A DNA stretch of 64,000 nt from an uncultured Alphaproteobacteria bacterium (lineage in GTDB: Bacteria; Pseudomonadota; Alphaproteobacteria; HIMB59; GCA-002718135): contig CACMRK010000003.1 of the NCBI GenBank assembly GCA_902616075.1, positions 7,153 through 71,152 of the forward strand, read 5' to 3'. Position 1 is the stretch's first letter. The number at the start of each line of letters is the position of its first letter. Positions 1 through 64,000 of the stretch are shown piece after piece. Below the pieces are notes generated by a model. The model searched no databases. It saw nothing but the letters and a program-made list of their open reading frames with translations, and had not been told where the DNA came from. The translations under genes and the position numbers were made by a program.

Positions 1-281
1 GGTCTCCGGTAATGCCAAAATTAAATTTTGAAAGCACAAAAGAATCAGAGAGTGTTTCTACAGAGCCTTCTGTTTTCCAACCGGTGGTTAAAAATTTATT
101 CAATGCAGCGCCAAAGAGGGGTTGTGAATGGCCTGAAGGTCATCCTGATGAAGCTGACTTTCGTTTTTGTGGTAAAGATAGATTTGAAGATAAGCCTTAT
201 TGTTTAGATCATTGTGCTATTGCATATGTCGTTCCTGAAAAAGAAGAAAACGAAAAAACAGTATTAAATAATACAATTTAA
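1..281 (+). CDS. gcrA: GcrA-family cell-cycle transcriptional regulator, C-terminal part (5' end outside window)
   Basis: The reading frame is open from base 3. The signature RGCEWPEGHP..FRFCG..PYCLDHCAIAY matches the conserved GcrA C-terminal domain of alphaproteobacteria. Confidence 0.75.
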   Translation, partial: SPVMPKLNFESTKESESVSTEPSVFQPVVKNLFNAAPKRGCEWPEGHPDEADFRFCGKDRFEDKPYCLDHCAIAYVVPEKEENEKTVLNNTI

Positions 282-330
282 TAATAATAAAAATTCTAGA
301 AATAAAAATTCTTCCTGTTATCTATTAAAT

Positions 331-1584
331 ATGAAAAATGAGAGAGTTAATTCTGTATTTACTCCTATTCTGATTGGTGGAAGCTTAATTCTTCTAATAA
401 GTTTTGCAATCCGTTCAACATTTGGCTTATTTCAAATTCCTATTGCTTCAGATTTTTTATGGAACCGATCGGAGTTCTCTCTTGCCATTGCTATTCAAAA
501 TTTAGCTTGGGGTATAGGCACTCCTTTATTTAGTGCTTTTGCTGAAAAGTATGGTGATAGAAAAGCAATTGCTCTAGGCTTAATTCTTTATGCAATTGGA
601 ATTTTTATAAGTAGTACTGCTACAACTCCTGAGGCACATCAAACTTTAAACCTATTAATTGGTTTTGGAATAGCAGGTAGTGGTTTTGGTCCAATTTTGG
701 CAGTAGTTGGAAGAGCTACATCTCCAGAAAAAAGATCTTTGGCACTAGGTATTACAACTGCTGCAGGTTCAGCTGGACAAGTAGTTGGGCCACCACTTGC
801 TTCTATTTTATTATCTTTTTTACCTTGGTCATCAGTATTTGAAATCTTTTCAATTATATTATTAATAACACTGATTCTTGTTCCAATTTTAAAAACTGAA
901 TTATCAAATACAAATATTAATAATGAAAATGAAAAAATTACTGATGCTGTATTTGTTGCATTAAAAGATCCAACATATTCAATGTTGTTCTTTGGTTTTT
1001 TTTCTTGCGGATTTCAGTTAGCATTTATTACTGCACATTTTCCAGCATTTATTTTTGAATCAAGTAGTCCAATTATAGAAGGAAGCTTGATAAGTTTAAT
1101 CTGTAGTTCTATAGAAGGTTTAGGAGCATTATCTATGGCTCTTATAGGATTATTTAATATAATTGGTTGTTTGATTGCTGGGGCCTTAGGGAAAGGACAC
1201 TACAAGAAATATCTTTTATCTTTAATTTATACTGGAAGAACTGTTGCAGCAATTTTATTTATCTTACTTCCTATTACACCAACGTCTATTGCTATATTTT
1301 CAATAGTTATGGGTGCTTTATGGTTGGCAACAGTTCCTTTAACATCAGGAATAATAGGACATATTTATGGATTAAAATTTATGGGTACCTTATATGGCAT
1401 TGTGTTTTTTTCTCATCAGCTAGGATCTTTTGTAGGTGTTTGGTTAGGTGGTCTGTTTTATGATATATATGGAAGTTATGATATTGTATGGTGGGTTGGT
1501 ATAGGAGTCGGTGCATTTTCTGCAATAATCCATTTACCAATTAGAGAAAAACCATTAACTAATAGAAATATACAAACAGCGTAA
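331..1584 (+). CDS. MFS-type transporter, substrate unknown
   Basis: 417 aa with about 12 hydrophobic helices split 6+6 by a hydrophilic loop (TELSNTNINNENEK). This is the general major-facilitator architecture. Confidence 0.75.
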   Translation: MKNERVNSVFTPILIGGSLILLISFAIRSTFGLFQIPIASDFLWNRSEFSLAIAIQNLAWGIGTPLFSAFAEKYGDRKAIALGLILYAIGIFISSTATTPEAHQTLNLLIGFGIAGSGFGPILAVVGRATSPEKRSLALGITTAAGSAGQVVGPPLASILLSFLPWSSVFEIFSIILLITLILVPILKTELSNTNINNENEKITDAVFVALKDPTYSMLFFGFFSCGFQLAFITAHFPAFIFESSSPIIEGSLISLICSSIEGLGALSMALIGLFNIIGCLIAGALGKGHYKKYLLSLIYTGRTVAAILFILLPITPTSIAIFSIVMGALWLATVPLTSGIIGHIYGLKFMGTLYGIVFFSHQLGSFVGVWLGGLFYDIYGSYDIVWWVGIGVGAFSAIIHLPIREKPLTNRNIQTA

Positions 1585-1588
1585 TTTT

Positions 1589-1711
1589 ATGGATGAAAAA
1601 AAAATTATACGAAACTTAATTATAGTAATTTTTTTCTTAGCTATTATTTACTCACTAGCAAGAGTTGGTGTAGGTTTAGATCTTAGTTTTGGACCTTATA
1701 TAAAAAAATAG
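1589..1711 (+). CDS. candidate 40-aa single-pass membrane peptide (below ORF-track cutoff)
   Basis: Hand-read from ATG 1589 to TAG 1709-1711: MDEKKIIRNLIIVIFFLAIIYSLARVGVGLDLSFGPYIKK. It has a charged N-terminus and a hydrophobic core. It starts 4 nt after the MFS stop and fills an otherwise empty gap. Confidence 0.3.
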   Translation: MDEKKIIRNLIIVIFFLAIIYSLARVGVGLDLSFGPYIKK

Positions 1712-1716
1712 TTGAA

Positions 1717-2955
1717 TTAATTACACCATTCTCCTTGCTTAAATATTGGCGTTGTCACACCATCCTTGTCAACTCCATCGACGTCAATTTTACCTGAGCC
1801 AATCATCCAATCGATATGAATCATACTTGAATTACCACCCCTTTGAGTGATCTCATCTTTTGATAAGTCTTTTTTGGATTTGAAACATTTTGAGTAACAC
1901 TGTCCTAGAGCTATATGAGAAGCAGCATTTTCATCAAATAGAGTGTTATAAAAAGTTATTCCTAATTGCGATATGGGTGAACTATTAGGAACTAAGGCTA
2001 CTTCACCAAGTCTTCTTGAGCCCTCATCTGAATCTAGAACTTTTAATAAAACATCTTGTCCTTTAGAAGATTTTGCATCAACAATTTTACCTTCTTCAAA
2101 ACGAACGTTAATATCTTCTATTAGTGTTCCTTGGTAAGATAGAGGTTTGGTTGAGCAGACCTCACCATTTACGCGATTAGCATGAGGAGTTGTGAATACT
2201 TCTTCAGATGGAATATTTGGATTACATACAATACCATTCTGTGCTTTTGACGCGCCTCCCATCCACTCATGGTCGTCAGCAAGACCTACAGTTAAAGATG
2301 TTCCAGGACCAGTGTATTTTAAAGAATGAAAATTTTTAGCATTTAACCAATCTGTTTTATCTCTTAAATTTTTATTGTGTTGATCCCATTCAGCTACAGG
2401 ATCATCACTACTAACTCTTGATGCATGAAATATTGCATCTCCTAATTTTTTAATTGCTTCATTATCATCAAGTTCTGGGAAGACTCTTTTTGCCCATGCT
2501 TTTCCTGGCCACGAAATAATATTCCAGTTAATTTTAAATTCAGTAATTCTTTCTCTGGCAGGTTTATATGCAACAGCATTAGCTTTATTTGCACGCGAAA
2601 CTTTATCAGGATCAATTTCAGATAATAGCATGGGATCATCACCAGCAATAGCCATTCTAGCTGTATTGTTATCAAAAGCTTCACCCATTCCATTATAAAG
2701 CCAATTTGCTGCAATATTGAAAGATTCATCATTTCCATACTTGAATCTAGACAATATAATATCAGAATCATTAAAAAGTGGAGTTACAAGTCCAGCCCCT
2801 TCTTTATAAGCATATTCAACTATTTTTCTAACCAGAGGTAGGGACTCTAACGGAGCAGTTATTAAAAGGTTTTGACCTTTTTGAAGTGCAACACCTCTTT
2901 TAATAGATAGATGTGCAAGTTTATCAATTTTTTTTGTATCTACATCATAAAACAT
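1717..2955 (-). CDS. aminopeptidase, peptidase family M29 (AmpS/PepS-like)
   Basis: 412 aa. Blocks FTTPH, LGEVALVP, FDENAASHIALG and MIHIDWMIG are typical of M29 thermophilic-metalloprotease-type aminopeptidases. Confidence 0.8.
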   Translation of the reverse strand: MFYDVDTKKIDKLAHLSIKRGVALQKGQNLLITAPLESLPLVRKIVEYAYKEGAGLVTPLFNDSDIILSRFKYGNDESFNIAANWLYNGMGEAFDNNTARMAIAGDDPMLLSEIDPDKVSRANKANAVAYKPARERITEFKINWNIISWPGKAWAKRVFPELDDNEAIKKLGDAIFHASRVSSDDPVAEWDQHNKNLRDKTDWLNAKNFHSLKYTGPGTSLTVGLADDHEWMGGASKAQNGIVCNPNIPSEEVFTTPHANRVNGEVCSTKPLSYQGTLIEDINVRFEEGKIVDAKSSKGQDVLLKVLDSDEGSRRLGEVALVPNSSPISQLGITFYNTLFDENAASHIALGQCYSKCFKSKKDLSKDEITQRGGNSSMIHIDWMIGSGKIDVDGVDKDGVTTPIFKQGEWCN

Positions 2956-3138
2956 TAATGTTATAATTAGTTTTTATATTCTAAAAAGTCTAGAGGTTTT
3001 AACTTTAAAATTTATCTTTAATAATTTTATTATAAAGAACTTATACATTTCAAATTCTTTAATAAAATCTTTCCACAAACTCTTGTTTTTTTCCAGATAT
3101 AAAAATATCAAATCTAGGCAAAAATAGTAAACTAAATT

Positions 3139-5055
3139 ATGGATTATGAGCTTTTAGATAAAATTAATTTTCCATCTGACTTAAGAGAATTTAAAAAGAA
3201 AGATCTAAAACAAATCTCAGAAGAATTAAGAGCTAAAACAATTGAGACTGTTTCAAAAACTGGTGGTCATCTAGGTGCTGGATTAGGTGTTGTTGAATTA
3301 ACTGTAGCAATCCACTATGTCTTTAACACTCCACATGATAAATTAATCTGGGATGTGGGACATCAAGCTTATCCTCATAAAATTATTACAGGAAGAAAAA
3401 AAAATATAGATACACTTAGAAAGAAAGATGGTGTTTATGGTTTTGTAAGAAGGTCAGAAAGTGAATATGATCCCTTTGGTACAGCCCATAGTTCTACAGC
3501 AGTATCAGCAGGGTTAGGAATTAAGGCTGCAAAAGATATAAATAAAGACAATTCAAAAGTTATATGTGTTGTGGGAGATGGTGCCTTAAGTGCAGGTTTA
3601 GCGTATGAAGGATTAAACAACGCAGGTGCACAAAAAAAAGGTTTAATTGTTATTTTAAATGATAACAAAATGTCAATAGACAAACCCGTTGGTGCTATGA
3701 GTACATATCTAACCAGATTGCTTTCATCTAAATCTTACTCAAGCTTAAGAAATATTATTAAAAAAATTTCTAAAACATTTCCATCAAATCTTTCAAAGAC
3801 TCTTTACAGAACAGAAGAATATTCTAAGGGGCTTATCTCTGGAGGCACTTTATTTGAGGAATTGGGTTTTTATTATCTTGGCCCAATAGATGGTCACAAT
3901 ATAAACGATATGGTGTCAGTTCTAGAAAACATTAGAGATAATAAATTTGATAAACCAGTTTTTCTTCATTGTGTAACTAAAAAAGGTAAAGGATATAGTC
4001 CTGCAGAAAAGTCAGAGGATAAATTTCATGGTGTAGAAAAATTTGATATTAATACAGGTAACTCAGTTAAAAAAACAAATTTAAAATCATACTCAAATGT
4101 TTTTGGAGAAAAACTAACAAAACTTGCTGAAAATGACGAAAAAATCGTGGCAATAACAGCTGCTATGATGTCTGGAACAGGGTTAAAATTATTCCAACAA
4201 AATTTTGAAAAAAGATTTTTTGATGTTGGTATTGCTGAACAACATGCTGTTACAATGGCAGCTGGATTGGCTACTGAGGGTTTCAAGCCATTTGTTGCAA
4301 TTTATTCAACATTTTTACAAAGAGCTTACGATCAAATAGTGCATGATGTAGCTATTCAAAAATTACCTGTTAGATTTGCAATTGATAGAGCAGGGTTAGT
4401 AGGATCAGATGGTCCCACTCATGCTGGTTCATTTGATATTACTTATTTAGCCACATTACCAAATTTTGTAGTTATGGCGCCTAGCAACCAAAAAGAGCTA
4501 TCTAATATGATAGAGTTATCTTGCGAGATTAATGACACACCATCTGCTTTTAGATTTCCAAGAGGAACAGGATCAGATGAGCTATTCAATAATCAGCCTA
4601 CAGATATCAGCATAGGTAAGGGATATATTCTAATTGAAGGTAATGATGTTGCAATCTTAAATTTAGGAACAAGACTTGAAAAATGTATTGAGGCTAGTAA
4701 GTTTCTTAATCAAAATAATATTTATCCTACTATTGCAGATGCAAGATTTGCTAAACCATTAGACACAAAATTAATAGATGACTTATTAAATAACCATAAG
4801 TATATTTTAACTATAGAAGAAGGTTCAATAGGTGGATTTTCATCTCATGTTTTACATTATGTCCATAATATAAGATCAAAAAAAGATAACGTTGTGATAA
4901 AAAATTTAATTTTTCCAGATCGTTTTGTTGAACATATGACACCGGATGAACAATATCAAGATATTAAAATGGATACTGAATCAATAATCAGAGAAATTAA
5001 TAATTTCTATGAAAATAAAATTGTTGATATTAAGAATTTTAAATCAAAAGTTTAA
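3139..5055 (+). CDS. dxs: 1-deoxy-D-xylulose-5-phosphate synthase
   Basis: 638 aa. The N-terminus LLDKINFPSDLR, GGHLGAGLGVVELTVA, the thiamine-diphosphate motif GDGALSAG..NDN and IAEQHAVT are all Dxs hallmarks. Confidence 0.95.
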   Translation: MDYELLDKINFPSDLREFKKKDLKQISEELRAKTIETVSKTGGHLGAGLGVVELTVAIHYVFNTPHDKLIWDVGHQAYPHKIITGRKKNIDTLRKKDGVYGFVRRSESEYDPFGTAHSSTAVSAGLGIKAAKDINKDNSKVICVVGDGALSAGLAYEGLNNAGAQKKGLIVILNDNKMSIDKPVGAMSTYLTRLLSSKSYSSLRNIIKKISKTFPSNLSKTLYRTEEYSKGLISGGTLFEELGFYYLGPIDGHNINDMVSVLENIRDNKFDKPVFLHCVTKKGKGYSPAEKSEDKFHGVEKFDINTGNSVKKTNLKSYSNVFGEKLTKLAENDEKIVAITAAMMSGTGLKLFQQNFEKRFFDVGIAEQHAVTMAAGLATEGFKPFVAIYSTFLQRAYDQIVHDVAIQKLPVRFAIDRAGLVGSDGPTHAGSFDITYLATLPNFVVMAPSNQKELSNMIELSCEINDTPSAFRFPRGTGSDELFNNQPTDISIGKGYILIEGNDVAILNLGTRLEKCIEASKFLNQNNIYPTIADARFAKPLDTKLIDDLLNNHKYILTIEEGSIGGFSSHVLHYVHNIRSKKDNVVIKNLIFPDRFVEHMTPDEQYQDIKMDTESIIREINNFYENKIVDIKNFKSKV

Positions 5056-5085
5056 TTCTTAATAAAAATTTAATTGAAATTAAAA

Positions 5086-5871
5086 ATGAAGAAAATTAAA
5101 ATTTTACACAAAAGTTTTTCTAAACCTATAAGCTGTTTGACTGCATACTCTCCATCAATTGCAAGTATTTTAGATGGAAAAATTGATTTAATACTGGTTG
5201 GAGACTCTATTGGCTCAACACTCTATGGGATGAATAATACTCAAGGAGTTACTATGGATATGATGAAAAATCATGGGGAAGCTATAAATAAAGCAATTAA
5301 GAAAAGTTTAAAAGTATTAGATATGCCTTATAAAACATACGATAATAAAATTGATGCATATAAAAATGCTAAAGTACTTTTAAACCACTGTAGGCCTGAT
5401 TTATTAAAAATAGAAATTAGTGAAAAAAAATTAGTTGTTTTAAAACACTTAGTAGATAAAAAAGTAAATGTTATTTCTCATATAGGGGTAACGCCACAAA
5501 GTTACAAAGATTTTAATAAAATTAAAGTTTTAGGAAAAACTAACAAAGAAAAACAAAATTTATTAATGTTAGCGAAAGAATCTGAAACACTTGGAGCTAA
5601 AGCAGTATTGTTAGAATGTGTTACAACCGATACGGCTAAGCTAATTACGGAAAATATTTCGATACCTACAATAGGTATAGGTGCTTCAAAATATTGTGAT
5701 GGTCAAGTTTTAGTATTTGATGATTTAATAAATTTAACTACAAATGATAAAAAACCAAAATTTGTAAAAAATTATTTTAATTTTAATAAAGTTGCTAGCA
5801 ATGTAGTTAAGAAATATAATCGTGAAGTTAAGCTTAAAAAATTTCCTAGTACTAAATTTAGTTACAATTAA
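5086..5871 (+). CDS. panB: 3-methyl-2-oxobutanoate hydroxymethyltransferase
   Basis: CLTAYS...LILVGDSIGSTLYG and HIGVTPQS resemble PanB. The ORF track starts at TTG 5074, but the in-frame ATG at 5086 is the more likely start. Confidence 0.8.
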   Translation: MKKIKILHKSFSKPISCLTAYSPSIASILDGKIDLILVGDSIGSTLYGMNNTQGVTMDMMKNHGEAINKAIKKSLKVLDMPYKTYDNKIDAYKNAKVLLNHCRPDLLKIEISEKKLVVLKHLVDKKVNVISHIGVTPQSYKDFNKIKVLGKTNKEKQNLLMLAKESETLGAKAVLLECVTTDTAKLITENISIPTIGIGASKYCDGQVLVFDDLINLTTNDKKPKFVKNYFNFNKVASNVVKKYNREVKLKKFPSTKFSYN

Positions 5872-6500
5872 TCTAAGTCTATAAAGCTATTATTGTTATC
5901 TAAAAATTTGATTAAACCAGAATTAATTTGATACCACAAACCAATAACATTTAGTTTATTTTCATTTATTAATTTATTTATAAATTCATATTCATATAGA
6001 TTTCTAATTGATTGTTTTATATTTTCCTGCTCAAAAAAAGTTATTTTTTCAGTTTCTGAAAAATCATTAGGGATGTTGTTATAAGAATTTTGTAAACAAC
6101 TTACCCATTGATTTATATATTCAAAATCATTTATATTTTTTGAATCTAATAATGTTTTGTAAGAATATTCAACACCGCCACAATTTGAATGGCCTAAAAT
6201 AATTAAATTTTGAATTTTTAGAACTTTTAATCCGTATTCTATAGCAGATAATGTTTGTATATTTTGATCCTTATCATTTTTGGATGGTACTATATTAGCG
6301 ATATTTCTATGTATAAAATAATCTCCTACACTTCCACCAAATATTGTATTTTCAAGAATTCTAGAATCACAACAGGTGATAATCATAGCAATTGGTTTTT
6401 GTGGAGTTTTAGAGGCCTGCTGGTATAAATCTTTATAATTTTCAAAAGTATTCTTTTTCCAGAATTGATATCTTTCAATTAAAAATTTTGGTATTTTCAT
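5868..6500 (-). CDS. beta-class carbonic anhydrase
   Basis: Zinc-ligand motifs CCDSRI and GHSNCGG are present in a 210-aa protein. The 3' end overlaps the panB stop in a shared TTAA. Confidence 0.85.
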   Translation of the reverse strand: MKIPKFLIERYQFWKKNTFENYKDLYQQASKTPQKPIAMIITCCDSRILENTIFGGSVGDYFIHRNIANIVPSKNDKDQNIQTLSAIEYGLKVLKIQNLIILGHSNCGGVEYSYKTLLDSKNINDFEYINQWVSCLQNSYNNIPNDFSETEKITFFEQENIKQSIRNLYEYEFINKLINENKLNVIGLWYQINSGLIKFLDNNNSFIDLD

Positions 6501-6539
6501 ATTATTTTTTATTAAAAATTATTTATATAGCAAAATTAA

Positions 6540-7514
6540 ATGAAAAAGGAAATTAGTAGAAAATTCTGTGTAGCTCCAATGATGGGGTATACAACACCTT
6601 ATGCAAGGAAACTTTATAGAATATTGTCAAACAATAGTTTTCTATTTAGTGAAATGATAGCAACAAAATCACTAATTTATTCAAAGAGTAAGGGTAACAT
6701 AATTGATAACGATTATAATAATCCTGTTGCTCTCCAAGTTGGTGGTTCAGAAATTGAGGACTTATCAAAAGCATCTCAAATTGCAATCGATTACAATTAT
6801 GATGAGATTAATTTAAATGTTGGCTGTCCAAGTAAGGCAGTCCAAAAGGGTAGTTTTGGTGCTTGTCTTATGAAAAATAAAGTTCACGTTAGAAATTGTA
6901 TAGAAGCTTTACAAAATGATAAGATTGAAGCGACATTAAAATGTAGATTGGGATTGGGAAGTGAATTAAATTATGAGTTTTTCGAAGAGTTTATAGATGA
7001 AATATCAAAAAGTGGAATTAAAATTATTTATGTACATGCAAGAAATGCAATACTGAATGGTATTAGCCCTCAAGGTAATAGAACGATACCCCCTCTTAAT
7101 TATAATTTTGTAAAGAAAATTAAATATAAATTCCCTGATATAACATTCATTCTTAATGGAGGTATAGATAATCTTGCTAAAGCACAGAATTTACTAGAAG
7201 AATTTGACGGTGTAATGATTGGAAGATTGATAAAAAATAATCCATTCATTTTGAAAGAAGTTGATAAAAAAATTTTTAAAGAAAAAAATAAGACAATTGA
7301 TGAGTTAGTAATTAATAATTATTTTGAGTATATAAAACCTAAGCTAGGTTTTGAATCAATATTTAGATTATTGAGTCCTTTACTAAATATATTTTTTTCA
7401 GTTCCTCATAGCAAAGTGTATAAATCCAAAATAAATGATTATATGAAGGATCAAAAAATTAATTTAATTGAGGATCTATTATTAAAATTTGTTAGTGAAA
7501 GAAATCTGAGTTAA
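6540..7514 (+). CDS. dusA: tRNA-dihydrouridine synthase A
   Basis: The N-terminus FCVAPMMGYTTPYARKLYR, NLNVGCPS and VHARNA resemble DusA-type FMN TIM-barrel proteins. Confidence 0.85.
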   Translation: MKKEISRKFCVAPMMGYTTPYARKLYRILSNNSFLFSEMIATKSLIYSKSKGNIIDNDYNNPVALQVGGSEIEDLSKASQIAIDYNYDEINLNVGCPSKAVQKGSFGACLMKNKVHVRNCIEALQNDKIEATLKCRLGLGSELNYEFFEEFIDEISKSGIKIIYVHARNAILNGISPQGNRTIPPLNYNFVKKIKYKFPDITFILNGGIDNLAKAQNLLEEFDGVMIGRLIKNNPFILKEVDKKIFKEKNKTIDELVINNYFEYIKPKLGFESIFRLLSPLLNIFFSVPHSKVYKSKINDYMKDQKINLIEDLLLKFVSERNLS

Positions 7515-7519
7515 TTGTT

Positions 7520-8050
7520 TTAATAAGGTACATGATAGGAAAAACTCAAGATTTCGACACCTGGATTTTTGTCTGCTAAATTAGCATTTGAAATATGGCT
7601 GAATGAAATTCCTATTCTATTTTTATTTTTTAATTCATAGCTTAATTCTAAAGATGTTCTAAATTGAATATCGTTTCCTAAGTTCTTTCCTGAGCCATTA
7701 TCATAAAAACCTGCGCCAAAACTAGGGGTAAAATAATATTTACTTTTATCACCTTCAAACAATTCTCCAAGATTATCTTCAAAATATATACCTGCTAAAA
7801 AATAGGAGGCTGAATCACTTGTATACTCAAAACCATAAAAAGGTTTTAAGAAGAAAAAGTTATCTTCCTTTGGACCAATATCAAGCAATGATTTATTACT
7901 TCTGAATTCATATCTAAAATCTGTAGCTTGATCTTTTTCAGATCCATCAAATTTAATATCATAAATACCTAGTCCAAATACATTGGTCCCGTTACTAAGA
8001 GCGATTTTTGAGAGCAATATTATCAAAGTAAAAAATAATATTCTAATCAT
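7520..8050 (-). CDS. outer-membrane acyloxyacyl hydrolase / lipid A 3-O-deacylase (PagL)-like protein
   Basis: The N-terminus looks like a signal peptide and the protein shows a beta-strand alternation pattern. The C-terminal FSHISNA...GVEILSFSYHVPY resembles PagL-family barrels. Confidence 0.55.
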   Translation of the reverse strand: MIRILFFTLIILLSKIALSNGTNVFGLGIYDIKFDGSEKDQATDFRYEFRSNKSLLDIGPKEDNFFFLKPFYGFEYTSDSASYFLAGIYFEDNLGELFEGDKSKYYFTPSFGAGFYDNGSGKNLGNDIQFRTSLELSYELKNKNRIGISFSHISNANLADKNPGVEILSFSYHVPY

Positions 8051-8081
8051 AAAAATATTTTATAATTAATTAATACGGCTA

Positions 8082-8948
8082 TCAAACAAAAAATTCTTTA
8101 TTTTCCTGTGATATATCTAGAAGAGTTTTTCTAAGTTTTTCTAAGGCTTTAGTTTCTATTTGTCTTACTCTTTCCTTGCTTATCTTTAATCTTTGACCTA
8201 ATTCATCTAAGGTAATACTCTTTTCTCTAAATTTTCTAAGACGAATGATAGTTTTTTCTCTATCACTTAATGTATTTATGGCTTCATTTATAAAATCTTT
8301 TTTTATTTTTTTATCATTGAGGTCCTCATATGATTCTTCAGGATTTTGACGATCATCAGCTAAAAGACTCATGAGATCATTTTCAGTTTCATTATCAACT
8401 TTTTGGTTAAGATGTAAATCTCCACCCGTAAGTCTTGACTCCATGTTTTGGACTTCTATAGATTTTACATTAAGTAAATTGGAAACTTTATTAATTTCTT
8501 CTTGACCCATAAATTCTCTTGAAACATCATTGATTTGTTGTTTAATTTTTTTAAGATTAAAAAATAGAGCCTTTTGAGATGCTGTTGAGCCAGTTCTAAC
8601 AACAGACCAATTTTTTAAGATATAATCCTGAATTGATGCTCTTATCCACCAGGAAGCATAAGTTGATAGTCTGAAATCTTTAGATGTATCAAATTTTTCA
8701 AGAGCATGCATAATTCCAAGAACTCCCTCGTGAATTAAATCATCCAAAGGAAGTCCATAACTTGAATATTTCCTTGCAAAAGAGACAGCTAAGCGGAGAT
8801 AAGAGTTTAGAATTTTTTTGAGTGAATTAGGTGTTTTATTATCTCTCCAGTCGTTAATTAGCCTAAATTCCTCGTCTTTTTCAAGAATCGCTGCTTTTTT
8901 TGAAAGCTCAACGAGATTATTTGAAAAAATATAATTTTTAAACGACAT
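8082..8948 (-). CDS. rpoH: RNA polymerase sigma-32 (heat-shock) factor
   Basis: 288 aa. Region 2 DLIHEGVLGIMHALEKFD, an RpoH-box-like QKALFFNLKK and region 4 ISKERVRQIETKALEKLR are all present. Confidence 0.9.
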   Translation of the reverse strand: MSFKNYIFSNNLVELSKKAAILEKDEEFRLINDWRDNKTPNSLKKILNSYLRLAVSFARKYSSYGLPLDDLIHEGVLGIMHALEKFDTSKDFRLSTYASWWIRASIQDYILKNWSVVRTGSTASQKALFFNLKKIKQQINDVSREFMGQEEINKVSNLLNVKSIEVQNMESRLTGGDLHLNQKVDNETENDLMSLLADDRQNPEESYEDLNDKKIKKDFINEAINTLSDREKTIIRLRKFREKSITLDELGQRLKISKERVRQIETKALEKLRKTLLDISQENKEFFV

Positions 8949-8979
8949 ATATTATTATACGTAGTTTTTTGTTATTGGA

Positions 8980-9792
8980 TCAATTATTTTCAAATAAATC
9001 TAATATTTCACCGTTTTCTCCAAAAATTCCGCACACTACAATTTTATTAGATAAAGGTTGTTTAAATAAAGTGCAGACTACATTTTTGTTAATAATTTTA
9101 GACTGATTTAAGTGCTCAGATTCATAACCTCTTACAATTCGTACAAACGTGTTGTAGGGCTTCTCTATCTTTGAAAAGTTTTGAAAACCCCACCAAAAAC
9201 AATCATTTTGTGCAGATAAAGGTCTTGTTATGTCTACTCCTCTGTTTACAAACAAAATTTTTTTTGTTTTAGAATATGCAGCGTGTTTTAAATTTAAGAA
9301 ATATTCTATGTGTCCTGGATTTTTCTGTAAAACTCTATTTAAGCTTGATGTCCATTTGGAAATATTTATGGTACCAGAAGAGGCAATATTTTTAATTTCA
9401 TCCTCAGAAAATCCATAAGAGTTTATTGTCTTATTAACACCATGATCAAACATCCATTCAACTATTTCAGTGGGATTAGGAGCAAGTTGAAGTTGTAGCA
9501 ATTTACTGAACATCTCTTCTTGTGCACCTCTTAAAAAAACAATTGAATCAGGCTTAAGTTGATATTTAGACATTAAGTTGAATCTTAATTCTATAATACT
9601 ATTAAGTGTTTCTTTTGAATGCTCTCCCAATCCAATGGTATTACCCAGAAATATTAATTTATCTCTTTTATCAAAATTTTTTAAAATAAATCTTTTAATT
9701 GAGTTAAACGAGTCTAGGTTAGAGTGAATTGAACCAATTGCCCAAATTTTGTTTGTTTGATTTAACTCTACAAAATTACTAACTTTTTCCAA
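8980..9792 (-). CDS. calcineurin-like phosphoesterase fold protein with degenerate catalytic motifs
   Basis: The motif order and spacing match PPP/ApaH-like phosphatases, but the catalytic residues are replaced. GDxHG becomes GSIHS, GDxxDRG becomes GNTIGLG, and GNHE becomes GAQE. Confidence 0.5.
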   Translation of the reverse strand: MEKVSNFVELNQTNKIWAIGSIHSNLDSFNSIKRFILKNFDKRDKLIFLGNTIGLGEHSKETLNSIIELRFNLMSKYQLKPDSIVFLRGAQEEMFSKLLQLQLAPNPTEIVEWMFDHGVNKTINSYGFSEDEIKNIASSGTINISKWTSSLNRVLQKNPGHIEYFLNLKHAAYSKTKKILFVNRGVDITRPLSAQNDCFWWGFQNFSKIEKPYNTFVRIVRGYESEHLNQSKIINKNVVCTLFKQPLSNKIVVCGIFGENGEILDLFENN

Positions 9793-9796
9793 AATA

Positions 9797-10300
9797 TTAT
9801 TTTTTACTTAAAATTTGTTCTATTTTTTCTGTAGATTGAAAATAATCTGTTTTTTCTACTGCAGCAACTTCTCTTGCCAAACGTTCTATTGCAACTTGGA
9901 ACATTTGTCTTTCACTGTATGATTGCTCAGCCTGACTACTCTTTCTAAAAAGATCTCTAACAACTTCTGCAATTTTTATAGGATCTCCAGAAAAAATCTT
10001 AGTCTCATATTCCTGTGCTCTTCTACTCCACATTATTCTTCTTATCTTCGGTTTTAATTTTAAAGTTGAGTAAACTTCTTCAATGATTTTTTTTGATGAA
10101 ATTTTTCTCAAACCAACTTCGTGTCTTTTATCTAGTGGGACCCTAATTATTAATTTTGATTGTTCCATTTTAACGACGTAGAAACTTGTTTTTATGTTAG
10201 AAATTTCCATATTTTCTATTTTTGTAATTTCACCTACACCATGTTTAGGATAGACTACAATTTCACCAATTTTAAACTCATTATTTTTTTTATTTTTCAT
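9797..10300 (-). CDS. carD: CarD-family transcriptional regulator
   Basis: FKIGEIVVYPKHGVGEI..FYVV is an N-terminal CarD/TRCF RNAP-interaction domain. The protein is 167 aa. Confidence 0.9.
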   Translation of the reverse strand: MKNKKNNEFKIGEIVVYPKHGVGEITKIENMEISNIKTSFYVVKMEQSKLIIRVPLDKRHEVGLRKISSKKIIEEVYSTLKLKPKIRRIMWSRRAQEYETKIFSGDPIKIAEVVRDLFRKSSQAEQSYSERQMFQVAIERLAREVAAVEKTDYFQSTEKIEQILSKK

Positions 10301-10633
10301 TTATCTACCTGGTTTTTCACTGAAATGTTTATTGTATTTATCATCAACATTTTGCCATTTTTCTGCATCTTTTGGAGGCGTTTTCTTTTCACTAATATTA
10401 GGCCAAATCTCTGAGTATTTTCTATTAATTTCAGCCCATTTTTCAATTCCATCTTCTGTGTCTGAAAGAATTGCTTCAACTGGGCATTCAGGCTCACACA
10501 CTCCACAGTCAATACATTCATCAGGATGTATTACAAGCATATTTTCACCCTCGTAAAAGCAATCAACGGGACAAACTTCTACACAATCCATATGTTTGCA
10601 TTTAATACATTTTTCATCAACTACGTATGTCAT
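10301..10633 (-). CDS. fdxA: ferredoxin, 7Fe type (3Fe-4S + 4Fe-4S)
   Basis: [23 protein letters not shown] and [12 protein letters not shown] are the cluster-binding motifs of FdxA-type ferredoxins. Confidence 0.9.
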
Positions 10634-10634
10634 A

Positions 10635-11084
10635 TTATTTACGATTTTTATCTAGAGCTCTTTTTCTAGCATTTCCAGAATTTACATCAGATATATAAAG
10701 TAAACCAGCCAGTCTTCTTATAAGATTTGACTCAAAATCGTGAATTTCACCATCAGACAATACAATTTCCCATAAAGCTTCTATTAGAATAAGTTTTTTA
10801 TTATCATCAAAATTCTTGTTAATAAAAGAAGTATAATGATGTAGTGACTTAGAATTATTTTTATTTTTTTCTGCTTCAGTTAATACTAAATCAACTTCTT
10901 TTGGATCCTCAGAAAAAACATTAACTAGGCTAAACTTAATTTTATCTAATTCAGCTGAATCAATTTGACCATCTGTATACGCTGCTTCAATCATTAATCC
11001 ACAAAGTAATTCTAAATTTTTATAATCATCTTTTTCATTTTTAGAATCATGATTATTTAAAATATTTTTTAATAAATTTATCAA
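10635..11084 (-). CDS. TerB-like (tellurite-resistance TerB / DjlA N-domain fold) protein
   Basis: 149 aa with a duplicated pattern of helices containing DG.I...E ([13 protein letters not shown] and [13 protein letters not shown]), typical of the TerB family. Confidence 0.5.
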
Positions 11085-11105
11085 TTTGTACCTATCTACA
11101 TACCT

Positions 11106-13646
11106 TTAAAGAAGTTTTTCTAAAACTGCAAAGGGAGAATTTGGGTCTCTTTTAATTTTTTCTTTATCATTTTTTTTATTAATTTTTTTATTTTTAATTT
11201 TTTGTTTTGTTTCTTTTTTCTTACTAGAAAGAAAATATAATTTCTTTTCATCAGAAATAGTTAAAAATTCATAACCACATAATAACATTATATCTCTTAG
11301 TTGATTGCTATTACAACCGATTGGATTCATTAGATCAGATGACTCTAAAAATGGACCTTTCTTTAATTTTTGCCTTGCCATAAAAAAAATTTTTTCAAAC
11401 ACATCTATTCTAAATACAAAATTTTGAATATTAATATATCCAATTGATTGCCAATAGTTTTTAGGCATTTTAATTTCTGATGTAAAAGATACTCTGCCAT
11501 TTGAAGGTAGTGGAAGAAAAGCATCAATGTCGTTTGGATTGAAAGTCTTCCACAAAATTGCACATAACTCTATGGGTTTTTTCTTTAATAGATTTGGTAT
11601 ATAAAAATATTTTGCTCCAATTCTAATTCCTAATTTAGATAGCTGAAGTTTGTTCTCTTGTGTAATTGTTTTTAAAGTATCTTTAAATTTATCGATTGGA
11701 TAATTTCCAAAATTTTCAAAACAATTAAAAGCAATTGCTCTAATTTCTGAATCTAAATCTTCATGTAAATTTGTATTAAGAGGATGAATTGTTTCATGTA
11801 TTTCAATTTCTAGCCATTTTTGAAGTTTTGCAGTTATCATCAGTTTATTTTCTGATGATAAATATTCAGAATTCAAGGCATCAGCAATTGGCTTATAGAC
11901 TGACCTACCTTTTTTTAATTTACCAATAGGTTCATCTCCCCAATAAATAAATGCGTCATCCTTTATTTTAGATTTACTTATATCTCCAAAGCTTATCGAA
12001 TCTAAAGGTGCTTTTAAAAAATTCTCTATCTTTTCATTAATCATATTTCTTACTGATTTTCTTATATTACTAATCGAAAAAAGAGATTGTGAAAATATTT
12101 TTTTATCTTCAAATAGATCAAAACCTTTTATAATTCCGTATTTATTATTATCTAGAAATAATTCACTATTATTTTTTATAAGTATATCTTGAAAATTTTG
12201 AAATTTTTGCTGTCCAATAAAAAATTTAGAAGAATAATCTATGAATTTATTTGTAAGACTATTATGCAATTGATCAGACAATTGATTTTCTATTTGTTGA
12301 GTTTTTTCTTTCCAGTAATATGAATTTTTAATCCAATTATGATTATTTGATATATATGTCCAAGTTCTTATTTGAGAAATTTTGATAGATAATTCGGGTA
12401 TGCCTCCATCAAAATTATTTAGCTTACTTACTTTCTTAAGTATCCATTCCTCAGGAATATTATTATTATTTTCAATTAAAATTAAATATATATCTTTTAA
12501 AAGTAGTAAATAATTGTCATTAAATAGTTTCTCAAAATCTGGTATTTGACAAATCTTCCACAATAGGTTCAAATTTTTACTTGATGTTAAAGAATTTTTT
12601 ATTTGACTGTCATTTATCAAGTTACGTAGATTAATTTCATCCAAAGCATTTTTTTTGTGAATGAAGTAATTATGTATAGGATATTTTTTTAGTGAAGATA
12701 ATAACAATTCAATTGAATTAAAATCCAAATTACTATTTCTCCAATAAATTTTTTGAATATTATCAAAATTGTGTGTTTCTATTTTTTGAATAATAAGTGG
12801 ATCTAAATTACCAGCTTCCTTAGTATAACTAAAAGTACCATCTTGTTTATATCTACCTGCTCTTCCTGCAATTTGACCTAATTCATTTGGTGCAAGATTA
12901 CGATTATATCTACCATCAAATTTTTCTAATGATGAAAAGCTTACGTGATTTATGTTAAGATTTAGACCCATACCAATGGCATCAGTAGCTACAAGATAGT
13001 CTACATTTTTGTTTTCATATACTTCAACTTGCGCATTTCTAGTTCTAGGACTTAGTGATCCTAAAACAACTGCAGTTCCTCCTTTGTGGGTTCTAATGCT
13101 TTCAGCGATTTCATAAACTTTATTAACATTAAATGCAATAATTGCAGATCTTGGTTCAAGTTTAGAAAAATTTTGTTTCCGGAGAAATGAAAGTTGAGAA
13201 AATCTTTTTTTTATCTCAATTTCAATATTAGGATAAATTTTTTTTAATATATTTTCTATATTTAATGATCCTAAAAAAATAGTTTGAAAATTACCTTTTA
13301 AATTCAAAATTCTATCAGTAAAAATATGCCCTCTTTCGTAATCAGCTGCAAGTTGTACTTCATCAATTATTACACAATCTACTGATATATTATTAGGCAT
13401 CGACTCCACAGTACAAAAAAAATATTTTGCTTCTTTAGGATAGATTTTTTCTTCACCAGTTATTAATGCTACCTTACTAAGCCCAACTTTATTTACTGCT
13501 TTGTCGTAATTCTCTCTAGCAAGTAATCTTAAGGGAAAGCCAAAAATTCCAGAGGAGTATGAGAATAATTTTTCAAAAGCTGAGTAAGTTTTACCAGTAT
13601 TAGTAGGCCCAAGTATAGCTAGTAAATTTTCATCTTCATTGGGCAT
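11106..13646 (-). CDS. superfamily-2 ATP-dependent helicase (Suv3-like core) with long C-terminal extension
   Basis: Walker A GPTNTGKT, a DEVQ box, ATDAIGMGLNL and QIAGRAGR are present. A lysine-rich tail is present. The gene sits next to fdxA and carD. Confidence 0.75.
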   Translation of the reverse strand: MPNEDENLLAILGPTNTGKTYSAFEKLFSYSSGIFGFPLRLLARENYDKAVNKVGLSKVALITGEEKIYPKEAKYFFCTVESMPNNISVDCVIIDEVQLAADYERGHIFTDRILNLKGNFQTIFLGSLNIENILKKIYPNIEIEIKKRFSQLSFLRKQNFSKLEPRSAIIAFNVNKVYEIAESIRTHKGGTAVVLGSLSPRTRNAQVEVYENKNVDYLVATDAIGMGLNLNINHVSFSSLEKFDGRYNRNLAPNELGQIAGRAGRYKQDGTFSYTKEAGNLDPLIIQKIETHNFDNIQKIYWRNSNLDFNSIELLLSSLKKYPIHNYFIHKKNALDEINLRNLINDSQIKNSLTSSKNLNLLWKICQIPDFEKLFNDNYLLLLKDIYLILIENNNNIPEEWILKKVSKLNNFDGGIPELSIKISQIRTWTYISNNHNWIKNSYYWKEKTQQIENQLSDQLHNSLTNKFIDYSSKFFIGQQKFQNFQDILIKNNSELFLDNNKYGIIKGFDLFEDKKIFSQSLFSISNIRKSVRNMINEKIENFLKAPLDSISFGDISKSKIKDDAFIYWGDEPIGKLKKGRSVYKPIADALNSEYLSSENKLMITAKLQKWLEIEIHETIHPLNTNLHEDLDSEIRAIAFNCFENFGNYPIDKFKDTLKTITQENKLQLSKLGIRIGAKYFYIPNLLKKKPIELCAILWKTFNPNDIDAFLPLPSNGRVSFTSEIKMPKNYWQSIGYINIQNFVFRIDVFEKIFFMARQKLKKGPFLESSDLMNPIGCNSNQLRDIMLLCGYEFLTISDEKKLYFLSSKKKETKQKIKNKKINKKNDKEKIKRDPNSPFAVLEKLL

Positions 13647-13650
13647 AAAA

Positions 13651-16293
13651 TTATGCAGCGTCTGAAATTATTTCATTTAAAACGTAGTTTAAAATTCCTC
13701 CAGCTTTATAATATTCCAGTTCTTTATTTGTGTCTATTCTGCATTTTAAGTTTATACTTCTACTTGCTTCAGAATTAATTTCGCAATTAAGTTCAATTCC
13801 TGGTTTTAGTTTAGACAGTCCAAATATAGATATACTTTCTTCACCTCCAATATTTAGATTCATTTTGTTTTGATTATTCATAAATTCAAGAGGTAAAACT
13901 CCCATTCCAATTAAATTTGATCTATGAATTCTTTCAAAACTCTCAGCAATTACTGCTCTTACACCTAAAAGTCTTGTACCTTTTGCTGCCCAATCTCTAG
14001 ACGAACCTGTGCCATATTCTTTTCCAGCTATTATAACTGTATCAATATTGCTGTTCATATATTCTTGTGCAGCATCATAAATGTACATTTGTTTGTTTGA
14101 GAGAAAAGATTTGGTATAACCTCCCTCAACATTATCTAAAATTAGATTCTTAATTCTTATGTTAGCAAAAGTTCCTCTCATCATAATTTCATGATTACCA
14201 CGTCTTGATCCATAAGAATTGAAGTTTTTAGAATTAATTTGTCTATTTGTTAAATAAAGACCAGCTGGACTATCTTCTTTAATACTTCCAGCAGGAGAAA
14301 TATGATCCGTTGTTACACTATCACCTAATAATACTAATATTCTTGCATTCTTTATGTCATTTAGTTCAAATTTATTTTGCGTATCAAAATAAGGTGGATG
14401 TTTTATGTAAGTACTAGCATCATTCCAATCATATGTGGTATTTTGAGTATTATTAATTGATTTCCAATTATCGTCTCCTTTATAAATTTCTTTATATCTT
14501 TGTTTAAACATTTCTGGGGTTAAACATAAGCTGAGTGTTTGATGGATTTCAGTATTTGATGGCCATAAATCTTTTAAAAATATTTCTTTACCAGATTTTG
14601 ATTTACCTATTGGATCTCTTGCAAGGTTAATATTAATATTACCTGCAATAGCGTAAGCGACAACAAGAGGGGGAGAGGCAAGAAAATTAGCTTTTACTTC
14701 TTGGTGTACTCTTCCTTCAAAGTTTCTATTACCAGATAAAACAGAACAAACAGTTAAATTATTTTTTCTAACTTCATTAGATACCCATTCATCTAAAGGT
14801 CCAGAATTGCCAATACAAGTTGTACATCCGTAGCCTACAGTGTTAAAACCAAGAATATCAAGGTATTCTGTTAATCCAGCTTTATCAAGATAATCGCTAA
14901 CAACTTTGCTTCCTGGTGCTAGACTCGTTTTAACCCAAGGTTTAACCTCTAAACCTAAATCAATTGCCTTTTTAGCCACTAACCCGGCTGCAATCATTAC
15001 GTTAGGATTGGATGTATTTGTACAACTTGTAATTGCAGCTATTACTATATCACCTGTATTTAATTTATTTTCAATTACACTTTCATTGTTATCTATCTTT
15101 TTAAATGCAGTTGGCACTTCTTTTAAAAGAATTTTATCTTGAGGCCTTTTAGGACCTGCAAGGGTAGGTTCAACGTTATCTAAATCTAATAATATTACAT
15201 CAGAATAATGAGGGGCATAGTTTTCATCTGCCCAAAGAGTTTGTTTTTTTGAATATTCTTTGACAATATTGAGATGTTCGATTTCTTTACCAGTTAATTT
15301 TAGGTAATTAATTGTTTCCTCGTCTGTTGGAAAAAATCCACAAGTCGCTCCATACTCTGGAGCCATATTAGAAATTGTTGCTCTATCAGCTAAAGATAAA
15401 TTCTTTAAACCAGTCCCATAAAATTCAACAAACTTACCAACTACACCTTTGTCTCTGAGAATTTTAGTAATAGATAAAACTAAATCAGTTGCTGTAATTC
15501 CCTCATTCAATGATCCTTTAATTTCAAAACCAATAACATCCGGAATATTCATTGAAATTGCTTGTCCTAGCATTGCTGCCTCTGCTTCTATTCCTCCAAC
15601 TCCCCAACCTAAAACGGAAAGTGCGTTAACCATTGTTGTATGACTATCTGTTCCTACAACTGAATCTGGGAATAAATAGTTTTGATTATCAATTTTCTTC
15701 AACCAAATAGTCTTAGCTATATTTTCCAAATTTACTTGATGACAAATTCCCGCTCCAGGTGGCACAAGGTAGAAATTGTCAAATGAACTTTGACCCCATT
15801 TAAGAAATTCATATCTTTCTTTATTTCTATCAAATTCTTTTCTAACGTTTTCTTTTAAAGCATTATTATCTTTATAATTATCTACCATAACAGAATGATC
15901 TATAACGAGATCTACCCTTGATAATGGGTTAATTTTTTTTGGCTCTATTCCTTTTGATTTTAATGCATTTCGCATAGCAGCAAGGTCAGCAACAGCAGGT
16001 ACACCGGTGAAGTCTTGCATTAGAACACGAGTTGGGAAAAAAGCTATTTCAATCTTTTCTTCTTTTTTATTAGGTTGTTCTAATGAAGAAAAAATTTTTG
16101 CAATCATATCTTTAGTAATATTCTCTCCATCTTCGTTTCTAAGAAGATTTTCAATTATTATTTTAATAGAAATTGGAACTTTACTAAGATCTATTGCAAA
16201 ATACTCAGCAGCTTTATTTAAATCAAAATATTTGAACTTTTGACCATTTATTTCAATTATATCTTCTGAATTGAAAGAATTTATGTTTTTCAT
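13651..16293 (-). CDS. acnA: aconitate hydratase A
   Basis: 880 aa. GTDSHTTM, ITSCTNTSNP, GCTTCIGNSG and the swivel-domain SGSSRDWAAKG motifs are all present. Confidence 0.95.
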   Translation of the reverse strand: MKNINSFNSEDIIEINGQKFKYFDLNKAAEYFAIDLSKVPISIKIIIENLLRNEDGENITKDMIAKIFSSLEQPNKKEEKIEIAFFPTRVLMQDFTGVPAVADLAAMRNALKSKGIEPKKINPLSRVDLVIDHSVMVDNYKDNNALKENVRKEFDRNKERYEFLKWGQSSFDNFYLVPPGAGICHQVNLENIAKTIWLKKIDNQNYLFPDSVVGTDSHTTMVNALSVLGWGVGGIEAEAAMLGQAISMNIPDVIGFEIKGSLNEGITATDLVLSITKILRDKGVVGKFVEFYGTGLKNLSLADRATISNMAPEYGATCGFFPTDEETINYLKLTGKEIEHLNIVKEYSKKQTLWADENYAPHYSDVILLDLDNVEPTLAGPKRPQDKILLKEVPTAFKKIDNNESVIENKLNTGDIVIAAITSCTNTSNPNVMIAAGLVAKKAIDLGLEVKPWVKTSLAPGSKVVSDYLDKAGLTEYLDILGFNTVGYGCTTCIGNSGPLDEWVSNEVRKNNLTVCSVLSGNRNFEGRVHQEVKANFLASPPLVVAYAIAGNININLARDPIGKSKSGKEIFLKDLWPSNTEIHQTLSLCLTPEMFKQRYKEIYKGDDNWKSINNTQNTTYDWNDASTYIKHPPYFDTQNKFELNDIKNARILVLLGDSVTTDHISPAGSIKEDSPAGLYLTNRQINSKNFNSYGSRRGNHEIMMRGTFANIRIKNLILDNVEGGYTKSFLSNKQMYIYDAAQEYMNSNIDTVIIAGKEYGTGSSRDWAAKGTRLLGVRAVIAESFERIHRSNLIGMGVLPLEFMNNQNKMNLNIGGEESISIFGLSKLKPGIELNCEINSEASRSINLKCRIDTNKELEYYKAGGILNYVLNEIISDAA

Positions 16294-16530
16294 GCTAAAA
16301 TCAATAAATAATTATATAAATTAAATAATATGAAGACAAATTTTTGTATAGCAAAATGTTTATTTATTATTAGATTTCTGCCAAAAAATATAAAACTAAG
16401 TTTATAATTTTTTTTTTAAGTTTTTCAAAAAATAATAAATTGAATATAAAATCAAATTAATTTTAAAATATTGGTATATTGTTGACTTTAATCGTAAGTT
16501 TTGGGAATAAATGATCAGCCTTTTATAATT

Positions 16531-16590
16531 ATCACTATGGTGATAATGGAGGGAGGTTCCTCCGGGGTAACAAAATACAAGGAGTATTTT
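16531..16590 (+). promoter_or_regulatory. structured 5' leader with SD and candidate anti-SD elements
   Basis: ATCAC-TATG-GTGAT hairpin at 16531-16544. GGAGG (16548-16552) can pair with CCTCC (16559-16563). CCTCC is also complementary to the SD AAGGAG (16579-16584), which lies 6 nt before ATG 16591. Confidence 0.3.
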
Positions 16591-16767
16591 ATGGCTAAGA
16601 AGAAAAAGAAAGCTGCTCCAAAGAAAAAGAAAAAAGCAGCTCCTAAGAAAAAGAAAAAAGCAGCTCCTAAAAAGAAAAAGAAAAAAGCTGCTCCTAAGAA
16701 AAAGAAAAAAGCAGCTCCTAAAAAGAAAAAGAAAAAAGCTGCTAAAAAGAAGAAAAAGAGAAGATAG
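16591..16767 (+). CDS. 58-aa lysine/alanine/proline repeat protein (histone H1-like / polycationic)
   Basis: ATG at 16591 is preceded by AAGGAG. The product is MAKKKKKAAP(KKKKKAAP)n...KKKKKRR and uses only M, A, K, P and R. The ORF-track start at 16501 is a TTG extension without an SD. Confidence 0.6.
   Translation: MAKKKKKAAPKKKKKAAPKKKKKAAPKKKKKKAAPKKKKKAAPKKKKKKAAKKKKKRR
16597..16760 (+). repeat. in-frame tandem repeat, 24/27-nt units (AAGAAAAAGAAAAAAGCAGCTCCT-like), about 6 copies
   Basis: Direct reading shows repeated aagaaaaagaaa(aaa)gc(a/t)gctcc(a/t)aa(g/a) units. These encode the KKKKK(K)AAP repeats. Confidence 0.85.
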
Positions 16768-16834
16768 TAATACTTCGATTTTTCAAGAAAACTTTAATTT
16801 AAAGTTTTCTTTTTCTTATCTTTTTCAAAAAGAT

Positions 16835-16860
16835 AAAACGGGGTTCTGCCCCGTTTTTTT
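16835..16860 (+). terminator. rho-independent terminator
   Basis: AAAACGGGG-TTCTG-CCCCGTTTT forms a 9-bp stem followed by a T-run to 16860. Two AT-rich perfect hairpins precede it (16786-16810 and 16816-16836). Confidence 0.7.
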
Positions 16861-16895
16861 ATTGTTTTATATCAAAAAGTAATTAGATCTTAATA

Positions 16896-17501
16896 ATGTT
16901 AATTGTTAAGGATTTATCAATAGAAAGACTAGATAAAAAAATATTTGAAAATATTAGTTTATCTCTTGCACCTGGAAATATTACTATTCTAAAAGGTAAA
17001 AATGGTTCTGGTAAAACTACCTTACTAAAGGCAATATTAAACTTAATAGAGCCCTCTTTTGGATCAATATATTGGAAAGGAAAATTGTTAAAAAAAAATT
17101 TATATGATTTCTATAATAATGTTACTTATATTTCTGATACAACATCAAGTTTAAAAAAATTAACCCTGGCAGATAATATAAATATTTGGAAAAAATTTTT
17201 TATTTCAAATATAAATGATACTCAAATTGAAATAGCATTAAAAACCTTAAAATTAGATAATTATTTAGATAAAAAAGTTGGAACATTATCTTTTGGTGAA
17301 ACTAAAAAATTAGAATTTTTAAGATTAATTATAGAAAACAAAAATGTTTGGGTTTTAGATGAACCACTTTCAAATTTAGATGATGATTCAATTGAATTAA
17401 TGAAACAAACTTTTGAAGATCATTGTGAAAAGCAAGGTTCTATAATTTTCAGTTCACACCAAAATCCAGGAATTTACGTAACAGAAGAAATGCAATTATA
17501 A
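16896..17501 (+). CDS. ccmA: heme exporter ATP-binding protein CcmA
   Basis: Walker A GKNGSGKTT, signature LSFGETKK and Walker B VWVLDEP are present. It is the first gene of the ccm operon. Confidence 0.85.
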   Translation: MLIVKDLSIERLDKKIFENISLSLAPGNITILKGKNGSGKTTLLKAILNLIEPSFGSIYWKGKLLKKNLYDFYNNVTYISDTTSSLKKLTLADNINIWKKFFISNINDTQIEIALKTLKLDNYLDKKVGTLSFGETKKLEFLRLIIENKNVWVLDEPLSNLDDDSIELMKQTFEDHCEKQGSIIFSSHQNPGIYVTEEMQL

Positions 17502-17503
17502 TA

Positions 17504-18175
17504 ATGAAATTTTTAAAAAAAATAATTTTCTTTTATTACAGAGAATACAAATTAAATATGAGTGGAGTTCAAGATATTTTAACAAATATCGTTTTCTTTT
17601 TCTTATCAGTATTTATTTTTATTTTTTCTATTGGACCAGATAAGGAAACAATTTCTACGGTAGGAGTAGCTATAGTTTGGACATTATTATTATTAAGTTC
17701 AACTTTATCTCTAAGAAAATTTTATCAAGATGACTTTGAGAATGGTAATTTATTAATTATACATCTAAATGGGTTTAGTTTTGGTTTCATTACTATTTTA
17801 AAAACTTTTTCACATTTTTTGTTTGTACAGGTACCTTTTCTATTATCTATACCGATTGCTTGTATCTTACTAAACATTCCAAATGATAAACTCTTATACT
17901 TGTTTACAAGTTTTGGCATAGGGTCACTTACTCTATCCTGCTTAGGTTCAATTTCGTCTTCAATGAACCTAATGAATCAAAGAAATTTTCTGCTGGGTAG
18001 TGTCATAGTAATGATTTTTAGTGTACCAATTATTATTTTTTCAGTAGGTATTATTAATATGGCGCAGAACTTTAATTCTCTTATAAACATATTATTTGGA
18101 ATATTATTAATAGTTTTTGCTATAAATCCATGGGCAAGTGGATTATGTCTTAAACTTTCAATAGAAAATAATTAA
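17504..18175 (+). CDS. ccmB: heme exporter membrane protein CcmB
   Basis: 223-aa polytopic membrane protein located between ccmA and ccmC. Confidence 0.8.
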   Translation: MKFLKKIIFFYYREYKLNMSGVQDILTNIVFFFLSVFIFIFSIGPDKETISTVGVAIVWTLLLLSSTLSLRKFYQDDFENGNLLIIHLNGFSFGFITILKTFSHFLFVQVPFLLSIPIACILLNIPNDKLLYLFTSFGIGSLTLSCLGSISSSMNLMNQRNFLLGSVIVMIFSVPIIIFSVGIINMAQNFNSLINILFGILLIVFAINPWASGLCLKLSIENN

Positions 18176-18176
18176 T

Positions 18177-18875
18177 ATGAAGTTCTTAGTTAACCCTAGT
18201 AAATTTAATGAGATAGCTGATTATATTTTTAAACCAGTTCTGGTTTTATCTATCTTATTTTTTGCATTAGGATTATTGTTTTCTTTTTATCTATCACCAG
18301 ATGATTATCAGCAAGGATCAACAGTAAGAATAATGTATGTACATGTTCCAAGTGCATGGTTAGCTTTACTAACTTATGCAATAATGACCTTTTATAGTAT
18401 TGCGGCACTTGCTTTTAGAATGCCCTTTGGTTTTATTTTTAATACAGCAGTAGCTCCAATTGGAGCAATTTTTACTTTGATATGTATTATAAGTGGATCT
18501 TTATGGGGAAAACCAATGTGGGGGACTTGGTGGGTATGGGATGCGCGTTTAACTTCTGTTGCGATACTTTTCATTATTTATCTAATTATAATTTTTATAA
18601 ATTTATCTTTTGAAAATAGGGTTGTGAGAGAAAAGGTTGTTGCTATATTTGTTATTGTAGGATCAGTAAATCTGCCAATAATTAAATTTTCTGTCGATTG
18701 GTGGAATACTCTACATCAACCTGCAACAATAAGTAAATTAGCAAAACCTAGCATTGATCCTTCAATGATGACACCTTTAATAATCATGACATTTGCATTT
18801 ATGATGATTGGAGTAGCAATAGCTATTTTAAGAATAAAAACAGAGATAATTTCAAGAAAATCTAATCTAAGTTAA
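18177..18875 (+). CDS. ccmC: heme exporter protein CcmC
   Basis: The tryptophan-rich WGKPMWGTWWVWDARL motif (WWD domain) is present, with flanking His residues. Confidence 0.9.
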   Translation: MKFLVNPSKFNEIADYIFKPVLVLSILFFALGLLFSFYLSPDDYQQGSTVRIMYVHVPSAWLALLTYAIMTFYSIAALAFRMPFGFIFNTAVAPIGAIFTLICIISGSLWGKPMWGTWWVWDARLTSVAILFIIYLIIIFINLSFENRVVREKVVAIFVIVGSVNLPIIKFSVDWWNTLHQPATISKLAKPSIDPSMMTPLIIMTFAFMMIGVAIAILRIKTEIISRKSNLS

Positions 18876-18936
18876 TTTGTGACTTTTAGTCCATTGGATT
18901 AAGTATCATTCCTAAATATTTTTGTTATTAAACACT

Positions 18937-19041
18937 ATGTATTTTTGGTATATTTTTGGATCTTATTTTACAGCCTTTCTTTTAATTTTTTTGTTATTAT
19001 CTTTTAGTTACTTAAAATTTAGAAGAATAAAAAGTAAATGA
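18937..19041 (+). CDS. ccmD: heme exporter protein CcmD (34 aa, below ORF-track cutoff)
   Basis: Hand-read: MYFWYIFGSYFTAFLLIFLLLSFSYLKFRRIKSK. It has one TM helix and a basic tail. Its stop overlaps the ccmE start in ATGA, and it occupies the canonical position between ccmC and ccmE. Confidence 0.65.
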   Translation: MYFWYIFGSYFTAFLLIFLLLSFSYLKFRRIKSK

Positions 19042-19475
19042 GTTTACGCTTTCAAAGATTACTCCTGATATTCCTTACTTTGGTTATTTTGCTAAGTGCT
19101 GTCTTACTAATTTTATATAATACTAGAGAAAATGTTTCGTATTTTTATACACCCTCTGAAATAAACAAATCTGATATGATAATAAATAAAATAATAAGGA
19201 TAGGTGGTTTTGTGGAAAATGATAGCTTCAAAAAGATTTCTTCAAGTTCATTTAAATTTAGAATTACAGATGAAAAAGCATCAATACTTGTTACTTTTAA
19301 TGGAATTCTTCCTGATTTATTTAGAGAAGGGCAAGGTGCGGTTATAGAAGGTACTTTTGATAATAATGTTTTTAATGCAACCAATGTTTTTGCAAAACAT
19401 GATGAAAACTATATGCCTGCTTCAATAAAAGAAGGTCTAAGAGATACAGGCTATTGGAATAAAAAATATAAATGA
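19038..19475 (+). CDS. ccmE: cytochrome c-type biogenesis heme chaperone CcmE
   Basis: N-terminal anchor, an OB-fold region RIGGFVE and a heme-binding FAKHDENYMP motif. Confidence 0.9.
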   Translation: MSLRFQRLLLIFLTLVILLSAVLLILYNTRENVSYFYTPSEINKSDMIINKIIRIGGFVENDSFKKISSSSFKFRITDEKASILVTFNGILPDLFREGQGAVIEGTFDNNVFNATNVFAKHDENYMPASIKEGLRDTGYWNKKYK

Positions 19476-21334
19476 GTTCATTAGTTGGTTTTTTAAGCTT
19501 AGTTTTTGCAATAGGTATTAATTTTTACTTATTTTTATCTGGATACATATTTAAATTTCAAATACAGAAATTTAATTTATTGATCCGTTTTTCGTCATTA
19601 TTAACTTTATTATCCTTTTTTTCTTTGATGTATGCCTATTTAGTATCTGATTTCTCAAATTATAATGTCTTTCAAAACTCACACTCAAATAAACCATTAA
19701 TATATAAAATTTCAGGTACTTGGGGAAATCATGAAGGTTCGATGCTTTTGTGGTTAAGTATATTATCTATTTTTAGTTTCTTTTTTTCTTTTACAAAAAA
19801 TATAGACGAAAACTTTCAAAGATTAACATTAATTATCCAATCTTTACTTCATATTTTATTTGGTCTCTTTATCGTTTTTACATCTAATCCATTTCTAGTT
19901 AATTCAATTTTAGTAAATGAAGGTTTGGGTTTAAATCCAATTTTACAAGATCCAGGTTTAGCTGTTCATCCTCCTATTTTGTATGCAGGTTATGTTGGTT
20001 ACTCTATAGTTTTCAGTATTGCGATAGCTGGTTTATTTCAAGATACAGATGTTGAATGGCTATATGTTGCAAAAAAATGGTCATTAATTAGCTGGACTTT
20101 TTTAACCGGTGGAATAGCTCTGGGTTCGTATTGGGCATATTATGAACTTGGTTGGGGTGGTTGGTGGTTTTGGGATCCGGTCGAAAATATCTCACTTATG
20201 CCATGGATTGCTGGACTTGCATTAGTTCATTCTCTTATGATGGTAAGAGGTGAACAAGCTATTAAAAAGTGGATAATTTTTTTATCAATTTTATGTTTTT
20301 CATTAAGTGTTTTTGGAACATTTTTGGTAAGATCTGGAATCTTAACAAGTGTACATTCATTTGCAGCAGATGCATCTAGAGGCATATTCATATTACTAAT
20401 TTTTTTTATCGTAACTGGATTTGGTTTTTTAATTTTCTTGTTAAAAGAACCTCAAAAATCAAACGCTTTAAACTTGTTATTTATCAATAAGGTTTCAGCA
20501 CTTGTAATAAATAATATTTTAATGATTATAGCAACCTTAACTATTCTTTTAGGAACTATATACCCAATTATAATTGAAGTTTTATATAATAAAAGAATAT
20601 CAGTTGGAGGCCCTTATTTTAATTCAACAGTAATTCCTATAATGATTCCTGGTTTTTTATTAATGAGCATTGCTCCAATTTTATCCTGGCAAACAAATAA
20701 AATACAAAATTCAAAAAAATATGTACTAGGTTTTATTGTCTTAAGTATTTTAGTTTTAATTCATTCATATTTTTTAGATTATAATACATGGGGCTTTGTT
20801 GGACTACTTCTAGGTTTTTGGATAATATTAGCCTCAATTATTGCAATCTTTTCTACGTACAAATTTAAATTTACTATTAAGTTTTTCCAAATAATTAATC
20901 CTCATATAGCGCATATTGGGGTAGGTATTGCTATAGTTGGTATTACTTGTTCTAGTGTTTTTCAAAATGAGCTAGATTTTAATCTTAATGAGGGAGATGA
21001 GTTTAATGTAAATGGAAAAACAGTTTTGTTTGAAAAAATAGAAACAACTAATCAAATTAATTTCCAAGCTTTAAGGGGAAAATTTCTTTTTGATATTGAA
21101 AAAAATCAATCAAAAAAAATAGAGGCTGGAAAAAATTATTATCCTGTTTCAAAGATGATTACATCTGAAGCTGGTATTTTACATCAGTGGAATAAGGATA
21201 TATATTTTATCCTTGGTGATCAAAAAAATAATGAGTGGTTTGTAAAAGTTTTAATTAATCCATTTGTTAGCTTTATATGGCTTGGAGTGATAATAATGAT
21301 GTATTCAGGTTTAATAGCAGTTTCAAGAAGATGA
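19472..21334 (+). CDS. ccmF: cytochrome c heme lyase subunit CcmF
   Basis: 620-aa polytopic protein with the WWD motif WAYYELGWGGWWFWDPVEN. Confidence 0.9.
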   Translation: MSSLVGFLSLVFAIGINFYLFLSGYIFKFQIQKFNLLIRFSSLLTLLSFFSLMYAYLVSDFSNYNVFQNSHSNKPLIYKISGTWGNHEGSMLLWLSILSIFSFFFSFTKNIDENFQRLTLIIQSLLHILFGLFIVFTSNPFLVNSILVNEGLGLNPILQDPGLAVHPPILYAGYVGYSIVFSIAIAGLFQDTDVEWLYVAKKWSLISWTFLTGGIALGSYWAYYELGWGGWWFWDPVENISLMPWIAGLALVHSLMMVRGEQAIKKWIIFLSILCFSLSVFGTFLVRSGILTSVHSFAADASRGIFILLIFFIVTGFGFLIFLLKEPQKSNALNLLFINKVSALVINNILMIIATLTILLGTIYPIIIEVLYNKRISVGGPYFNSTVIPIMIPGFLLMSIAPILSWQTNKIQNSKKYVLGFIVLSILVLIHSYFLDYNTWGFVGLLLGFWIILASIIAIFSTYKFKFTIKFFQIINPHIAHIGVGIAIVGITCSSVFQNELDFNLNEGDEFNVNGKTVLFEKIETTNQINFQALRGKFLFDIEKNQSKKIEAGKNYYPVSKMITSEAGILHQWNKDIYFILGDQKNNEWFVKVLINPFVSFIWLGVIIMMYSGLIAVSRR

Positions 21335-21855
21335 GTAGAATATTTATTTTAACACCATTAATAGTACTTTTAATAATATGTATTTTTTCATTAGCTTACT
21401 TATTAAGTGGTAAAGATCCAAATAAACCTCCAAGTGCACTTTTAAATAAAGATGTTCCTATTTTTGAGAGTAGTTCTCTGTATAATTCAAAGAATGTAAT
21501 CAAAACAAAAGATATAAAAAATAAGAAGACCTTAATTAATTTTTTTGCTTCTTGGTGTAGTCCTTGTAAAATAGAGCATCCACTTTTTTTTGAAATACGT
21601 AAAAAACATCCTGAACTATATTTATTGGGATTTAACCACAAAGATCCAACTTCAGATGCAAAAAAGTATTTAGAAGATGATGGAAATCCATATCATTTTG
21701 TTGGTGTGGACTCTGATGGATTAATTGCTTTAGAGTTTGGTGTTTTTGGTCTGCCAGAAACATATTTACTCAATGAGGATGGTGTAATTATCTATAAATA
21801 TATGGGTCCTATAACTAAGGATATTTTAAAAAATGAAATCGAGCCACTTCTTTAA
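21331..21855 (+). CDS. ccmG: thiol:disulfide oxidoreductase CcmG/DsbE
   Basis: Membrane anchor plus a thioredoxin fold with WCSPC and GVFGLPETY. ATG 21331 overlaps the ccmF stop in ATGA, so the upstream ORF-track extension from 21277 is unlikely. Confidence 0.85.
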   Translation: MSRIFILTPLIVLLIICIFSLAYLLSGKDPNKPPSALLNKDVPIFESSSLYNSKNVIKTKDIKNKKTLINFFASWCSPCKIEHPLFFEIRKKHPELYLLGFNHKDPTSDAKKYLEDDGNPYHFVGVDSDGLIALEFGVFGLPETYLLNEDGVIIYKYMGPITKDILKNEIEPLL

Positions 21856-22219
21856 AATTTTAAATATAGCAGTTTTAAGTTTCATATTTTTTACTTTCAA
21901 AATATATGCAATTGAAAGTATCGATGAAAGAGTAAAAAATTTAACCTTAGAGTTACGTTGTATGACTTGTCAAAACCAAAGTATATATGACTCAGATGCT
22001 GAATTCTCAAATGATATCAAAAAAATAGTTAAACAAAAATTACAGGAAGGTGAAAGTGAGAGAGATATTAAGAAATTTTTAGTTGAAAGATATGGTGAAT
22101 ACATTCTTTTTAGACCATTAATGAATAATTATAATGTCTTTCTTTGGATTTTTCCTTTTATATTACTGATATTTGGCGTGTTTTTTGTTTTAATTAAGAC
22201 TAAAAGAAAGAAGGTTTGA
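21833..22219 (+). CDS. ccmH: cytochrome c-type biogenesis protein CcmH
   Basis: Signal peptide, the LRCMTCQNQSIYDSDA motif (CxxC) and a C-terminal TM helix. Confidence 0.85.
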   Translation: MKSSHFFKILNIAVLSFIFFTFKIYAIESIDERVKNLTLELRCMTCQNQSIYDSDAEFSNDIKKIVKQKLQEGESERDIKKFLVERYGEYILFRPLMNNYNVFLWIFPFILLIFGVFFVLIKTKRKKV

Positions 22220-22295
22220 ACAATTTATTTTGTTTTTTTTTATTTAGCTTATATGGTTCAGCTATAATTTAGAATTACTTCTTCAAGGAGGAAAT

Positions 22296-23129
22296 GTGAA
22301 AAAAATTTTAATATATTTATTATCAATTGGTATTTTTGGGGTTGCTTCAATTGCAAATTCACAAACAATAAGAATTGGTACAGAAGGAGCTTATCCACCA
22401 TGGAATAATCTAAACTCAGCTGGTGATCTAGAGGGTGCGGAGATAGACTTTGGTAACGAAGCTTGCAAAAGAATGGGTGTTACTTGTGAATGGGTAACTC
22501 AAGATTGGGATGGTATAATACCTGCTCTTCTTCAAGGTAAATATGACATTATTATTGCTGGAATGTCTATAACTGAAGAAAGAAAACAAAAAGTTAATTT
22601 TACGACTGGGTATATGACTGATGGAGCAAGATTTGCTGTTTTAAAAAATAGTGGTTTAGCAAATTTAAATATTGCTGGTATGGCTAAAGTTAATCTTAAT
22701 AATGCAGGTGGAAAAGAACAAGCTGCAATAGGTCAACTAATTGCTGCCATGGACGGTAAAACTGTATGTGTGCAATCTTCAACAATTCATCAGAATTTTT
22801 TAGAAAAACACATGTCTGGTGCAGTAGATGTAAAACTGTATCAAGCAGTTGATGATCATAATTTAGATTTAGCCGCTGGAAGATGTGACGCAGTTCTAGC
22901 TGATGTAGGATCAATTATTGATTTTATGGAATCTGATGGCGGTGTTGATGTTGCATTTACAGGTCCAACATTTTCTGGCGGAGTCTTCGGTGATGGCGTT
23001 GGTGGAGCTGTTAGAAAAGAAGATACGGATATCTTAGAGATGTGGAATGCTGCAATTGCAGAAATGTCTAAAGATGGAACTACTGCTGAAATAACTAAAG
23101 AGTGGTTTGGTAGAGATATTTCGATGTAA
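22296..23129 (+). CDS. periplasmic amino-acid/opine-type ABC transporter substrate-binding protein (SBP family 3)
   Basis: GTG start 4 nt after AAGGAGG (22285-22291). Signal peptide, then TIRIGTEGAYPPWN and WDGIIPALLQGKYDIIIAGMSIT, typical of His/Lys/Arg/opine-binding proteins. No permease or ATPase gene is adjacent. Confidence 0.85.
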   Translation: MKKILIYLLSIGIFGVASIANSQTIRIGTEGAYPPWNNLNSAGDLEGAEIDFGNEACKRMGVTCEWVTQDWDGIIPALLQGKYDIIIAGMSITEERKQKVNFTTGYMTDGARFAVLKNSGLANLNIAGMAKVNLNNAGGKEQAAIGQLIAAMDGKTVCVQSSTIHQNFLEKHMSGAVDVKLYQAVDDHNLDLAAGRCDAVLADVGSIIDFMESDGGVDVAFTGPTFSGGVFGDGVGGAVRKEDTDILEMWNAAIAEMSKDGTTAEITKEWFGRDISM

Positions 23130-23148
23130 AGCAAATTTTATTTTAATA

Positions 23149-23178
23149 AAAAGCGGTCCTAGAGACCGCTTTTTTTTT
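23149..23178 (+). terminator. rho-independent terminator
   Basis: GCGGTC-CTAGA-GACCGC stem-loop (23153-23169) followed by a T9 run (23170-23178). Confidence 0.75.
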
Positions 23179-23228
23179 GATTAAATTAAAACCATAATGC
23201 ATAGTGAATATGAAATAAAAATTTTATA

Positions 23229-23510
23229 ATGAACTCACTTTTGTATTTAATTATTCAAATTATAAACTTATTCCAATTTATTCTTATAGTTTATATAATT
23301 CTGACATGGCTAGTAAACTTTAATATAATTAATACGGGTAATCGATTTATTTATAGCATTCTTGATGCTTTATATCGATTATGTGAACCAAGTTTAAATT
23401 TTGTAAGAAGATACATACCTACTTTTGGTGCAATAGATTTATCTCCTATAGTTGTTTATCTAGGCTTGTGGTTTATAAAAAGTTTATTAATTGAGTATTG
23501 GCCTAGATAG
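23229..23510 (+). CDS. YggT-family membrane protein
   Basis: 93 aa with two hydrophobic segments. CEPSLNFVRRYIPTFGAIDLSPIV matches the YggT core pattern. Confidence 0.7.
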   Translation: MNSLLYLIIQIINLFQFILIVYIILTWLVNFNIINTGNRFIYSILDALYRLCEPSLNFVRRYIPTFGAIDLSPIVVYLGLWFIKSLLIEYWPR

Positions 23511-23512
23511 CT

Positions 23513-24391
23513 ATGTCTCAAATTTTAGATGGAAAAAAAGTTGCACAAAAACTGAAAGATGAGCTTAAAATTGAAATTGAAAATATCAAATCAAAATTTA
23601 ATCGTGTTCCTGGGTTGGCTGTAGTTCAAGTAGGCAATGTTGCTGCAAGTAGTGTCTATGTTAAAGCTAAAACAAAGGCTGCAAAAGAGGTGGGAATTAA
23701 TGTTTTTGATTATCATTTAGAGGAAACATCAAATCAGAATGATTTAATCAATTTAATTAATCAACTAAATAGTAATGGAGATGTTGATGGTATTCTTGTT
23801 CAACTACCTTTGCCAAAAACAATAAACGAGGAAAGTGTGTTAAATAGTATAACTCCAGAAAAAGATGCTGATGGTTTTCATCCTTTAAATGTTGGCAAAC
23901 TTTCAATAAGTCAAAAGAATGATGAAAATTTAATGATACCTTGTACTCCTTATGGCTGTCTACTACTTCTAAGAGAGCTTGATATAAAGTTAGCTGGTAA
24001 AAATGCAGTTGTGATTGGAAGATCTAATATAGTTGGAAAACCTATGGCTCAATTGCTATTAAAAGAATCTTGTACTGTAACAACAGTACATTCAAAAACT
24101 CTAGACATTGAAAATATTTGCAAAAAAGCAGATATTCTAATTGCTGCAATTGGAAAACCTGAATTTGTAAATAAAGATTGGGTAAAAGATGGAGCAATTA
24201 TTATTGATGTTGGTATAAATAGAGTCAAAATAGATGAAAAAAAATCAAAGCTAGTTGGAGATGTTTTATTTAGAGATGTAGAAAATATGGTTAGTGCAAT
24301 ATCTCCGGTACCTGGAGGCGTGGGACCAATGACAATTGCTTGCCTTCTAAGAAATACAACTATTTCATGCAAAAATAGATTAATTAATTAA
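23513..24391 (+). CDS. folD: bifunctional methylenetetrahydrofolate dehydrogenase/cyclohydrolase
   Basis: ILDGK start, VQVG, GILVQLPLP, DADGFHP, VVIGRSNIVGKP and PVPGGVGPMT motifs. Confidence 0.95.
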   Translation: MSQILDGKKVAQKLKDELKIEIENIKSKFNRVPGLAVVQVGNVAASSVYVKAKTKAAKEVGINVFDYHLEETSNQNDLINLINQLNSNGDVDGILVQLPLPKTINEESVLNSITPEKDADGFHPLNVGKLSISQKNDENLMIPCTPYGCLLLLRELDIKLAGKNAVVIGRSNIVGKPMAQLLLKESCTVTTVHSKTLDIENICKKADILIAAIGKPEFVNKDWVKDGAIIIDVGINRVKIDEKKSKLVGDVLFRDVENMVSAISPVPGGVGPMTIACLLRNTTISCKNRLIN

Positions 24392-25237
24392 CTAACTAAC
24401 TTTACTAATATATTTCAAAAATACTTCTACTGTGATCGCTTTTCTAGCTTCCTCACAATGACTACACAATTTTTTATACTCTCCACAAGGAGATAAATTA
24501 TGTTCATAATATATATTCTCATGGAAATCGTAACCAATTGCTTCTGGGGTTATCCAGCCTCCAAAATATAAAACTGCTTTTTTATTCAAGGCTGCTGCAA
24601 CATGTCCAAATCCTCCTTCAGGTCCAACATAAAAATCTGCTTCATTTAAAACAGCACATGCTAGACGAAAATCCATATTGTTTGGAGAAAAGACTGATGA
24701 GTTTTTTTTACTTTCCTTATGAACTGATTGAATCACTAAAAAATCTTTTGTTAATACATTTATTAATCTTTGCCAATTATTTGCTCCCCAATCTTTATTT
24801 TGATGCTTTATACTAAATTGCCGATCATGAATTTTTGTAGATGTGGTTTCTAAAAAAATAATTTTTTTATAATTTTTGTTATTTGTTCTTTTCCAAAATT
24901 TTACTGCTTGAGAAATTATTTTCTTTGCATCATTTTTTTCATTTTTTGTAAAATAAATTTCTCCAGGATTAGGTGTAAACTTTTTCCAAACATAATTTGT
25001 GTTAGAGCTTTTTTCATAATCAATATATGGTCTATTGTGAGGATGATAATCAATTATGTGTGTAGGTTTATCTTTCTGAAGATTTCTACAATCAGATATA
25101 TTTGGGTTATTATCGTATACTATTGAATGATAAGCTTTTTTGTTTTTAGCTTCACCAATTATAATTTGTCTATCTGGAAATTTTTTTTTAATTTTTGATG
25201 CTAAGTTTGTTACCAGTAAATCGTCTCCGTAACCCAT
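24392..25237 (-). CDS. glycosyltransferase family 9-like protein (short form)
   Basis: N-terminal GYGDDLLVTNL...FPD and C-terminal ADFYVGPEGGFGHVAAALNKKAV resemble the GT9 (heptosyltransferase-type) GxGD and D(S/T)G..H.A motifs. Confidence 0.5.
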   Translation of the reverse strand: MGYGDDLLVTNLASKIKKKFPDRQIIIGEAKNKKAYHSIVYDNNPNISDCRNLQKDKPTHIIDYHPHNRPYIDYEKSSNTNYVWKKFTPNPGEIYFTKNEKNDAKKIISQAVKFWKRTNNKNYKKIIFLETTSTKIHDRQFSIKHQNKDWGANNWQRLINVLTKDFLVIQSVHKESKKNSSVFSPNNMDFRLACAVLNEADFYVGPEGGFGHVAAALNKKAVLYFGGWITPEAIGYDFHENIYYEHNLSPCGEYKKLCSHCEEARKAITVEVFLKYISKVS

Positions 25238-25240
25238 TTG

Positions 25241-26431
25241 CTAACTATTGTTTTTTTTAAGTCTAACTGAATTTATTTTTATAAATCCCTCCGCATCTTT
25301 CTGATTATAATCTCCAACTTCATCGAATGAAACAAGAGAGTTATCATACAAACTATTATCAGATTTTCTTCCTAAAATAATTACATTTCCTTTAAATACC
25401 TTAACTTTAACTTCCCCATTTACATTTTTTTGAGTAGAGTCAATCAGATTTTGCATTGCTATTCTTTCTGAAGAAAACCAGAAACCATTATAAATTGTTT
25501 CAGCATATTTAGGCATTATCTCATCTTTAAGATGCGCTTCTCCTTTGTCTAATGTTATACTCTCAATTGCTTTTCTTGCATTAATTAATATTGTTCCCCC
25601 AGGAGTTTCATAAATTCCTCTTGATTTCATTCCAACAAATCTATTTTCTACAAGATCCACTCTACCGACACCATGTATGCCAGCAATAGAATTTAATTTT
25701 GCTAAAAGCTCATGTGGTTTTAAATTTTCTTTATTTATTGAAATTGGATCACCATTTTTAAATTCAATTATTAATTCTTCTGCTTTATCAGGAGAATCTT
25801 CAATACTATTAGTTCTTGAAAAAACATACTCAGGTGGCTCAATCCAAGGATCTTCAAGAAGCTTGCCTTCTGAAGAAGTATGTAAAATATTTGAATCAGT
25901 ACTAAAAGGAGGTTCTCCCATTTTGTCTTTTGGTACCATTATCTGATTTTTTTCAGCATAATCGATTAAATCATTTCTGCTTTCAAAATCCCAATCTCGC
26001 CAAGGTGATATAACTTTAATTTTGGGATTGTTAGCATAATAAGCTAATTCAAATCTAACTTGATCGTTGCCTTTTCCAGTTGCTCCGTGTGCCACAGTAT
26101 CAGCTCCAACTATTTTTGCAATTTCAATTTGTCTTTTTGCTATCAAAGGTCTTGCTATTGCTGTACCTAATAAATAAGTTCCTTCGTAAAGTGTATTAGC
26201 TCTGAACATTGGAAAAACATAATCTCGTACAAATACTTCTTGTAAATTTTCTATAAATATTTCTTTAACACCTAGGCTTTTTGCTTTTGTTTCAACTGGT
26301 GAAAGTTCTTCTCCTTGACCAATATCTGCTGTGAAAGTAACTACAGGGCACTCATATTTATTTTGGAGCCACTTGAGAATTACACTTGTATCTAATCCAC
26401 CTGAATAAGCTAAAACAATTTTCTTTGGCAT
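25241..26431 (-). CDS. argG: argininosuccinate synthase
   Basis: [14 protein letters not shown]-loop, [15 protein letters not shown] and [17 protein letters not shown]. Confidence 0.95.
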
Positions 26432-26905
26432 TTAACAATCGTTTATTAACTTATTATAGGCTGCAGTAAATCCATTAAGAGTATAAGTATCATTGGTAAT
26501 AGTGCCTCTTGAAGATTCACCTGTAACCTTAAGCTCTAGTCCTTTTTTCATAGCAAAAATTACTTTTGCATCTTCTTCTGTCCATGCAGCAGTTGCCAAA
26601 TCTTCAGTTGTATAAAATTTGTACTCTCCCTTATCTATACTTATAATAATATCAGAAGGAACCTTGTAGCTATAACCAGCCTCTATTTGAACTACAGTGT
26701 CTGGATTGCCAATATTTTTATAGACTAAAACGTAGAAGTCTCCTCTTTTCTTATCACTTGGTAAATCTGTTTCTTTTGCCAAACTACCTATATAACAATA
26801 CTCATCAGCTTTCTCAAAGGACCACTTACCTACTTCTAAAGCTTTTAGAGTGCTAGGTAGTGCTACATATAGCACTAGTAAAAACATAAGAATAATTTTC
26901 ATCAA
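26432..26905 (-). CDS. secreted hypothetical protein (possibly IalB-like)
   Basis: Signal peptide MMKIILMFLLVLYVALPSTLKA. The overall pattern, ending in TLNGFTAAYNKL, is reminiscent of the alphaproteobacterial invasion-associated-locus-B family. This is weak evidence. Confidence 0.35.
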   Translation of the reverse strand: MMKIILMFLLVLYVALPSTLKALEVGKWSFEKADEYCYIGSLAKETDLPSDKKRGDFYVLVYKNIGNPDTVVQIEAGYSYKVPSDIIISIDKGEYKFYTTEDLATAAWTEEDAKVIFAMKKGLELKVTGESSRGTITNDTYTLNGFTAAYNKLINDC

Positions 26906-26974
26906 TAGCTTCTTTTAGTATATCTTATGCAATTAGTTAAGAGTGTTTAATCAATGTTAGAGTCTTTTTAAATT

Positions 26975-27511
26975 ATGGAAAAATCAAACCTAAACAACTT
27001 GATGAAAAGGATTCAAAGAGACCGCGACGAAATGGCTTTTTCCGAAATTTTTGATTTTTTTGCCCCTAAAATAAATGCTTATTTTATTCAAAATAGAATA
27101 AAAATTGAGACTTCTGAGGAATTAACTCAGGAGGTTTTAAGTACTATTTGGATAAAATCAAACCTCTATGATTCAAAAAAATCGGTTCTCTCTACATGGG
27201 TATTTACTATTGCTAGAAACAAAAAAATAGACTTTTTCAGGAAAAATTCAAAAATAAATTTTAAAGAAGAAGATATACGAGAATTTTTATACCAAGATAG
27301 AGAAATAAACCTCATTGAAGAAAATGAAGCAAAGAAACAAATAGATAGAATAAATAAACAGCTCGATGAACAGCAAAAAATAATGATAAAAATGAACTTT
27401 TTTGAAAATAAAAGTCATAAAAAAATTGCAGATGAGCTTGAAATTCCTTTAGGTACAGTTAAATCAAGAATAAGGCATATATTAATGAAAATGCAGGAAA
27501 TTTTAGAATGA
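26975..27511 (+). CDS. ECF (group IV) RNA polymerase sigma factor, RpoE/ChrR-partner type
   Basis: Region 2 (WVFTIARNKKIDFFRK) and region 4 (HKKIADELEIPLGTVKSRIRH) are present. The stop overlaps the downstream anti-sigma start in ATGA. Confidence 0.85.
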   Translation: MEKSNLNNLMKRIQRDRDEMAFSEIFDFFAPKINAYFIQNRIKIETSEELTQEVLSTIWIKSNLYDSKKSVLSTWVFTIARNKKIDFFRKNSKINFKEEDIREFLYQDREINLIEENEAKKQIDRINKQLDEQQKIMIKMNFFENKSHKKIADELEIPLGTVKSRIRHILMKMQEILE

Positions 27512-28137
27512 ACGGAACAGCAGTAAAAAATCAATTGATATTTGACTTTGCATCAGGAATATTGGGTCCAGCAAAGTCTCTATTTGCATCAACATATTTA
27601 CAATTAAATTCAAATGCCTCTAGAATTAGCAGTACATTTGAGAAAATGATGGGTGAAAATCTTATGGATAATGAAAACATTCATCCTAAAAATTTAAAGT
27701 ATACTGACTGCATGAATATTGAAAATGGTAGATCTACTTCAAGCATTAAAGATCCAGTAACTTGCTTATTTGGAAATCTAAACAATTTGAACTGGAAACA
27801 AGTTTATAAAGGTTTCAAAGAGTATACCGCATCAATTGATGATAAAGATGAACTGAAATTAATAAAGATGGACCCTGGAGTTTCGGTGCCACTTCACTCC
27901 CATGGTGGAAAAGAGTATATACTGGTTTTAGAAGGTAGTTTCCGCGATGAACATGGCTATTACTCTAAAGGAGATATTCAGATAAATGACCAAAAAGTCA
28001 AACATACGCCAATAGCATCAAAAGACACAGGTTGTGTTTGCTTAAGTATTACCGAGAAAGACGTGATATTTTTTGGTAAGTATGGATCTTTCTTAAATTT
28101 ATTTACATTTATTAAATCTTTTTTTAAACAAATATAA
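27508..28137 (+). CDS. ChrR-like anti-sigma factor with C-terminal cupin domain
   Basis: The N-terminal 50 aa align with the ChrR anti-sigma domain as I recall it from Rhodobacter. The C-terminal cupin carries HSHGGKEYILVLEG...KHTP. Confidence 0.7.
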   Translation: MNGTAVKNQLIFDFASGILGPAKSLFASTYLQLNSNASRISSTFEKMMGENLMDNENIHPKNLKYTDCMNIENGRSTSSIKDPVTCLFGNLNNLNWKQVYKGFKEYTASIDDKDELKLIKMDPGVSVPLHSHGGKEYILVLEGSFRDEHGYYSKGDIQINDQKVKHTPIASKDTGCVCLSITEKDVIFFGKYGSFLNLFTFIKSFFKQI

Positions 28138-28161
28138 ACTCGTTATTGTATAACTCAATAC

Positions 28162-29157
28162 GTGTCTAAAATTCACGTAGATTTTATCAGAGGTAAAAGA
28201 GTTGAAAGCACTCATGAAATTAAGGCATTAGTAACAAATGTTGATGGTAAAATTTTATTATCTACAAATAATGATGATGAATTTTTTTTCCCTCGATCAT
28301 CAATTAAAATATTTCAAGCTATTCCTTTTGCAATGTCAAATGCAATCAAAAATTATAAATTAAATAACAAACATATAGCTTTAGCTTGCGCTTCACATAA
28401 AGGAGAAAATTTTCATATAAAAGAACTGAAAAAATGGATTTCAAAAATAAACTTAAAAACAAAAAATTTACAATGTGGTATTCATGGGCCACTAGATAAA
28501 AAAGCATCTGAAAAAATAATATATTCTAGGAAAAAATTTAACGAACTACATAACAATTGTGCTGGAAAACACTTAGGTATGTTAACAAGCTGTTTGGTCT
28601 ATAATCAGAGCATTATAAACTATCTTGATTATAATCACGCACATCAAAAAAATATTAGAAAAATTTTTAATAAATTTACAGAAAGCAAATTATCAAAGAA
28701 AAATTTCTCTCTGGATGGTTGTAGTGCGCCACAATACTCATTTAAAATTAAATCTATATCAAAGGCATTAAATAATTTGATTAAGAGTTATAAAAATAAT
28801 TTTGAGTATACTGATCAAGTAAGAACATTGGTAAATTCAATTTTAAAAAATCCTGAATTTATTGGCGGAACTGTGAGTTTTGATACAAAGGTAATAAAAG
28901 CTTCAAAAGGAAAAATATTTTGTAAATGTGGGGCTGAAGGTGTTTTTTTATTTGTTGATTTCAAAAAGGAAATTAGCGGGGTAATTAAAATTACAGATGG
29001 AAATGAAAGAGCTATACCAATTGCAATACTAAATATTTTTAAAAAATTTAAAGTTATGAGTAAAGTAGAATTAAAAAATCTAGAAAAAAAAGAAGGGTTT
29101 GAGTTAAAAAATCATGCAGGTAGGAATATTGGTCGTATCAGCCTTACAATGAAATAA
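28162..29157 (+). CDS. asparaginase-II family (PF06089-like) protein
   Basis: GTG start. VESTHE, FPRSSIKIFQAIPF, ACASHKGENFH and LQCGIHGP follow the Asparaginase_II family pattern. Confidence 0.7.
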   Translation: MSKIHVDFIRGKRVESTHEIKALVTNVDGKILLSTNNDDEFFFPRSSIKIFQAIPFAMSNAIKNYKLNNKHIALACASHKGENFHIKELKKWISKINLKTKNLQCGIHGPLDKKASEKIIYSRKKFNELHNNCAGKHLGMLTSCLVYNQSIINYLDYNHAHQKNIRKIFNKFTESKLSKKNFSLDGCSAPQYSFKIKSISKALNNLIKSYKNNFEYTDQVRTLVNSILKNPEFIGGTVSFDTKVIKASKGKIFCKCGAEGVFLFVDFKKEISGVIKITDGNERAIPIAILNIFKKFKVMSKVELKNLEKKEGFELKNHAGRNIGRISLTMK

Positions 29158-29575
29158 GAAATAAAAATAGGATAATCAAAATCGTTAAAGGCAGCCTGAG
29201 ATAGTAAAATGCCTTTTTATTTGTTTCGTTTGCAAATAATATAATATAATCAAAAAATAACTGAGTTAACAAAAGTAAAATTATTAAAATAAAAATTATT
29301 AAAATATTAATGTTAAGAAGGCTTAATATAATAATTATAACAGCAAATAAGCTAGGCAAAAAACCGTATATTACTATATGCGTGGGTGGATTATTTTTTA
29401 AATTCCAGTTTATTGATCCAATAAAAACAATTATAATTAGACTATAGTAAGTAACAAAATTAAGTAGATCTTCTTCCTCAACTACTAAAAAATAGTATTT
29501 ATCAAAAAAAATTAAAACATATGGTATTAATCCGAAATATGAAATTAGAAATTGAAAGTTAATTTTTTTGTACAT
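29144..29575 (-). CDS. small polytopic membrane protein (DUF3429-like)
   Basis: 143 aa with four hydrophobic segments. The N-terminal SYFGLIPY resembles DUF3429. Confidence 0.45.
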   Translation of the reverse strand: MYKKINFQFLISYFGLIPYVLIFFDKYYFLVVEEEDLLNFVTYYSLIIIVFIGSINWNLKNNPPTHIVIYGFLPSLFAVIIIILSLLNINILIIFILIILLLLTQLFFDYIILFANETNKKAFYYLRLPLTILIILFLFLISL

Positions 29576-29580
29576 TAAGT

Positions 29581-30456
29581 ATGATTGATCAAAGTATCAT
29601 TTTAGAAATTGAAAAACTTTTAGATAATAAAAAAATTATAGATAGCAAGTTATTATCAGACTCTTTTGGCATTAATTGCCTAAAAATTGTTAATGAAGAT
29701 AATAAAAAATTTATTGTTAAGTATTACTATGACAAAAAGTATGAATTTAATGCAATAAAATCTGAAGTTGATAACCTTGTTTTTTATAATAATAATAATT
29801 TCAATTTTTTCCCAAGAATTGTTAGTAACAATGATTATCTCGTTATAATGTCATTTATTGACAATAATAATTATCAACCAAATAAGATTAATGATGATTT
29901 ATTAGAGGCAATAATTTCTATTCATTCTAAAAATAATATAAATTATGGTTTTGATTTTGATACTCAAATTGGTGGATTAAGACAAATAAATTCTTATTCA
30001 AAAAATTGGGTAGAATTCTACAGAGATAAAAGACTATACTATATATTCGATTTAATTAATAAAAAGCAACAAATGGATAATTCTATTAATACTAAAATTA
30101 ATTTGTTGTTAAAAAAAATGGATAATTTTATTCCAAATAACCCAAAACCATCATTATTACATGGAGACTTATGGGAAGGAAATATACTTTTTAAAAATAA
30201 AAAATTTTCAGGACTTATAGATCCAGGATCTTTTTATGGTCATAATGAATTAGAAGTTTCCTACTTAAGATGGTTTGATCCAATGTTTATTGATAAAAAT
30301 TTTTTAGATAGATACAATGATTTTATAAGTATTGATAAAAATTATTTAGAATATGAGCCAATTTATCAATTATATTATTCGTTATTAAATGTTTATTTAT
30401 GGGATAGAAGCTTTGTTAAAAATGTTCGTAAGTTATTAGATGAAATAAAAATATAA
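29581..30456 (+). CDS. fructosamine/ketosamine-3-kinase family protein
   Basis: LLHGDLWEGNILF and IDPGSFYGHNELEVSYLRWF are the catalytic-loop motifs of the family. Confidence 0.8.
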   Translation: MIDQSIILEIEKLLDNKKIIDSKLLSDSFGINCLKIVNEDNKKFIVKYYYDKKYEFNAIKSEVDNLVFYNNNNFNFFPRIVSNNDYLVIMSFIDNNNYQPNKINDDLLEAIISIHSKNNINYGFDFDTQIGGLRQINSYSKNWVEFYRDKRLYYIFDLINKKQQMDNSINTKINLLLKKMDNFIPNNPKPSLLHGDLWEGNILFKNKKFSGLIDPGSFYGHNELEVSYLRWFDPMFIDKNFLDRYNDFISIDKNYLEYEPIYQLYYSLLNVYLWDRSFVKNVRKLLDEIKI

Positions 30457-30459
30457 AGA

Positions 30460-31512
30460 TTAAACACAAGGATTAGGATCAGATAAGTGTATGTCTTCAA
30501 TTTCTTTTAATACTTCTTTTGATAGCGTTATATCAATACTATCAATATTTTCTTTAAGTTGGTCCATAGTAGTAGCGCCTATTATATTACTTGTAACAAA
30601 TGGACGATCATTAACAAATGCGTTTGCAAAAGTAGATGGTGCCATTTCATATTTTTGAGCAAGTTTAAAATATTTTTCTATTGCGCTTTCTCCTCTTTCA
30701 GTATGGTGCCGAGAGAATCGTCTTGGCCAAAGAGTATACCTAGCTTTTTCGGGATTTTTTCCCCCAATATATTTACCACTTAATCTTCCACCTGCTAAAG
30801 GGGAATAAGCGAGTAAACCACAATTTTCTCTGATTGAAACTTCAGAATTATGAATATCAAATACACGGTTAACTAAACTATAAACATTCTGTATTGACAT
30901 CATTCGGGGAAGGTTTTTCTCTTTAGAAACCTGAAGGTATTTCATAACACCCCATGGCGTTTCATTAGATAAACCAGCGAATCTAATTTTGCCAGCTTTA
31001 ACAAGTTGATCAAGATTATATAAAACTTCTTCTACTGTAGTCCAATCATTATCACTTGCATCATATTCAAAGTCTAAAATTCCAAATTTTGGCACCTTTC
31101 TCTCTGGCCAGTGTAATTGGTATAAATCGATATAGTCAGTTTTTAATCTTTTAAGACTCGCATCTATAGCGTCATTCATATTTTGTTTATCAAAACCTAA
31201 GTTTTTTGATCCATCTCTAATCCACTCAAGACCATCAGATTTTGAAGCTATTTTTGATGCTAAAATTATTTTATCTCTATTTTTTCTTTCTTTGACCCAG
31301 TTGCCAACTATTTCTTCAGTTTTTCCATATGTTTCTTTTCTAGGCATTACTGCATATAATTCAGCTGTATCAAAAAAATTAACTCCTCTTTCGACAGAGT
31401 AATCCATTTGTTCAAAACCATCTTCTTGACTATTTTGTTCACCAAAAGTCATTGTACCTAAACAAATAACACTTACATCAATGTCTGTATTGCCAAGTTT
31501 TCTGTATTTCAT
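30460..31512 (-). CDS. aldo/keto reductase (Tas-like), paralogue 1
   Basis: MKYRKLGNTDIDVSVICLGTMTFG, FFDTAELY and DLYQLHWP are AKR motifs. Confidence 0.9.
   Translation of the reverse strand: MKYRKLGNTDIDVSVICLGTMTFGEQNSQEDGFEQMDYSVERGVNFFDTAELYAVMPRKETYGKTEEIVGNWVKERKNRDKIILASKIASKSDGLEWIRDGSKNLGFDKQNMNDAIDASLKRLKTDYIDLYQLHWPERKVPKFGILDFEYDASDNDWTTVEEVLYNLDQLVKAGKIRFAGLSNETPWGVMKYLQVSKEKNLPRMMSIQNVYSLVNRVFDIHNSEVSIRENCGLLAYSPLAGGRLSGKYIGGKNPEKARYTLWPRRFSRHHTERGESAIEKYFKLAQKYEMAPSTFANAFVNDRPFVTSNIIGATTMDQLKENIDSIDITLSKEVLKEIEDIHLSDPNPCV
30752..30858. repeat. 107-nt tract identical to 31823-31929 (copy A)
   Basis: Base-by-base comparison of the two AKR genes gives perfect identity over 107 nt. 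The flanking codons differ at many synonymous sites. Confidence 0.9.
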
Positions 31513-31530
31513 TTTTTATATTTTTAATTA

Positions 31531-32580
31531 TTACACACAAGGGTTTGGATCATAAAGATGAATATCTTCAATTTCTTTTAAGATATCATTTGATAATGTG
31601 ACATCAATACTATCAATATTTTCTTTAAGTTGGTCCATTGTTGTAGCTCCAATTATATTACTGGTGACAAAAGGACGATCATTCACAAATGCATTAGCAA
31701 AAGTTGAGGGTGCTATGCCATGCTTATTAGCAAGATTAACATATTTCTCAATTGCATTTTCTCCTCTCATAGTGTTATGCCTATCAAAGCGATTGGCCCA
31801 CAGTGTAAATCTTGTATTAGGTGGATTTTTTCCCCCAATATATTTACCACTTAATCTTCCACCTGCTAAAGGGGAATAAGCGAGTAAACCACAATTTTCT
31901 CTGATTGAAACTTCAGAATTATGAATATCGAAAATTCTATTTACAAGACTGTATACATTTTGAATTGACATCATTCGTGGGAGGTTTTTTTCTTCTGATA
32001 ATTTCATATATTTCATGACACCCCAGGGTGTTTCATTAGAGACACCTATATGCCTTACTTTTCCTTGTTTAATTAAATCTTGAAGACAAGATAAAACTTC
32101 TTCTAATTCAACCCATGAATCCCCAGGATCATATTCAAAATCTAATTTTCCAAACTTTGGTACTTTTCTTTCTGGTGCGTGAAGTTGATATAAATCAATA
32201 TAGTCAGTTTTTAATCTCTTTAGACTGCCATCTATTGCAGCATTAATATTTTTTTTATCAAAAATAAGATTTGGACCTCCATCTCTAATCCAACTGTTCC
32301 CTTCACTTTTAGCACAAATTTTAGTAGCTAAAATTACATCTTTTCTTTTACTATTTTGAGCAAACCAATTACCAATAATTTCCTCCGTTTTGCCATAAGT
32401 TTCAGCTCTTGTTGGTATAGAATACACTTCAGCTGTATCAAAAAAATTTACACCTCTTTCAAAAGCATAATCCATCTGTTTAAAACCGTCATCTTGGTTG
32501 TTTTGCTCTCCCCATGTCATTGTACCTAGACAAATGACACTTACATCTAAATCTGTGGTTCCTAATTTTCTATACTTCAT
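31531..32580 (-). CDS. aldo/keto reductase (Tas-like), paralogue 2
   Basis: Same architecture as the neighbouring gene and collinear along its full length. Confidence 0.9.
   Translation of the reverse strand: MKYRKLGTTDLDVSVICLGTMTWGEQNNQDDGFKQMDYAFERGVNFFDTAEVYSIPTRAETYGKTEEIIGNWFAQNSKRKDVILATKICAKSEGNSWIRDGGPNLIFDKKNINAAIDGSLKRLKTDYIDLYQLHAPERKVPKFGKLDFEYDPGDSWVELEEVLSCLQDLIKQGKVRHIGVSNETPWGVMKYMKLSEEKNLPRMMSIQNVYSLVNRIFDIHNSEVSIRENCGLLAYSPLAGGRLSGKYIGGKNPPNTRFTLWANRFDRHNTMRGENAIEKYVNLANKHGIAPSTFANAFVNDRPFVTSNIIGATTMDQLKENIDSIDVTLSNDILKEIEDIHLYDPNPCV
31823..31929. repeat. 107-nt tract identical to 30752-30858 (copy B)
   Basis: Same comparison as for copy A. Confidence 0.9.
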
Positions 32581-32650
32581 ACTATTTTTATAAAATGCCT
32601 TGAAATTGTCGGATTTATAGCGATATTAATAATAATTAAAAGGAGAAATT

Positions 32651-33403
32651 ATGGCTTTAGACTTTAATCAACGATCTTATACAAAATCAGTAGATCAGGC
32701 GGCAATTGATGAAGGCTTGAGAGCGTATATGCTTAAAGTCTACAATTATATGACAATTGGTTTATTACTTACTGGATTTATTGCTTACTTCTTTGGAAAA
32801 GCATCGATAGTTACAAACGAAGTGGGTCAAATAGTGGGCGTAACTCAAGTGGGTGCATTACTTTTTGGATCTCCACTAAAATGGGTTATTATGCTAGCTC
32901 CACTAGGATTTGTATTTTATTTAAGTGCCAGAATTAATAGAATGTCAGTTTCGTCAGCGCAGATAACCTTTTGGTTATTCGCAAGTATAATGGGTTTGTC
33001 TCTTGCTTCAGTATTTATTGAATTCACTCAAACTTCTATTGCTAGAGTATTTTTTATTACAGCAGGTACATTTGGAGCAATGAGCTTATACGGCTATACA
33101 ACAAAAAGAGACTTAACTAAACTTGGCGGTTTCTTATTTATGGGACTAATTGGTATTATTATCGCAAGTGTAGTTAATATTTTTGTTGGATCAACAGCTT
33201 TGCAATTTGCAATCTCTGTTATTGGTATTCTGGTTTTTGTTGGACTGACAGCATACGATACACAAAACATCAAAAATATGTATTACGGTGGTGATAGTGA
33301 AGAAATAGGATCAAAAAAAGCATTGATGGGTGCATTAAAATTGTATTTGGACTTCATCAACCTATTCATTTTATTACTTCAATTATTTGGTCAAAGAAGA
33401 TAA
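32651..33403 (+). CDS. Bax inhibitor-1/YccA-family membrane protein
   Basis: 250 aa with seven hydrophobic helices. LRAYMLKVYNYM and the YDTQ...LKLYLDFINLF tail are typical of the BI-1 family. Confidence 0.85.
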   Translation: MALDFNQRSYTKSVDQAAIDEGLRAYMLKVYNYMTIGLLLTGFIAYFFGKASIVTNEVGQIVGVTQVGALLFGSPLKWVIMLAPLGFVFYLSARINRMSVSSAQITFWLFASIMGLSLASVFIEFTQTSIARVFFITAGTFGAMSLYGYTTKRDLTKLGGFLFMGLIGIIIASVVNIFVGSTALQFAISVIGILVFVGLTAYDTQNIKNMYYGGDSEEIGSKKALMGALKLYLDFINLFILLLQLFGQRR

Positions 33404-33434
33404 TTCTTTTAAAACCTAAATATATTTTTATTAT

Positions 33435-33463
33435 ACCCAGTCTTTTAAAGACTGGGTTTTTTT
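33435..33463 (+). terminator. rho-independent terminator abutting the next start codon
   Basis: ACCCAGTCTTT-T-AAAGACTGGGT inverted repeat (33435-33457) is followed by a T-run 33458-33463. ATG follows at 33464. Confidence 0.6.
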
Positions 33464-35269
33464 ATGTCAAATTTAGAAAATAAACTTAAAAAAATTATTG
33501 ATACATTCAACAATGTTAATAAAGAAATTGCTTTCAAAGAAATAAAAAAATTATCAGAAAAATATAATAAAAACATAAGTGTTCAAAATGTTTTGTTTCA
33601 AGTAGCTAAAAAAATTGGTGACATTGATACATCAATCAATGCTTTAAAAAAGATTTTGGTTATTGAAAATAATAATACTTTATATCTTTCACAATTATAT
33701 AAATTACTTTTGGAAAAAGGTTTGTTTGATGAAGCTCTAGAAAAAATAAATTTTATACTCAAAATAGATAATTCAAATTATGATGCTTTACGAGACAAAT
33801 CTTATATATATTTTTTAAAAAATGATTATGTTGAAGCTAAGAAATATATTGAGAATATATTAGACTTAAAAGATGATGATTACTTTGGTTATAATATTAA
33901 AGGCTTAATATATCTTAAAAATCATTTTTATGAGGAAGCAAGAAATTTATTTAATACAGCTATAAAAATTAATGATCGTTATGTAGATACCTATAATAAT
34001 TTAGGTGCTTGTTTACTTGAATTAGAAAAACTTGACGAGGCAAAAAAAGTTTTTAGTATTGCCTATAACATTGACAAAAAAAATGTGTCGAGCATTATAA
34101 ATATAGCTAATATTTTAAGCCTTAAAGATGACATTATTCAAGCAGTAAAACACTATGAAGAAGCTTTAAGTTTAGATCCAAATAACCAAGAAATTCTCTC
34201 TAATTTAGCCATATGCTACTGCAGAGACAATAATGAAAAAAAAGCTAAAATATTTTATGATAAAGCATTAAAAATTAATCCTTATGACTATAAATTAATT
34301 TATGCTTATTGCACATTACAATTAAAATTAAATAAATTCGAAAAATCTTGGGAGTTATTTGATTCAAGATTATTAATACAAAAAAATAAGTATAAGTTAA
34401 GTAATTTCGATATGGTTAAAAATAATTTATTTAACAATTTGCAAATCAACCCAAAAGACAAGTTACTTGTTTTAAGAGAACAAGGAGTAGGAGACGAAAT
34501 TTTATTTAGCTCCATATATCCAGATATTATAAATAAATTTGTAAATGTTAAGATTGAAGCTGATAAAAGATTGGTATCCATTTTTAATCGATCGTTTGGA
34601 AAAAAAATGTTTGTAGAAGATGGATATTATTCTAAAGATCCTTCAGTATCTGGTTTTGATAAAATCACATATGCTGGAAGTTTGATAAAATTCTTTAGAA
34701 AAAATAAAGATGATTTTAACTATGAATATTATTTGACTGCAAGAGAAGATATTATTTATAAATACAAAAAAAAACTAGAGAATTACAAAGGTAAAATTAA
34801 GATAGGTATATCATGGAAAAGCTCAGTAAGTATTTACGGTAGTTTAAAATCACTGTCTATCAAAAATTTTGAACCTTTATTTACAGATGATAGAATAATT
34901 GTAAATTTACAATACGGAAATATAGATTCAGATAAAAAATACATATTAAATCAAGGTAAACACTTAGAGGTATTTAATGATTTAGATTTATTTAATGATA
35001 TTGAATCATGCATGGGGTTACTAAAAAATTTAGATTTGTTAATTACTGTTAGCAATGCTACTGCACACTTTGCTGGTGCACTTGGAATACCGACTATACT
35101 CATCTGTCCAAAAAAATCATCAACTTATTACTATTGGAATACTGAACATGGTTCTTCTATGTGGTATAAAAATATGAAAATATTAGGAATAGAAAAATCG
35201 ATTATTCATACAATAAATCAAATAAATAATATTTTAGAAAAGAGTAATGAATTTAAATTTACAAATTAA
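33464..35269 (+). CDS. TPR-repeat protein fused to a GT9-like glycosyltransferase domain, paralogue 1
   Basis: The N-terminal ~300 aa carry repeated A..Y/F..AL..(D/N)P TPR patterns. The C-terminal part has REQGVGDEILFSS, GISWKS, LQYG and ITVSNATAHFAGALGIPT (GT9-type motifs). Confidence 0.65.
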   Translation: MSNLENKLKKIIDTFNNVNKEIAFKEIKKLSEKYNKNISVQNVLFQVAKKIGDIDTSINALKKILVIENNNTLYLSQLYKLLLEKGLFDEALEKINFILKIDNSNYDALRDKSYIYFLKNDYVEAKKYIENILDLKDDDYFGYNIKGLIYLKNHFYEEARNLFNTAIKINDRYVDTYNNLGACLLELEKLDEAKKVFSIAYNIDKKNVSSIINIANILSLKDDIIQAVKHYEEALSLDPNNQEILSNLAICYCRDNNEKKAKIFYDKALKINPYDYKLIYAYCTLQLKLNKFEKSWELFDSRLLIQKNKYKLSNFDMVKNNLFNNLQINPKDKLLVLREQGVGDEILFSSIYPDIINKFVNVKIEADKRLVSIFNRSFGKKMFVEDGYYSKDPSVSGFDKITYAGSLIKFFRKNKDDFNYEYYLTAREDIIYKYKKKLENYKGKIKIGISWKSSVSIYGSLKSLSIKNFEPLFTDDRIIVNLQYGNIDSDKKYILNQGKHLEVFNDLDLFNDIESCMGLLKNLDLLITVSNATAHFAGALGIPTILICPKKSSTYYYWNTEHGSSMWYKNMKILGIEKSIIHTINQINNILEKSNEFKFTN

Positions 35270-37034
35270 TAAACTTCTAAAAAAATTTGAAACCGGAAAC
35301 AAGTTAGAAAGTTATAAGGAATTACAAAAAATTTTTAAGAAAAATAAACAAAATAACCTACTTCGTTATAACCTTGCAGTTGTTCAGCAACAATTAAACT
35401 TAAATGAAGAAGCTAGATTGAATTATAATTATTTAATTAAAATTGAGAAAAATCTAAAGGCAATGATTAATCTTTATAATATAGACATTATAGAATCAAG
35501 ATATAAAGAAGCCCTTGATACAATTAATAAAATTTTAAAGTTAGAACAAATCGATAATGTTCATAAAGACAAGGCTTTTGTTTTTTATAAATTAAATAGA
35601 ATCAAAGAATCTAAAGAAATTTGCATATTTTATCTTAAAAAAAATGACAAAGACTTAGTTTCTTTAAACATAATAGGTCAGTGTTTGTTTCATGAAGGCA
35701 AATATGATGAATCAATTAAGATATTTGAAAAAATTTTAGAAATTGACCCAAAGAATCTTTCAGCATTAAATTCACTTGGAAGAACTTATCACGAAAAACG
35801 TGAGGCAGTAAAAGCAGAAAAATATTATTTAAAGGCTCTAGAAATAAATAAATTATCTTTTTATGTTTTGAATAATATTGCTGGTTTTTACAGAGAAGAA
35901 TTAAATTATGATAAAGCTATTAATTACTACGAACAGGCGCTTTCTATCAATCCTAATAATGCGTATATTTATAATAATTTATCAAAAATTTATTTCGATT
36001 TAAACAACCATAAAGAAGCTAAAAAAAATAGTTTTAAAGCTATGGAAATGAAAAGGGATGATGGCGATATAAAAAAAACTCTCTCATTTATTTACTTAAA
36101 AGATCATGATTTTGATAAAGGTTGGAATTATTTTGAAGGAAGATTAGATTTAGATGATTTCGTAAAAAAAAATGATTACGTACAAAAATTAAATAATAAA
36201 ATTTACCGGTTAAATATTGTGAAAAATAAAAAAAATAAATTTTTGATAGTACGTGAACAAGGAGTTGGTGATGAAATTTTGTATAGTTCTATGTATGAAG
36301 ATGTTTTGGAAGACCTTGAAAATACAATGATTGAGTGTGATCCACGTTTATTGAATCTATTTAGAAGATCATTTCCAAAATATAGAAATAGTTTTGTTGA
36401 ATTAGGAAATATAACAAATAATGAGACAAAATTTAAAGAAATTGATTATGTCCTGTATGCAGGTAGCTTAGGGAGATATTATCGTAAAAATATAAATAAT
36501 TTCCATAATAAATCATTTATCAAAATAGATGAAATCAATTTTGAAAATATAAAAAATAAGTTATCAATATATCAAAAGCAATTTAAGATTGGAATTTCTT
36601 GGAAAAGTTTTAACAATAGATATGCTATTGATAAATCTCTAAATCTAAAAGATTTTGAAAATTTATTTAATTTATCTGATTGTGATATATTAAATTTGCA
36701 ATATGGAGATGTTAAAGATGAGATATATAAATTTAATAAAAATTCAAAAAATAAACTATTAACTGTAAAAGATATTGATTTATATAATGATTTTGACAGT
36801 ATTGCTTCACTATTAAAATCTTTGGATATTTTTATTACAATAAGCAACAGTACTGCCCATTTAGCTGGATCCTTAGGTGTTAAAACAATTCTTATAAAAC
36901 CAGAAAATTATGCTTTATTTCATTATTGGAATCAAAAGACTGATAAAACTCCTTGGTATAACTCAATAAAGCTAATTGAAAAAAATAAGTTTTTGAGTAA
37001 AATTGAAGTGTTAAATAATTTTTTAGATATTTAA
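35247..37034 (+). CDS. TPR-repeat protein fused to a GT9-like glycosyltransferase domain, paralogue 2
   Basis: Same architecture as paralogue 1 (REQGVGDEILYSS, GISWKS, LQYG, ITISNSTAHLAGSLGVKT). The start overlaps the upstream gene by 23 nt. Confidence 0.65.
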   Translation: MNLNLQINKLLKKFETGNKLESYKELQKIFKKNKQNNLLRYNLAVVQQQLNLNEEARLNYNYLIKIEKNLKAMINLYNIDIIESRYKEALDTINKILKLEQIDNVHKDKAFVFYKLNRIKESKEICIFYLKKNDKDLVSLNIIGQCLFHEGKYDESIKIFEKILEIDPKNLSALNSLGRTYHEKREAVKAEKYYLKALEINKLSFYVLNNIAGFYREELNYDKAINYYEQALSINPNNAYIYNNLSKIYFDLNNHKEAKKNSFKAMEMKRDDGDIKKTLSFIYLKDHDFDKGWNYFEGRLDLDDFVKKNDYVQKLNNKIYRLNIVKNKKNKFLIVREQGVGDEILYSSMYEDVLEDLENTMIECDPRLLNLFRRSFPKYRNSFVELGNITNNETKFKEIDYVLYAGSLGRYYRKNINNFHNKSFIKIDEINFENIKNKLSIYQKQFKIGISWKSFNNRYAIDKSLNLKDFENLFNLSDCDILNLQYGDVKDEIYKFNKNSKNKLLTVKDIDLYNDFDSIASLLKSLDIFITISNSTAHLAGSLGVKTILIKPENYALFHYWNQKTDKTPWYNSIKLIEKNKFLSKIEVLNNFLDI

Positions 37035-37035
37035 A

Positions 37036-37728
37036 TTATTTAAATTTATTGGAAAGATATTCGTTTCTTTCTATTAACCATTCATTAGCAAACTCAACGT
37101 CCTGCCATTCTGAAAACCAAGGACCTCCTCGAGTATAATGTACAGCATACGGCTTTTGGTTATTATGGCCTGATGTCCAACCTTCTAACCAATTCCATCT
37201 TTCATCTAAAGAACCAATCTCTTCGTCCTTACACCATTTAAATTGATGAAGATATGCACCTGTTTCTTTGTTAACTTTTTCTACTGTTAAATTTTTGGTA
37301 CTAGGGTGAGAACAGTTATATAAGATAAAACTAGACCAGTTCTTTCTAGGATAGATTGTTTGTTTTTGTCCATCCATTTTATGTTTTTCTTTTGGTGTAT
37401 AATCATGTTGGACGCAGTATACAGCTTTAGAATCATCAAGATTATTTAGCAAACCAGATACATCACCTAAAAAGACAAAGTCACAATCACAAAAAACTGC
37501 CCAACCTTTATAATTCATAAGTTTTGGAACTAAAAATCTTGAATAAGTGAATTGTGTTGATGCTAAAGGATCAACGTTTCTGGTGTAAAGGTTTTTAGCT
37601 ATAAGCTCATCTAGTTTCAAAGAAACAACATTAACATCAATACTTGATCGTTTTAAAAGTGAATATTTACATACTCGGTAAGCTATATCTTCTTTAGAAT
37701 CATATCCTATAAAAAAATTTAATTTCAT
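37036..37728 (-). CDS. putative nucleotide-diphospho-sugar (GT-A, DxD) glycosyltransferase
   Basis: 230 aa. N-terminal beta-alpha start FFIGYD, YSRFLVP, and a DCD motif in AVFCDCDFVFLGD resemble GT8-like enzymes. This is weak evidence. Confidence 0.4.
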   Translation of the reverse strand: MKLNFFIGYDSKEDIAYRVCKYSLLKRSSIDVNVVSLKLDELIAKNLYTRNVDPLASTQFTYSRFLVPKLMNYKGWAVFCDCDFVFLGDVSGLLNNLDDSKAVYCVQHDYTPKEKHKMDGQKQTIYPRKNWSSFILYNCSHPSTKNLTVEKVNKETGAYLHQFKWCKDEEIGSLDERWNWLEGWTSGHNNQKPYAVHYTRGGPWFSEWQDVEFANEWLIERNEYLSNKFK

Positions 37729-37729
37729 A

Positions 37730-39031
37730 TTAATTGCTATTTTGTCTTATCATCATTGGAGATGACCAAACAAGAGAATTATAATTACCAGAGTCAGATA
37801 AAGAACTCCATTCCACTTGTGATTGATTTGTAATTCTACATATCCAAGTATTTTCTAATTTAGCATTTTCAGCTCTCATTATCCAAGCATCACTTTTTTG
37901 CTTATCATTATTTTCTCCAAGTTCTATATCTGACATAAAATAACAGATATCCCTAGAAGGACTAGAGCCAATCAATCCAATAATATTCTCTCTAGCAATA
38001 TTCCATTTTAAATTTTTTATAGCAAAATAAATTAAAAGTTTTTTGGATTCTTCTCCACTAGCAGTATTTTTAATTATTTCATATATAAATTTTATGTCAG
38101 TTAAATCATTTTCATTAAGTATTTTTATAATTATAGAACGAAGTAATGAATTAGGATTTAAATTCCAATATTTTTTTATTAAATTTTTAAGATTTCTCTT
38201 ATCATTTAAATTAGCTATAATTTCTAAATGTAGCTTAACATATGGAGGAAAATTTTTTTTTAAATCTACTGCTTTCAAAATATTTTTTAAAGCATCTTTA
38301 ATATCACTATCAAATTTTATTTTAGCTATTTCATAAAAACCTATGGATTTATTTTCATTTAATTCATTTTTACTTATTAGTTTATTTGAAAAAGCTTTAT
38401 CTGATAATAAAATTATTTGATTCCAGTTTTTTGTTTTTGCAGCAATAGATATTAGTGTGTCATAAAGTTTTTCAATATTCGGATTAATTGAAAATAATTT
38501 TTCTCCATATAGGAAAGCGTGATGATAATCTTGATTTCTTAAATTTTGTTCCATTAAACCTCTGTATCCAAGTGTTTCTGTCTTTTTTGATTTAATCATA
38601 TCTTCATAAACATTGTTTAATTCTGGAAATTTTTTTTCTATCTTTAAAACTTCAGACTTTAGTAATAGAGACAGAGATGGTTCGTCTTTAAGATAACTAA
38701 TCATTTTTTTATGTGATTTTAAAGCAGTCTTATTATCTTTGTTTGCAACAGCTATCATTGCGTCGACAAAGTGTAAGTAACCTTTTTCAATTTTATTATA
38801 TTTATTTTTTAAGAAATATTTTCCAAGTGAAAATCTTGATCGGAAAAATAAATAAAACACCAAATATAATAAAAAAATAAAGGATATAAAAACAACTGCA
38901 AATAAATTTGAAGAAAAAGAGTATTTTAAATTTCCTATATCTAAGGATATAATAAATGGATTGGTAAAAATAAAAGTGAGCGCTATAATTAATATTAAAA
39001 ACTGCAATACAAAAATTGAAAGTCTATACAT
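37730..39031 (-). CDS. HemY-like membrane TPR protein
   Basis: Two N-terminal TM helices are followed by KGYLHFVDAMIAVANKDNKTALKSHKK...LLLKSEV (HemY_N-like pattern) and a helical-repeat C-terminal region. Confidence 0.6.
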   Translation of the reverse strand: MYRLSIFVLQFLILIIALTFIFTNPFIISLDIGNLKYSFSSNLFAVVFISFIFLLYLVFYLFFRSRFSLGKYFLKNKYNKIEKGYLHFVDAMIAVANKDNKTALKSHKKMISYLKDEPSLSLLLKSEVLKIEKKFPELNNVYEDMIKSKKTETLGYRGLMEQNLRNQDYHHAFLYGEKLFSINPNIEKLYDTLISIAAKTKNWNQIILLSDKAFSNKLISKNELNENKSIGFYEIAKIKFDSDIKDALKNILKAVDLKKNFPPYVKLHLEIIANLNDKRNLKNLIKKYWNLNPNSLLRSIIIKILNENDLTDIKFIYEIIKNTASGEESKKLLIYFAIKNLKWNIARENIIGLIGSSPSRDICYFMSDIELGENNDKQKSDAWIMRAENAKLENTWICRITNQSQVEWSSLSDSGNYNSLVWSSPMMIRQNSN

Positions 39032-39908
39032 TATTTAATTTTGAAATTTCTGTTATAAAATTATTATAGTTTTTCATTTCAATCAAAGATACTTTAAAAA
39101 AAACATTATAATTTTCTATCCTACTTATGCTGTCATAAGCTTTAGATATGTTTCTGTTTTTAATAAAAAATTTAGTTTCCTCTAATATTAAAATTTTTTC
39201 ATCTAAAATAATATTTTCTGAGGATGGAGAAAGGTTTATGTAGGGTAAAAAAATTTTTTTAAATAAACCATTTTTATTATTCACAGTATTCTTCAAAAAT
39301 AAATTAACCTCATTATTAAATTGATCTTCTAAAAATGCATGCCCTTTATATTTATTTCTTTTAAGAATTGACAATTTTTCCAAAATAGGGTTTTTATTAT
39401 TTTCTAAAATTGCTTCAAGGTATTTAAGCTCCCTATCAAAATCCATATTGTTTTCGTATTTAATTTTTATTAACTCAATTACTTCATTGATAGATTGATT
39501 TACTAGTTCAGGATTATTATTAGACTGATCTTCAATATTTTTATTTTTTATAGAAGAAATCTCATAACTTAGAGTATTGAAATTCTTATTTAATAATTCT
39601 ATGCTTTCATTGATTGCCGTCAAATCAACTTTTGATTCTTTATTTGAATTTTCTTTAATAAGTTTTTCTATATTTGTTAAAGCTGTTTTTGTTTCTAATA
39701 TTTCTTTAGATATATTGTTTATAAATTCAGAATTTTCATTAATATTTTCCCTAAGTTCATTTTCTAGTTCAATTTGAATTTTTGATACTTCATCTTCATT
39801 CTGATAATTCGTATAGAGAAGATAAATTAAGAAAAAAACACATAATAAAAGAATAAAGCTTAATGAAAATTTAGAAAAAACATAAAAACTATCAAAAACT
39901 TTTTTCAT
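39024..39908 (-). CDS. membrane-anchored coiled-coil protein (HemX / alphaproteobacterial Mic60-like candidate)
   Basis: One N-terminal TM (FSLSFILLLCVFFLIYLLY) and a long E/K/N/I-rich, heptad-like middle region. The gene overlaps the HemY-like gene by 8 nt. Confidence 0.35.
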   Translation of the reverse strand: MKKVFDSFYVFSKFSLSFILLLCVFFLIYLLYTNYQNEDEVSKIQIELENELRENINENSEFINNISKEILETKTALTNIEKLIKENSNKESKVDLTAINESIELLNKNFNTLSYEISSIKNKNIEDQSNNNPELVNQSINEVIELIKIKYENNMDFDRELKYLEAILENNKNPILEKLSILKRNKYKGHAFLEDQFNNEVNLFLKNTVNNKNGLFKKIFLPYINLSPSSENIILDEKILILEETKFFIKNRNISKAYDSISRIENYNVFFKVSLIEMKNYNNFITEISKLNNV

Positions 39909-39969
39909 GCTCTTTTTTTAGCATTATTAGTTTGTTGTTTAACAGTGTAAAATACTATACCAAAAAAAT

Positions 39970-40980
39970 ATGCTTGTATTTGCTTCAGAAACTTCATGCG
40001 ACGAAACATCAATATGTCTAATGGAAAACAGTACTATTATTGAGCATATTACTTTTTCGCAGGAAATTCATAAAATACATGGCGGTGTTGTTCCAGAGTT
40101 AGCTTCCAGGTCGCATTTAGAAAAAATTCAAACTATGACTAACGAATTATTTTCTAGAAAAAATATAAATCCAAATGAAATAGATGTATTTTCAGCTACT
40201 TGTGGACCGGGGCTCATAGGAAGTTTGTTGGTTGGCTCAACTTTTACCAAATCTTTAGCAATTTCTTTTCAAAAACCATTCATTCCAATCAATCATCTTG
40301 AGGGCCATATCCTTTCCACAAGTTTTAATAATGAAATTAAATTTCCAAGTTTGGTCTTACTTTTAACAGGAGGACATACTCAAGTATATCTTATGAAAGA
40401 TGAGGTGAATATTGAGCTATTAGGAGAAAGTATTGATGATGCAATCGGAGAGGCTTTTGATAAAACAGCAAAGTTGATAGGGCTATCATATCCAGGTGGT
40501 GCTGAGATTGAAAGAGAGGCAGTTAGAGGAAATGAAAATAGATTTATTTTACCAAAACCATTATTAAAAGAAAAAAATTTCAACTTTTCGTTTTCTGGTA
40601 TTAAAACACATATAAATCTTTTAACAAAAAAAAATAAAATTGATAAAAAATTTATTCAAGATTTATCTGCATCTTTTCAAAAAAATATTACAGAACTAAT
40701 AATAGAAAAACTTGAAAGAGGATTGAAAAGACTAAAATTAAATGAAGTAAATGTTAAATCACTTTCAGTTGTAGGGGGTGTATCTAATAATAAGTATATT
40801 AAAAAAAAATTAGAAAATTTTTTTATTAATAAAGATATTGAGATTTACTATCCACTAAAGGAAATGATGATTGATAATGCTGCTATGATTGCTTGGGCAT
40901 GTATGAAATTTTATAAAAAAGATAGAAATGATTTATTTTTTAAACCAATGCCTAGATTAGGAGTAAGAAGTGTATTATAA
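39970..40980 (+). CDS. tsaD: tRNA N6-adenosine threonylcarbamoyltransferase
   Basis: ETSCDETS, GGVVPELASRSH, INHLEGH and SFSGIKT motifs. Confidence 0.9.
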   Translation: MLVFASETSCDETSICLMENSTIIEHITFSQEIHKIHGGVVPELASRSHLEKIQTMTNELFSRKNINPNEIDVFSATCGPGLIGSLLVGSTFTKSLAISFQKPFIPINHLEGHILSTSFNNEIKFPSLVLLLTGGHTQVYLMKDEVNIELLGESIDDAIGEAFDKTAKLIGLSYPGGAEIEREAVRGNENRFILPKPLLKEKNFNFSFSGIKTHINLLTKKNKIDKKFIQDLSASFQKNITELIIEKLERGLKRLKLNEVNVKSLSVVGGVSNNKYIKKKLENFFINKDIEIYYPLKEMMIDNAAMIAWACMKFYKKDRNDLFFKPMPRLGVRSVL

Positions 40981-41020
40981 ATTAACCTCGTAAAAAGTTT
41001 TATACTAAAGAAATATTAGA

Positions 41021-41425
41021 ATGAAATACTGGTTGTTGAAATCTGAACCTGATGCATGGTCTTGGGAAAACCAAGTTAAGGAGGGTGCATCCATGTGGGA
41101 TGGGGTACGAAATTATCAAGCCAGAAATAATTTGAAAAAGATGAAAAAAAATGATTTATGTTTTTTTTATCACTCAGTTACAGAAAGAAGTATTGTTGGG
41201 ATTGTTAAAGTAGTAAAAGAATATTATCCAGATCCTACTGATAAAACAGGCCGTTTTGTTGTAGTTGATGTCAAAGCAACAAAAAAACTAAAAAACCCAG
41301 TCTCTCTAGATCAGATAAAAGAAAATAGTAAGTTACAAGATATTGCACTTGTTAAACAAAGTAGACTCTCCGTAATGCCTTTAAAAAAAACTGAATGGGA
41401 TATAATAATTAAAATGTCAAATTAG
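41021..41425 (+). CDS. EVE (PUA-like) domain protein
   Basis: MKYWLLKSEPDAWSW..WDGVRNYQARNNLKKMKKNDLCFFYHS is the canonical EVE-domain N-terminus. Confidence 0.8.
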   Translation: MKYWLLKSEPDAWSWENQVKEGASMWDGVRNYQARNNLKKMKKNDLCFFYHSVTERSIVGIVKVVKEYYPDPTDKTGRFVVVDVKATKKLKNPVSLDQIKENSKLQDIALVKQSRLSVMPLKKTEWDIIIKMSN

Positions 41426-41480
41426 CTTAAAAAAATAATTACTTGTTGATATTTAAATAAATTAGAATTACTCTCTTAGT

Positions 41481-43403
41481 ATGGAAATTAAAAAAGATTG
41501 GCTTGAACATGCAAAGGTTAATGAAGAAAAATATTCTTCAATGTATGATAATTCTCTTCAAAACAATGATGGGTTTTGGGCAGATCAAGCGCAAAGAATC
41601 GATTGGATTAAAAAATTTTCAAAAATCAAAGATATAAAATATTCTAAAGATGATGTTAATATTAAATGGTTTGAGGACGGCAATCTTAATGTATCTTATA
41701 ATTGTATAGATAGGCATGCTAAAAATAATCCTGATAAAGTTGCTATAATTTGGGAAGGTGATGACCCAAATGAAACAAAAAAAATAACATACAAAGAACT
41801 ATTAATAAATGTATCAAAGGCAGCAAACGTACTTAAAAAAATTGGTGTAAAAAAAGGTGATCGAGTAACAATATACTTAACAATGATACCTGAGCTAGCT
41901 TATATTATGTTAGCTTGTGCAAGAATTGGTGCTGTACACTCAATCATTTTTGGTGGTTTTTCTGCAGAGTCGATAGCAGGTAGAATAAAAGATTGTAAAT
42001 CAGAATATGTAGTGACAGCAGATGAAGGAGTTAGAGGTGGTAAAACTATTCCTTTGAAATTAACTACGGATAAAGCACTGGAAACATGTCCTGACGTTAA
42101 AAAGTGTTTAGTTGTTAAAAGAACAAATAAAGAAATAGAATTAATAAAAGATAGAGATTTATTTTATGATGATGTCATAAAAGAAGTTGATAGCATTTGT
42201 AAACCAGAAGTCTTAAATGCAGAAGATCCTTTATTCATTTTGTATACTTCAGGATCAACTGGTAAACCAAAAGGTGTTATGCATACATCAGGTGGATATA
42301 TAGTTTATGCTTCAATGACACATGAATATATCTTTAATTACAATGATGGGGATATATACTGGTGTACTGCAGACATAGGCTGGATTACTGGTCACAGTTA
42401 CATAATATATGGACCACTTGCTAATGGTGCTACAACCTTAATGTTTGAAGGTGTCCCTAATTATCCTGACTTCTCCAGATTTTGGAAAATTGTAGATAAA
42501 CATAAAGTAAATATATTTTACACTGCACCTACTGCAATTAGAGCTTTAATGAGAGAGGGTGATGATTATGTTACAAAAACTAGCAGATCAACTTTAAAGC
42601 TTTTAGGAACAGTTGGTGAGCCTATAAATCCAGAGGCATGGAAGTGGTACTATGAAGTACCTGGTAATTCAAAATGTCCAATAGTAGATACTTGGTGGCA
42701 GACTGAAACAGGAGGGATTTTAATATCCCCTCAAACAGGTGCAATAAAACTGAAACCGGGTTCAGCTTCAAAACCTTTTTTTGGTATTGAGCCATGTATT
42801 GTTGATAAAGATGGTAATGAATTAGATGGTGAATGTGAAGGAATGTTATGTATGAAGCGTTCATGGCCTGGTCAAATGCGAACTGTTTATGGAGATCATA
42901 AAAGATTTATAGATACTTATTTTTCTCAATTTGATGGAAAATATTTTACAGGTGATGGGTGCAAAAGAGATAAAGATGGATATTATTGGATTACAGGTAG
43001 AGTAGATGATGTTATTATTGTATCAGGCCATAATTTAGGTACAGCAGAAATTGAAAGTGCTTTTGTATCTCATAAAGATGTTTCTGAAGCAGCAGTGGTT
43101 GGCTATCCCCATGATGTTAAAGGTAACGGTTTATACTGTTATGTATCACTGAAAGTTGGTGTTGATTCTTCAGAGGATTTAATTTTAGAACTGAAAAAAA
43201 CTATCAGAGAAAAAATTGGCCCAATTGCTACACCTGATTATATACATATTACAGCTGGTTTACCAAAGACAAGATCTGGGAAAATCATGAGAAGAATTTT
43301 AAGAAAAATTGCTTCAAATGAATTTGAAAATCTAGGTGATACTTCTACTTTGGCAGATCCATCAGTTGTAAATAATCTAATAGAAAATAGGAAAAATATT
43401 TAA
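41481..43403 (+). CDS. acs: acetyl-coenzyme A synthetase
   Basis: 640 aa. [32 protein letters not shown] and [11 protein letters not shown] motifs. Confidence 0.95.
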
Positions 43404-43406
43404 AAA

Positions 43407-43958
43407 CTACCTTGGTTCCCAATGCTTTAAGCATCTGGGTTCATATATATTGGCTGCGCCAACTTGAGTTCTTTCACCGCCCTCAGTTTTTCTATAAGTT
43501 TTAGTTGCCTCAAGACCACATACGTTACAAAATCCATATATTTTTAATATTTTATCTGACAAACCTAATAACATTGAAGAGGTTTCCCAAGGTTTTCCTC
43601 TGGAATCTTGATCTAGACCAGCACAAACAACATCTATTCCATTATTTAGTATAGTTTCAACATTATTAAGGGTATCAGATGTGTTCATAAATTGAATTTC
43701 ATCTAAGAAAACCACATCAACATATTTTTTTTCAAAACTAAACTTTTTTAGAACTGTTTCCCAATCTGTCATTGCATAACATTCATGGCTCAAATCATTA
43801 TGGGTAATAATTTTTTCATTTGAATATCTATTATCAATACTTGGTTTTAAAACTATAATCTTTTTGTTTTGATGTTTGGCCCAGAGAATTCGTTTAAGAA
43901 GTTCACTTGTTTTTCCCGCAAACATTGCACCAACTATTGTTTCAAGATTACCACGCAT
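43407..43958 (-). CDS. tdk: thymidine kinase
   Basis: P-loop GAMFAGKTSEL, FLDEIQF, and a zinc-ribbon-like C..C...C region near the C-terminus. Confidence 0.9.
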   Translation of the reverse strand: MRGNLETIVGAMFAGKTSELLKRILWAKHQNKKIIVLKPSIDNRYSNEKIITHNDLSHECYAMTDWETVLKKFSFEKKYVDVVFLDEIQFMNTSDTLNNVETILNNGIDVVCAGLDQDSRGKPWETSSMLLGLSDKILKIYGFCNVCGLEATKTYRKTEGGERTQVGAANIYEPRCLKHWEPR

Positions 43959-44028
43959 AACTCAATATATTTTATTTTGAATATTTATTATATAACTTAT
44001 TTGATTAAATAATACTTATTTTGTAATA

Positions 44029-45297
44029 ATGATTAAAGGTACTAAAATTAGATTTGATGTTCATAACATTTTATATTCAATTTATAAGTTTAATAAAACA
44101 TTAAATTGTTCTTCAATTAAAAAAATAATTGATAGTCACTCAGAAAGAGACATTGCTTTTATAAATAATGTCACTTTAAACTCAATGAGGTTCCATTTTC
44201 ATACTTTGAAAATAATTAGGAAATACATTAAAAAAAAAATAAGAGATCAAGAAAAAATATTATTAATAAGTGCAATTACTCAAATTGTTTTTTTAGATTT
44301 TAAAGAATATGCTGTAATTAATTGTTCTGTAGAAATAGCAAAAAAATTAAAACTTTATCCAGGATTAATAAACGCAAGTTTAAAGAATATTGCAAAAAAC
44401 AAAGGAGAATTAATTAATATTGAGATTAAGTTCGATGATTTACCAAATTGGTTTCAAATAAAAACTAGTTTTTTGTCAATTGAAGAAAAAAATAAATTTA
44501 TCAAAAATTTCAACCAAGAGCCTGACGTTCATATAGTTTTTAAGAATAAAGAGAAATTAGAGAAGTTTGATGAAAAGTTAGAAAAGTCATCTGATATATC
44601 AGGATTTTTAATAGATAAAAAAAATATTACAGATAAAAAATCGTTTGTAAATGGTGATTGGTGGGTTCAAGATTTTTCATCTTTTTTTCCATTGCATTGT
44701 TTACAATTTAAAGATTTGAACAAAAAATTTTTAGACGCTTGTGCGGCACCTGGAGGTAAATCATTCCAACTTTTATCTAAGAATATTAATGTTACATTAA
44801 ATGATAAAAGTAAAAGAAGGATACAAACTTTAAAAGCAAATTTAAATCGTTTAAAGTTTAATGCAAAGATATTGAATGGTGATTTTTTAAAGTTAGATGA
44901 AAAAGAAAAATATGATGTGATTATTATCGATGCTCCTTGTTCTGCAGTAGGGACAATAAGAAAAAATCCAGAGATACTATTTAAGAATGAAGGACCTAAT
45001 TTTAGTGAACTCGATAAGTTACAAAAAAATATGTTAGAAAAAGCATCTATTTTAATAAATAAAAATGGATATATGATTTATATGACATGTTCATTTTTAA
45101 AAAACGAGACTGAGGATCAAATCAATAGATTTTTAAAAAACAACAATAACTTTTTACTTTGTAATTTTAACTCACTAAATAAGAACAGTACTTTTTCTAA
45201 ACTAATAAAGAATAATTTTATTATGACCTTACCTAATGATATATCAAACTATAAAATAGATGGTTATTTTGCAGCCTCTATTAAAAGAATCAGATGA
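44029..45297 (+). CDS. rsmB: 16S rRNA (cytosine-C5)-methyltransferase RsmB/Sun family
   Basis: NusB-like N-domain. WVQDFSS, DACAAPGGKS, DAPCSAVGTIRKNPE and a TCS catalytic-Cys motif. Confidence 0.8.
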   Translation: MIKGTKIRFDVHNILYSIYKFNKTLNCSSIKKIIDSHSERDIAFINNVTLNSMRFHFHTLKIIRKYIKKKIRDQEKILLISAITQIVFLDFKEYAVINCSVEIAKKLKLYPGLINASLKNIAKNKGELINIEIKFDDLPNWFQIKTSFLSIEEKNKFIKNFNQEPDVHIVFKNKEKLEKFDEKLEKSSDISGFLIDKKNITDKKSFVNGDWWVQDFSSFFPLHCLQFKDLNKKFLDACAAPGGKSFQLLSKNINVTLNDKSKRRIQTLKANLNRLKFNAKILNGDFLKLDEKEKYDVIIIDAPCSAVGTIRKNPEILFKNEGPNFSELDKLQKNMLEKASILINKNGYMIYMTCSFLKNETEDQINRFLKNNNNFLLCNFNSLNKNSTFSKLIKNNFIMTLPNDISNYKIDGYFAASIKRIR

Positions 45298-46826
45298 TAT
45301 TGACGTTTAAAAAATTAATATTTATTTTTATTTTCTTGAAATTTAAATTAAATAAAAATCTATCATATTTAGATTTAAATTTTAGAAAAATCGACTTTAC
45401 TAACTACGAATTAGTAAAAAGATTTATATTTAAAAAAAATTTCTATAAAAATAAAAATAGGAATATTCATAGTTTTGATTTTTTAAATTTTTCGAATAAA
45501 CTAGGTGGAAAAATTGGTATCAATTTATCAAGAGAATCAATATTTGGTTGGTTTCAAATAAACAAGAATAAGTTAGGCTTTCCTTGGTCAGAAGATTTAT
45601 CATCTAGAAGATTGATTAATCTTTTATATAATTATGAATATATTAATTCTTCCACATCAAAAAATAGTAAAAACAAATTAGACGTTGTTATTTATTATCA
45701 TATTCAAAGAATCTTATTTGATTTTAATAATAAAAAAATTACTGATATCACATCTTTTGATCTCATTGCTTATCTTATATCATCTATAATGTTAAATAAA
45801 ATAAATAAAAAAAAAATAGATTATTTAAAATATATTATTGATCATCAAATTGATAAGTTGGGTATGCACAAAAGTTACAATATCATTGAGCATTCAAAAT
45901 TTATAAATAACCTTAACGAAATAAAAAATATTTTGTTATTTTTTAAAATAGAAAAATCAAAAATTTTTGATGAGTTAATACTTAAAATGACATCCATCTT
46001 GAATGAGTATTTTCATAGTGATGGAAGTATACCTCTATTTAATGGATCAAATAATATTTACACAAAGTTAATTTACGACTCATTAAACAAAGAAAATTAT
46101 TTAAAAAAAAGAGAGTTTACAAATATAGAAAATGGGATTGCTTTTTATTCAGATAAAAATAAAAAAATTTTTTTTGAAGTAGTCCAGCCTAACAATGATA
46201 TGGTAAGCTCTAATCTTAGTGCTGGTACATTATCAATTGAATTAAGTGGTTTTGGTGAGAAGATATTTACTAACTGTGGTGCATCAGAAAGTTTAGGTAA
46301 AAATCCTGAATATTTGAGATACAGTGCTGCTCACTCAACAATTGTTTTGCAAAACACTAATATCAGTCAAATTAAAGAGGGAAATCCCCATATTAAGTTT
46401 CCACAATCTGTAGTTTTTAGAAGAGAAGCTAATGATAATGAAGAGGTTTTTGAAGGTTCACATAATGGGTATTTAAATAAATTTAAAAAAATAATTAAGA
46501 GAAAATTGATTATCTATAAAAAACTAATTAAGATTGAAGGTGAGGATAATTTAATTTCATATAAAGATATTAATGATAGATTGATTTATCATATTAGATT
46601 TCATTTAGCTGAAGATATAATTTACAATTTTACAAATAATAAAAAAAATATAATTTTAAAAACAAAGATGAATAACATTTGGTTGTTTAAAAGTGATACT
46701 GAATTGATTGTTGAAGATAGTATATTAGTTGATAAAAATATAACAAAACCTACTAAACAAATTGTTATTAAAGGTGTATTGTCAGATAAAAAAATACTAA
46801 AGAAATGGTCCTTAGAAAAAATTTAA
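45294..46826 (+). CDS. heparinase II/III-like family protein
   Basis: The C-terminal block AGTLSIELSGFGEKIFTNCGAS...YSAAHSTIVLQNTN resembles the Hepar_II_III domain. It lies between rsmB and purH. Confidence 0.6.
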   Translation: MILTFKKLIFIFIFLKFKLNKNLSYLDLNFRKIDFTNYELVKRFIFKKNFYKNKNRNIHSFDFLNFSNKLGGKIGINLSRESIFGWFQINKNKLGFPWSEDLSSRRLINLLYNYEYINSSTSKNSKNKLDVVIYYHIQRILFDFNNKKITDITSFDLIAYLISSIMLNKINKKKIDYLKYIIDHQIDKLGMHKSYNIIEHSKFINNLNEIKNILLFFKIEKSKIFDELILKMTSILNEYFHSDGSIPLFNGSNNIYTKLIYDSLNKENYLKKREFTNIENGIAFYSDKNKKIFFEVVQPNNDMVSSNLSAGTLSIELSGFGEKIFTNCGASESLGKNPEYLRYSAAHSTIVLQNTNISQIKEGNPHIKFPQSVVFRREANDNEEVFEGSHNGYLNKFKKIIKRKLIIYKKLIKIEGEDNLISYKDINDRLIYHIRFHLAEDIIYNFTNNKKNIILKTKMNNIWLFKSDTELIVEDSILVDKNITKPTKQIVIKGVLSDKKILKKWSLEKI

Positions 46827-47401
46827 AAAAATTTGCTTTAATTTCAGTATTTGATAAAAAAAAATTACATTATCTTTGTACAAATTTAAATAAATATAAT
46901 TTTAGTTTTATTTCCACTGGTTCAACAGGAAATAAAATACGTAGTATGGGTTTTAATTGTAAAGATATATCTAAAGTAACAAAATTTAAAGAAATGCTTG
47001 ATGGCAGGGTCAAAACATTAAACCCTCTAATATATAGTTCTTTACTTTATTTAAGGGACAATAAGATACACAAAAAACAATTTAAATCGCTAGCAATACC
47101 AGAGATTGATATTGTTATAGTAAATTTATATCCATTTAAAAAATTTTTAAAAAAAAATAACAGAAGTCAATTATTAGAGATGATTGATATTGGTGGTCCT
47201 AGTTTATTAAGAGCAGCAAGTAAAAACTTTAAATACATAACACCAATTATGAATATAGTTGATTATGAACCACTCATTAAGGATTTAAATAGAAACAATG
47301 GAGAAACAAGTTATGCTTTTAGAAAAAAAATGGCCCAAAAAGTTTTTAAAGAAATTTCAAATTATGATAAAATAATTTCAAAATGGTTTAATGAAAATTA
47401 A
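46805..47401 (+). CDS. purH: PurH N-terminal half: IMP cyclohydrolase (MGS-like) domain, separate ORF
   Basis: ALISVFDKK, STGSTGNKI, MLDGRVKTLNP, VIVNLYPF and IDIGGPSLLRAASKN align with the PurH IMPCH domain. The ORF ends at the position of the interdomain linker. Confidence 0.8.
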   Translation: MVLRKNLKKFALISVFDKKKLHYLCTNLNKYNFSFISTGSTGNKIRSMGFNCKDISKVTKFKEMLDGRVKTLNPLIYSSLLYLRDNKIHKKQFKSLAIPEIDIVIVNLYPFKKFLKKNNRSQLLEMIDIGGPSLLRAASKNFKYITPIMNIVDYEPLIKDLNRNNGETSYAFRKKMAQKVFKEISNYDKIISKWFNEN

Positions 47402-48308
47402 AAATACAAAGATAAAATTAAGGTATGGAGAGAATCCAAACCAAAAGGCTTTCTTAATAAGTAACTCAAAAAAATCAATTTTTGATTTTCAAATTCAAGG
47501 AAAACAAATAAGCTATAATAACTTAATAGATCTAGACAGTGGATTTCAGTGTATGGCTGAATTTACTGAACCTACATCAATTATTATAAAACATACAAAT
47601 CCTTGTGGTGTAGCTTCTGGGAAAAATATTTTGGATGCGTTCATAAAATCATATGATAGTGATCCCAAAAGTGCTTTCGGAGGTATAATTTTTTTAAATA
47701 GAAAACTCAATTATGAATTAGCAAAAAAAATATCAAAAAATTTTTTTGAAATAGTTGTTGCTCCAAACTTTGATAAAAAAGCTTTAAAGGCTCTAGAAGA
47801 GAAAAAAAAATTAATTTTAATTAAAATACCTAATATTAAACAAAATGTTATTGAACGTAAATCAATTATTTTTGGGGATCTTTACCAAACAAAAGATTTG
47901 ATAAAAATTAATAGAAAATTTTTGAAATTGGTAACACAACATAAAGCATCATTAAAACTAATTAATGATTTGATATTTTCATTAAAAGTAGCGAAGCATT
48001 TAAAGTCAAATGCAATTGTCTTGTCAAAAAATAAACAGACAGTTGGTTTGGGTCACGGTCAAACAAATAGAGTTGATGCCTTGACTACTGCAATAAAAAA
48101 TAGAAATAAATATTTTAAAGGAAAAGTGTTTGTGTGTGCCTCAGATGGTTTCTTTCCTTTTACGGATAGTGTTAATTTGCTTAAAAAAAATGGTTGTAGT
48201 ATTGTTGCACAACCAAGTGGGTCTATAAATGACAAAAAGATAATTTCTTTTTCTAATAAAAATGGGATATCATTATATTTTATTAAAAACAGATTATTTA
48301 AACATTGA
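47391..48308 (+). CDS. purH: PurH C-terminal half: AICAR formyltransferase domain, separate ORF in a different frame
   Basis: LRYGENPNQ, LSYNNLIDLD, KHTNPCG, SAFGGI, SNAIV, GQTNRVD, ASDGFFPF, and a C-terminal LFKH are present. Confidence 0.85.
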   Translation: MKIKNTKIKLRYGENPNQKAFLISNSKKSIFDFQIQGKQISYNNLIDLDSGFQCMAEFTEPTSIIIKHTNPCGVASGKNILDAFIKSYDSDPKSAFGGIIFLNRKLNYELAKKISKNFFEIVVAPNFDKKALKALEEKKKLILIKIPNIKQNVIERKSIIFGDLYQTKDLIKINRKFLKLVTQHKASLKLINDLIFSLKVAKHLKSNAIVLSKNKQTVGLGHGQTNRVDALTTAIKNRNKYFKGKVFVCASDGFFPFTDSVNLLKKNGCSIVAQPSGSINDKKIISFSNKNGISLYFIKNRLFKH

Positions 48309-48526
48309 ATAAAAAAATTAAATTACCAAGATATTTTAAACTCTTATTAAGTCATAATCCAAAAATTGCATCAGGTAGGAAAAATTTTAGTCAGTATAAT
48401 TATAGAATAATAAAAACATTAGATTTAATTAATAAATATTTTAATATAAAAATTAATAAAAAATAAATTACGTTATCTCTATTTAGATTTGTTTACTGAA
48501 ACTATAAAATATTGTAAATAAGTAAA

Positions 48527-49129
48527 ATGAATAAACCAAATCTTTTTTTTCCTACTCCTGTTTGGGCATTACAATTAGACAACTACAAAGAAATAAATGA
48601 ACAAATGTATACTTTTATAAAAAAAACACAGAACAATGACCAAATTGGAATTAATAAAAGCAATATCAAAGGTTGGCACTCAAAGGATTTTGATCTTCAA
48701 GATACTGTAACAAAAAATTTTATAGAGTTTATATCCCCAGCAATTGAAGGGGTGATTACTGATATGAATTGGGAGAAAGAAAAACAAAAAATTAATATAA
48801 ATAATATGTGGGCTATAATTAATACTGGTGGTTCAAAAAATATAAGACATCAACATGGAAACAGTACAATTAGTGGAGCATATTATGTTAGAGCACCTGA
48901 AAACTCAGGTGATATAGTTTTTTATGATCCAAGACCAGCACCTGTATATTCATACCCAAAAGCTGTTAATCCAAATATCCTTAATGCTCAAGTTAATGGA
49001 ATTAGTCCTAAAGAAGGGGCTTTAGTATTATTTCCAAGCTATCTTGATCATTCAGTCAATGAAAATCTTTCAAATGATGAAAGAATTGTTGTCAGTTTTA
49101 ACATTACTATTCAAATTAGATCAAATTAA
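48527..49129 (+). CDS. TIGR02466-like putative 2OG/Fe(II) oxygenase-superfamily protein
   Basis: PTPVW start, GWHS, HQHGNSTISGAYYV, GDIVFYDPRP, LFPSYLDHSV and ERIVVSFN follow the family pattern. Confidence 0.6.
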   Translation: MNKPNLFFPTPVWALQLDNYKEINEQMYTFIKKTQNNDQIGINKSNIKGWHSKDFDLQDTVTKNFIEFISPAIEGVITDMNWEKEKQKININNMWAIINTGGSKNIRHQHGNSTISGAYYVRAPENSGDIVFYDPRPAPVYSYPKAVNPNILNAQVNGISPKEGALVLFPSYLDHSVNENLSNDERIVVSFNITIQIRSN

Positions 49130-49136
49130 AATTTTT

Positions 49137-49898
49137 TTATTTTATATTTTTTGAAATGAATTCCCAAGCTTCTCCAGATTCTATTTCTCTGATAGTCCAT
49201 TGTCCATATGCAAGATTATTAAATATATTATAATTAATAATCGGGTTTTCAATATTTTCAATTTTCCCAATATTTTTTAACGTTTTGTCTGTAAAAAATG
49301 AAGGTACTCCATTTAACATTGCCATAAAACCAGCTGTAGATTGTAAACTAACAAAGGCCCAGGCATTTTTTAATAAAAATTTTAAAGGCTCTTTAGAAAA
49401 TTTGTTATGAACAATAATCTTTCTATCAGAATATTTTTTGACTAGTTTTATTGTATCATCAGTCCACTTAGGAACATCATATAATTTCTTCATATTATCT
49501 GATGGCTCAGAAAGAATAATATAATCTCCTAAATTTTTTTGCTCTAATATTTTGAGATTAAGTTTTTTAAATCTATCATCTGGGAAGTTACCACTGCCGT
49601 TATGAATAAAATTATTATATACAATCCTAAAATAACCATCCATATTAATTACTTGAGTACGATTATCTTGAAAGGCTCTTTTAGACTGGTTAAAATAACC
49701 ATGATCCATATAGTGAAAATTTTTAACATTTTTTAAAATTTCAATAGTACCTCTAAGAATACCATATGTTGCAACTGTTTTATTATATTCTTTAAAATTA
49801 TTTACATGACACAAAAGTGAGTTAGAGCCTTTGGCAAAATGATAGCATAAAGTTTTATTCATTATATGATCGGTATAAATAACTATTGGTTTTTCCAT
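49137..49898 (-). CDS. hypothetical protein (possibly capsule/GT-B-like)
   Basis: 253-aa ORF with no recognisable catalytic motif. The C-terminal SLQSTAGFMAMLNGVPSF loosely resembles the nucleotide-sugar-binding end of GT-B/KpsS-type enzymes. Confidence 0.3.
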   Translation of the reverse strand: MEKPIVIYTDHIMNKTLCYHFAKGSNSLLCHVNNFKEYNKTVATYGILRGTIEILKNVKNFHYMDHGYFNQSKRAFQDNRTQVINMDGYFRIVYNNFIHNGSGNFPDDRFKKLNLKILEQKNLGDYIILSEPSDNMKKLYDVPKWTDDTIKLVKKYSDRKIIVHNKFSKEPLKFLLKNAWAFVSLQSTAGFMAMLNGVPSFFTDKTLKNIGKIENIENPIINYNIFNNLAYGQWTIREIESGEAWEFISKNIK

Positions 49899-49976
49899 TA
49901 ATTAAGCTACTTAAATAATTAGTTATTTATAAATATAATCATTTCTGGTAATTATTACAGTTATAATACAAGATAA

Positions 49977-50738
49977 ATGTATAGTGTTCTTCAAAATAAA
50001 AAAAATATAAATTTTAAATTTGAAAAATTTCCTTATTTAATTATTGATAATGCGCTTCCAAACGACCTATACCAAGCTTTAAGCCTTAGCTTTCCAAAAT
50101 ATGAAAAAATTATTGGAGATAATGAATATAAAGAAAATTATGCATATAGATATAATGCTTATAATTCACTTAGAGATAATGAAATTACAAACGAGTGGAA
50201 AGATTTTATAAAATTTCATACAAGTTATGATTTTTTAGAAGAGTTTTACGATATATTTGGTGAATCCATAAAGAAAATTTATAAAGTTGAAAAAGAAAAA
50301 TTGTTCAAGAAAGATAATATTGGTGTCAGGTTTGAAAACAAAAATTATTTTAATTTAGATTGCCAGTTTGTAATAAACACTCCTACAAGTGGTGAAACTT
50401 CAGTTATTGAACCACATTTAGATAATCCAGTTGAGTTCTACGCTGCACTTCTATACATGAAAGAAGATGATGATAATTCAAAAGGTGGAAATTTGACAAC
50501 ATACTCTTTTAAAAATGAGCCAAGCTTTTACGGCAAATCAAGAGTTAGGGAGGAAAAAGTAAATTTAATTGAAGAAATAGAATATAAACCAAATAGATTA
50601 GTAATGTTTTTAAATTCACCATACTCGATTCATGGAGTTACAAAAAGAAGTAAGACAAATTTCTATAGAAAATATATTAATATAATTGGAGAATTTAATT
50701 TTGAATTATTTAATTATAGAAACTTTTTAGAAAAATAA
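49977..50738 (+). CDS. 2OG-Fe(II) oxygenase-like protein (prolyl-4-hydroxylase-type HxD...H)
   Basis: PHLDNP (HxD), GGNL, and RLVMFLNSPYSIHGVTKR (distal His plus Arg) occur in the expected order. Confidence 0.5.
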   Translation: MYSVLQNKKNINFKFEKFPYLIIDNALPNDLYQALSLSFPKYEKIIGDNEYKENYAYRYNAYNSLRDNEITNEWKDFIKFHTSYDFLEEFYDIFGESIKKIYKVEKEKLFKKDNIGVRFENKNYFNLDCQFVINTPTSGETSVIEPHLDNPVEFYAALLYMKEDDDNSKGGNLTTYSFKNEPSFYGKSRVREEKVNLIEEIEYKPNRLVMFLNSPYSIHGVTKRSKTNFYRKYINIIGEFNFELFNYRNFLEK

Positions 50739-51587
50739 TTATTTGTTCCGTTTTATATTATCAGCAATTTGATTAGCTGCTCCGGCACTACCTATTTCTT
50801 GAGAATTATAATCTGTTTTAAAATTAGAAACATCATTTAAGTATTTCCCTTGAAGTGGAATTTTAAATACACTATCAGATAATTTTTTAGTTGCTACAAC
50901 TAACAAAATATTTTTGCCTATTTTATCCTTTGCAATTTCAATCATTTTCTCAAATTTTGAATTTCCTCTATTAGGTTTTATTTGCTCAAATAGTATTTCA
51001 AAATTTTCACTAGTCAGTTTTAATTCAGCTCCATTTCTATTTGCTAATGATATTTTAATAATCTTGTAACCATTTGAGGCAGCTAAATCAGCAAAAAAAA
51101 TTGGGTTAAAATTATAAAAACCATGGTTTATCCAGTCAATAAATGGCAGTATATTTAACATTATCCCATTAACTAATGTTAAATTGTGAAAGTTTAAAAA
51201 TAATGAGTATTGATTAAAAACATGCTCACCAGTACCATTATTTATAACAAGATCATACTTTTGATCAAAATTGTAGTGTTCAAAAATGTTTTTGTTTAAA
51301 TCAAATTGGAAACTTTCATAAGCTCCATTTATATCAATTGATTTGTATTCGTTAAATCCAATTGAGTTAAAATAATCTTTTGTAGTAAAGTTTTTTTTAT
51401 TTGATAGTTTTTTTAAAGCTTTCTTTTGAAGATCATCTAATGGTTTATTTTGATCAATTAAATTTTTTATAAATATACTATCTATTGATGCAGTTTGAGA
51501 ACCCAGATCAATAGCTTTTGGCTTATCCTTTGCGATCATATTTTTACATTCAAGAACATTTAAAGCTGCTACTGGATTAAAGGTCAT
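50739..51587 (-). CDS. class I SAM-dependent methyltransferase-like protein
   Basis: A motif I-like AIDLGSQTAS and YDLVINNGTGEHVF are present. This is weak evidence. Confidence 0.45.
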   Translation of the reverse strand: MTFNPVAALNVLECKNMIAKDKPKAIDLGSQTASIDSIFIKNLIDQNKPLDDLQKKALKKLSNKKNFTTKDYFNSIGFNEYKSIDINGAYESFQFDLNKNIFEHYNFDQKYDLVINNGTGEHVFNQYSLFLNFHNLTLVNGIMLNILPFIDWINHGFYNFNPIFFADLAASNGYKIIKISLANRNGAELKLTSENFEILFEQIKPNRGNSKFEKMIEIAKDKIGKNILLVVATKKLSDSVFKIPLQGKYLNDVSNFKTDYNSQEIGSAGAANQIADNIKRNK

Positions 51588-51661
51588 ATTAATTAAGTTT
51601 TGTATTGTTTAATAATTACCTTTATATCTATAATAAATTTGTCAAATATTGGTAAATAAAG

Positions 51662-52237
51662 ATGAGCAATTATTCAGATTATTATTATGAGGTGATTGAA
51701 AAGTACAAATTTTTTCATGAAAACGGTGTAAAAGGGCAACCTGGTTTTAGTACTTTTTTAGGATATTCATTATCAAAATGGATACCTAATATAAAAGAGA
51801 TTATAGAGATTAACAGTTGTACTTCTCTACTTGATTATGGCTGTGGAAAAGGGTTTTTTTATAAAAATAAGTTTAAGATAAATGATAAAGAATTTCGTAA
51901 TTTATCAGATTTTTGGAAAATAAATGAGATATATTTATATGATCCAGGTGTAGCAGAATTTTCACTACATCCAAAGAAAAAATACGATGCTGTTATTTGT
52001 ACTGATGTTATAGAACATATTCCTGAAGATGACGTATTAAACTTTATTGATAATCTTTTTAAATTAGCAAATAAATTTATATTTGTTGTAATCGCTACAA
52101 TACCAGCTTCTAAGCACTTTGATGATGGTAATAATATACATTTATGTTTAAAAAAACAAAGTGTTTGGAAAGATATTTTTTTAAACTTTAAAGATAAATA
52201 TCCTAAAATTGAGCAGCATGTCTATTTTAATGATTGA
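51662..52237 (+). CDS. class I SAM-dependent methyltransferase
   Basis: LLDYGCGKGFF (motif I) and YDAVICTDVIEHIPEDDV. Confidence 0.7.
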   Translation: MSNYSDYYYEVIEKYKFFHENGVKGQPGFSTFLGYSLSKWIPNIKEIIEINSCTSLLDYGCGKGFFYKNKFKINDKEFRNLSDFWKINEIYLYDPGVAEFSLHPKKKYDAVICTDVIEHIPEDDVLNFIDNLFKLANKFIFVVIATIPASKHFDDGNNIHLCLKKQSVWKDIFLNFKDKYPKIEQHVYFND

Positions 52238-52254
52238 TATTTTTAGTTAAGAAA

Positions 52255-52938
52255 TTAAAACTTTTTCCATTTATTAAAATTAGGCATGAGATGTTCAAAA
52301 CCTTTACTTTCTTTTAACATTATAGAAATATCTCCAGATATTGATATGCGAGGTAGTCCAGATTTGTTCGGCATTGTTGCATGTGGGGTTTTTGATGGAA
52401 AAATAATTATTGAATCTTGATCTAGATCAAACATAGATTTGTCAGAGTTAAATGCATTTGCTTTATTAATAAGAGATTTTTCTAATTTGCTACTAGTAAA
52501 AATATTTTTAGCTATCTCATTTTGTAATTCATTAGATCGAAAAATAATTCCACCAGATCCCTTAGGTTTTAAAAGATAGTATGCGAAACTTATATTTGAT
52601 TGAGAATGAGTGTGATAATTTATACTCTGTTCATTTTCTGTAAAAGTAGCCCAAGATCTTTGATAATATATATCTAAAAGAGAGGTATTTATTTCTAAGG
52701 TTTTTAAATAATCAACAATTACTTTAGAAATTTTTTTTGATAAATCGCTAAACAGTTTATTTGAGAATAGAAATTCATAACCTTTAGTATCTCCTGTCCA
52801 AGCATTAGAGTTTTGTTGCTGCTCGTTATCTTGTTGTTTCATTTTTTTTATTTCATTAACTAATTGTTCTCTTTCATTTTCTTGAATTAAAATTTTTTCT
52901 TTAACAATTGTTAACGGAAAGAGATTGATTATTTGCAT
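52255..52938 (-). CDS. TIGR02466-like putative 2OG/Fe(II) oxygenase-superfamily protein, second copy
   Basis: NYHTHSQSNISFAYYL, GGIIFRS, IIFPSKTPHAT and PRISISGDI follow the same motif order as 48527-49129. Confidence 0.55.
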   Translation of the reverse strand: MQIINLFPLTIVKEKILIQENEREQLVNEIKKMKQQDNEQQQNSNAWTGDTKGYEFLFSNKLFSDLSKKISKVIVDYLKTLEINTSLLDIYYQRSWATFTENEQSINYHTHSQSNISFAYYLLKPKGSGGIIFRSNELQNEIAKNIFTSSKLEKSLINKANAFNSDKSMFDLDQDSIIIFPSKTPHATMPNKSGLPRISISGDISIMLKESKGFEHLMPNFNKWKKF

Positions 52939-53169
52939 TAAATTATATTATCATTATTTTAATGATTTGTTATTATTTTTTGACTATAATAAAAAACATA
53001 TATTAATTAAATTTATATAATTATTATTTTATCTTTTAAAATAAGATCATAAAGTTTTAGTAAACTTAATTTCCATGAGTTTTTATAAGCGCTAATAAAA
53101 TATTAATAAATTTTTATAATATTGTGATATTAGAAAAGTCTAAAAAAATAATATTTATTAATATCAATA

Positions 53170-54927
53170 ATGTGTGGAGTATTTGGAATAACTGAAAATA
53201 ATAAAAGTCTGGTAAAAAAAATGATTAACAGATGTGCCCACAGAGGACCTGATGGTAATTCTATTTGGTCAAACGAATATCTTACACTTGGTCATAATCT
53301 TTTAGCAATTACATCGAAACCTGAAGATGGGGTTCAACCTCATACCACTAATAATGGAAACATAATTACTTATAATGGTGAAATCTTTAATTATAATCAA
53401 TTGGTAAATAAATTTAAGGATAAATTTATACCTAAATCTACATGTGATACTGAGCTACTTGGGTGGTTATTAGATAATTTTCGTTATGAAGAGGTAATAT
53501 GTAACCTTATTGATTCTATGCATGCTTTTGTTTTTTTTAATAAAAATAAAAATGAAATAGTTTTATCAAGAGATCATGCAGGAATAAAACCTTTGTATTT
53601 TGCTGAAGTTAAGAATGGTATTGTTTTTTCATCTGAGATTAAAGGTCTTATAGATATATTGCCTAATTCTAGAAAAATAGACAGGCTCGGATTAGCCTGT
53701 ACATGTCTACTTGGAGCAAATGTTTTAAGACAAACATTATTTAAAGGTATATTTAAAATCCTTCCTGGTGAAACTATAGTTTATGATCTTTTATATAAAA
53801 AAATAAAATCAACTTTTAGAAACTTAATTAAACCTAATTCGAATAAAAATTTTAATGTGGAGGAATTTTATAATGAATCATTATTAACCGTTAATAACTC
53901 TACATTAGGTCTTAGAAATTTTGGGATATTTTTATCTGGAGGTCTGGATTCATCAGTAATAGCCAATAATTTAAAAATTAAACTGAAAACTTTGAATTCA
54001 TTTACAACAATAATGGAACCAAATATAGAGGATGGTGAAAATTATAATAGTGATGCTGAAATTGCAAAAAAATTTGCAAAAGAAATTAATCTTAAACATA
54101 ATGAAATAAAAATAACTCCAAGAACCTTTGTCGAAAACTGGAGTGACTCAATTAAATATATAGAGGAGCCTCGATATAATTGGTGTTTACCGATGTACTT
54201 TTTTACAAACAATATTTTATCTAAAAATAATACAGTGGTTACTATGTCAGGAGATATAGGTGATGAAATTTTTGGTGGTTACAATAAATATTTAAAAATG
54301 TATCACCTCAAACAAAAACCTAAAAGTTGGAGTGATTTTATTAAAATGTGGATGGTAAAATTTAGAGCCCCAATATTGCTTAATATGAAATTTAATTATG
54401 ATGATTTACACTCAATACTAATTAAGACATTGCCTGAGGAAATATGGAATCCAGAGGATATTTCGAACTCTGCTATGGCTCTTGATTGTATAACTACAGT
54501 TTCTGAGGATTTTTTCTCAAGAAATGACAGGTATGGTATGGCATATTCTATGGAAGGCAGATTTCCATTTGCATCAAAAAAATTTATGCAATATTGCTTA
54601 GATATAAAATCTTCATATAAATTTGGATTAAATTATGACGAAACAAAGTATATTTTAAAAAAAACTTATCAGAATAAACTTCCTCAATATATATTAAATA
54701 AACCCAAAACTGGATGGTCAGCTCCAATAATTCATTGGTTAAAAACTGACAAGTATCTAAGAAATAAATTTTTAAATGATATAAATAAGGAAGATGGTAT
54801 TAAAAATGCTATTCTTGAAGATAATTTTTCTGAAAATCCAGAACTTGGCCTATTAATTTCTGGTAAAAGAAAAATCGTATCCTGGATGTTAAGATCTTGG
54901 GCACAAGAATTTGATATGTATTTATAG
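53170..54927 (+). CDS. asparagine synthase (glutamine-hydrolysing)-like amidotransferase
   Basis: MCGVFGI provides the N-terminal nucleophile Cys2 and FLSGGLDSS is the PP-loop. The protein is 585 aa. Confidence 0.85.
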   Translation: MCGVFGITENNKSLVKKMINRCAHRGPDGNSIWSNEYLTLGHNLLAITSKPEDGVQPHTTNNGNIITYNGEIFNYNQLVNKFKDKFIPKSTCDTELLGWLLDNFRYEEVICNLIDSMHAFVFFNKNKNEIVLSRDHAGIKPLYFAEVKNGIVFSSEIKGLIDILPNSRKIDRLGLACTCLLGANVLRQTLFKGIFKILPGETIVYDLLYKKIKSTFRNLIKPNSNKNFNVEEFYNESLLTVNNSTLGLRNFGIFLSGGLDSSVIANNLKIKLKTLNSFTTIMEPNIEDGENYNSDAEIAKKFAKEINLKHNEIKITPRTFVENWSDSIKYIEEPRYNWCLPMYFFTNNILSKNNTVVTMSGDIGDEIFGGYNKYLKMYHLKQKPKSWSDFIKMWMVKFRAPILLNMKFNYDDLHSILIKTLPEEIWNPEDISNSAMALDCITTVSEDFFSRNDRYGMAYSMEGRFPFASKKFMQYCLDIKSSYKFGLNYDETKYILKKTYQNKLPQYILNKPKTGWSAPIIHWLKTDKYLRNKFLNDINKEDGIKNAILEDNFSENPELGLLISGKRKIVSWMLRSWAQEFDMYL

Positions 54928-54951
54928 TTTAAAATAAATATCTAAGTTTTT

Positions 54952-55656
54952 TTAGTTACACATAAGATTGAAATATTCACCAATTCTTTTCTTTGATATG
55001 GATCCTTTAAAAGTAATAAAAGGAATTTTATTTTTTATTAAAAAATTAAACTCCGCATCAGGATCATCGTTCTTACTTACGATATGCATATATTCATTCT
55101 GTTTGAAGAAATTAAATTTTGATTTATTATCTAAATAATAAATATGTAATGATATTTGATCACCATACCACCTATGGAATCTAGAGGGTAATTTTAAACA
55201 AATATTATAAACATTCTTAAAGAAGTTTTTTTCTTGATTAATAATTATTGCTCCAAATAAGAAGGGCATAAGATCCATAAAATATTTATTTTTGAATTCA
55301 GGATAGTGTTCTGGATGATTATGATTAATCATATCGTTTTTAATACGTTTCATTATATGATATCCCTTTTTAAATTTTGAAAAATCAAAAGTATTTATCA
55401 TTAAGGTGTCGGCGTCACAAAATATTGTTTTTGAGTTAAATGTTTCAACCAATGAATAAGCTTTAAGTCTTGCCGTCATTATATCTCTTGGCAACTCAGT
55501 TCGTAAGCATTTATCTACTCCTTTAATTTCTTCTGTTTTAAAATCAGTAACTTGGATTATTTTAAATTTTTTTTCTGAAGTCAGTATAATTGAGTTTACA
55601 AAATAATTAGGTATAGATAAATTTTCACCAACCCAAAAAAAAACTATTTGATCCAT
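54952..55656 (-). CDS. putative glycosyltransferase (GT32/Caps_synth-like, DxD)
   Basis: IVFFWVGENLSIP at the N-terminus, TARLKAYSL and FCDADTLMI (DxD) are present. This is weak evidence. Confidence 0.35.
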   Translation of the reverse strand: MDQIVFFWVGENLSIPNYFVNSIILTSEKKFKIIQVTDFKTEEIKGVDKCLRTELPRDIMTARLKAYSLVETFNSKTIFCDADTLMINTFDFSKFKKGYHIMKRIKNDMINHNHPEHYPEFKNKYFMDLMPFLFGAIIINQEKNFFKNVYNICLKLPSRFHRWYGDQISLHIYYLDNKSKFNFFKQNEYMHIVSKNDDPDAEFNFLIKNKIPFITFKGSISKKRIGEYFNLMCN

Positions 55657-56483
55657 GTTTCACTTACTGATGCAAGACAATTCGAGCCCTCGGGTCTAAG
55701 TAAATTAGTTTGAAATTTATCTATCTTCTCAATCTTTTTATTAATTTCATCTAAAAAATAAAAGTTATATTTGTATTTTTTTAATAAATTAATACACATA
55801 TCAAATGACTGTTCATTTATTTCAAATATAATATCAGGTTTGTCTCTGTTAATAATTTTTTCTGAACCTTCAATTGCTTGAAATTCATGACCTTCTGTGT
55901 CAATTTTAATACCTTTAACCTCTGAACTTAAATTAAAATCATCAATTTTTATTTTAGATACGCTATATTTACCATTTTCAGATATTTTACCTCCTGAACT
56001 ATGATATCCTTGATGTGATTTCACTTTAAATTTAGCTATACCATTTTCATTAGAGGCTGCAGCTAAATAACAATTATTATTTGTTATTTTGTTTATTTTT
56101 AAGTTGGTTAATAATCTTGAATAATTGAGAAAAAATGGCTCAATAGAAATAATTTTATTTTTGTCGCAATTCAAGTTACCAACTATAGAGTAGATACCAG
56201 TGTGTGAACCTATATCAAAAAAAATTCCGTCTCTTCTTGTAATTTTATACCAAAAATTAAGTGAGAGTTCTTCATAAAAATTTCTCCATAAATACTTAAG
56301 AACTACAGCATCATCATTTGAAATATTTAGCATAAAGAATGAATAATTATTAAAATAAAGCTCACATATTCCATTTACAGATGGAAGTTTGAATAATTCT
56401 GAAAGTTTTGAAAATGAAAAGTCTTTTTCTTTTTTTAATTTTTCTATTTCATTTATTTTTTTTTTAAAATCTAAAATATGCAT
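55644..56483 (-). CDS. FkbM-family methyltransferase
   Basis: FFDIGSHTGIYS and IKIDTEGHEFQAIEGS are the FkbM (Methyltransf_21) signature blocks. The 3' end overlaps the start of the downstream gene by 13 nt. Confidence 0.75.
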   Translation of the reverse strand: MHILDFKKKINEIEKLKKEKDFSFSKLSELFKLPSVNGICELYFNNYSFFMLNISNDDAVVLKYLWRNFYEELSLNFWYKITRRDGIFFDIGSHTGIYSIVGNLNCDKNKIISIEPFFLNYSRLLTNLKINKITNNNCYLAAASNENGIAKFKVKSHQGYHSSGGKISENGKYSVSKIKIDDFNLSSEVKGIKIDTEGHEFQAIEGSEKIINRDKPDIIFEINEQSFDMCINLLKKYKYNFYFLDEINKKIEKIDKFQTNLLRPEGSNCLASVSETWIK

Positions 56484-56651
56484 AATATTTATAATATAAA
56501 ACTATAATTAATAAATGTTTAACGTTTTTTTTAAATTAATCTGAGATCGAAGATTTGTTAATAAAGTAGCTTAAAAACTTAATATCAACATTACTACAAC
56601 TTCCATTCACAAATGATATTAAGTAAATTAAAAATAATTTATCTAAATAGA

Positions 56652-56726
56652 TGGAGCGGGCGAAGGGATTCGAACCCTCGACTTCAACCTTGGCAAGGTT
56701 GCGCTCTACCCCTGAGCTACGCCCGC
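56652..56726 (-). tRNA. tRNA-Gly (anticodon GCC), CCA encoded
   Basis: The reverse complement folds as a cloverleaf: GCGGGCG-TA-GCTC-AGGGGTA-GAGC-G-CAACC-TTGCCAA-GGTTG-AAGTC-GAGGG-TTCGAAT-CCCTT-CGCCCGC-TCCA. Confidence 0.92.
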
Positions 56727-56780
56727 TTAAATTACACAATAACCATTTTGAATTTATAAGTCAATATTTGAGAAATTGGT

Positions 56781-57599
56781 TTATTTAAATCTTCTTCTGT
56801 AAACAACATCTACAAGCAGCATATGGGGAAGAGTTAATGCAGCAAGCCCAATAAAAATTACTTTTAATAGTGACTCATATAAAGATAAATTTTGAATCAA
56901 ATAGTAAACAATTCCTAAACCACCAACCCACGAAACTATTGTAAATAATAATGTTGTGTAAATAACAAATTTTTTATTTGTTAAATTTAAATAAATATTT
57001 TTAATCAAATGTTTTAGATGCTTGTAAGTATGGAAAAAACAAAAATAAATTGCAAAGCTTAGAAGTGGATCAGAAAAATAAAAAATACATAAAAGAAATA
57101 AAATTTCAATAACTCCTTTTCTTAACTTCTTTTCAAAAAAAGATAGATAAATGAAATAAATTATTGATAATAAAGTTGCAAAATATGGAATGAAAAAATA
57201 TCTTTGAAACATATATATTTTATCACTAGTAAGGTATTCAAAAATCACAAAAGATTGATTTTCATTAAAAAATATAATGCCAAAGATAATTGTCATCCCA
57301 TAAGTAAAAGCCACTGAATACTTGAAATTATCTATTTTAAAGTTTGTCCAATCACACAAGCCAAAATGAACGACGGTCATAATGATAAATATAGTCAGTG
57401 CAATAATAGGAAAGTGTAACCAAAATAAAATTACTAGGAGAAATAAAGTGATGTAGTAAAAGAGAAATTGTAAAAATTGGATTTTAGTACTGAATCCTAC
57501 CAATGAGGCAATTGCACCATCAAAAGATCCATGAGGAAGCCCAATAAAAAAAATAAGTAAGAAAGAAATTAAATTTAAAACTGTAAGATCAAAAATCAT
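56781..57599 (-). CDS. blh: Brp/Blh-family beta-carotene 15,15'-dioxygenase (retinal synthesis)
   Basis: Polytopic membrane protein with an N-terminal GLPHGSFDG motif and further conserved His residues (VVHFG, FFHTYKHLKH, LPHM). Confidence 0.8.
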   Translation of the reverse strand: MIFDLTVLNLISFLLIFFIGLPHGSFDGAIASLVGFSTKIQFLQFLFYYITLFLLVILFWLHFPIIALTIFIIMTVVHFGLCDWTNFKIDNFKYSVAFTYGMTIIFGIIFFNENQSFVIFEYLTSDKIYMFQRYFFIPYFATLLSIIYFIYLSFFEKKLRKGVIEILFLLCIFYFSDPLLSFAIYFCFFHTYKHLKHLIKNIYLNLTNKKFVIYTTLLFTIVSWVGGLGIVYYLIQNLSLYESLLKVIFIGLAALTLPHMLLVDVVYRRRFK

Positions 57600-58684
57600 C
57601 TTATTTTAAATAATTCTTTTATAAATGGTAACTTTGGCATACTTTTAATAATTTTTAACTTAGTTAAAAAATTGGACTCACCCATCATAAAACTTTGGAA
57701 CTCATTTCCATTTAGATTAGAAGCAAGCTTAATAAAAGACTGGCCATCTTCATTATTATTTTTTAAAAAATTAATAAATATTTTGTCCATTTTTCTTTCC
57801 AAAAATTTATGAATATTTACATAGTTTTTTTTTGAATTTTTTAGAAGTTGAATTTGCTTGATGAGAAATGAAAAGGCGTATCCAGTAGAGGGCTTACATG
57901 CACCTCCTCTAATTCCAATATTGAAAATATTTGATCTAGGCGAATTTTTTTCTTCTGCAAAGAACATAGGTATAATGCCTATTTCTGTACTATTTTCTTT
58001 ATAGTCACTAATATTTTTTTCACCTAGGTAGTCATTAATTTTCTCTCTATACCAATTTTTTTTTAAAACTTTTTTTGAAAATACAGTAGACTCAACAAGA
58101 GCTTTATTGTGACTAAATGGTAAAACATAAATAAAATGTAATAGGTTTTTTTCTTTTGTAAAATGCATTAAGGTCAATTTATTTTCATCAAAAGTATTAT
58201 CAGCAACGGTAATATTTATTCCAAAGAAATGTTGTAATAATTCATCTTTTTTTTCTTTTATAGATCTTGAATCATATATTTTTTCAGCATAATACTCATT
58301 GTTATCAGCGGTAATTATTTTAAAATAATTTTTTACAGGTAAATAATTAACAACTTTTTTATTTTTTATTTTTAATTTATTTTTAGTTTTTAAGCAGTAG
58401 TTTTTCCACTTTTTAAAACTAATAACACAATATGGTTTTTCACCACTACTATGTGTTATGTTAATATTTTTATCTCCAATACTCCATTTGTGCCATTTTT
58501 TTTCAATAATATTTTCAAATGGCTTCATCCATTCAGTTAACCAAAAACCAAAAAAATTATCTCTATTATTTATATCTTCATTTTCAAATGCAATAATTTC
58601 GATAGAACTGTCTCCATATAGAATTTTATTAACTGCTAACCCACTAGGACCTAAACCTATTATTGCAGCTTTATAAATTTTCAT
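57596..58684 (-). CDS. crtY: lycopene beta-cyclase (CrtY type)
   Basis: N-terminal dinucleotide fold AAIIGLGPSGLA and HFIYVLPFS (FxYxxP). It lies between crtB and blh. Confidence 0.8.
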   Translation of the reverse strand: MKIYKAAIIGLGPSGLAVNKILYGDSSIEIIAFENEDINNRDNFFGFWLTEWMKPFENIIEKKWHKWSIGDKNINITHSSGEKPYCVISFKKWKNYCLKTKNKLKIKNKKVVNYLPVKNYFKIITADNNEYYAEKIYDSRSIKEKKDELLQHFFGINITVADNTFDENKLTLMHFTKEKNLLHFIYVLPFSHNKALVESTVFSKKVLKKNWYREKINDYLGEKNISDYKENSTEIGIIPMFFAEEKNSPRSNIFNIGIRGGACKPSTGYAFSFLIKQIQLLKNSKKNYVNIHKFLERKMDKIFINFLKNNNEDGQSFIKLASNLNGNEFQSFMMGESNFLTKLKIIKSMPKLPFIKELFKIR

Positions 58685-59552
58685 TAGGTAAGCTTTCTCT
58701 TATTTTTTTATATCGATAATTCATCAAAGGAAGCAAGATGAAAACTAAAACTGATTTAATTGTAATAAGAAATTTTTCAAAAAAATTTAAATATACTCTT
58801 TCTCTAAAATATTTATTTTTTTTAGATTTAATCTTAATACCAATACCTCTATATATATTGGCCGCAATAAAAATTCCTAGCCTAGCAGAGATAGGTATAT
58901 ATTTTAATCCAGCATAACCATTTTGATAAAAGTTTTCTGATAGACTTATTACCCTATTTATTGCATTTGATATTTCTTCGTCTTTATTTGAACTTAATTC
59001 ATCAAGATCGTTTAGGTTTTTTAGTGAAATATCAGGTATCCAATCAGCAGGTAGATATATTCTTTTCATTTTTGCATCTTCGCAAACATCACGAGCTATA
59101 TTTGTTAGTTGCATGCCAATTCCTAAATCAATTGCAGATTTTCCAGCTTTTTCATTTTTTACACCTATAATTTGAGACATCATTAATCCAACAGTACCAG
59201 CAACATGATAAGAATATTTTATGAGCTCTTCTTTGTTTTGTATTCTAATTTTTTTCTGATCCAAGATTAAACCCTCTATTAAATCAATTAATATTGAGTT
59301 TTTAATTTTATTTTTTTGCAAAAAAACATTTATCTTATTGTTTTGATTGTTCTTAATTTCTTCAATTGAGTTTTTTAGAAAGATAGTTTTATCTTCATAA
59401 TGCTTATCAGCAATGTCATCAAAATATCTACAAATTGAATACAGAATACCTGCATTTTTTTTTGAATTTTTTGGTAGAAAAAAACTTGCCCAATAAAAAC
59501 TTTTACCTTCTCTTTTAAGATCTTTCGAGGAATTAAGCTCTAGATCAATCAT
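58671..59552 (-). CDS. crtB: phytoene synthase
   Basis: SFYWASFFLP, Asp-rich YFDDIAD, and NIARDVCEDAKMKRIYLP. Confidence 0.9.
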   Translation of the reverse strand: MIDLELNSSKDLKREGKSFYWASFFLPKNSKKNAGILYSICRYFDDIADKHYEDKTIFLKNSIEEIKNNQNNKINVFLQKNKIKNSILIDLIEGLILDQKKIRIQNKEELIKYSYHVAGTVGLMMSQIIGVKNEKAGKSAIDLGIGMQLTNIARDVCEDAKMKRIYLPADWIPDISLKNLNDLDELSSNKDEEISNAINRVISLSENFYQNGYAGLKYIPISARLGIFIAANIYRGIGIKIKSKKNKYFRERVYLNFFEKFLITIKSVLVFILLPLMNYRYKKIRESLPNENL

Positions 59553-59554
59553 TG

Positions 59555-61030
59555 TTATTTTAATTCAGATTTAATAATATTTTCAACGACTTTGGCTGAA
59601 GAAAGAACTCCGGGTATTCCAGCACCTGGATGAGAACCTGCGGCAGAAAAATATAGGTTTTTAATTTTTTTGTCTTTGTTGTGATATCTAAACCAAGCTG
59701 ACTGAGTAAAAATTGGAGCTATAGAAAAACCTGCGCCATGCATAGAATTATAATCATTTTTAAAATCTTTAGGATTCATCCAAAAAACATCAGTGATGTT
59801 ATTTTCTAAATCTGGCATAATTGTTTGAGATAATTCTTTTACTATTTTATTTTTAAGATTTTCTGATTCAACATCCCAATTAATATTGCCTTGTAAATTA
59901 GGCACAGGGCATAAAACGTAGAAACTATCACAACCTTCTGGAGCAAAAGATTTATCAGTTGCAGTAGGTCTATGAATATATAAAGAAAAATCTTCAGACA
60001 ATATTTTATTTTTAAATATATCATGAAGTAGAGACTTAAATCTTTCAGTCATCCAAATAGTGTGATGGGCGACTTTATGATATTGTGTTTTCGTTCCAAA
60101 AAAAAGCACAAAGAGACCCATTGAATATAATAAGTTTTTTTCTTTTAAGATAGGTCTACTTAAATTTTGCTTTTTTAAAAGTTTGGAATAAACCATTGGT
60201 GGATCAGCATTGCAAACTACCAGATCTAGATCTGTAATTTCTTCATTGTTTGTTAATATTTTTGTAATCTTATTATTTTCAACAATAAGCTCTTTAGCTT
60301 CTGTGTTCGTTTTAACTTTAACACCACAATCGACCATTAATTTTTTTAATTCAGATACAATTTTACCAGTACCTCCCATACAAAAGAATACTCCCCATTT
60401 TCTCTCTAAATAATGAATTAAAGCATAAATTGATGTTGTTGTATGTGGATCACCTCCAACTAAAAGAGGGTGAATTGAAAATGCTTTTCTAAGATAAGGG
60501 TTTTTGAGATAACTATTTACGAGTTGAGATACTGTGAAATAACTTTTTAAAATAATTAAATTAGGAATAACGCCTAGCATTTTAAAAAAAGAGGTGAATG
60601 GTTTGTCTGCTAGTTTTGTAAAACCCACATCAAATATTTTTTTTGATTGATTTAAAAGTTTGTTATATCCTTCTATATCCCTCTTATCAAATTTACTTAT
60701 CTCACTCTTTGTTTTTTCAACTGTAGAACAATAATCAAAAGTCTTGCCGTCATGAAAATAATATCTATACCAGGGTTCAAGAGGAACAAAATTCAAATAA
60801 TCTTCTCTTTTTTTTCCAAATAAACTAAATAATTCATCAAAAAGGAATGGTGCTGTTATGACCGTTGGTCCAGCATCATGTTTGAAACCATTTACTTCAA
60901 AAACTCTTGCTCTTCCTCCAAGCTCGTCTAGTTTTTCAATAATCGTTGTATCATAGCCTAACTTTTTTAATCTTAAGCTAATCGCTATACCTCCAAAACC
61001 ACTTCCTATAACTACTGCTTTTTTTCCCAT
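59555..61030 (-). CDS. crtI: phytoene desaturase
   Basis: KAVVIGSGFGGIA FAD fold, 491 aa, and a C-terminal FSAAGSHPGAGIPGV. Confidence 0.9.
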   Translation of the reverse strand: MGKKAVVIGSGFGGIAISLRLKKLGYDTTIIEKLDELGGRARVFEVNGFKHDAGPTVITAPFLFDELFSLFGKKREDYLNFVPLEPWYRYYFHDGKTFDYCSTVEKTKSEISKFDKRDIEGYNKLLNQSKKIFDVGFTKLADKPFTSFFKMLGVIPNLIILKSYFTVSQLVNSYLKNPYLRKAFSIHPLLVGGDPHTTTSIYALIHYLERKWGVFFCMGGTGKIVSELKKLMVDCGVKVKTNTEAKELIVENNKITKILTNNEEITDLDLVVCNADPPMVYSKLLKKQNLSRPILKEKNLLYSMGLFVLFFGTKTQYHKVAHHTIWMTERFKSLLHDIFKNKILSEDFSLYIHRPTATDKSFAPEGCDSFYVLCPVPNLQGNINWDVESENLKNKIVKELSQTIMPDLENNITDVFWMNPKDFKNDYNSMHGAGFSIAPIFTQSAWFRYHNKDKKIKNLYFSAAGSHPGAGIPGVLSSAKVVENIIKSELK

Positions 61031-61087
61031 TGTTAATTTTGTAATTGTATTTAAATACCTTATTTCTTAATAAATATAATATTATTT

Positions 61088-61600
61088 ATGCTTACAAAGA
61101 CAGATTTATTTGAATTACTTAGTGTAAAAAATAAAGATTTTCAAATTCATGATCATGATCCTTTATTTACAGTAGAAGATTCTGAAAATCTCAGAGGTGA
61201 AATTAAAGGAGCACATACAAAAAATTTATTTTTAAAAAATAAAAAAAATAATTTTTTTCTTTTCAGTTGTGATGAAAATGCAAAGGTTGATTTAAAGCAA
61301 TTTTCTAAATCTATAAATGCTAAGAATTTATCATTTGCTAATGCTGAATATTTAGAAGAATTTTTAGGTATTAAGCCAGGATCAGTCTCGCCATTTGCTC
61401 TCCTTAACGATAAAGATAATGTTGTTGCATTTTACTTAGATGAAAAACTTTTTAACAGTAAAATAATTAACTTCCACCCCCTAATAAATACCACAACTAT
61501 AAGTATAAAGACTTCAGAGTTTATAAACTTCCTCCTTGAAAATAATAAAAAAATTCATATTTTTTCTCTAGATAGTTATAGTATAGTCAAATCTTTATGA
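61088..61600 (+). CDS. YbaK/ProX-type aminoacyl-tRNA editing domain protein
   Basis: HTKNLFLK, GSVSPFAL and FHPL blocks are typical of prolyl-tRNA-synthetase-associated editing domains. Confidence 0.7.
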   Translation: MLTKTDLFELLSVKNKDFQIHDHDPLFTVEDSENLRGEIKGAHTKNLFLKNKKNNFFLFSCDENAKVDLKQFSKSINAKNLSFANAEYLEEFLGIKPGSVSPFALLNDKDNVVAFYLDEKLFNSKIINFHPLINTTTISIKTSEFINFLLENNKKIHIFSLDSYSIVKSL

Positions 61601-62463
61601 GTGAAAATTCAAATATAATCGATGTTACTGAAACAGAGTTTAATGATAAGGTAATTGAGGCAAGTGAAAGTAAATTAATTGTTGTTGATTTTTGGGCTCC
61701 TTGGTGTGGTCCTTGTAAACAGTTAACGCCAATTTTAGAAAAAATAATATTAAAATCAGGAGATAAAGTCACCTTAGTAAAAATTAATATTGATGAAAAT
61801 CAACAAATTGCTGCACAATTAAGAATTCAATCAATTCCTACTGTATATGCATTCAAAAATAAACAAATTGTTAATGCATTTCAAGGCGTTATTCCTGAAG
61901 GTCAGATTATTGAGTTTATTGAAAAATGTTTAGGATCTAAAATTAATGAAGATTTCACTGAATTTTATAATGAAATAGAAAAAGCAATGGCTGAAAGTAA
62001 GTTTGAAGAAACTAAAGACACTCTTCTAGAATTTATTTCTAAAAACTCAGATGAAATTAAAGGTATTTGTTTTTATTTAGAGTGTTTGATTGAGCTTAAA
62101 CAATTTGAAGAGGTTGGGGTGTTTATTAGTTCATTAGAAAAAGATGTGCAAGAAAAGGATCAAGTTAAACAGGTTTTAAAAAAAATGGAAATCGTGAAAA
62201 ATAATTCATCCGGACCAAATATTAATGATTTACTTGGTAAGCTTGAAAGTGAACCAGATAATGTTGATTTAATTTTAGAAATATCAGATAAATATTTTTC
62301 AATGAAAGAATATGAAAAGGGAATGGATTTGCTTCTAAAAAATTATCCAAAAAACAAGGATAGTATAAAAAATAAAATGGTAGAATTTTTTGCTGTACTT
62401 GGAAATACTGATCAAGTTACTATTCAATATAGGAAAAAACTTTCACAATTAATGTTTTCATAA
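61597..62463 (+). CDS. thioredoxin-domain protein with C-terminal TPR-like domain (YbbN/CnoX-like)
   Basis: VVDFWAPWCGPCK thioredoxin motif, followed by a ~180-aa helical-repeat tail. Confidence 0.8.
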   Translation: MSENSNIIDVTETEFNDKVIEASESKLIVVDFWAPWCGPCKQLTPILEKIILKSGDKVTLVKINIDENQQIAAQLRIQSIPTVYAFKNKQIVNAFQGVIPEGQIIEFIEKCLGSKINEDFTEFYNEIEKAMAESKFEETKDTLLEFISKNSDEIKGICFYLECLIELKQFEEVGVFISSLEKDVQEKDQVKQVLKKMEIVKNNSSGPNINDLLGKLESEPDNVDLILEISDKYFSMKEYEKGMDLLLKNYPKNKDSIKNKMVEFFAVLGNTDQVTIQYRKKLSQLMFS

Positions 62464-62464
62464 C

Positions 62465-63058
62465 ATGGAAATCCCTATTTTTCCTTTAAACGGTGCCGTC
62501 CTTTTTCCTGGAACAAGCTTGCCTCTGAATATATTTGAAAAAAGATATATTGAGATGGTAGACTACGCTCTTTCAAAAGAAAGATGTATAGGAATGATAC
62601 AATCTGATGAAAAAAATAAGCTCTATAATATTGGTTGTATTGGGAAAATTCATAGTTTTAGTGAAACAGCAGACGGACGATATTTAATTAGTCTTCAGGG
62701 TACTAATTGTTTTAAAGTTAAGAAAGAGTTAGAAAAAAAATATAAGTTTAGGTTGGTTGAAGCTGAAATGTTGGATTTTGAGGAAGATAAAAACTTTATA
62801 AATGAAAAACAAAAAAATAATCTTTTAGATAAGTATAGCCAATATATTAAAGTCAAAAAAATTAATTTAAACTTAGAAGAAATTCAAAGTATAGATTTTA
62901 ATCAAATTATAAAGTTTATTGCAATGATATCCCCTTTTAGTGACATTGAAAAACAGGTACTTTTGGAAACAAAAAATTTGAGTGATTTTTATAAAAAGCT
63001 TCATTCAATTTTAGAGCTTGAGATAGTTGAAGATAATAATAGTAAAACTATTAATTAA
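62465..63058 (+). CDS. LON substrate-binding (Lon N-terminal) domain protein
   Basis: IPIFPLNGAVLFPGTSLPLNIFEKRYIEMV is the canonical LON N-domain start. Confidence 0.8.
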   Translation: MEIPIFPLNGAVLFPGTSLPLNIFEKRYIEMVDYALSKERCIGMIQSDEKNKLYNIGCIGKIHSFSETADGRYLISLQGTNCFKVKKELEKKYKFRLVEAEMLDFEEDKNFINEKQKNNLLDKYSQYIKVKKINLNLEEIQSIDFNQIIKFIAMISPFSDIEKQVLLETKNLSDFYKKLHSILELEIVEDNNSKTIN

Positions 63059-64000
63059 CACCCATAGCAAAATCACTTATCTGATTTTTTAATTTTTTAC
63101 TTTTCTCTATTAAGTTGATAGTTGAAAATCTTGCATGATTAAAAAATGTGTTGTCTAATTTAAAGACACTATCAACTTTATCAGTAATTTGATATAACCT
63201 ATAGGCTTTAAAAAAATTATTTTTCTGAAATTCTTTACAAAATATCTCATCTCCTAATTCCAAACCTAGAGAGTTATATTTTTTAACAAGATTATATAAA
63301 CTTTCTACATCTTGCATGCCTAGATTCCATCCTTGTCCTGCAATTGGATGAAATGAGTGGGCTGAATCACCTAAATAAATAATTCTATTCTCAAAAAATT
63401 TCGAGTTTAAGTGAGCTTTTAATGGAAAAGTTTGTTTGGTGATTATTTTATTTATCTCCCCTACACTTCCCTGTATCTTTTCGTTTAGAATAGAAATAAT
63501 ATTATTATCATCTAAAGAAAGTAAAGAGTTTATAAATTTATTAGTGTTTGTCCAAACTATGGAACTTTGAAACTGATTTTTATTTTTTTGCATTGGTAAG
63601 ATTGCAAGAGGTCCATTTTTAAAAAAGAACTCATATGCAGTGTTATTGTGATTCTTGGAGTGATAAAAATTTATTACTATTGCCTTTTTTTTATAATCTT
63701 TTCTATAAATTGGTGTTTTAAAAATTTTTCTTATAGAGCTGTTTTTCCCATCACACGCAAATAGAATATTTGTATTAACATAGAAACTATTTTGCTTGGT
63801 TATGATCCTATCGCCTTGATAAAAAATATCTTTAATAGAAACATTATTAAAAATTTCTACATTTTTTTGTTTTTGTAATTTTTTATACAAGCAATGAAGT
63901 ATAAATTCGTTTTTAACTATATATCCAAGATTGGATTTTCTTCTTTGGTTGTCAAAATAAATTTTGTTTGATTGATTTCTGTCTATTATCTGAATATTCT
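63051..64000 (-). CDS. UbiH/UbiF/Coq6-family FAD-dependent ubiquinone hydroxylase (N-terminus outside window)
   Basis: GDSAHSFHPIAGQGWNLGMQDV motif. The frame stays open upstream of the ORF-track TTG at 63890 all the way to base 64000 (hand-translated ...LGYIVKNEFILHCLYKKL), so the gene continues beyond the window. Confidence 0.8.
   Translation of the reverse strand, partial: NIQIIDRNQSNKIYFDNQRRKSNLGYIVKNEFILHCLYKKLQKQKNVEIFNNVSIKDIFYQGDRIITKQNSFYVNTNILFACDGKNSSIRKIFKTPIYRKDYKKKAIVINFYHSKNHNNTAYEFFFKNGPLAILPMQKNKNQFQSSIVWTNTNKFINSLLSLDDNNIISILNEKIQGSVGEINKIITKQTFPLKAHLNSKFFENRIIYLGDSAHSFHPIAGQGWNLGMQDVESLYNLVKKYNSLGLELGDEIFCKEFQKNNFFKAYRLYQITDKVDSVFKLDNTFFNHARFSTINLIEKSKKLKNQISDFAMGVN

What the first reader, a model, noticed from the sequence alone, without database searches (positions are those of the whole stretch)
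16591..16767. 58-aa polycationic protein built from only five amino acids by an in-frame tandem repeat
The ATG at 16591 has a good SD (AAGGAG, 6-nt spacing). The product is MAKKKKKAAP KKKKKAAP KKKKKAAP KKKKKKAAP KKKKKAAP KKKKKKAAKKKKKRR. It is encoded by 24/27-nt DNA repeats with synonymous variation (gca/gct, cca/cct, aag/aaa), which argues for selection on the peptide. The composition mimics the eukaryotic histone H1 C-terminal tail and the bacterial H1-like proteins (Chlamydia Hc, Bordetella BpH1, Pseudomonas AlgP repeats). The gene is monocistronic. It has its own long upstream spacer and a strong terminator, consistent with high or regulated expression. Possible roles include nucleoid compaction in a very small cell, RNA or polyphosphate binding, or ribosome association. 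The repeat number is likely to vary between strains.
Basis: partly seen in the sequence, partly recalled or inferred. Interest (0 to 1): 0.6.

Follow-up and report, generated by a model that had tools for sequence, protein, structure and literature searches.

The report
Unannotated polylysine mini-protein of AEGEAN-169 bacteria
This is a real, conserved gene for a 58-residue protein made almost only of lysine (charge about +39) in an abundant group of ocean bacteria; gene catalogues miss it, and it most likely coats and compacts DNA or RNA the way a histone H1 tail does, though nobody has tested this.

Summary
The ORF at 16591-16767 (+) has AAGGAG 6 nt upstream and encodes MAKKKKKAAP...KKRR from M, A, K, P and R only, through 24/27/51-nt tandem repeats.

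It is a genuine gene. About 190 loci from genomes and metagenomes keep the SD, the ATG and an intact frame, apart from one frameshifted contig. Length varies from 40 to 144 aa, always in multiples of three bases.

Among 18 equal-length alleles, 19 of 20 variable sites fall at codon position 3. AAG makes up 43% of the Lys codons, against 12.6% genome-wide. This keeps A-runs at 6 or fewer, where about 18 would be expected.

The gene always lies just upstream of ccmA. The host belongs to the order HIMB59 (AEGEAN-169, formerly SAR11 clade V), not SAR11 proper. A sample of 400 other alphaproteobacteria gave no convincing relative.

The protein is absent from a collection of 15 billion predicted proteins. 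It hits no Pfam, NCBIfam or PDB entry.

The most likely function is a disordered polycation that binds the nucleoid, or nucleic acids generally, like the H1 tail, Hc2 or protamine. This is inferred from composition and is not shown.

Earlier reports of this scan had already found the same gene in other genomes.

The parts
16482..16487 (+). Invariant TTGACT (-35-like), inside a conserved block TATATTGTTGACTTTnnnCGTAAGTTTTGGGAA. Probably the -35 of the promoter whose transcript includes both leader hairpins. The inferred start is near 16517.
   Evidence: Alignment of 42 distinct upstream regions. The same TGTTGACTT is present in the sister family. The variable stretch 16511-16516 sits where a -10-to-+1 segment would lie. 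The transcription start was not measured.
16501..16529 (+). Second sigma-70-like match, TTGGGA-17-TATAAT (10 of 12).
   Evidence: The hexamers are kept as TTGnnA and TATnnT in other genera. A start from this promoter would fall inside hairpin 1, so which promoter is used remains open.
16528..16547 (+). Leader hairpin 1 (ATTATCAC / GTGATAAT, loop TATG).
   Evidence: Five of 9 pairs show changes on both sides, and many alternate between U-A and U-G or A-U and G-U. That is an RNA signature of the + strand.
16548..16563 (+). Leader hairpin 2 (GGAGGG / UCCUCC, an SD-like arm paired with an anti-SD-like arm).
   Evidence: 96.9% of cells paired. One genus replaces it with GUAGA/UCUAC, and the sister family with UUACUAAUUAAUUAGUAA, at the same place.
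16572..16590 (+). Third small stem (AAAAUAC / GUAUUUU) that presents the Shine-Dalgarno AAGGAG (16579-16584) in its loop.
   Evidence: for the fold. AAGGAG is invariant in all loci. Only about 51 ORF starts in the 1.05-Mb assembly have this SD at this spacing, among them cspA-like, rplL, rpoA/B, acpP, HU, ndk and gap.
16591..16767 (+). Coding sequence: 58 aa, net charge about +39, (K5-6 A A P) units, N-terminus MAKKKKK, C-terminus KKKRR. Stop TAG is followed by TAA.
16785..16811 (+). 3'-UTR hairpin A (AAGAAAACUUU / AAAGUUUUCUU) followed by a U-rich tract. It could act as a weak first terminator.
   Evidence: z = -5.6 for the 3' UTR. Compensatory CTTT/AAAG to CTTA/TAAG changes occur in other genera.
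16805..16818 (+). Invariant pyrimidine 14-mer TTTTCTTTTTCTTA, the exact antisense of the Lys-codon unit TAAGAAAAAGAAAA in the ORF.
   Evidence: Present in 45 of 47 distinct loci of the family, and each of those ORFs holds at least one exact complement, at varying distance from the stop. Its function is unexplained.
16816..16836 (+). 3'-UTR hairpin B (UAUCUUUUU / AAAAAGAUA).
   Evidence: It is poorly conserved in sequence, but a hairpin is present at this place in other genera.
16835..16865 (+). Intrinsic terminator (CGGGG / CCCCG core plus T-run).
   Evidence: It is conserved in both families.
16896..17501 (+). ccmA (ABC ATPase), the first gene of the ccm operon. It is the constant downstream neighbour of the small gene across the order.
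13651..16293 (-). acnA (aconitase), the divergent upstream neighbour in this family only.
   Evidence: In the sister family a helicase-like gene takes this position.

Best explanation
The ORF is a genuine, efficiently translated gene. It is specific to the marine alphaproteobacterial order HIMB59 (AEGEAN-169).

Its product has no fold. It is a flexible polycation with about 0.6-0.7 positive charges per residue, arranged as runs of 3-7 Lys/Arg separated by AA or AAP.

The most likely role is to bind polyanionic nucleic acid non-specifically through charge, chiefly the very AT-rich chromosome. It would neutralise phosphate charge and compact or bridge DNA, as the C-terminal tail of histone H1, chlamydial Hc2 and protamines do.

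Shown here: the gene is real. Selection acts on charge and on an intact frame, but not on exact length. The codons are chosen to break poly(A) runs. The expression signals are strong and conserved.

Inferred, not shown: that the protein is abundant, that its main ligand is DNA rather than RNA, and that it compacts the nucleoid.
For: Frame, start and stop:
- All 63 distinct ORF DNAs from 115 genome loci are intact.
- 52 of 53 complete metagenomic copies are intact.
- Lengths run from 40 to 144 aa, with indels always in multiples of 3.

Substitution pattern:
- In 18 equal-length alleles the variable sites by codon position are 1/0/19. Synonymous to non-synonymous is 18:2 in this frame, against 1:18 and 0:19 in the other + frames.
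- Across 97 distinct proteins only K, A, P, R, M and rare T/V/S occur. K and R interchange freely, and there are no acidic or aromatic residues.

Codon choice:
- AAG is 16 of 37 Lys codons, against 12.6% genome-wide and 12.4% in other strong-SD genes.
- The longest A-run is 6. In 20,000 synonymous simulations the mean was 17.9 and the minimum 12.

Expression signals:
- An invariant AAGGAG SD, of a class found at about 51 starts in the assembly, many of them classic high-expression genes.
- A conserved promoter block and a structured leader with covariation.
- A conserved terminator.

Distribution:
- 77 of 115 genomes of the window's family and 43 of 71 of the sister family carry it, including a closed 1.41-Mb genome. 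It lies next to ccmA in all family loci checked and in three sister-family loci checked, including the closed genome.

The hypervariable length fits a charge-based, non-stereospecific ligand and argues against a fixed structural role.
Against: - There is no expression, proteomic or binding evidence.
- No sequence homology to any characterised DNA-binding protein was found. The functional assignment therefore rests on composition alone.
- HU and IHF are present in these genomes, so the protein is not needed to fill an obvious gap.
- A polycation like this would bind RNA, ribosomes or anionic envelope polymers just as readily.
- The constant linkage to ccmA is not explained by a nucleoid role.
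Confidence: 0.55

Rival explanations
1. The polycation works mainly on RNA or the ribosome. It would be a loosely bound ribosome- or mRNA-associated counter-ion or chaperone, a peptide substitute for polyamines or Mg2+, rather than a chromosome protein.
For: The same charge argument applies. The SD class is shared with translation and RNA-related genes. Small, very basic proteins are typical ribosome accessories (established knowledge: bS21, bL34, bS22, Thx).
Against: Length varies 3.6-fold (40-144 aa) and the sequence is pure low complexity, unlike any stoichiometric ribosomal protein. bS21, bL34 and bL36 are all present, so none of these three small basic ribosomal proteins is missing. No NCBIfam ribosomal model matches.
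Confidence: 0.2
2. The ORF is chiefly a regulatory device for the ccm operon. Under this view it is a translated leader whose Lys-rich translation, or whose strong promoter plus leaky terminator, sets cytochrome c maturation gene expression, and the peptide itself is unimportant.
For: The small gene is the constant 5' neighbour of ccmA in both families, although the other neighbour differs. No promoter-like site lies between the terminator and ccmA in the window. In the sister family the terminator T-run abuts the ccmA ATG. The Rfam E-value scan gave only sub-threshold leader-like hits.
Against: K and R (AAA and AGA) interchange freely while charge is kept. That is selection on the product, not on Lys-codon sensing. 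Poly(A) runs, which would stall or slide ribosomes, are avoided rather than used. The stop codon is 18 nt before the first hairpin, and no antiterminator alternative to the GC terminator is evident. There is no physiological link between lysine and haem export. Driving ccm by read-through is compatible with the main explanation.
Confidence: 0.07
3. It is not a + strand protein gene. It would be either a non-coding purine-rich DNA/RNA repeat, or the antisense F/L/A/G-rich frame would be the coding one.
For: The antisense frame is open in 143 of 144 distinct alleles, and most substitutions are silent or F/L there too (14:5). + frame 2 is also open in 127 of 144. Gene callers do not call the ORF.
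Against: The antisense frame has no ATG, GTG or TTG in the window, and a start codon in its first half in only 5 of the 143 alleles where it is open. The + frame has an invariant SD and ATG, and in one clade a TAA directly before the ATG. Promoter, terminator and leader G.U pairs all point to the + strand. A non-coding repeat would not keep every one of about 190 copies in frame while varying in length.
Confidence: 0.03
4. The peptide binds another polyanion (polyphosphate granules, or LPS/outer-membrane surfaces), or is an exported antimicrobial polycation.
For: Charge alone would allow it. An ABC exporter pair lies next door.
Against: PPK2 was found in none of 5 genomes and PPK1 in 1 of 5, including none in the closed genome that has the gene. 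There is no signal peptide or leader. The neighbouring ABC genes look like the start of a cytochrome c maturation operon: one search confirms only the ABC ATPase domain of ccmA, and ccmB/C and the full ccmA-H set are read from ORF translations and an untested scan note. No PADLOC or PHROG search was run. No viral relatives were found.
Confidence: 0.05

Closest known systems
Chlamydial histone H1-like protein Hc2 (HctB; Pfam PF07382)
   Same: Both are bacterial proteins that are essentially all Lys/Ala-rich low-complexity repeat with no folded domain. In both, the repeat number varies between strains. Hc2 condenses the nucleoid (established knowledge).
   Different: No HMM match: PF07382 does not hit any protein of this order. 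Ours is 3-4 times shorter, richer in Lys (64%) and has Pro in every unit. It occurs in a free-living planktonic bacterium with no known developmental cycle. The genomic context differs (ccmA).
C-terminal domain of eukaryotic linker histone H1, and the tail-only H1 of trypanosomatids
   Same: K/A/P composition, (S/A)PKK-like units and intrinsic disorder. H1 tails neutralise charge and condense AT-rich DNA (established knowledge).
   Different: There is no winged-helix globular domain (no PF00538 hit) and no detectable homology. Charge density is higher than the roughly 40% Lys of H1 tails.
KPAA/AAKP/PAKKA-repeat tails of Pseudomonas AlgP and PhaF, mycobacterial HupB/Hlp and Deinococcus HU
   Same: The same residue alphabet and short-period repeats, which bind DNA non-specifically (established knowledge).
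   Different: Those are appendages of folded domains. Here the repeat is the whole protein, and HU/IHF are encoded separately without it.
Protamines and Coxiella ScvA (small basic DNA-condensing peptides)
   Same: Size (30-60 aa), extreme positive charge, no fold, and a presumed role as a DNA counter-ion in a very small compartment.
   Different: Those are Arg-rich. This one is Lys-rich, as expected at 28.6% GC, and it is repeat-built with variable length.
143-aa stand-alone K/A/P/T-repeat protein of another alphaproteobacterial family (loci L143, L144)
   Same: Starts with MA, has AAPKRK/AAKKK units, ends with ARKRR and is a stand-alone ORF.
   Different: Different context (next to gatB), about 50% GC, and only a weak sub-threshold PF07382 match. 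Common descent cannot be told from convergence at this complexity.

Membership tests
Linker histone H1/H5 (Pfam PF00538) | Winged-helix globular domain | tested here: not met
   No Pfam match at E <= 1. All 58 residues are low-complexity repeat.
Linker histone H1/H5 (Pfam PF00538) | Lys/Ala/Pro-rich disordered tail | tested here: met
   Composition is 64% K, 22% A, 9% P. This is a resemblance only.
Chlamydial Hc2 (PF07382) and Hc1 (PF07432) | Profile match above the curated cut-off | tested here: not met
   No hit for the 58-, 81- or 144-aa forms at E <= 10.
Chlamydial Hc2 (PF07382) | Repeat-built Lys/Ala protein with strain-variable repeat number | tested here: met
   40-144 aa among 97 distinct proteins.
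Chlamydial Hc2 / H1-like nucleoid proteins | Binds and condenses DNA | not testable with these tools
   Needs peptide-DNA assays or expression in a laboratory E. coli strain.
HU/IHF with Lys-rich tails (PF00216) | HU fold | tested here: not met
   HU/IHF genes lie elsewhere in the genome. The small protein has no such domain.
Bacterial ribosomal proteins (NCBIfam models) | Match to a ribosomal protein model; fixed length | tested here: not met
   No NCBIfam hit. Length is hypervariable. bS21, bL34 and bL36 are present separately.
Attenuator leader peptides | Regulatory codons conserved as codons; terminator and antiterminator overlapping the ORF end | tested here: not met
   Lys codons are freely replaced by Arg codons. 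The stop is 18 nt before the first hairpin, and no alternative pairing disrupts the GC terminator.
Known RNA families (Rfam 15) for the leader and 3' UTR | Covariance-model match at gathering score | tested here: not met
   Only a tRNA in the window reaches threshold. All matches over 16250-16950 are sub-threshold.

The most novel reading that the evidence does not exclude
The peptide is one of the most abundant proteins of AEGEAN-169 cells and their principal DNA counter-ion, in effect a bacterial protamine. It would have stayed invisible because gene callers skip it, assemblers break on it and trypsin destroys it. Its output would be throttled in cis by the structured leader and by the invariant 3'-UTR pyrimidine 14-mer that is antisense to its own Lys-codon repeats. 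Read-through of its terminator would feed the ccm operon.
Probability: 0.25. Interest if true: 0.72.

Novelty: new variant of a known kind. Interest (0 to 1): 0.52.

Why it matters
AEGEAN-169/HIMB59 bacteria are widespread in the ocean (PMC10308909, PMC8692485). A conserved gene in them with strong expression signals is missing from a 15-billion-protein catalogue.

If the product is a major nucleoid or RNA counter-ion, models of chromosome packing and charge balance in the smallest free-living cells lack a component.

The case also shows a systematic blind spot. Low-complexity polycation genes are skipped by gene callers. They break assemblies: 27 of 80 contigs end inside this gene. They are also invisible to tryptic proteomics.

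The avoidance of poly(A) runs in this gene looks like a natural example of selection against ribosome or polymerase slippage on Lys codons. That mechanism is inferred, not shown.

Two cultured strains carry the long form, so the idea can be tested.

Tried and rejected
- Homology searches gave nothing. These covered Pfam, NCBIfam, PDB sequences, the 5.8-billion cluster word search (only unrelated K/A tails and one chimeric fragment), the full HMMER scan of 1.84 billion representatives (three unrelated repeat proteins) and viral contigs.
- Exact look-up of 13 alleles and of longer alternative starts: none is in the collection.
- Longer N-terminal start (in-frame ATG at 16546, TTG at 16501): rejected. 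It is not conserved, and one clade has TAA directly before the ATG.
- Antisense ORF and other + frames: rejected on start codons and signals, not on substitution pattern.
- Replacement of a missing ribosomal protein: rejected for bS21, bL34 and bL36.
- Polyphosphate partner: disfavoured.
- AAG enrichment as general expression codon bias: rejected.
- Consensus folding of the 3' UTR failed on indels, so the hairpins there rest on single-sequence folds and inspection by eye.
- A fixed long-range partner for the 3'-UTR 14-mer was not found. The complement sits at varying distances from the stop.
- No structure prediction was run. A 58-residue K/A/P repeat has no fold to compare.

Full report
**1. 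The observation**

Reading 16200-17100 shows AAGGAG at 16579-16584, six bases, then ATG at 16591. An open frame runs to TAG at 16765-16767, followed in frame by TAA. The product is MAKKKKKAAPKKKKKAAPKKKKKAAPKKKKKKAAPKKKKKAAPKKKKKKAAKKKKKRR. It has 37 K, 13 A, 5 P, 2 R and 1 M.

Tandem Repeats Finder gives periods of 24, 27 and 51 nt with scores of 186-242. The gene follows a 297-nt spacer from the divergent aconitase gene (13651-16293, minus strand; Pfam Aconitase 1.7e-163). It precedes a GC-stem terminator at 16835-16857 and then ccmA at 16896 (ABC_tran), followed by ORFs I read as ccmB and ccmC from their translations. The description is correct.

**2. Is it a gene?**

*Conservation in genomes.* A six-frame search of relatives found the same ORF in 15 of 24 genomes of the genus. 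A profile search found it in 77 of 115 genomes of the family. Every match lacked internal stops. All genome loci lie between acnA and ccmA/ccmB, even where CcmA identity has fallen to 41-50%.

Across 115 loci that carry the leader and the ATG, all 63 distinct ORF DNAs are intact. The only exception runs off a contig end.

*Conservation in metagenomes.* A metagenome scan with the leader as pattern returned 80 contigs. Of these, 53 hold a complete copy. Fifty-two are intact K/A/P(R,T,S) proteins of 44-92 aa. One, a GOS read-level contig, is frameshifted near the end. Twenty-seven contigs simply stop inside the repeat. Assembly breakage at the repeat probably accounts for much of the roughly 30% of draft genomes in which the gene was not found.

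*Substitution pattern.* Among 18 distinct 58-aa alleles, the variable columns by codon position are 1/0/19. Synonymous to non-synonymous is 18:2 in frame 1, against 1:18 and 0:19 in the other two + frames.

*A caveat I found.* The antisense frame reading FFFFLGAAFFFF is open in 143 of 144 alleles. AAA/AAG and AAA/AGA changes are silent or F/L there as well (14:5). The substitution pattern therefore does not by itself choose the strand.

Four things do choose it:
- the invariant SD and ATG;
- a TAA directly before the ATG in one clade;
- the absence of any ATG, GTG or TTG on the antisense frame in the window;
- the orientation of promoter, terminator and leader hairpins, whose pairs alternate between U-A and U-G or A-U and G-U on the + strand.

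**3. Codon choice**

The assembly has 28.6% GC and uses AAG for 12.6% of Lys codons. Genes with the same strong SD use it for 12.4%. The small gene uses AAG for 16 of 37 Lys codons, and 47% across all alleles.

Its longest A-run is 6. In 20,000 synonymous re-codings with genome frequencies, the mean longest run was 17.9 and never fell below 12. This is specific selection against poly(A).

It fits a sequence that has to be transcribed and translated accurately. Slippage on A-runs is established knowledge; its role here is inferred.

**4. Protein properties across the family**

Ninety-seven distinct proteins range from 40 to 144 aa, with charge from +26 to +79 and 0.52-0.68 charges per residue. 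Basic runs are 3-7 residues long. Spacers are AAP (598 times) or AA (210 times).

The N-terminus is MAKKKK or MAVKKK. The C-terminus always ends in Arg-rich KKRRR, KKKRR or SRKRR. No acidic, aromatic or large hydrophobic residue occurs.

K and R interchange freely. Selection therefore acts on charge and spacing, and only loosely on length.

**5. Host and distribution**

Relatives found through CcmB are GORG single-cell genomes labelled 'uncultured Alphaproteobacteria AG-...', plus 'Pelagibacteraceae bacterium AG-337-I02'. The literature equates AG-337-I02 with order HIMB59, AEGEAN-169 and former SAR11 clade V (PMC8692485; PMC10308909). The order holds only 187 species genomes in two families, which does not fit Pelagibacterales.

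The sister family, which includes a closed 1,410,127-bp genome, has longer versions of 67-144 aa (AAKKKAAPKKRK units) in 43 of 71 genomes. In the three sister-family loci whose neighbours I examined (L057, L081 and L139, the closed genome), the gene again lies directly upstream of an ABC-ATPase gene that I read as ccmA. In L081 and L139 the upstream neighbour is a helicase-like gene instead of acnA.

A 400-genome sample of the class gave no hit outside the order with the family profile. With the long form as query it gave only weak hits. These are mostly Lys/Ala tails of larger proteins, plus one stand-alone 143-aa K/A/P/T protein next to gatB in another family. At most three genomes per family were sampled, so absence from SAR11 proper is not established.

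**6. Annotation status**

None of 13 exact alleles or alternative-start versions is in the 15-billion-protein collection. A full HMMER pass over 1.84 billion representatives found only three unrelated repeat proteins. Pfam, NCBIfam and PDB give nothing. The gene is effectively uncalled.

**7. The transcript**

*Upstream region.* The upstream 110 nt are highly conserved:
- an invariant GTTGACTTT;
- a block CGTAAGTTTTGGGAA;
- a variable 5-6 nt;
- then AGCCUUUUAU and two hairpins.

*Hairpin support.* Counting pairs on 43 distinct leaders gives 94% paired cells, against 44-67% when the partners are slid by one to three columns. Seven pairs show changes on both sides, and no shuffle in 500 reached the observed values. 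One genus and the sister family replace hairpin 2 (GGAGG/CCUCC) with unrelated hairpins at the same place.

*Transcription start.* The hairpins are therefore RNA features, and the start should lie upstream of 16528, near 16517 (inferred). The better consensus match, TTGGGA-17-TATAAT at 16501-16529, would start inside hairpin 1, so promoter usage remains open.

*SD and overall fold.* The SD sits in the loop of a third small stem. The whole mRNA folds with z = -5.1.

*Downstream.* Hairpin A plus a U-tract, hairpin B and the GC terminator follow.

*ccmA transcription.* No promoter-like site separates the terminator from ccmA. In the sister family the T-run touches the ccmA ATG, and the terminator loop reads TTATAAT. 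ccm transcription probably depends on read-through, or on a -10 element embedded in the terminator. This is inferred.

**8. Function**

*What the data support.* The product is a disordered polycation under selection for charge, made from a strongly signalled gene. The SD class is rare, at about 51 starts in 1.05 Mb. It is shared with cspA-like, rplL, rpoA/B, acpP, HU, ndk and gap genes, identified by eye from their N-terminal sequences.

*Best reading.* By analogy with H1 tails, Hc2, the AlgP, PhaF and HupB tails, and protamines (established knowledge), the best reading is non-specific nucleic-acid binding with charge neutralisation and compaction. The chromosome is the most likely main ligand. 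My confidence is about 0.55 for the DNA reading and about 0.8 for 'binds nucleic acid'.

*Tests of the rivals:*
- HU and IHF are present, so the protein is an addition to the usual set and not a replacement.
- bS21, bL34 and bL36 are present. Together with the 3.6-fold length range, this argues against a stoichiometric ribosomal role.
- PPK2 is absent and PPK1 is present in 1 of 5 genomes, which argues against polyphosphate as the main ligand.
- K/R exchange and poly(A) avoidance argue against a Lys-sensing leader peptide.

**9. Novelty and earlier reports**

Lys/Ala/Pro-rich H1-like bacterial proteins are a known kind. This one is a minimal tail-only form with no detectable homology to them. 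It is specific to one order, uncalled by annotation, hypervariable in length and fixed next to ccmA. I rate it a new variant of a known kind.

Earlier reports of this scan described the same gene in other genomes and reached similar conclusions. They labelled the host SAR11. My evidence places it in HIMB59/AEGEAN-169.

- the long form in the sister family, including one closed 1.41-Mb genome;
- the population-level test of frame integrity in metagenomes;
- the antisense-frame caveat;
- the covariation counts for the leader hairpins;
- the tests of the rival explanations.

Noticed in passing
window 16805-16818: The pyrimidine 14-mer TTTTCTTTTTCTTA in the 3' UTR is invariant in 45 of 47 distinct loci across several genera. 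It is the exact antisense of TAAGAAAAAGAAAA, which occurs at least once in every one of those ORFs. The minimum-free-energy fold pairs this tract with the coding repeats. Possible readings are cis control of translation or stability, or merely the 3' arm and U-tract of a weak first terminator.
   Followed up: partly
L139 1863-1898 and L081 1765-1793 (sister family): The terminator after the small gene has a 7-nt loop reading TTATAAT. Its T-run runs straight into the ccmA ATG, leaving no room for a separate promoter or Shine-Dalgarno. ccmA may be fed by read-through, or from a -10 element embedded in the terminator loop.
   Followed up: partly
L152-L231 (metagenome contigs): 27 of 80 contigs that carry the leader end inside the repeat ORF. 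Several single-cell genome contigs do the same (L001, L004, L009, L037, L041). Assemblers break on this gene, which inflates its apparent absence in draft genomes.
   Followed up: yes
window 16476-16510: The block TATATTGTTGACTTTnnnCGTAAGTTTTGGGAATAAA is almost invariant across the family. That is more than a -35/-10 pair needs. ACTTnnnnnnnAAGT is an inverted repeat with a variable centre, so it may be a regulator site or a further RNA stem if transcription starts further upstream.
   Followed up: no
window 16501-16590: In-frame TTG (16501) and ATG (16537, 16546) could extend the protein by 15-30 non-basic residues in this genus. Other clades lack them or have TAA just before the ATG, so the extension is probably not made.
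   Followed up: yes
L143 1510-1941 (-) and L144: Another alphaproteobacterial family (3.7-Mb genomes) has a stand-alone 143-aa protein, MATRPKAKKKAAPKRKAAKKK...APARKRR, downstream of gatB. It has the same start and end style as the sister-family form, and only a sub-threshold PF07382 (HC2) match.
   Followed up: partly
L275, L273, L146, L149: Lys/Ala/Pro-rich tails are attached to larger, apparently folded proteins in other alphaproteobacteria. By eye these look like an RsfS-like protein, a bL21-like protein and a trigger-factor-like protein. Such polycationic appendages recur widely.
   Followed up: no
window 13651-16293 versus scan note e1-4093902: In this family the polylysine gene is the divergent neighbour of aconitase. 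Another report of this scan describes an aconitase in Ignavibacteria that carries an H1-like Lys/Ala tail. This is probably coincidence, since the sister family has a different upstream neighbour.
   Followed up: no
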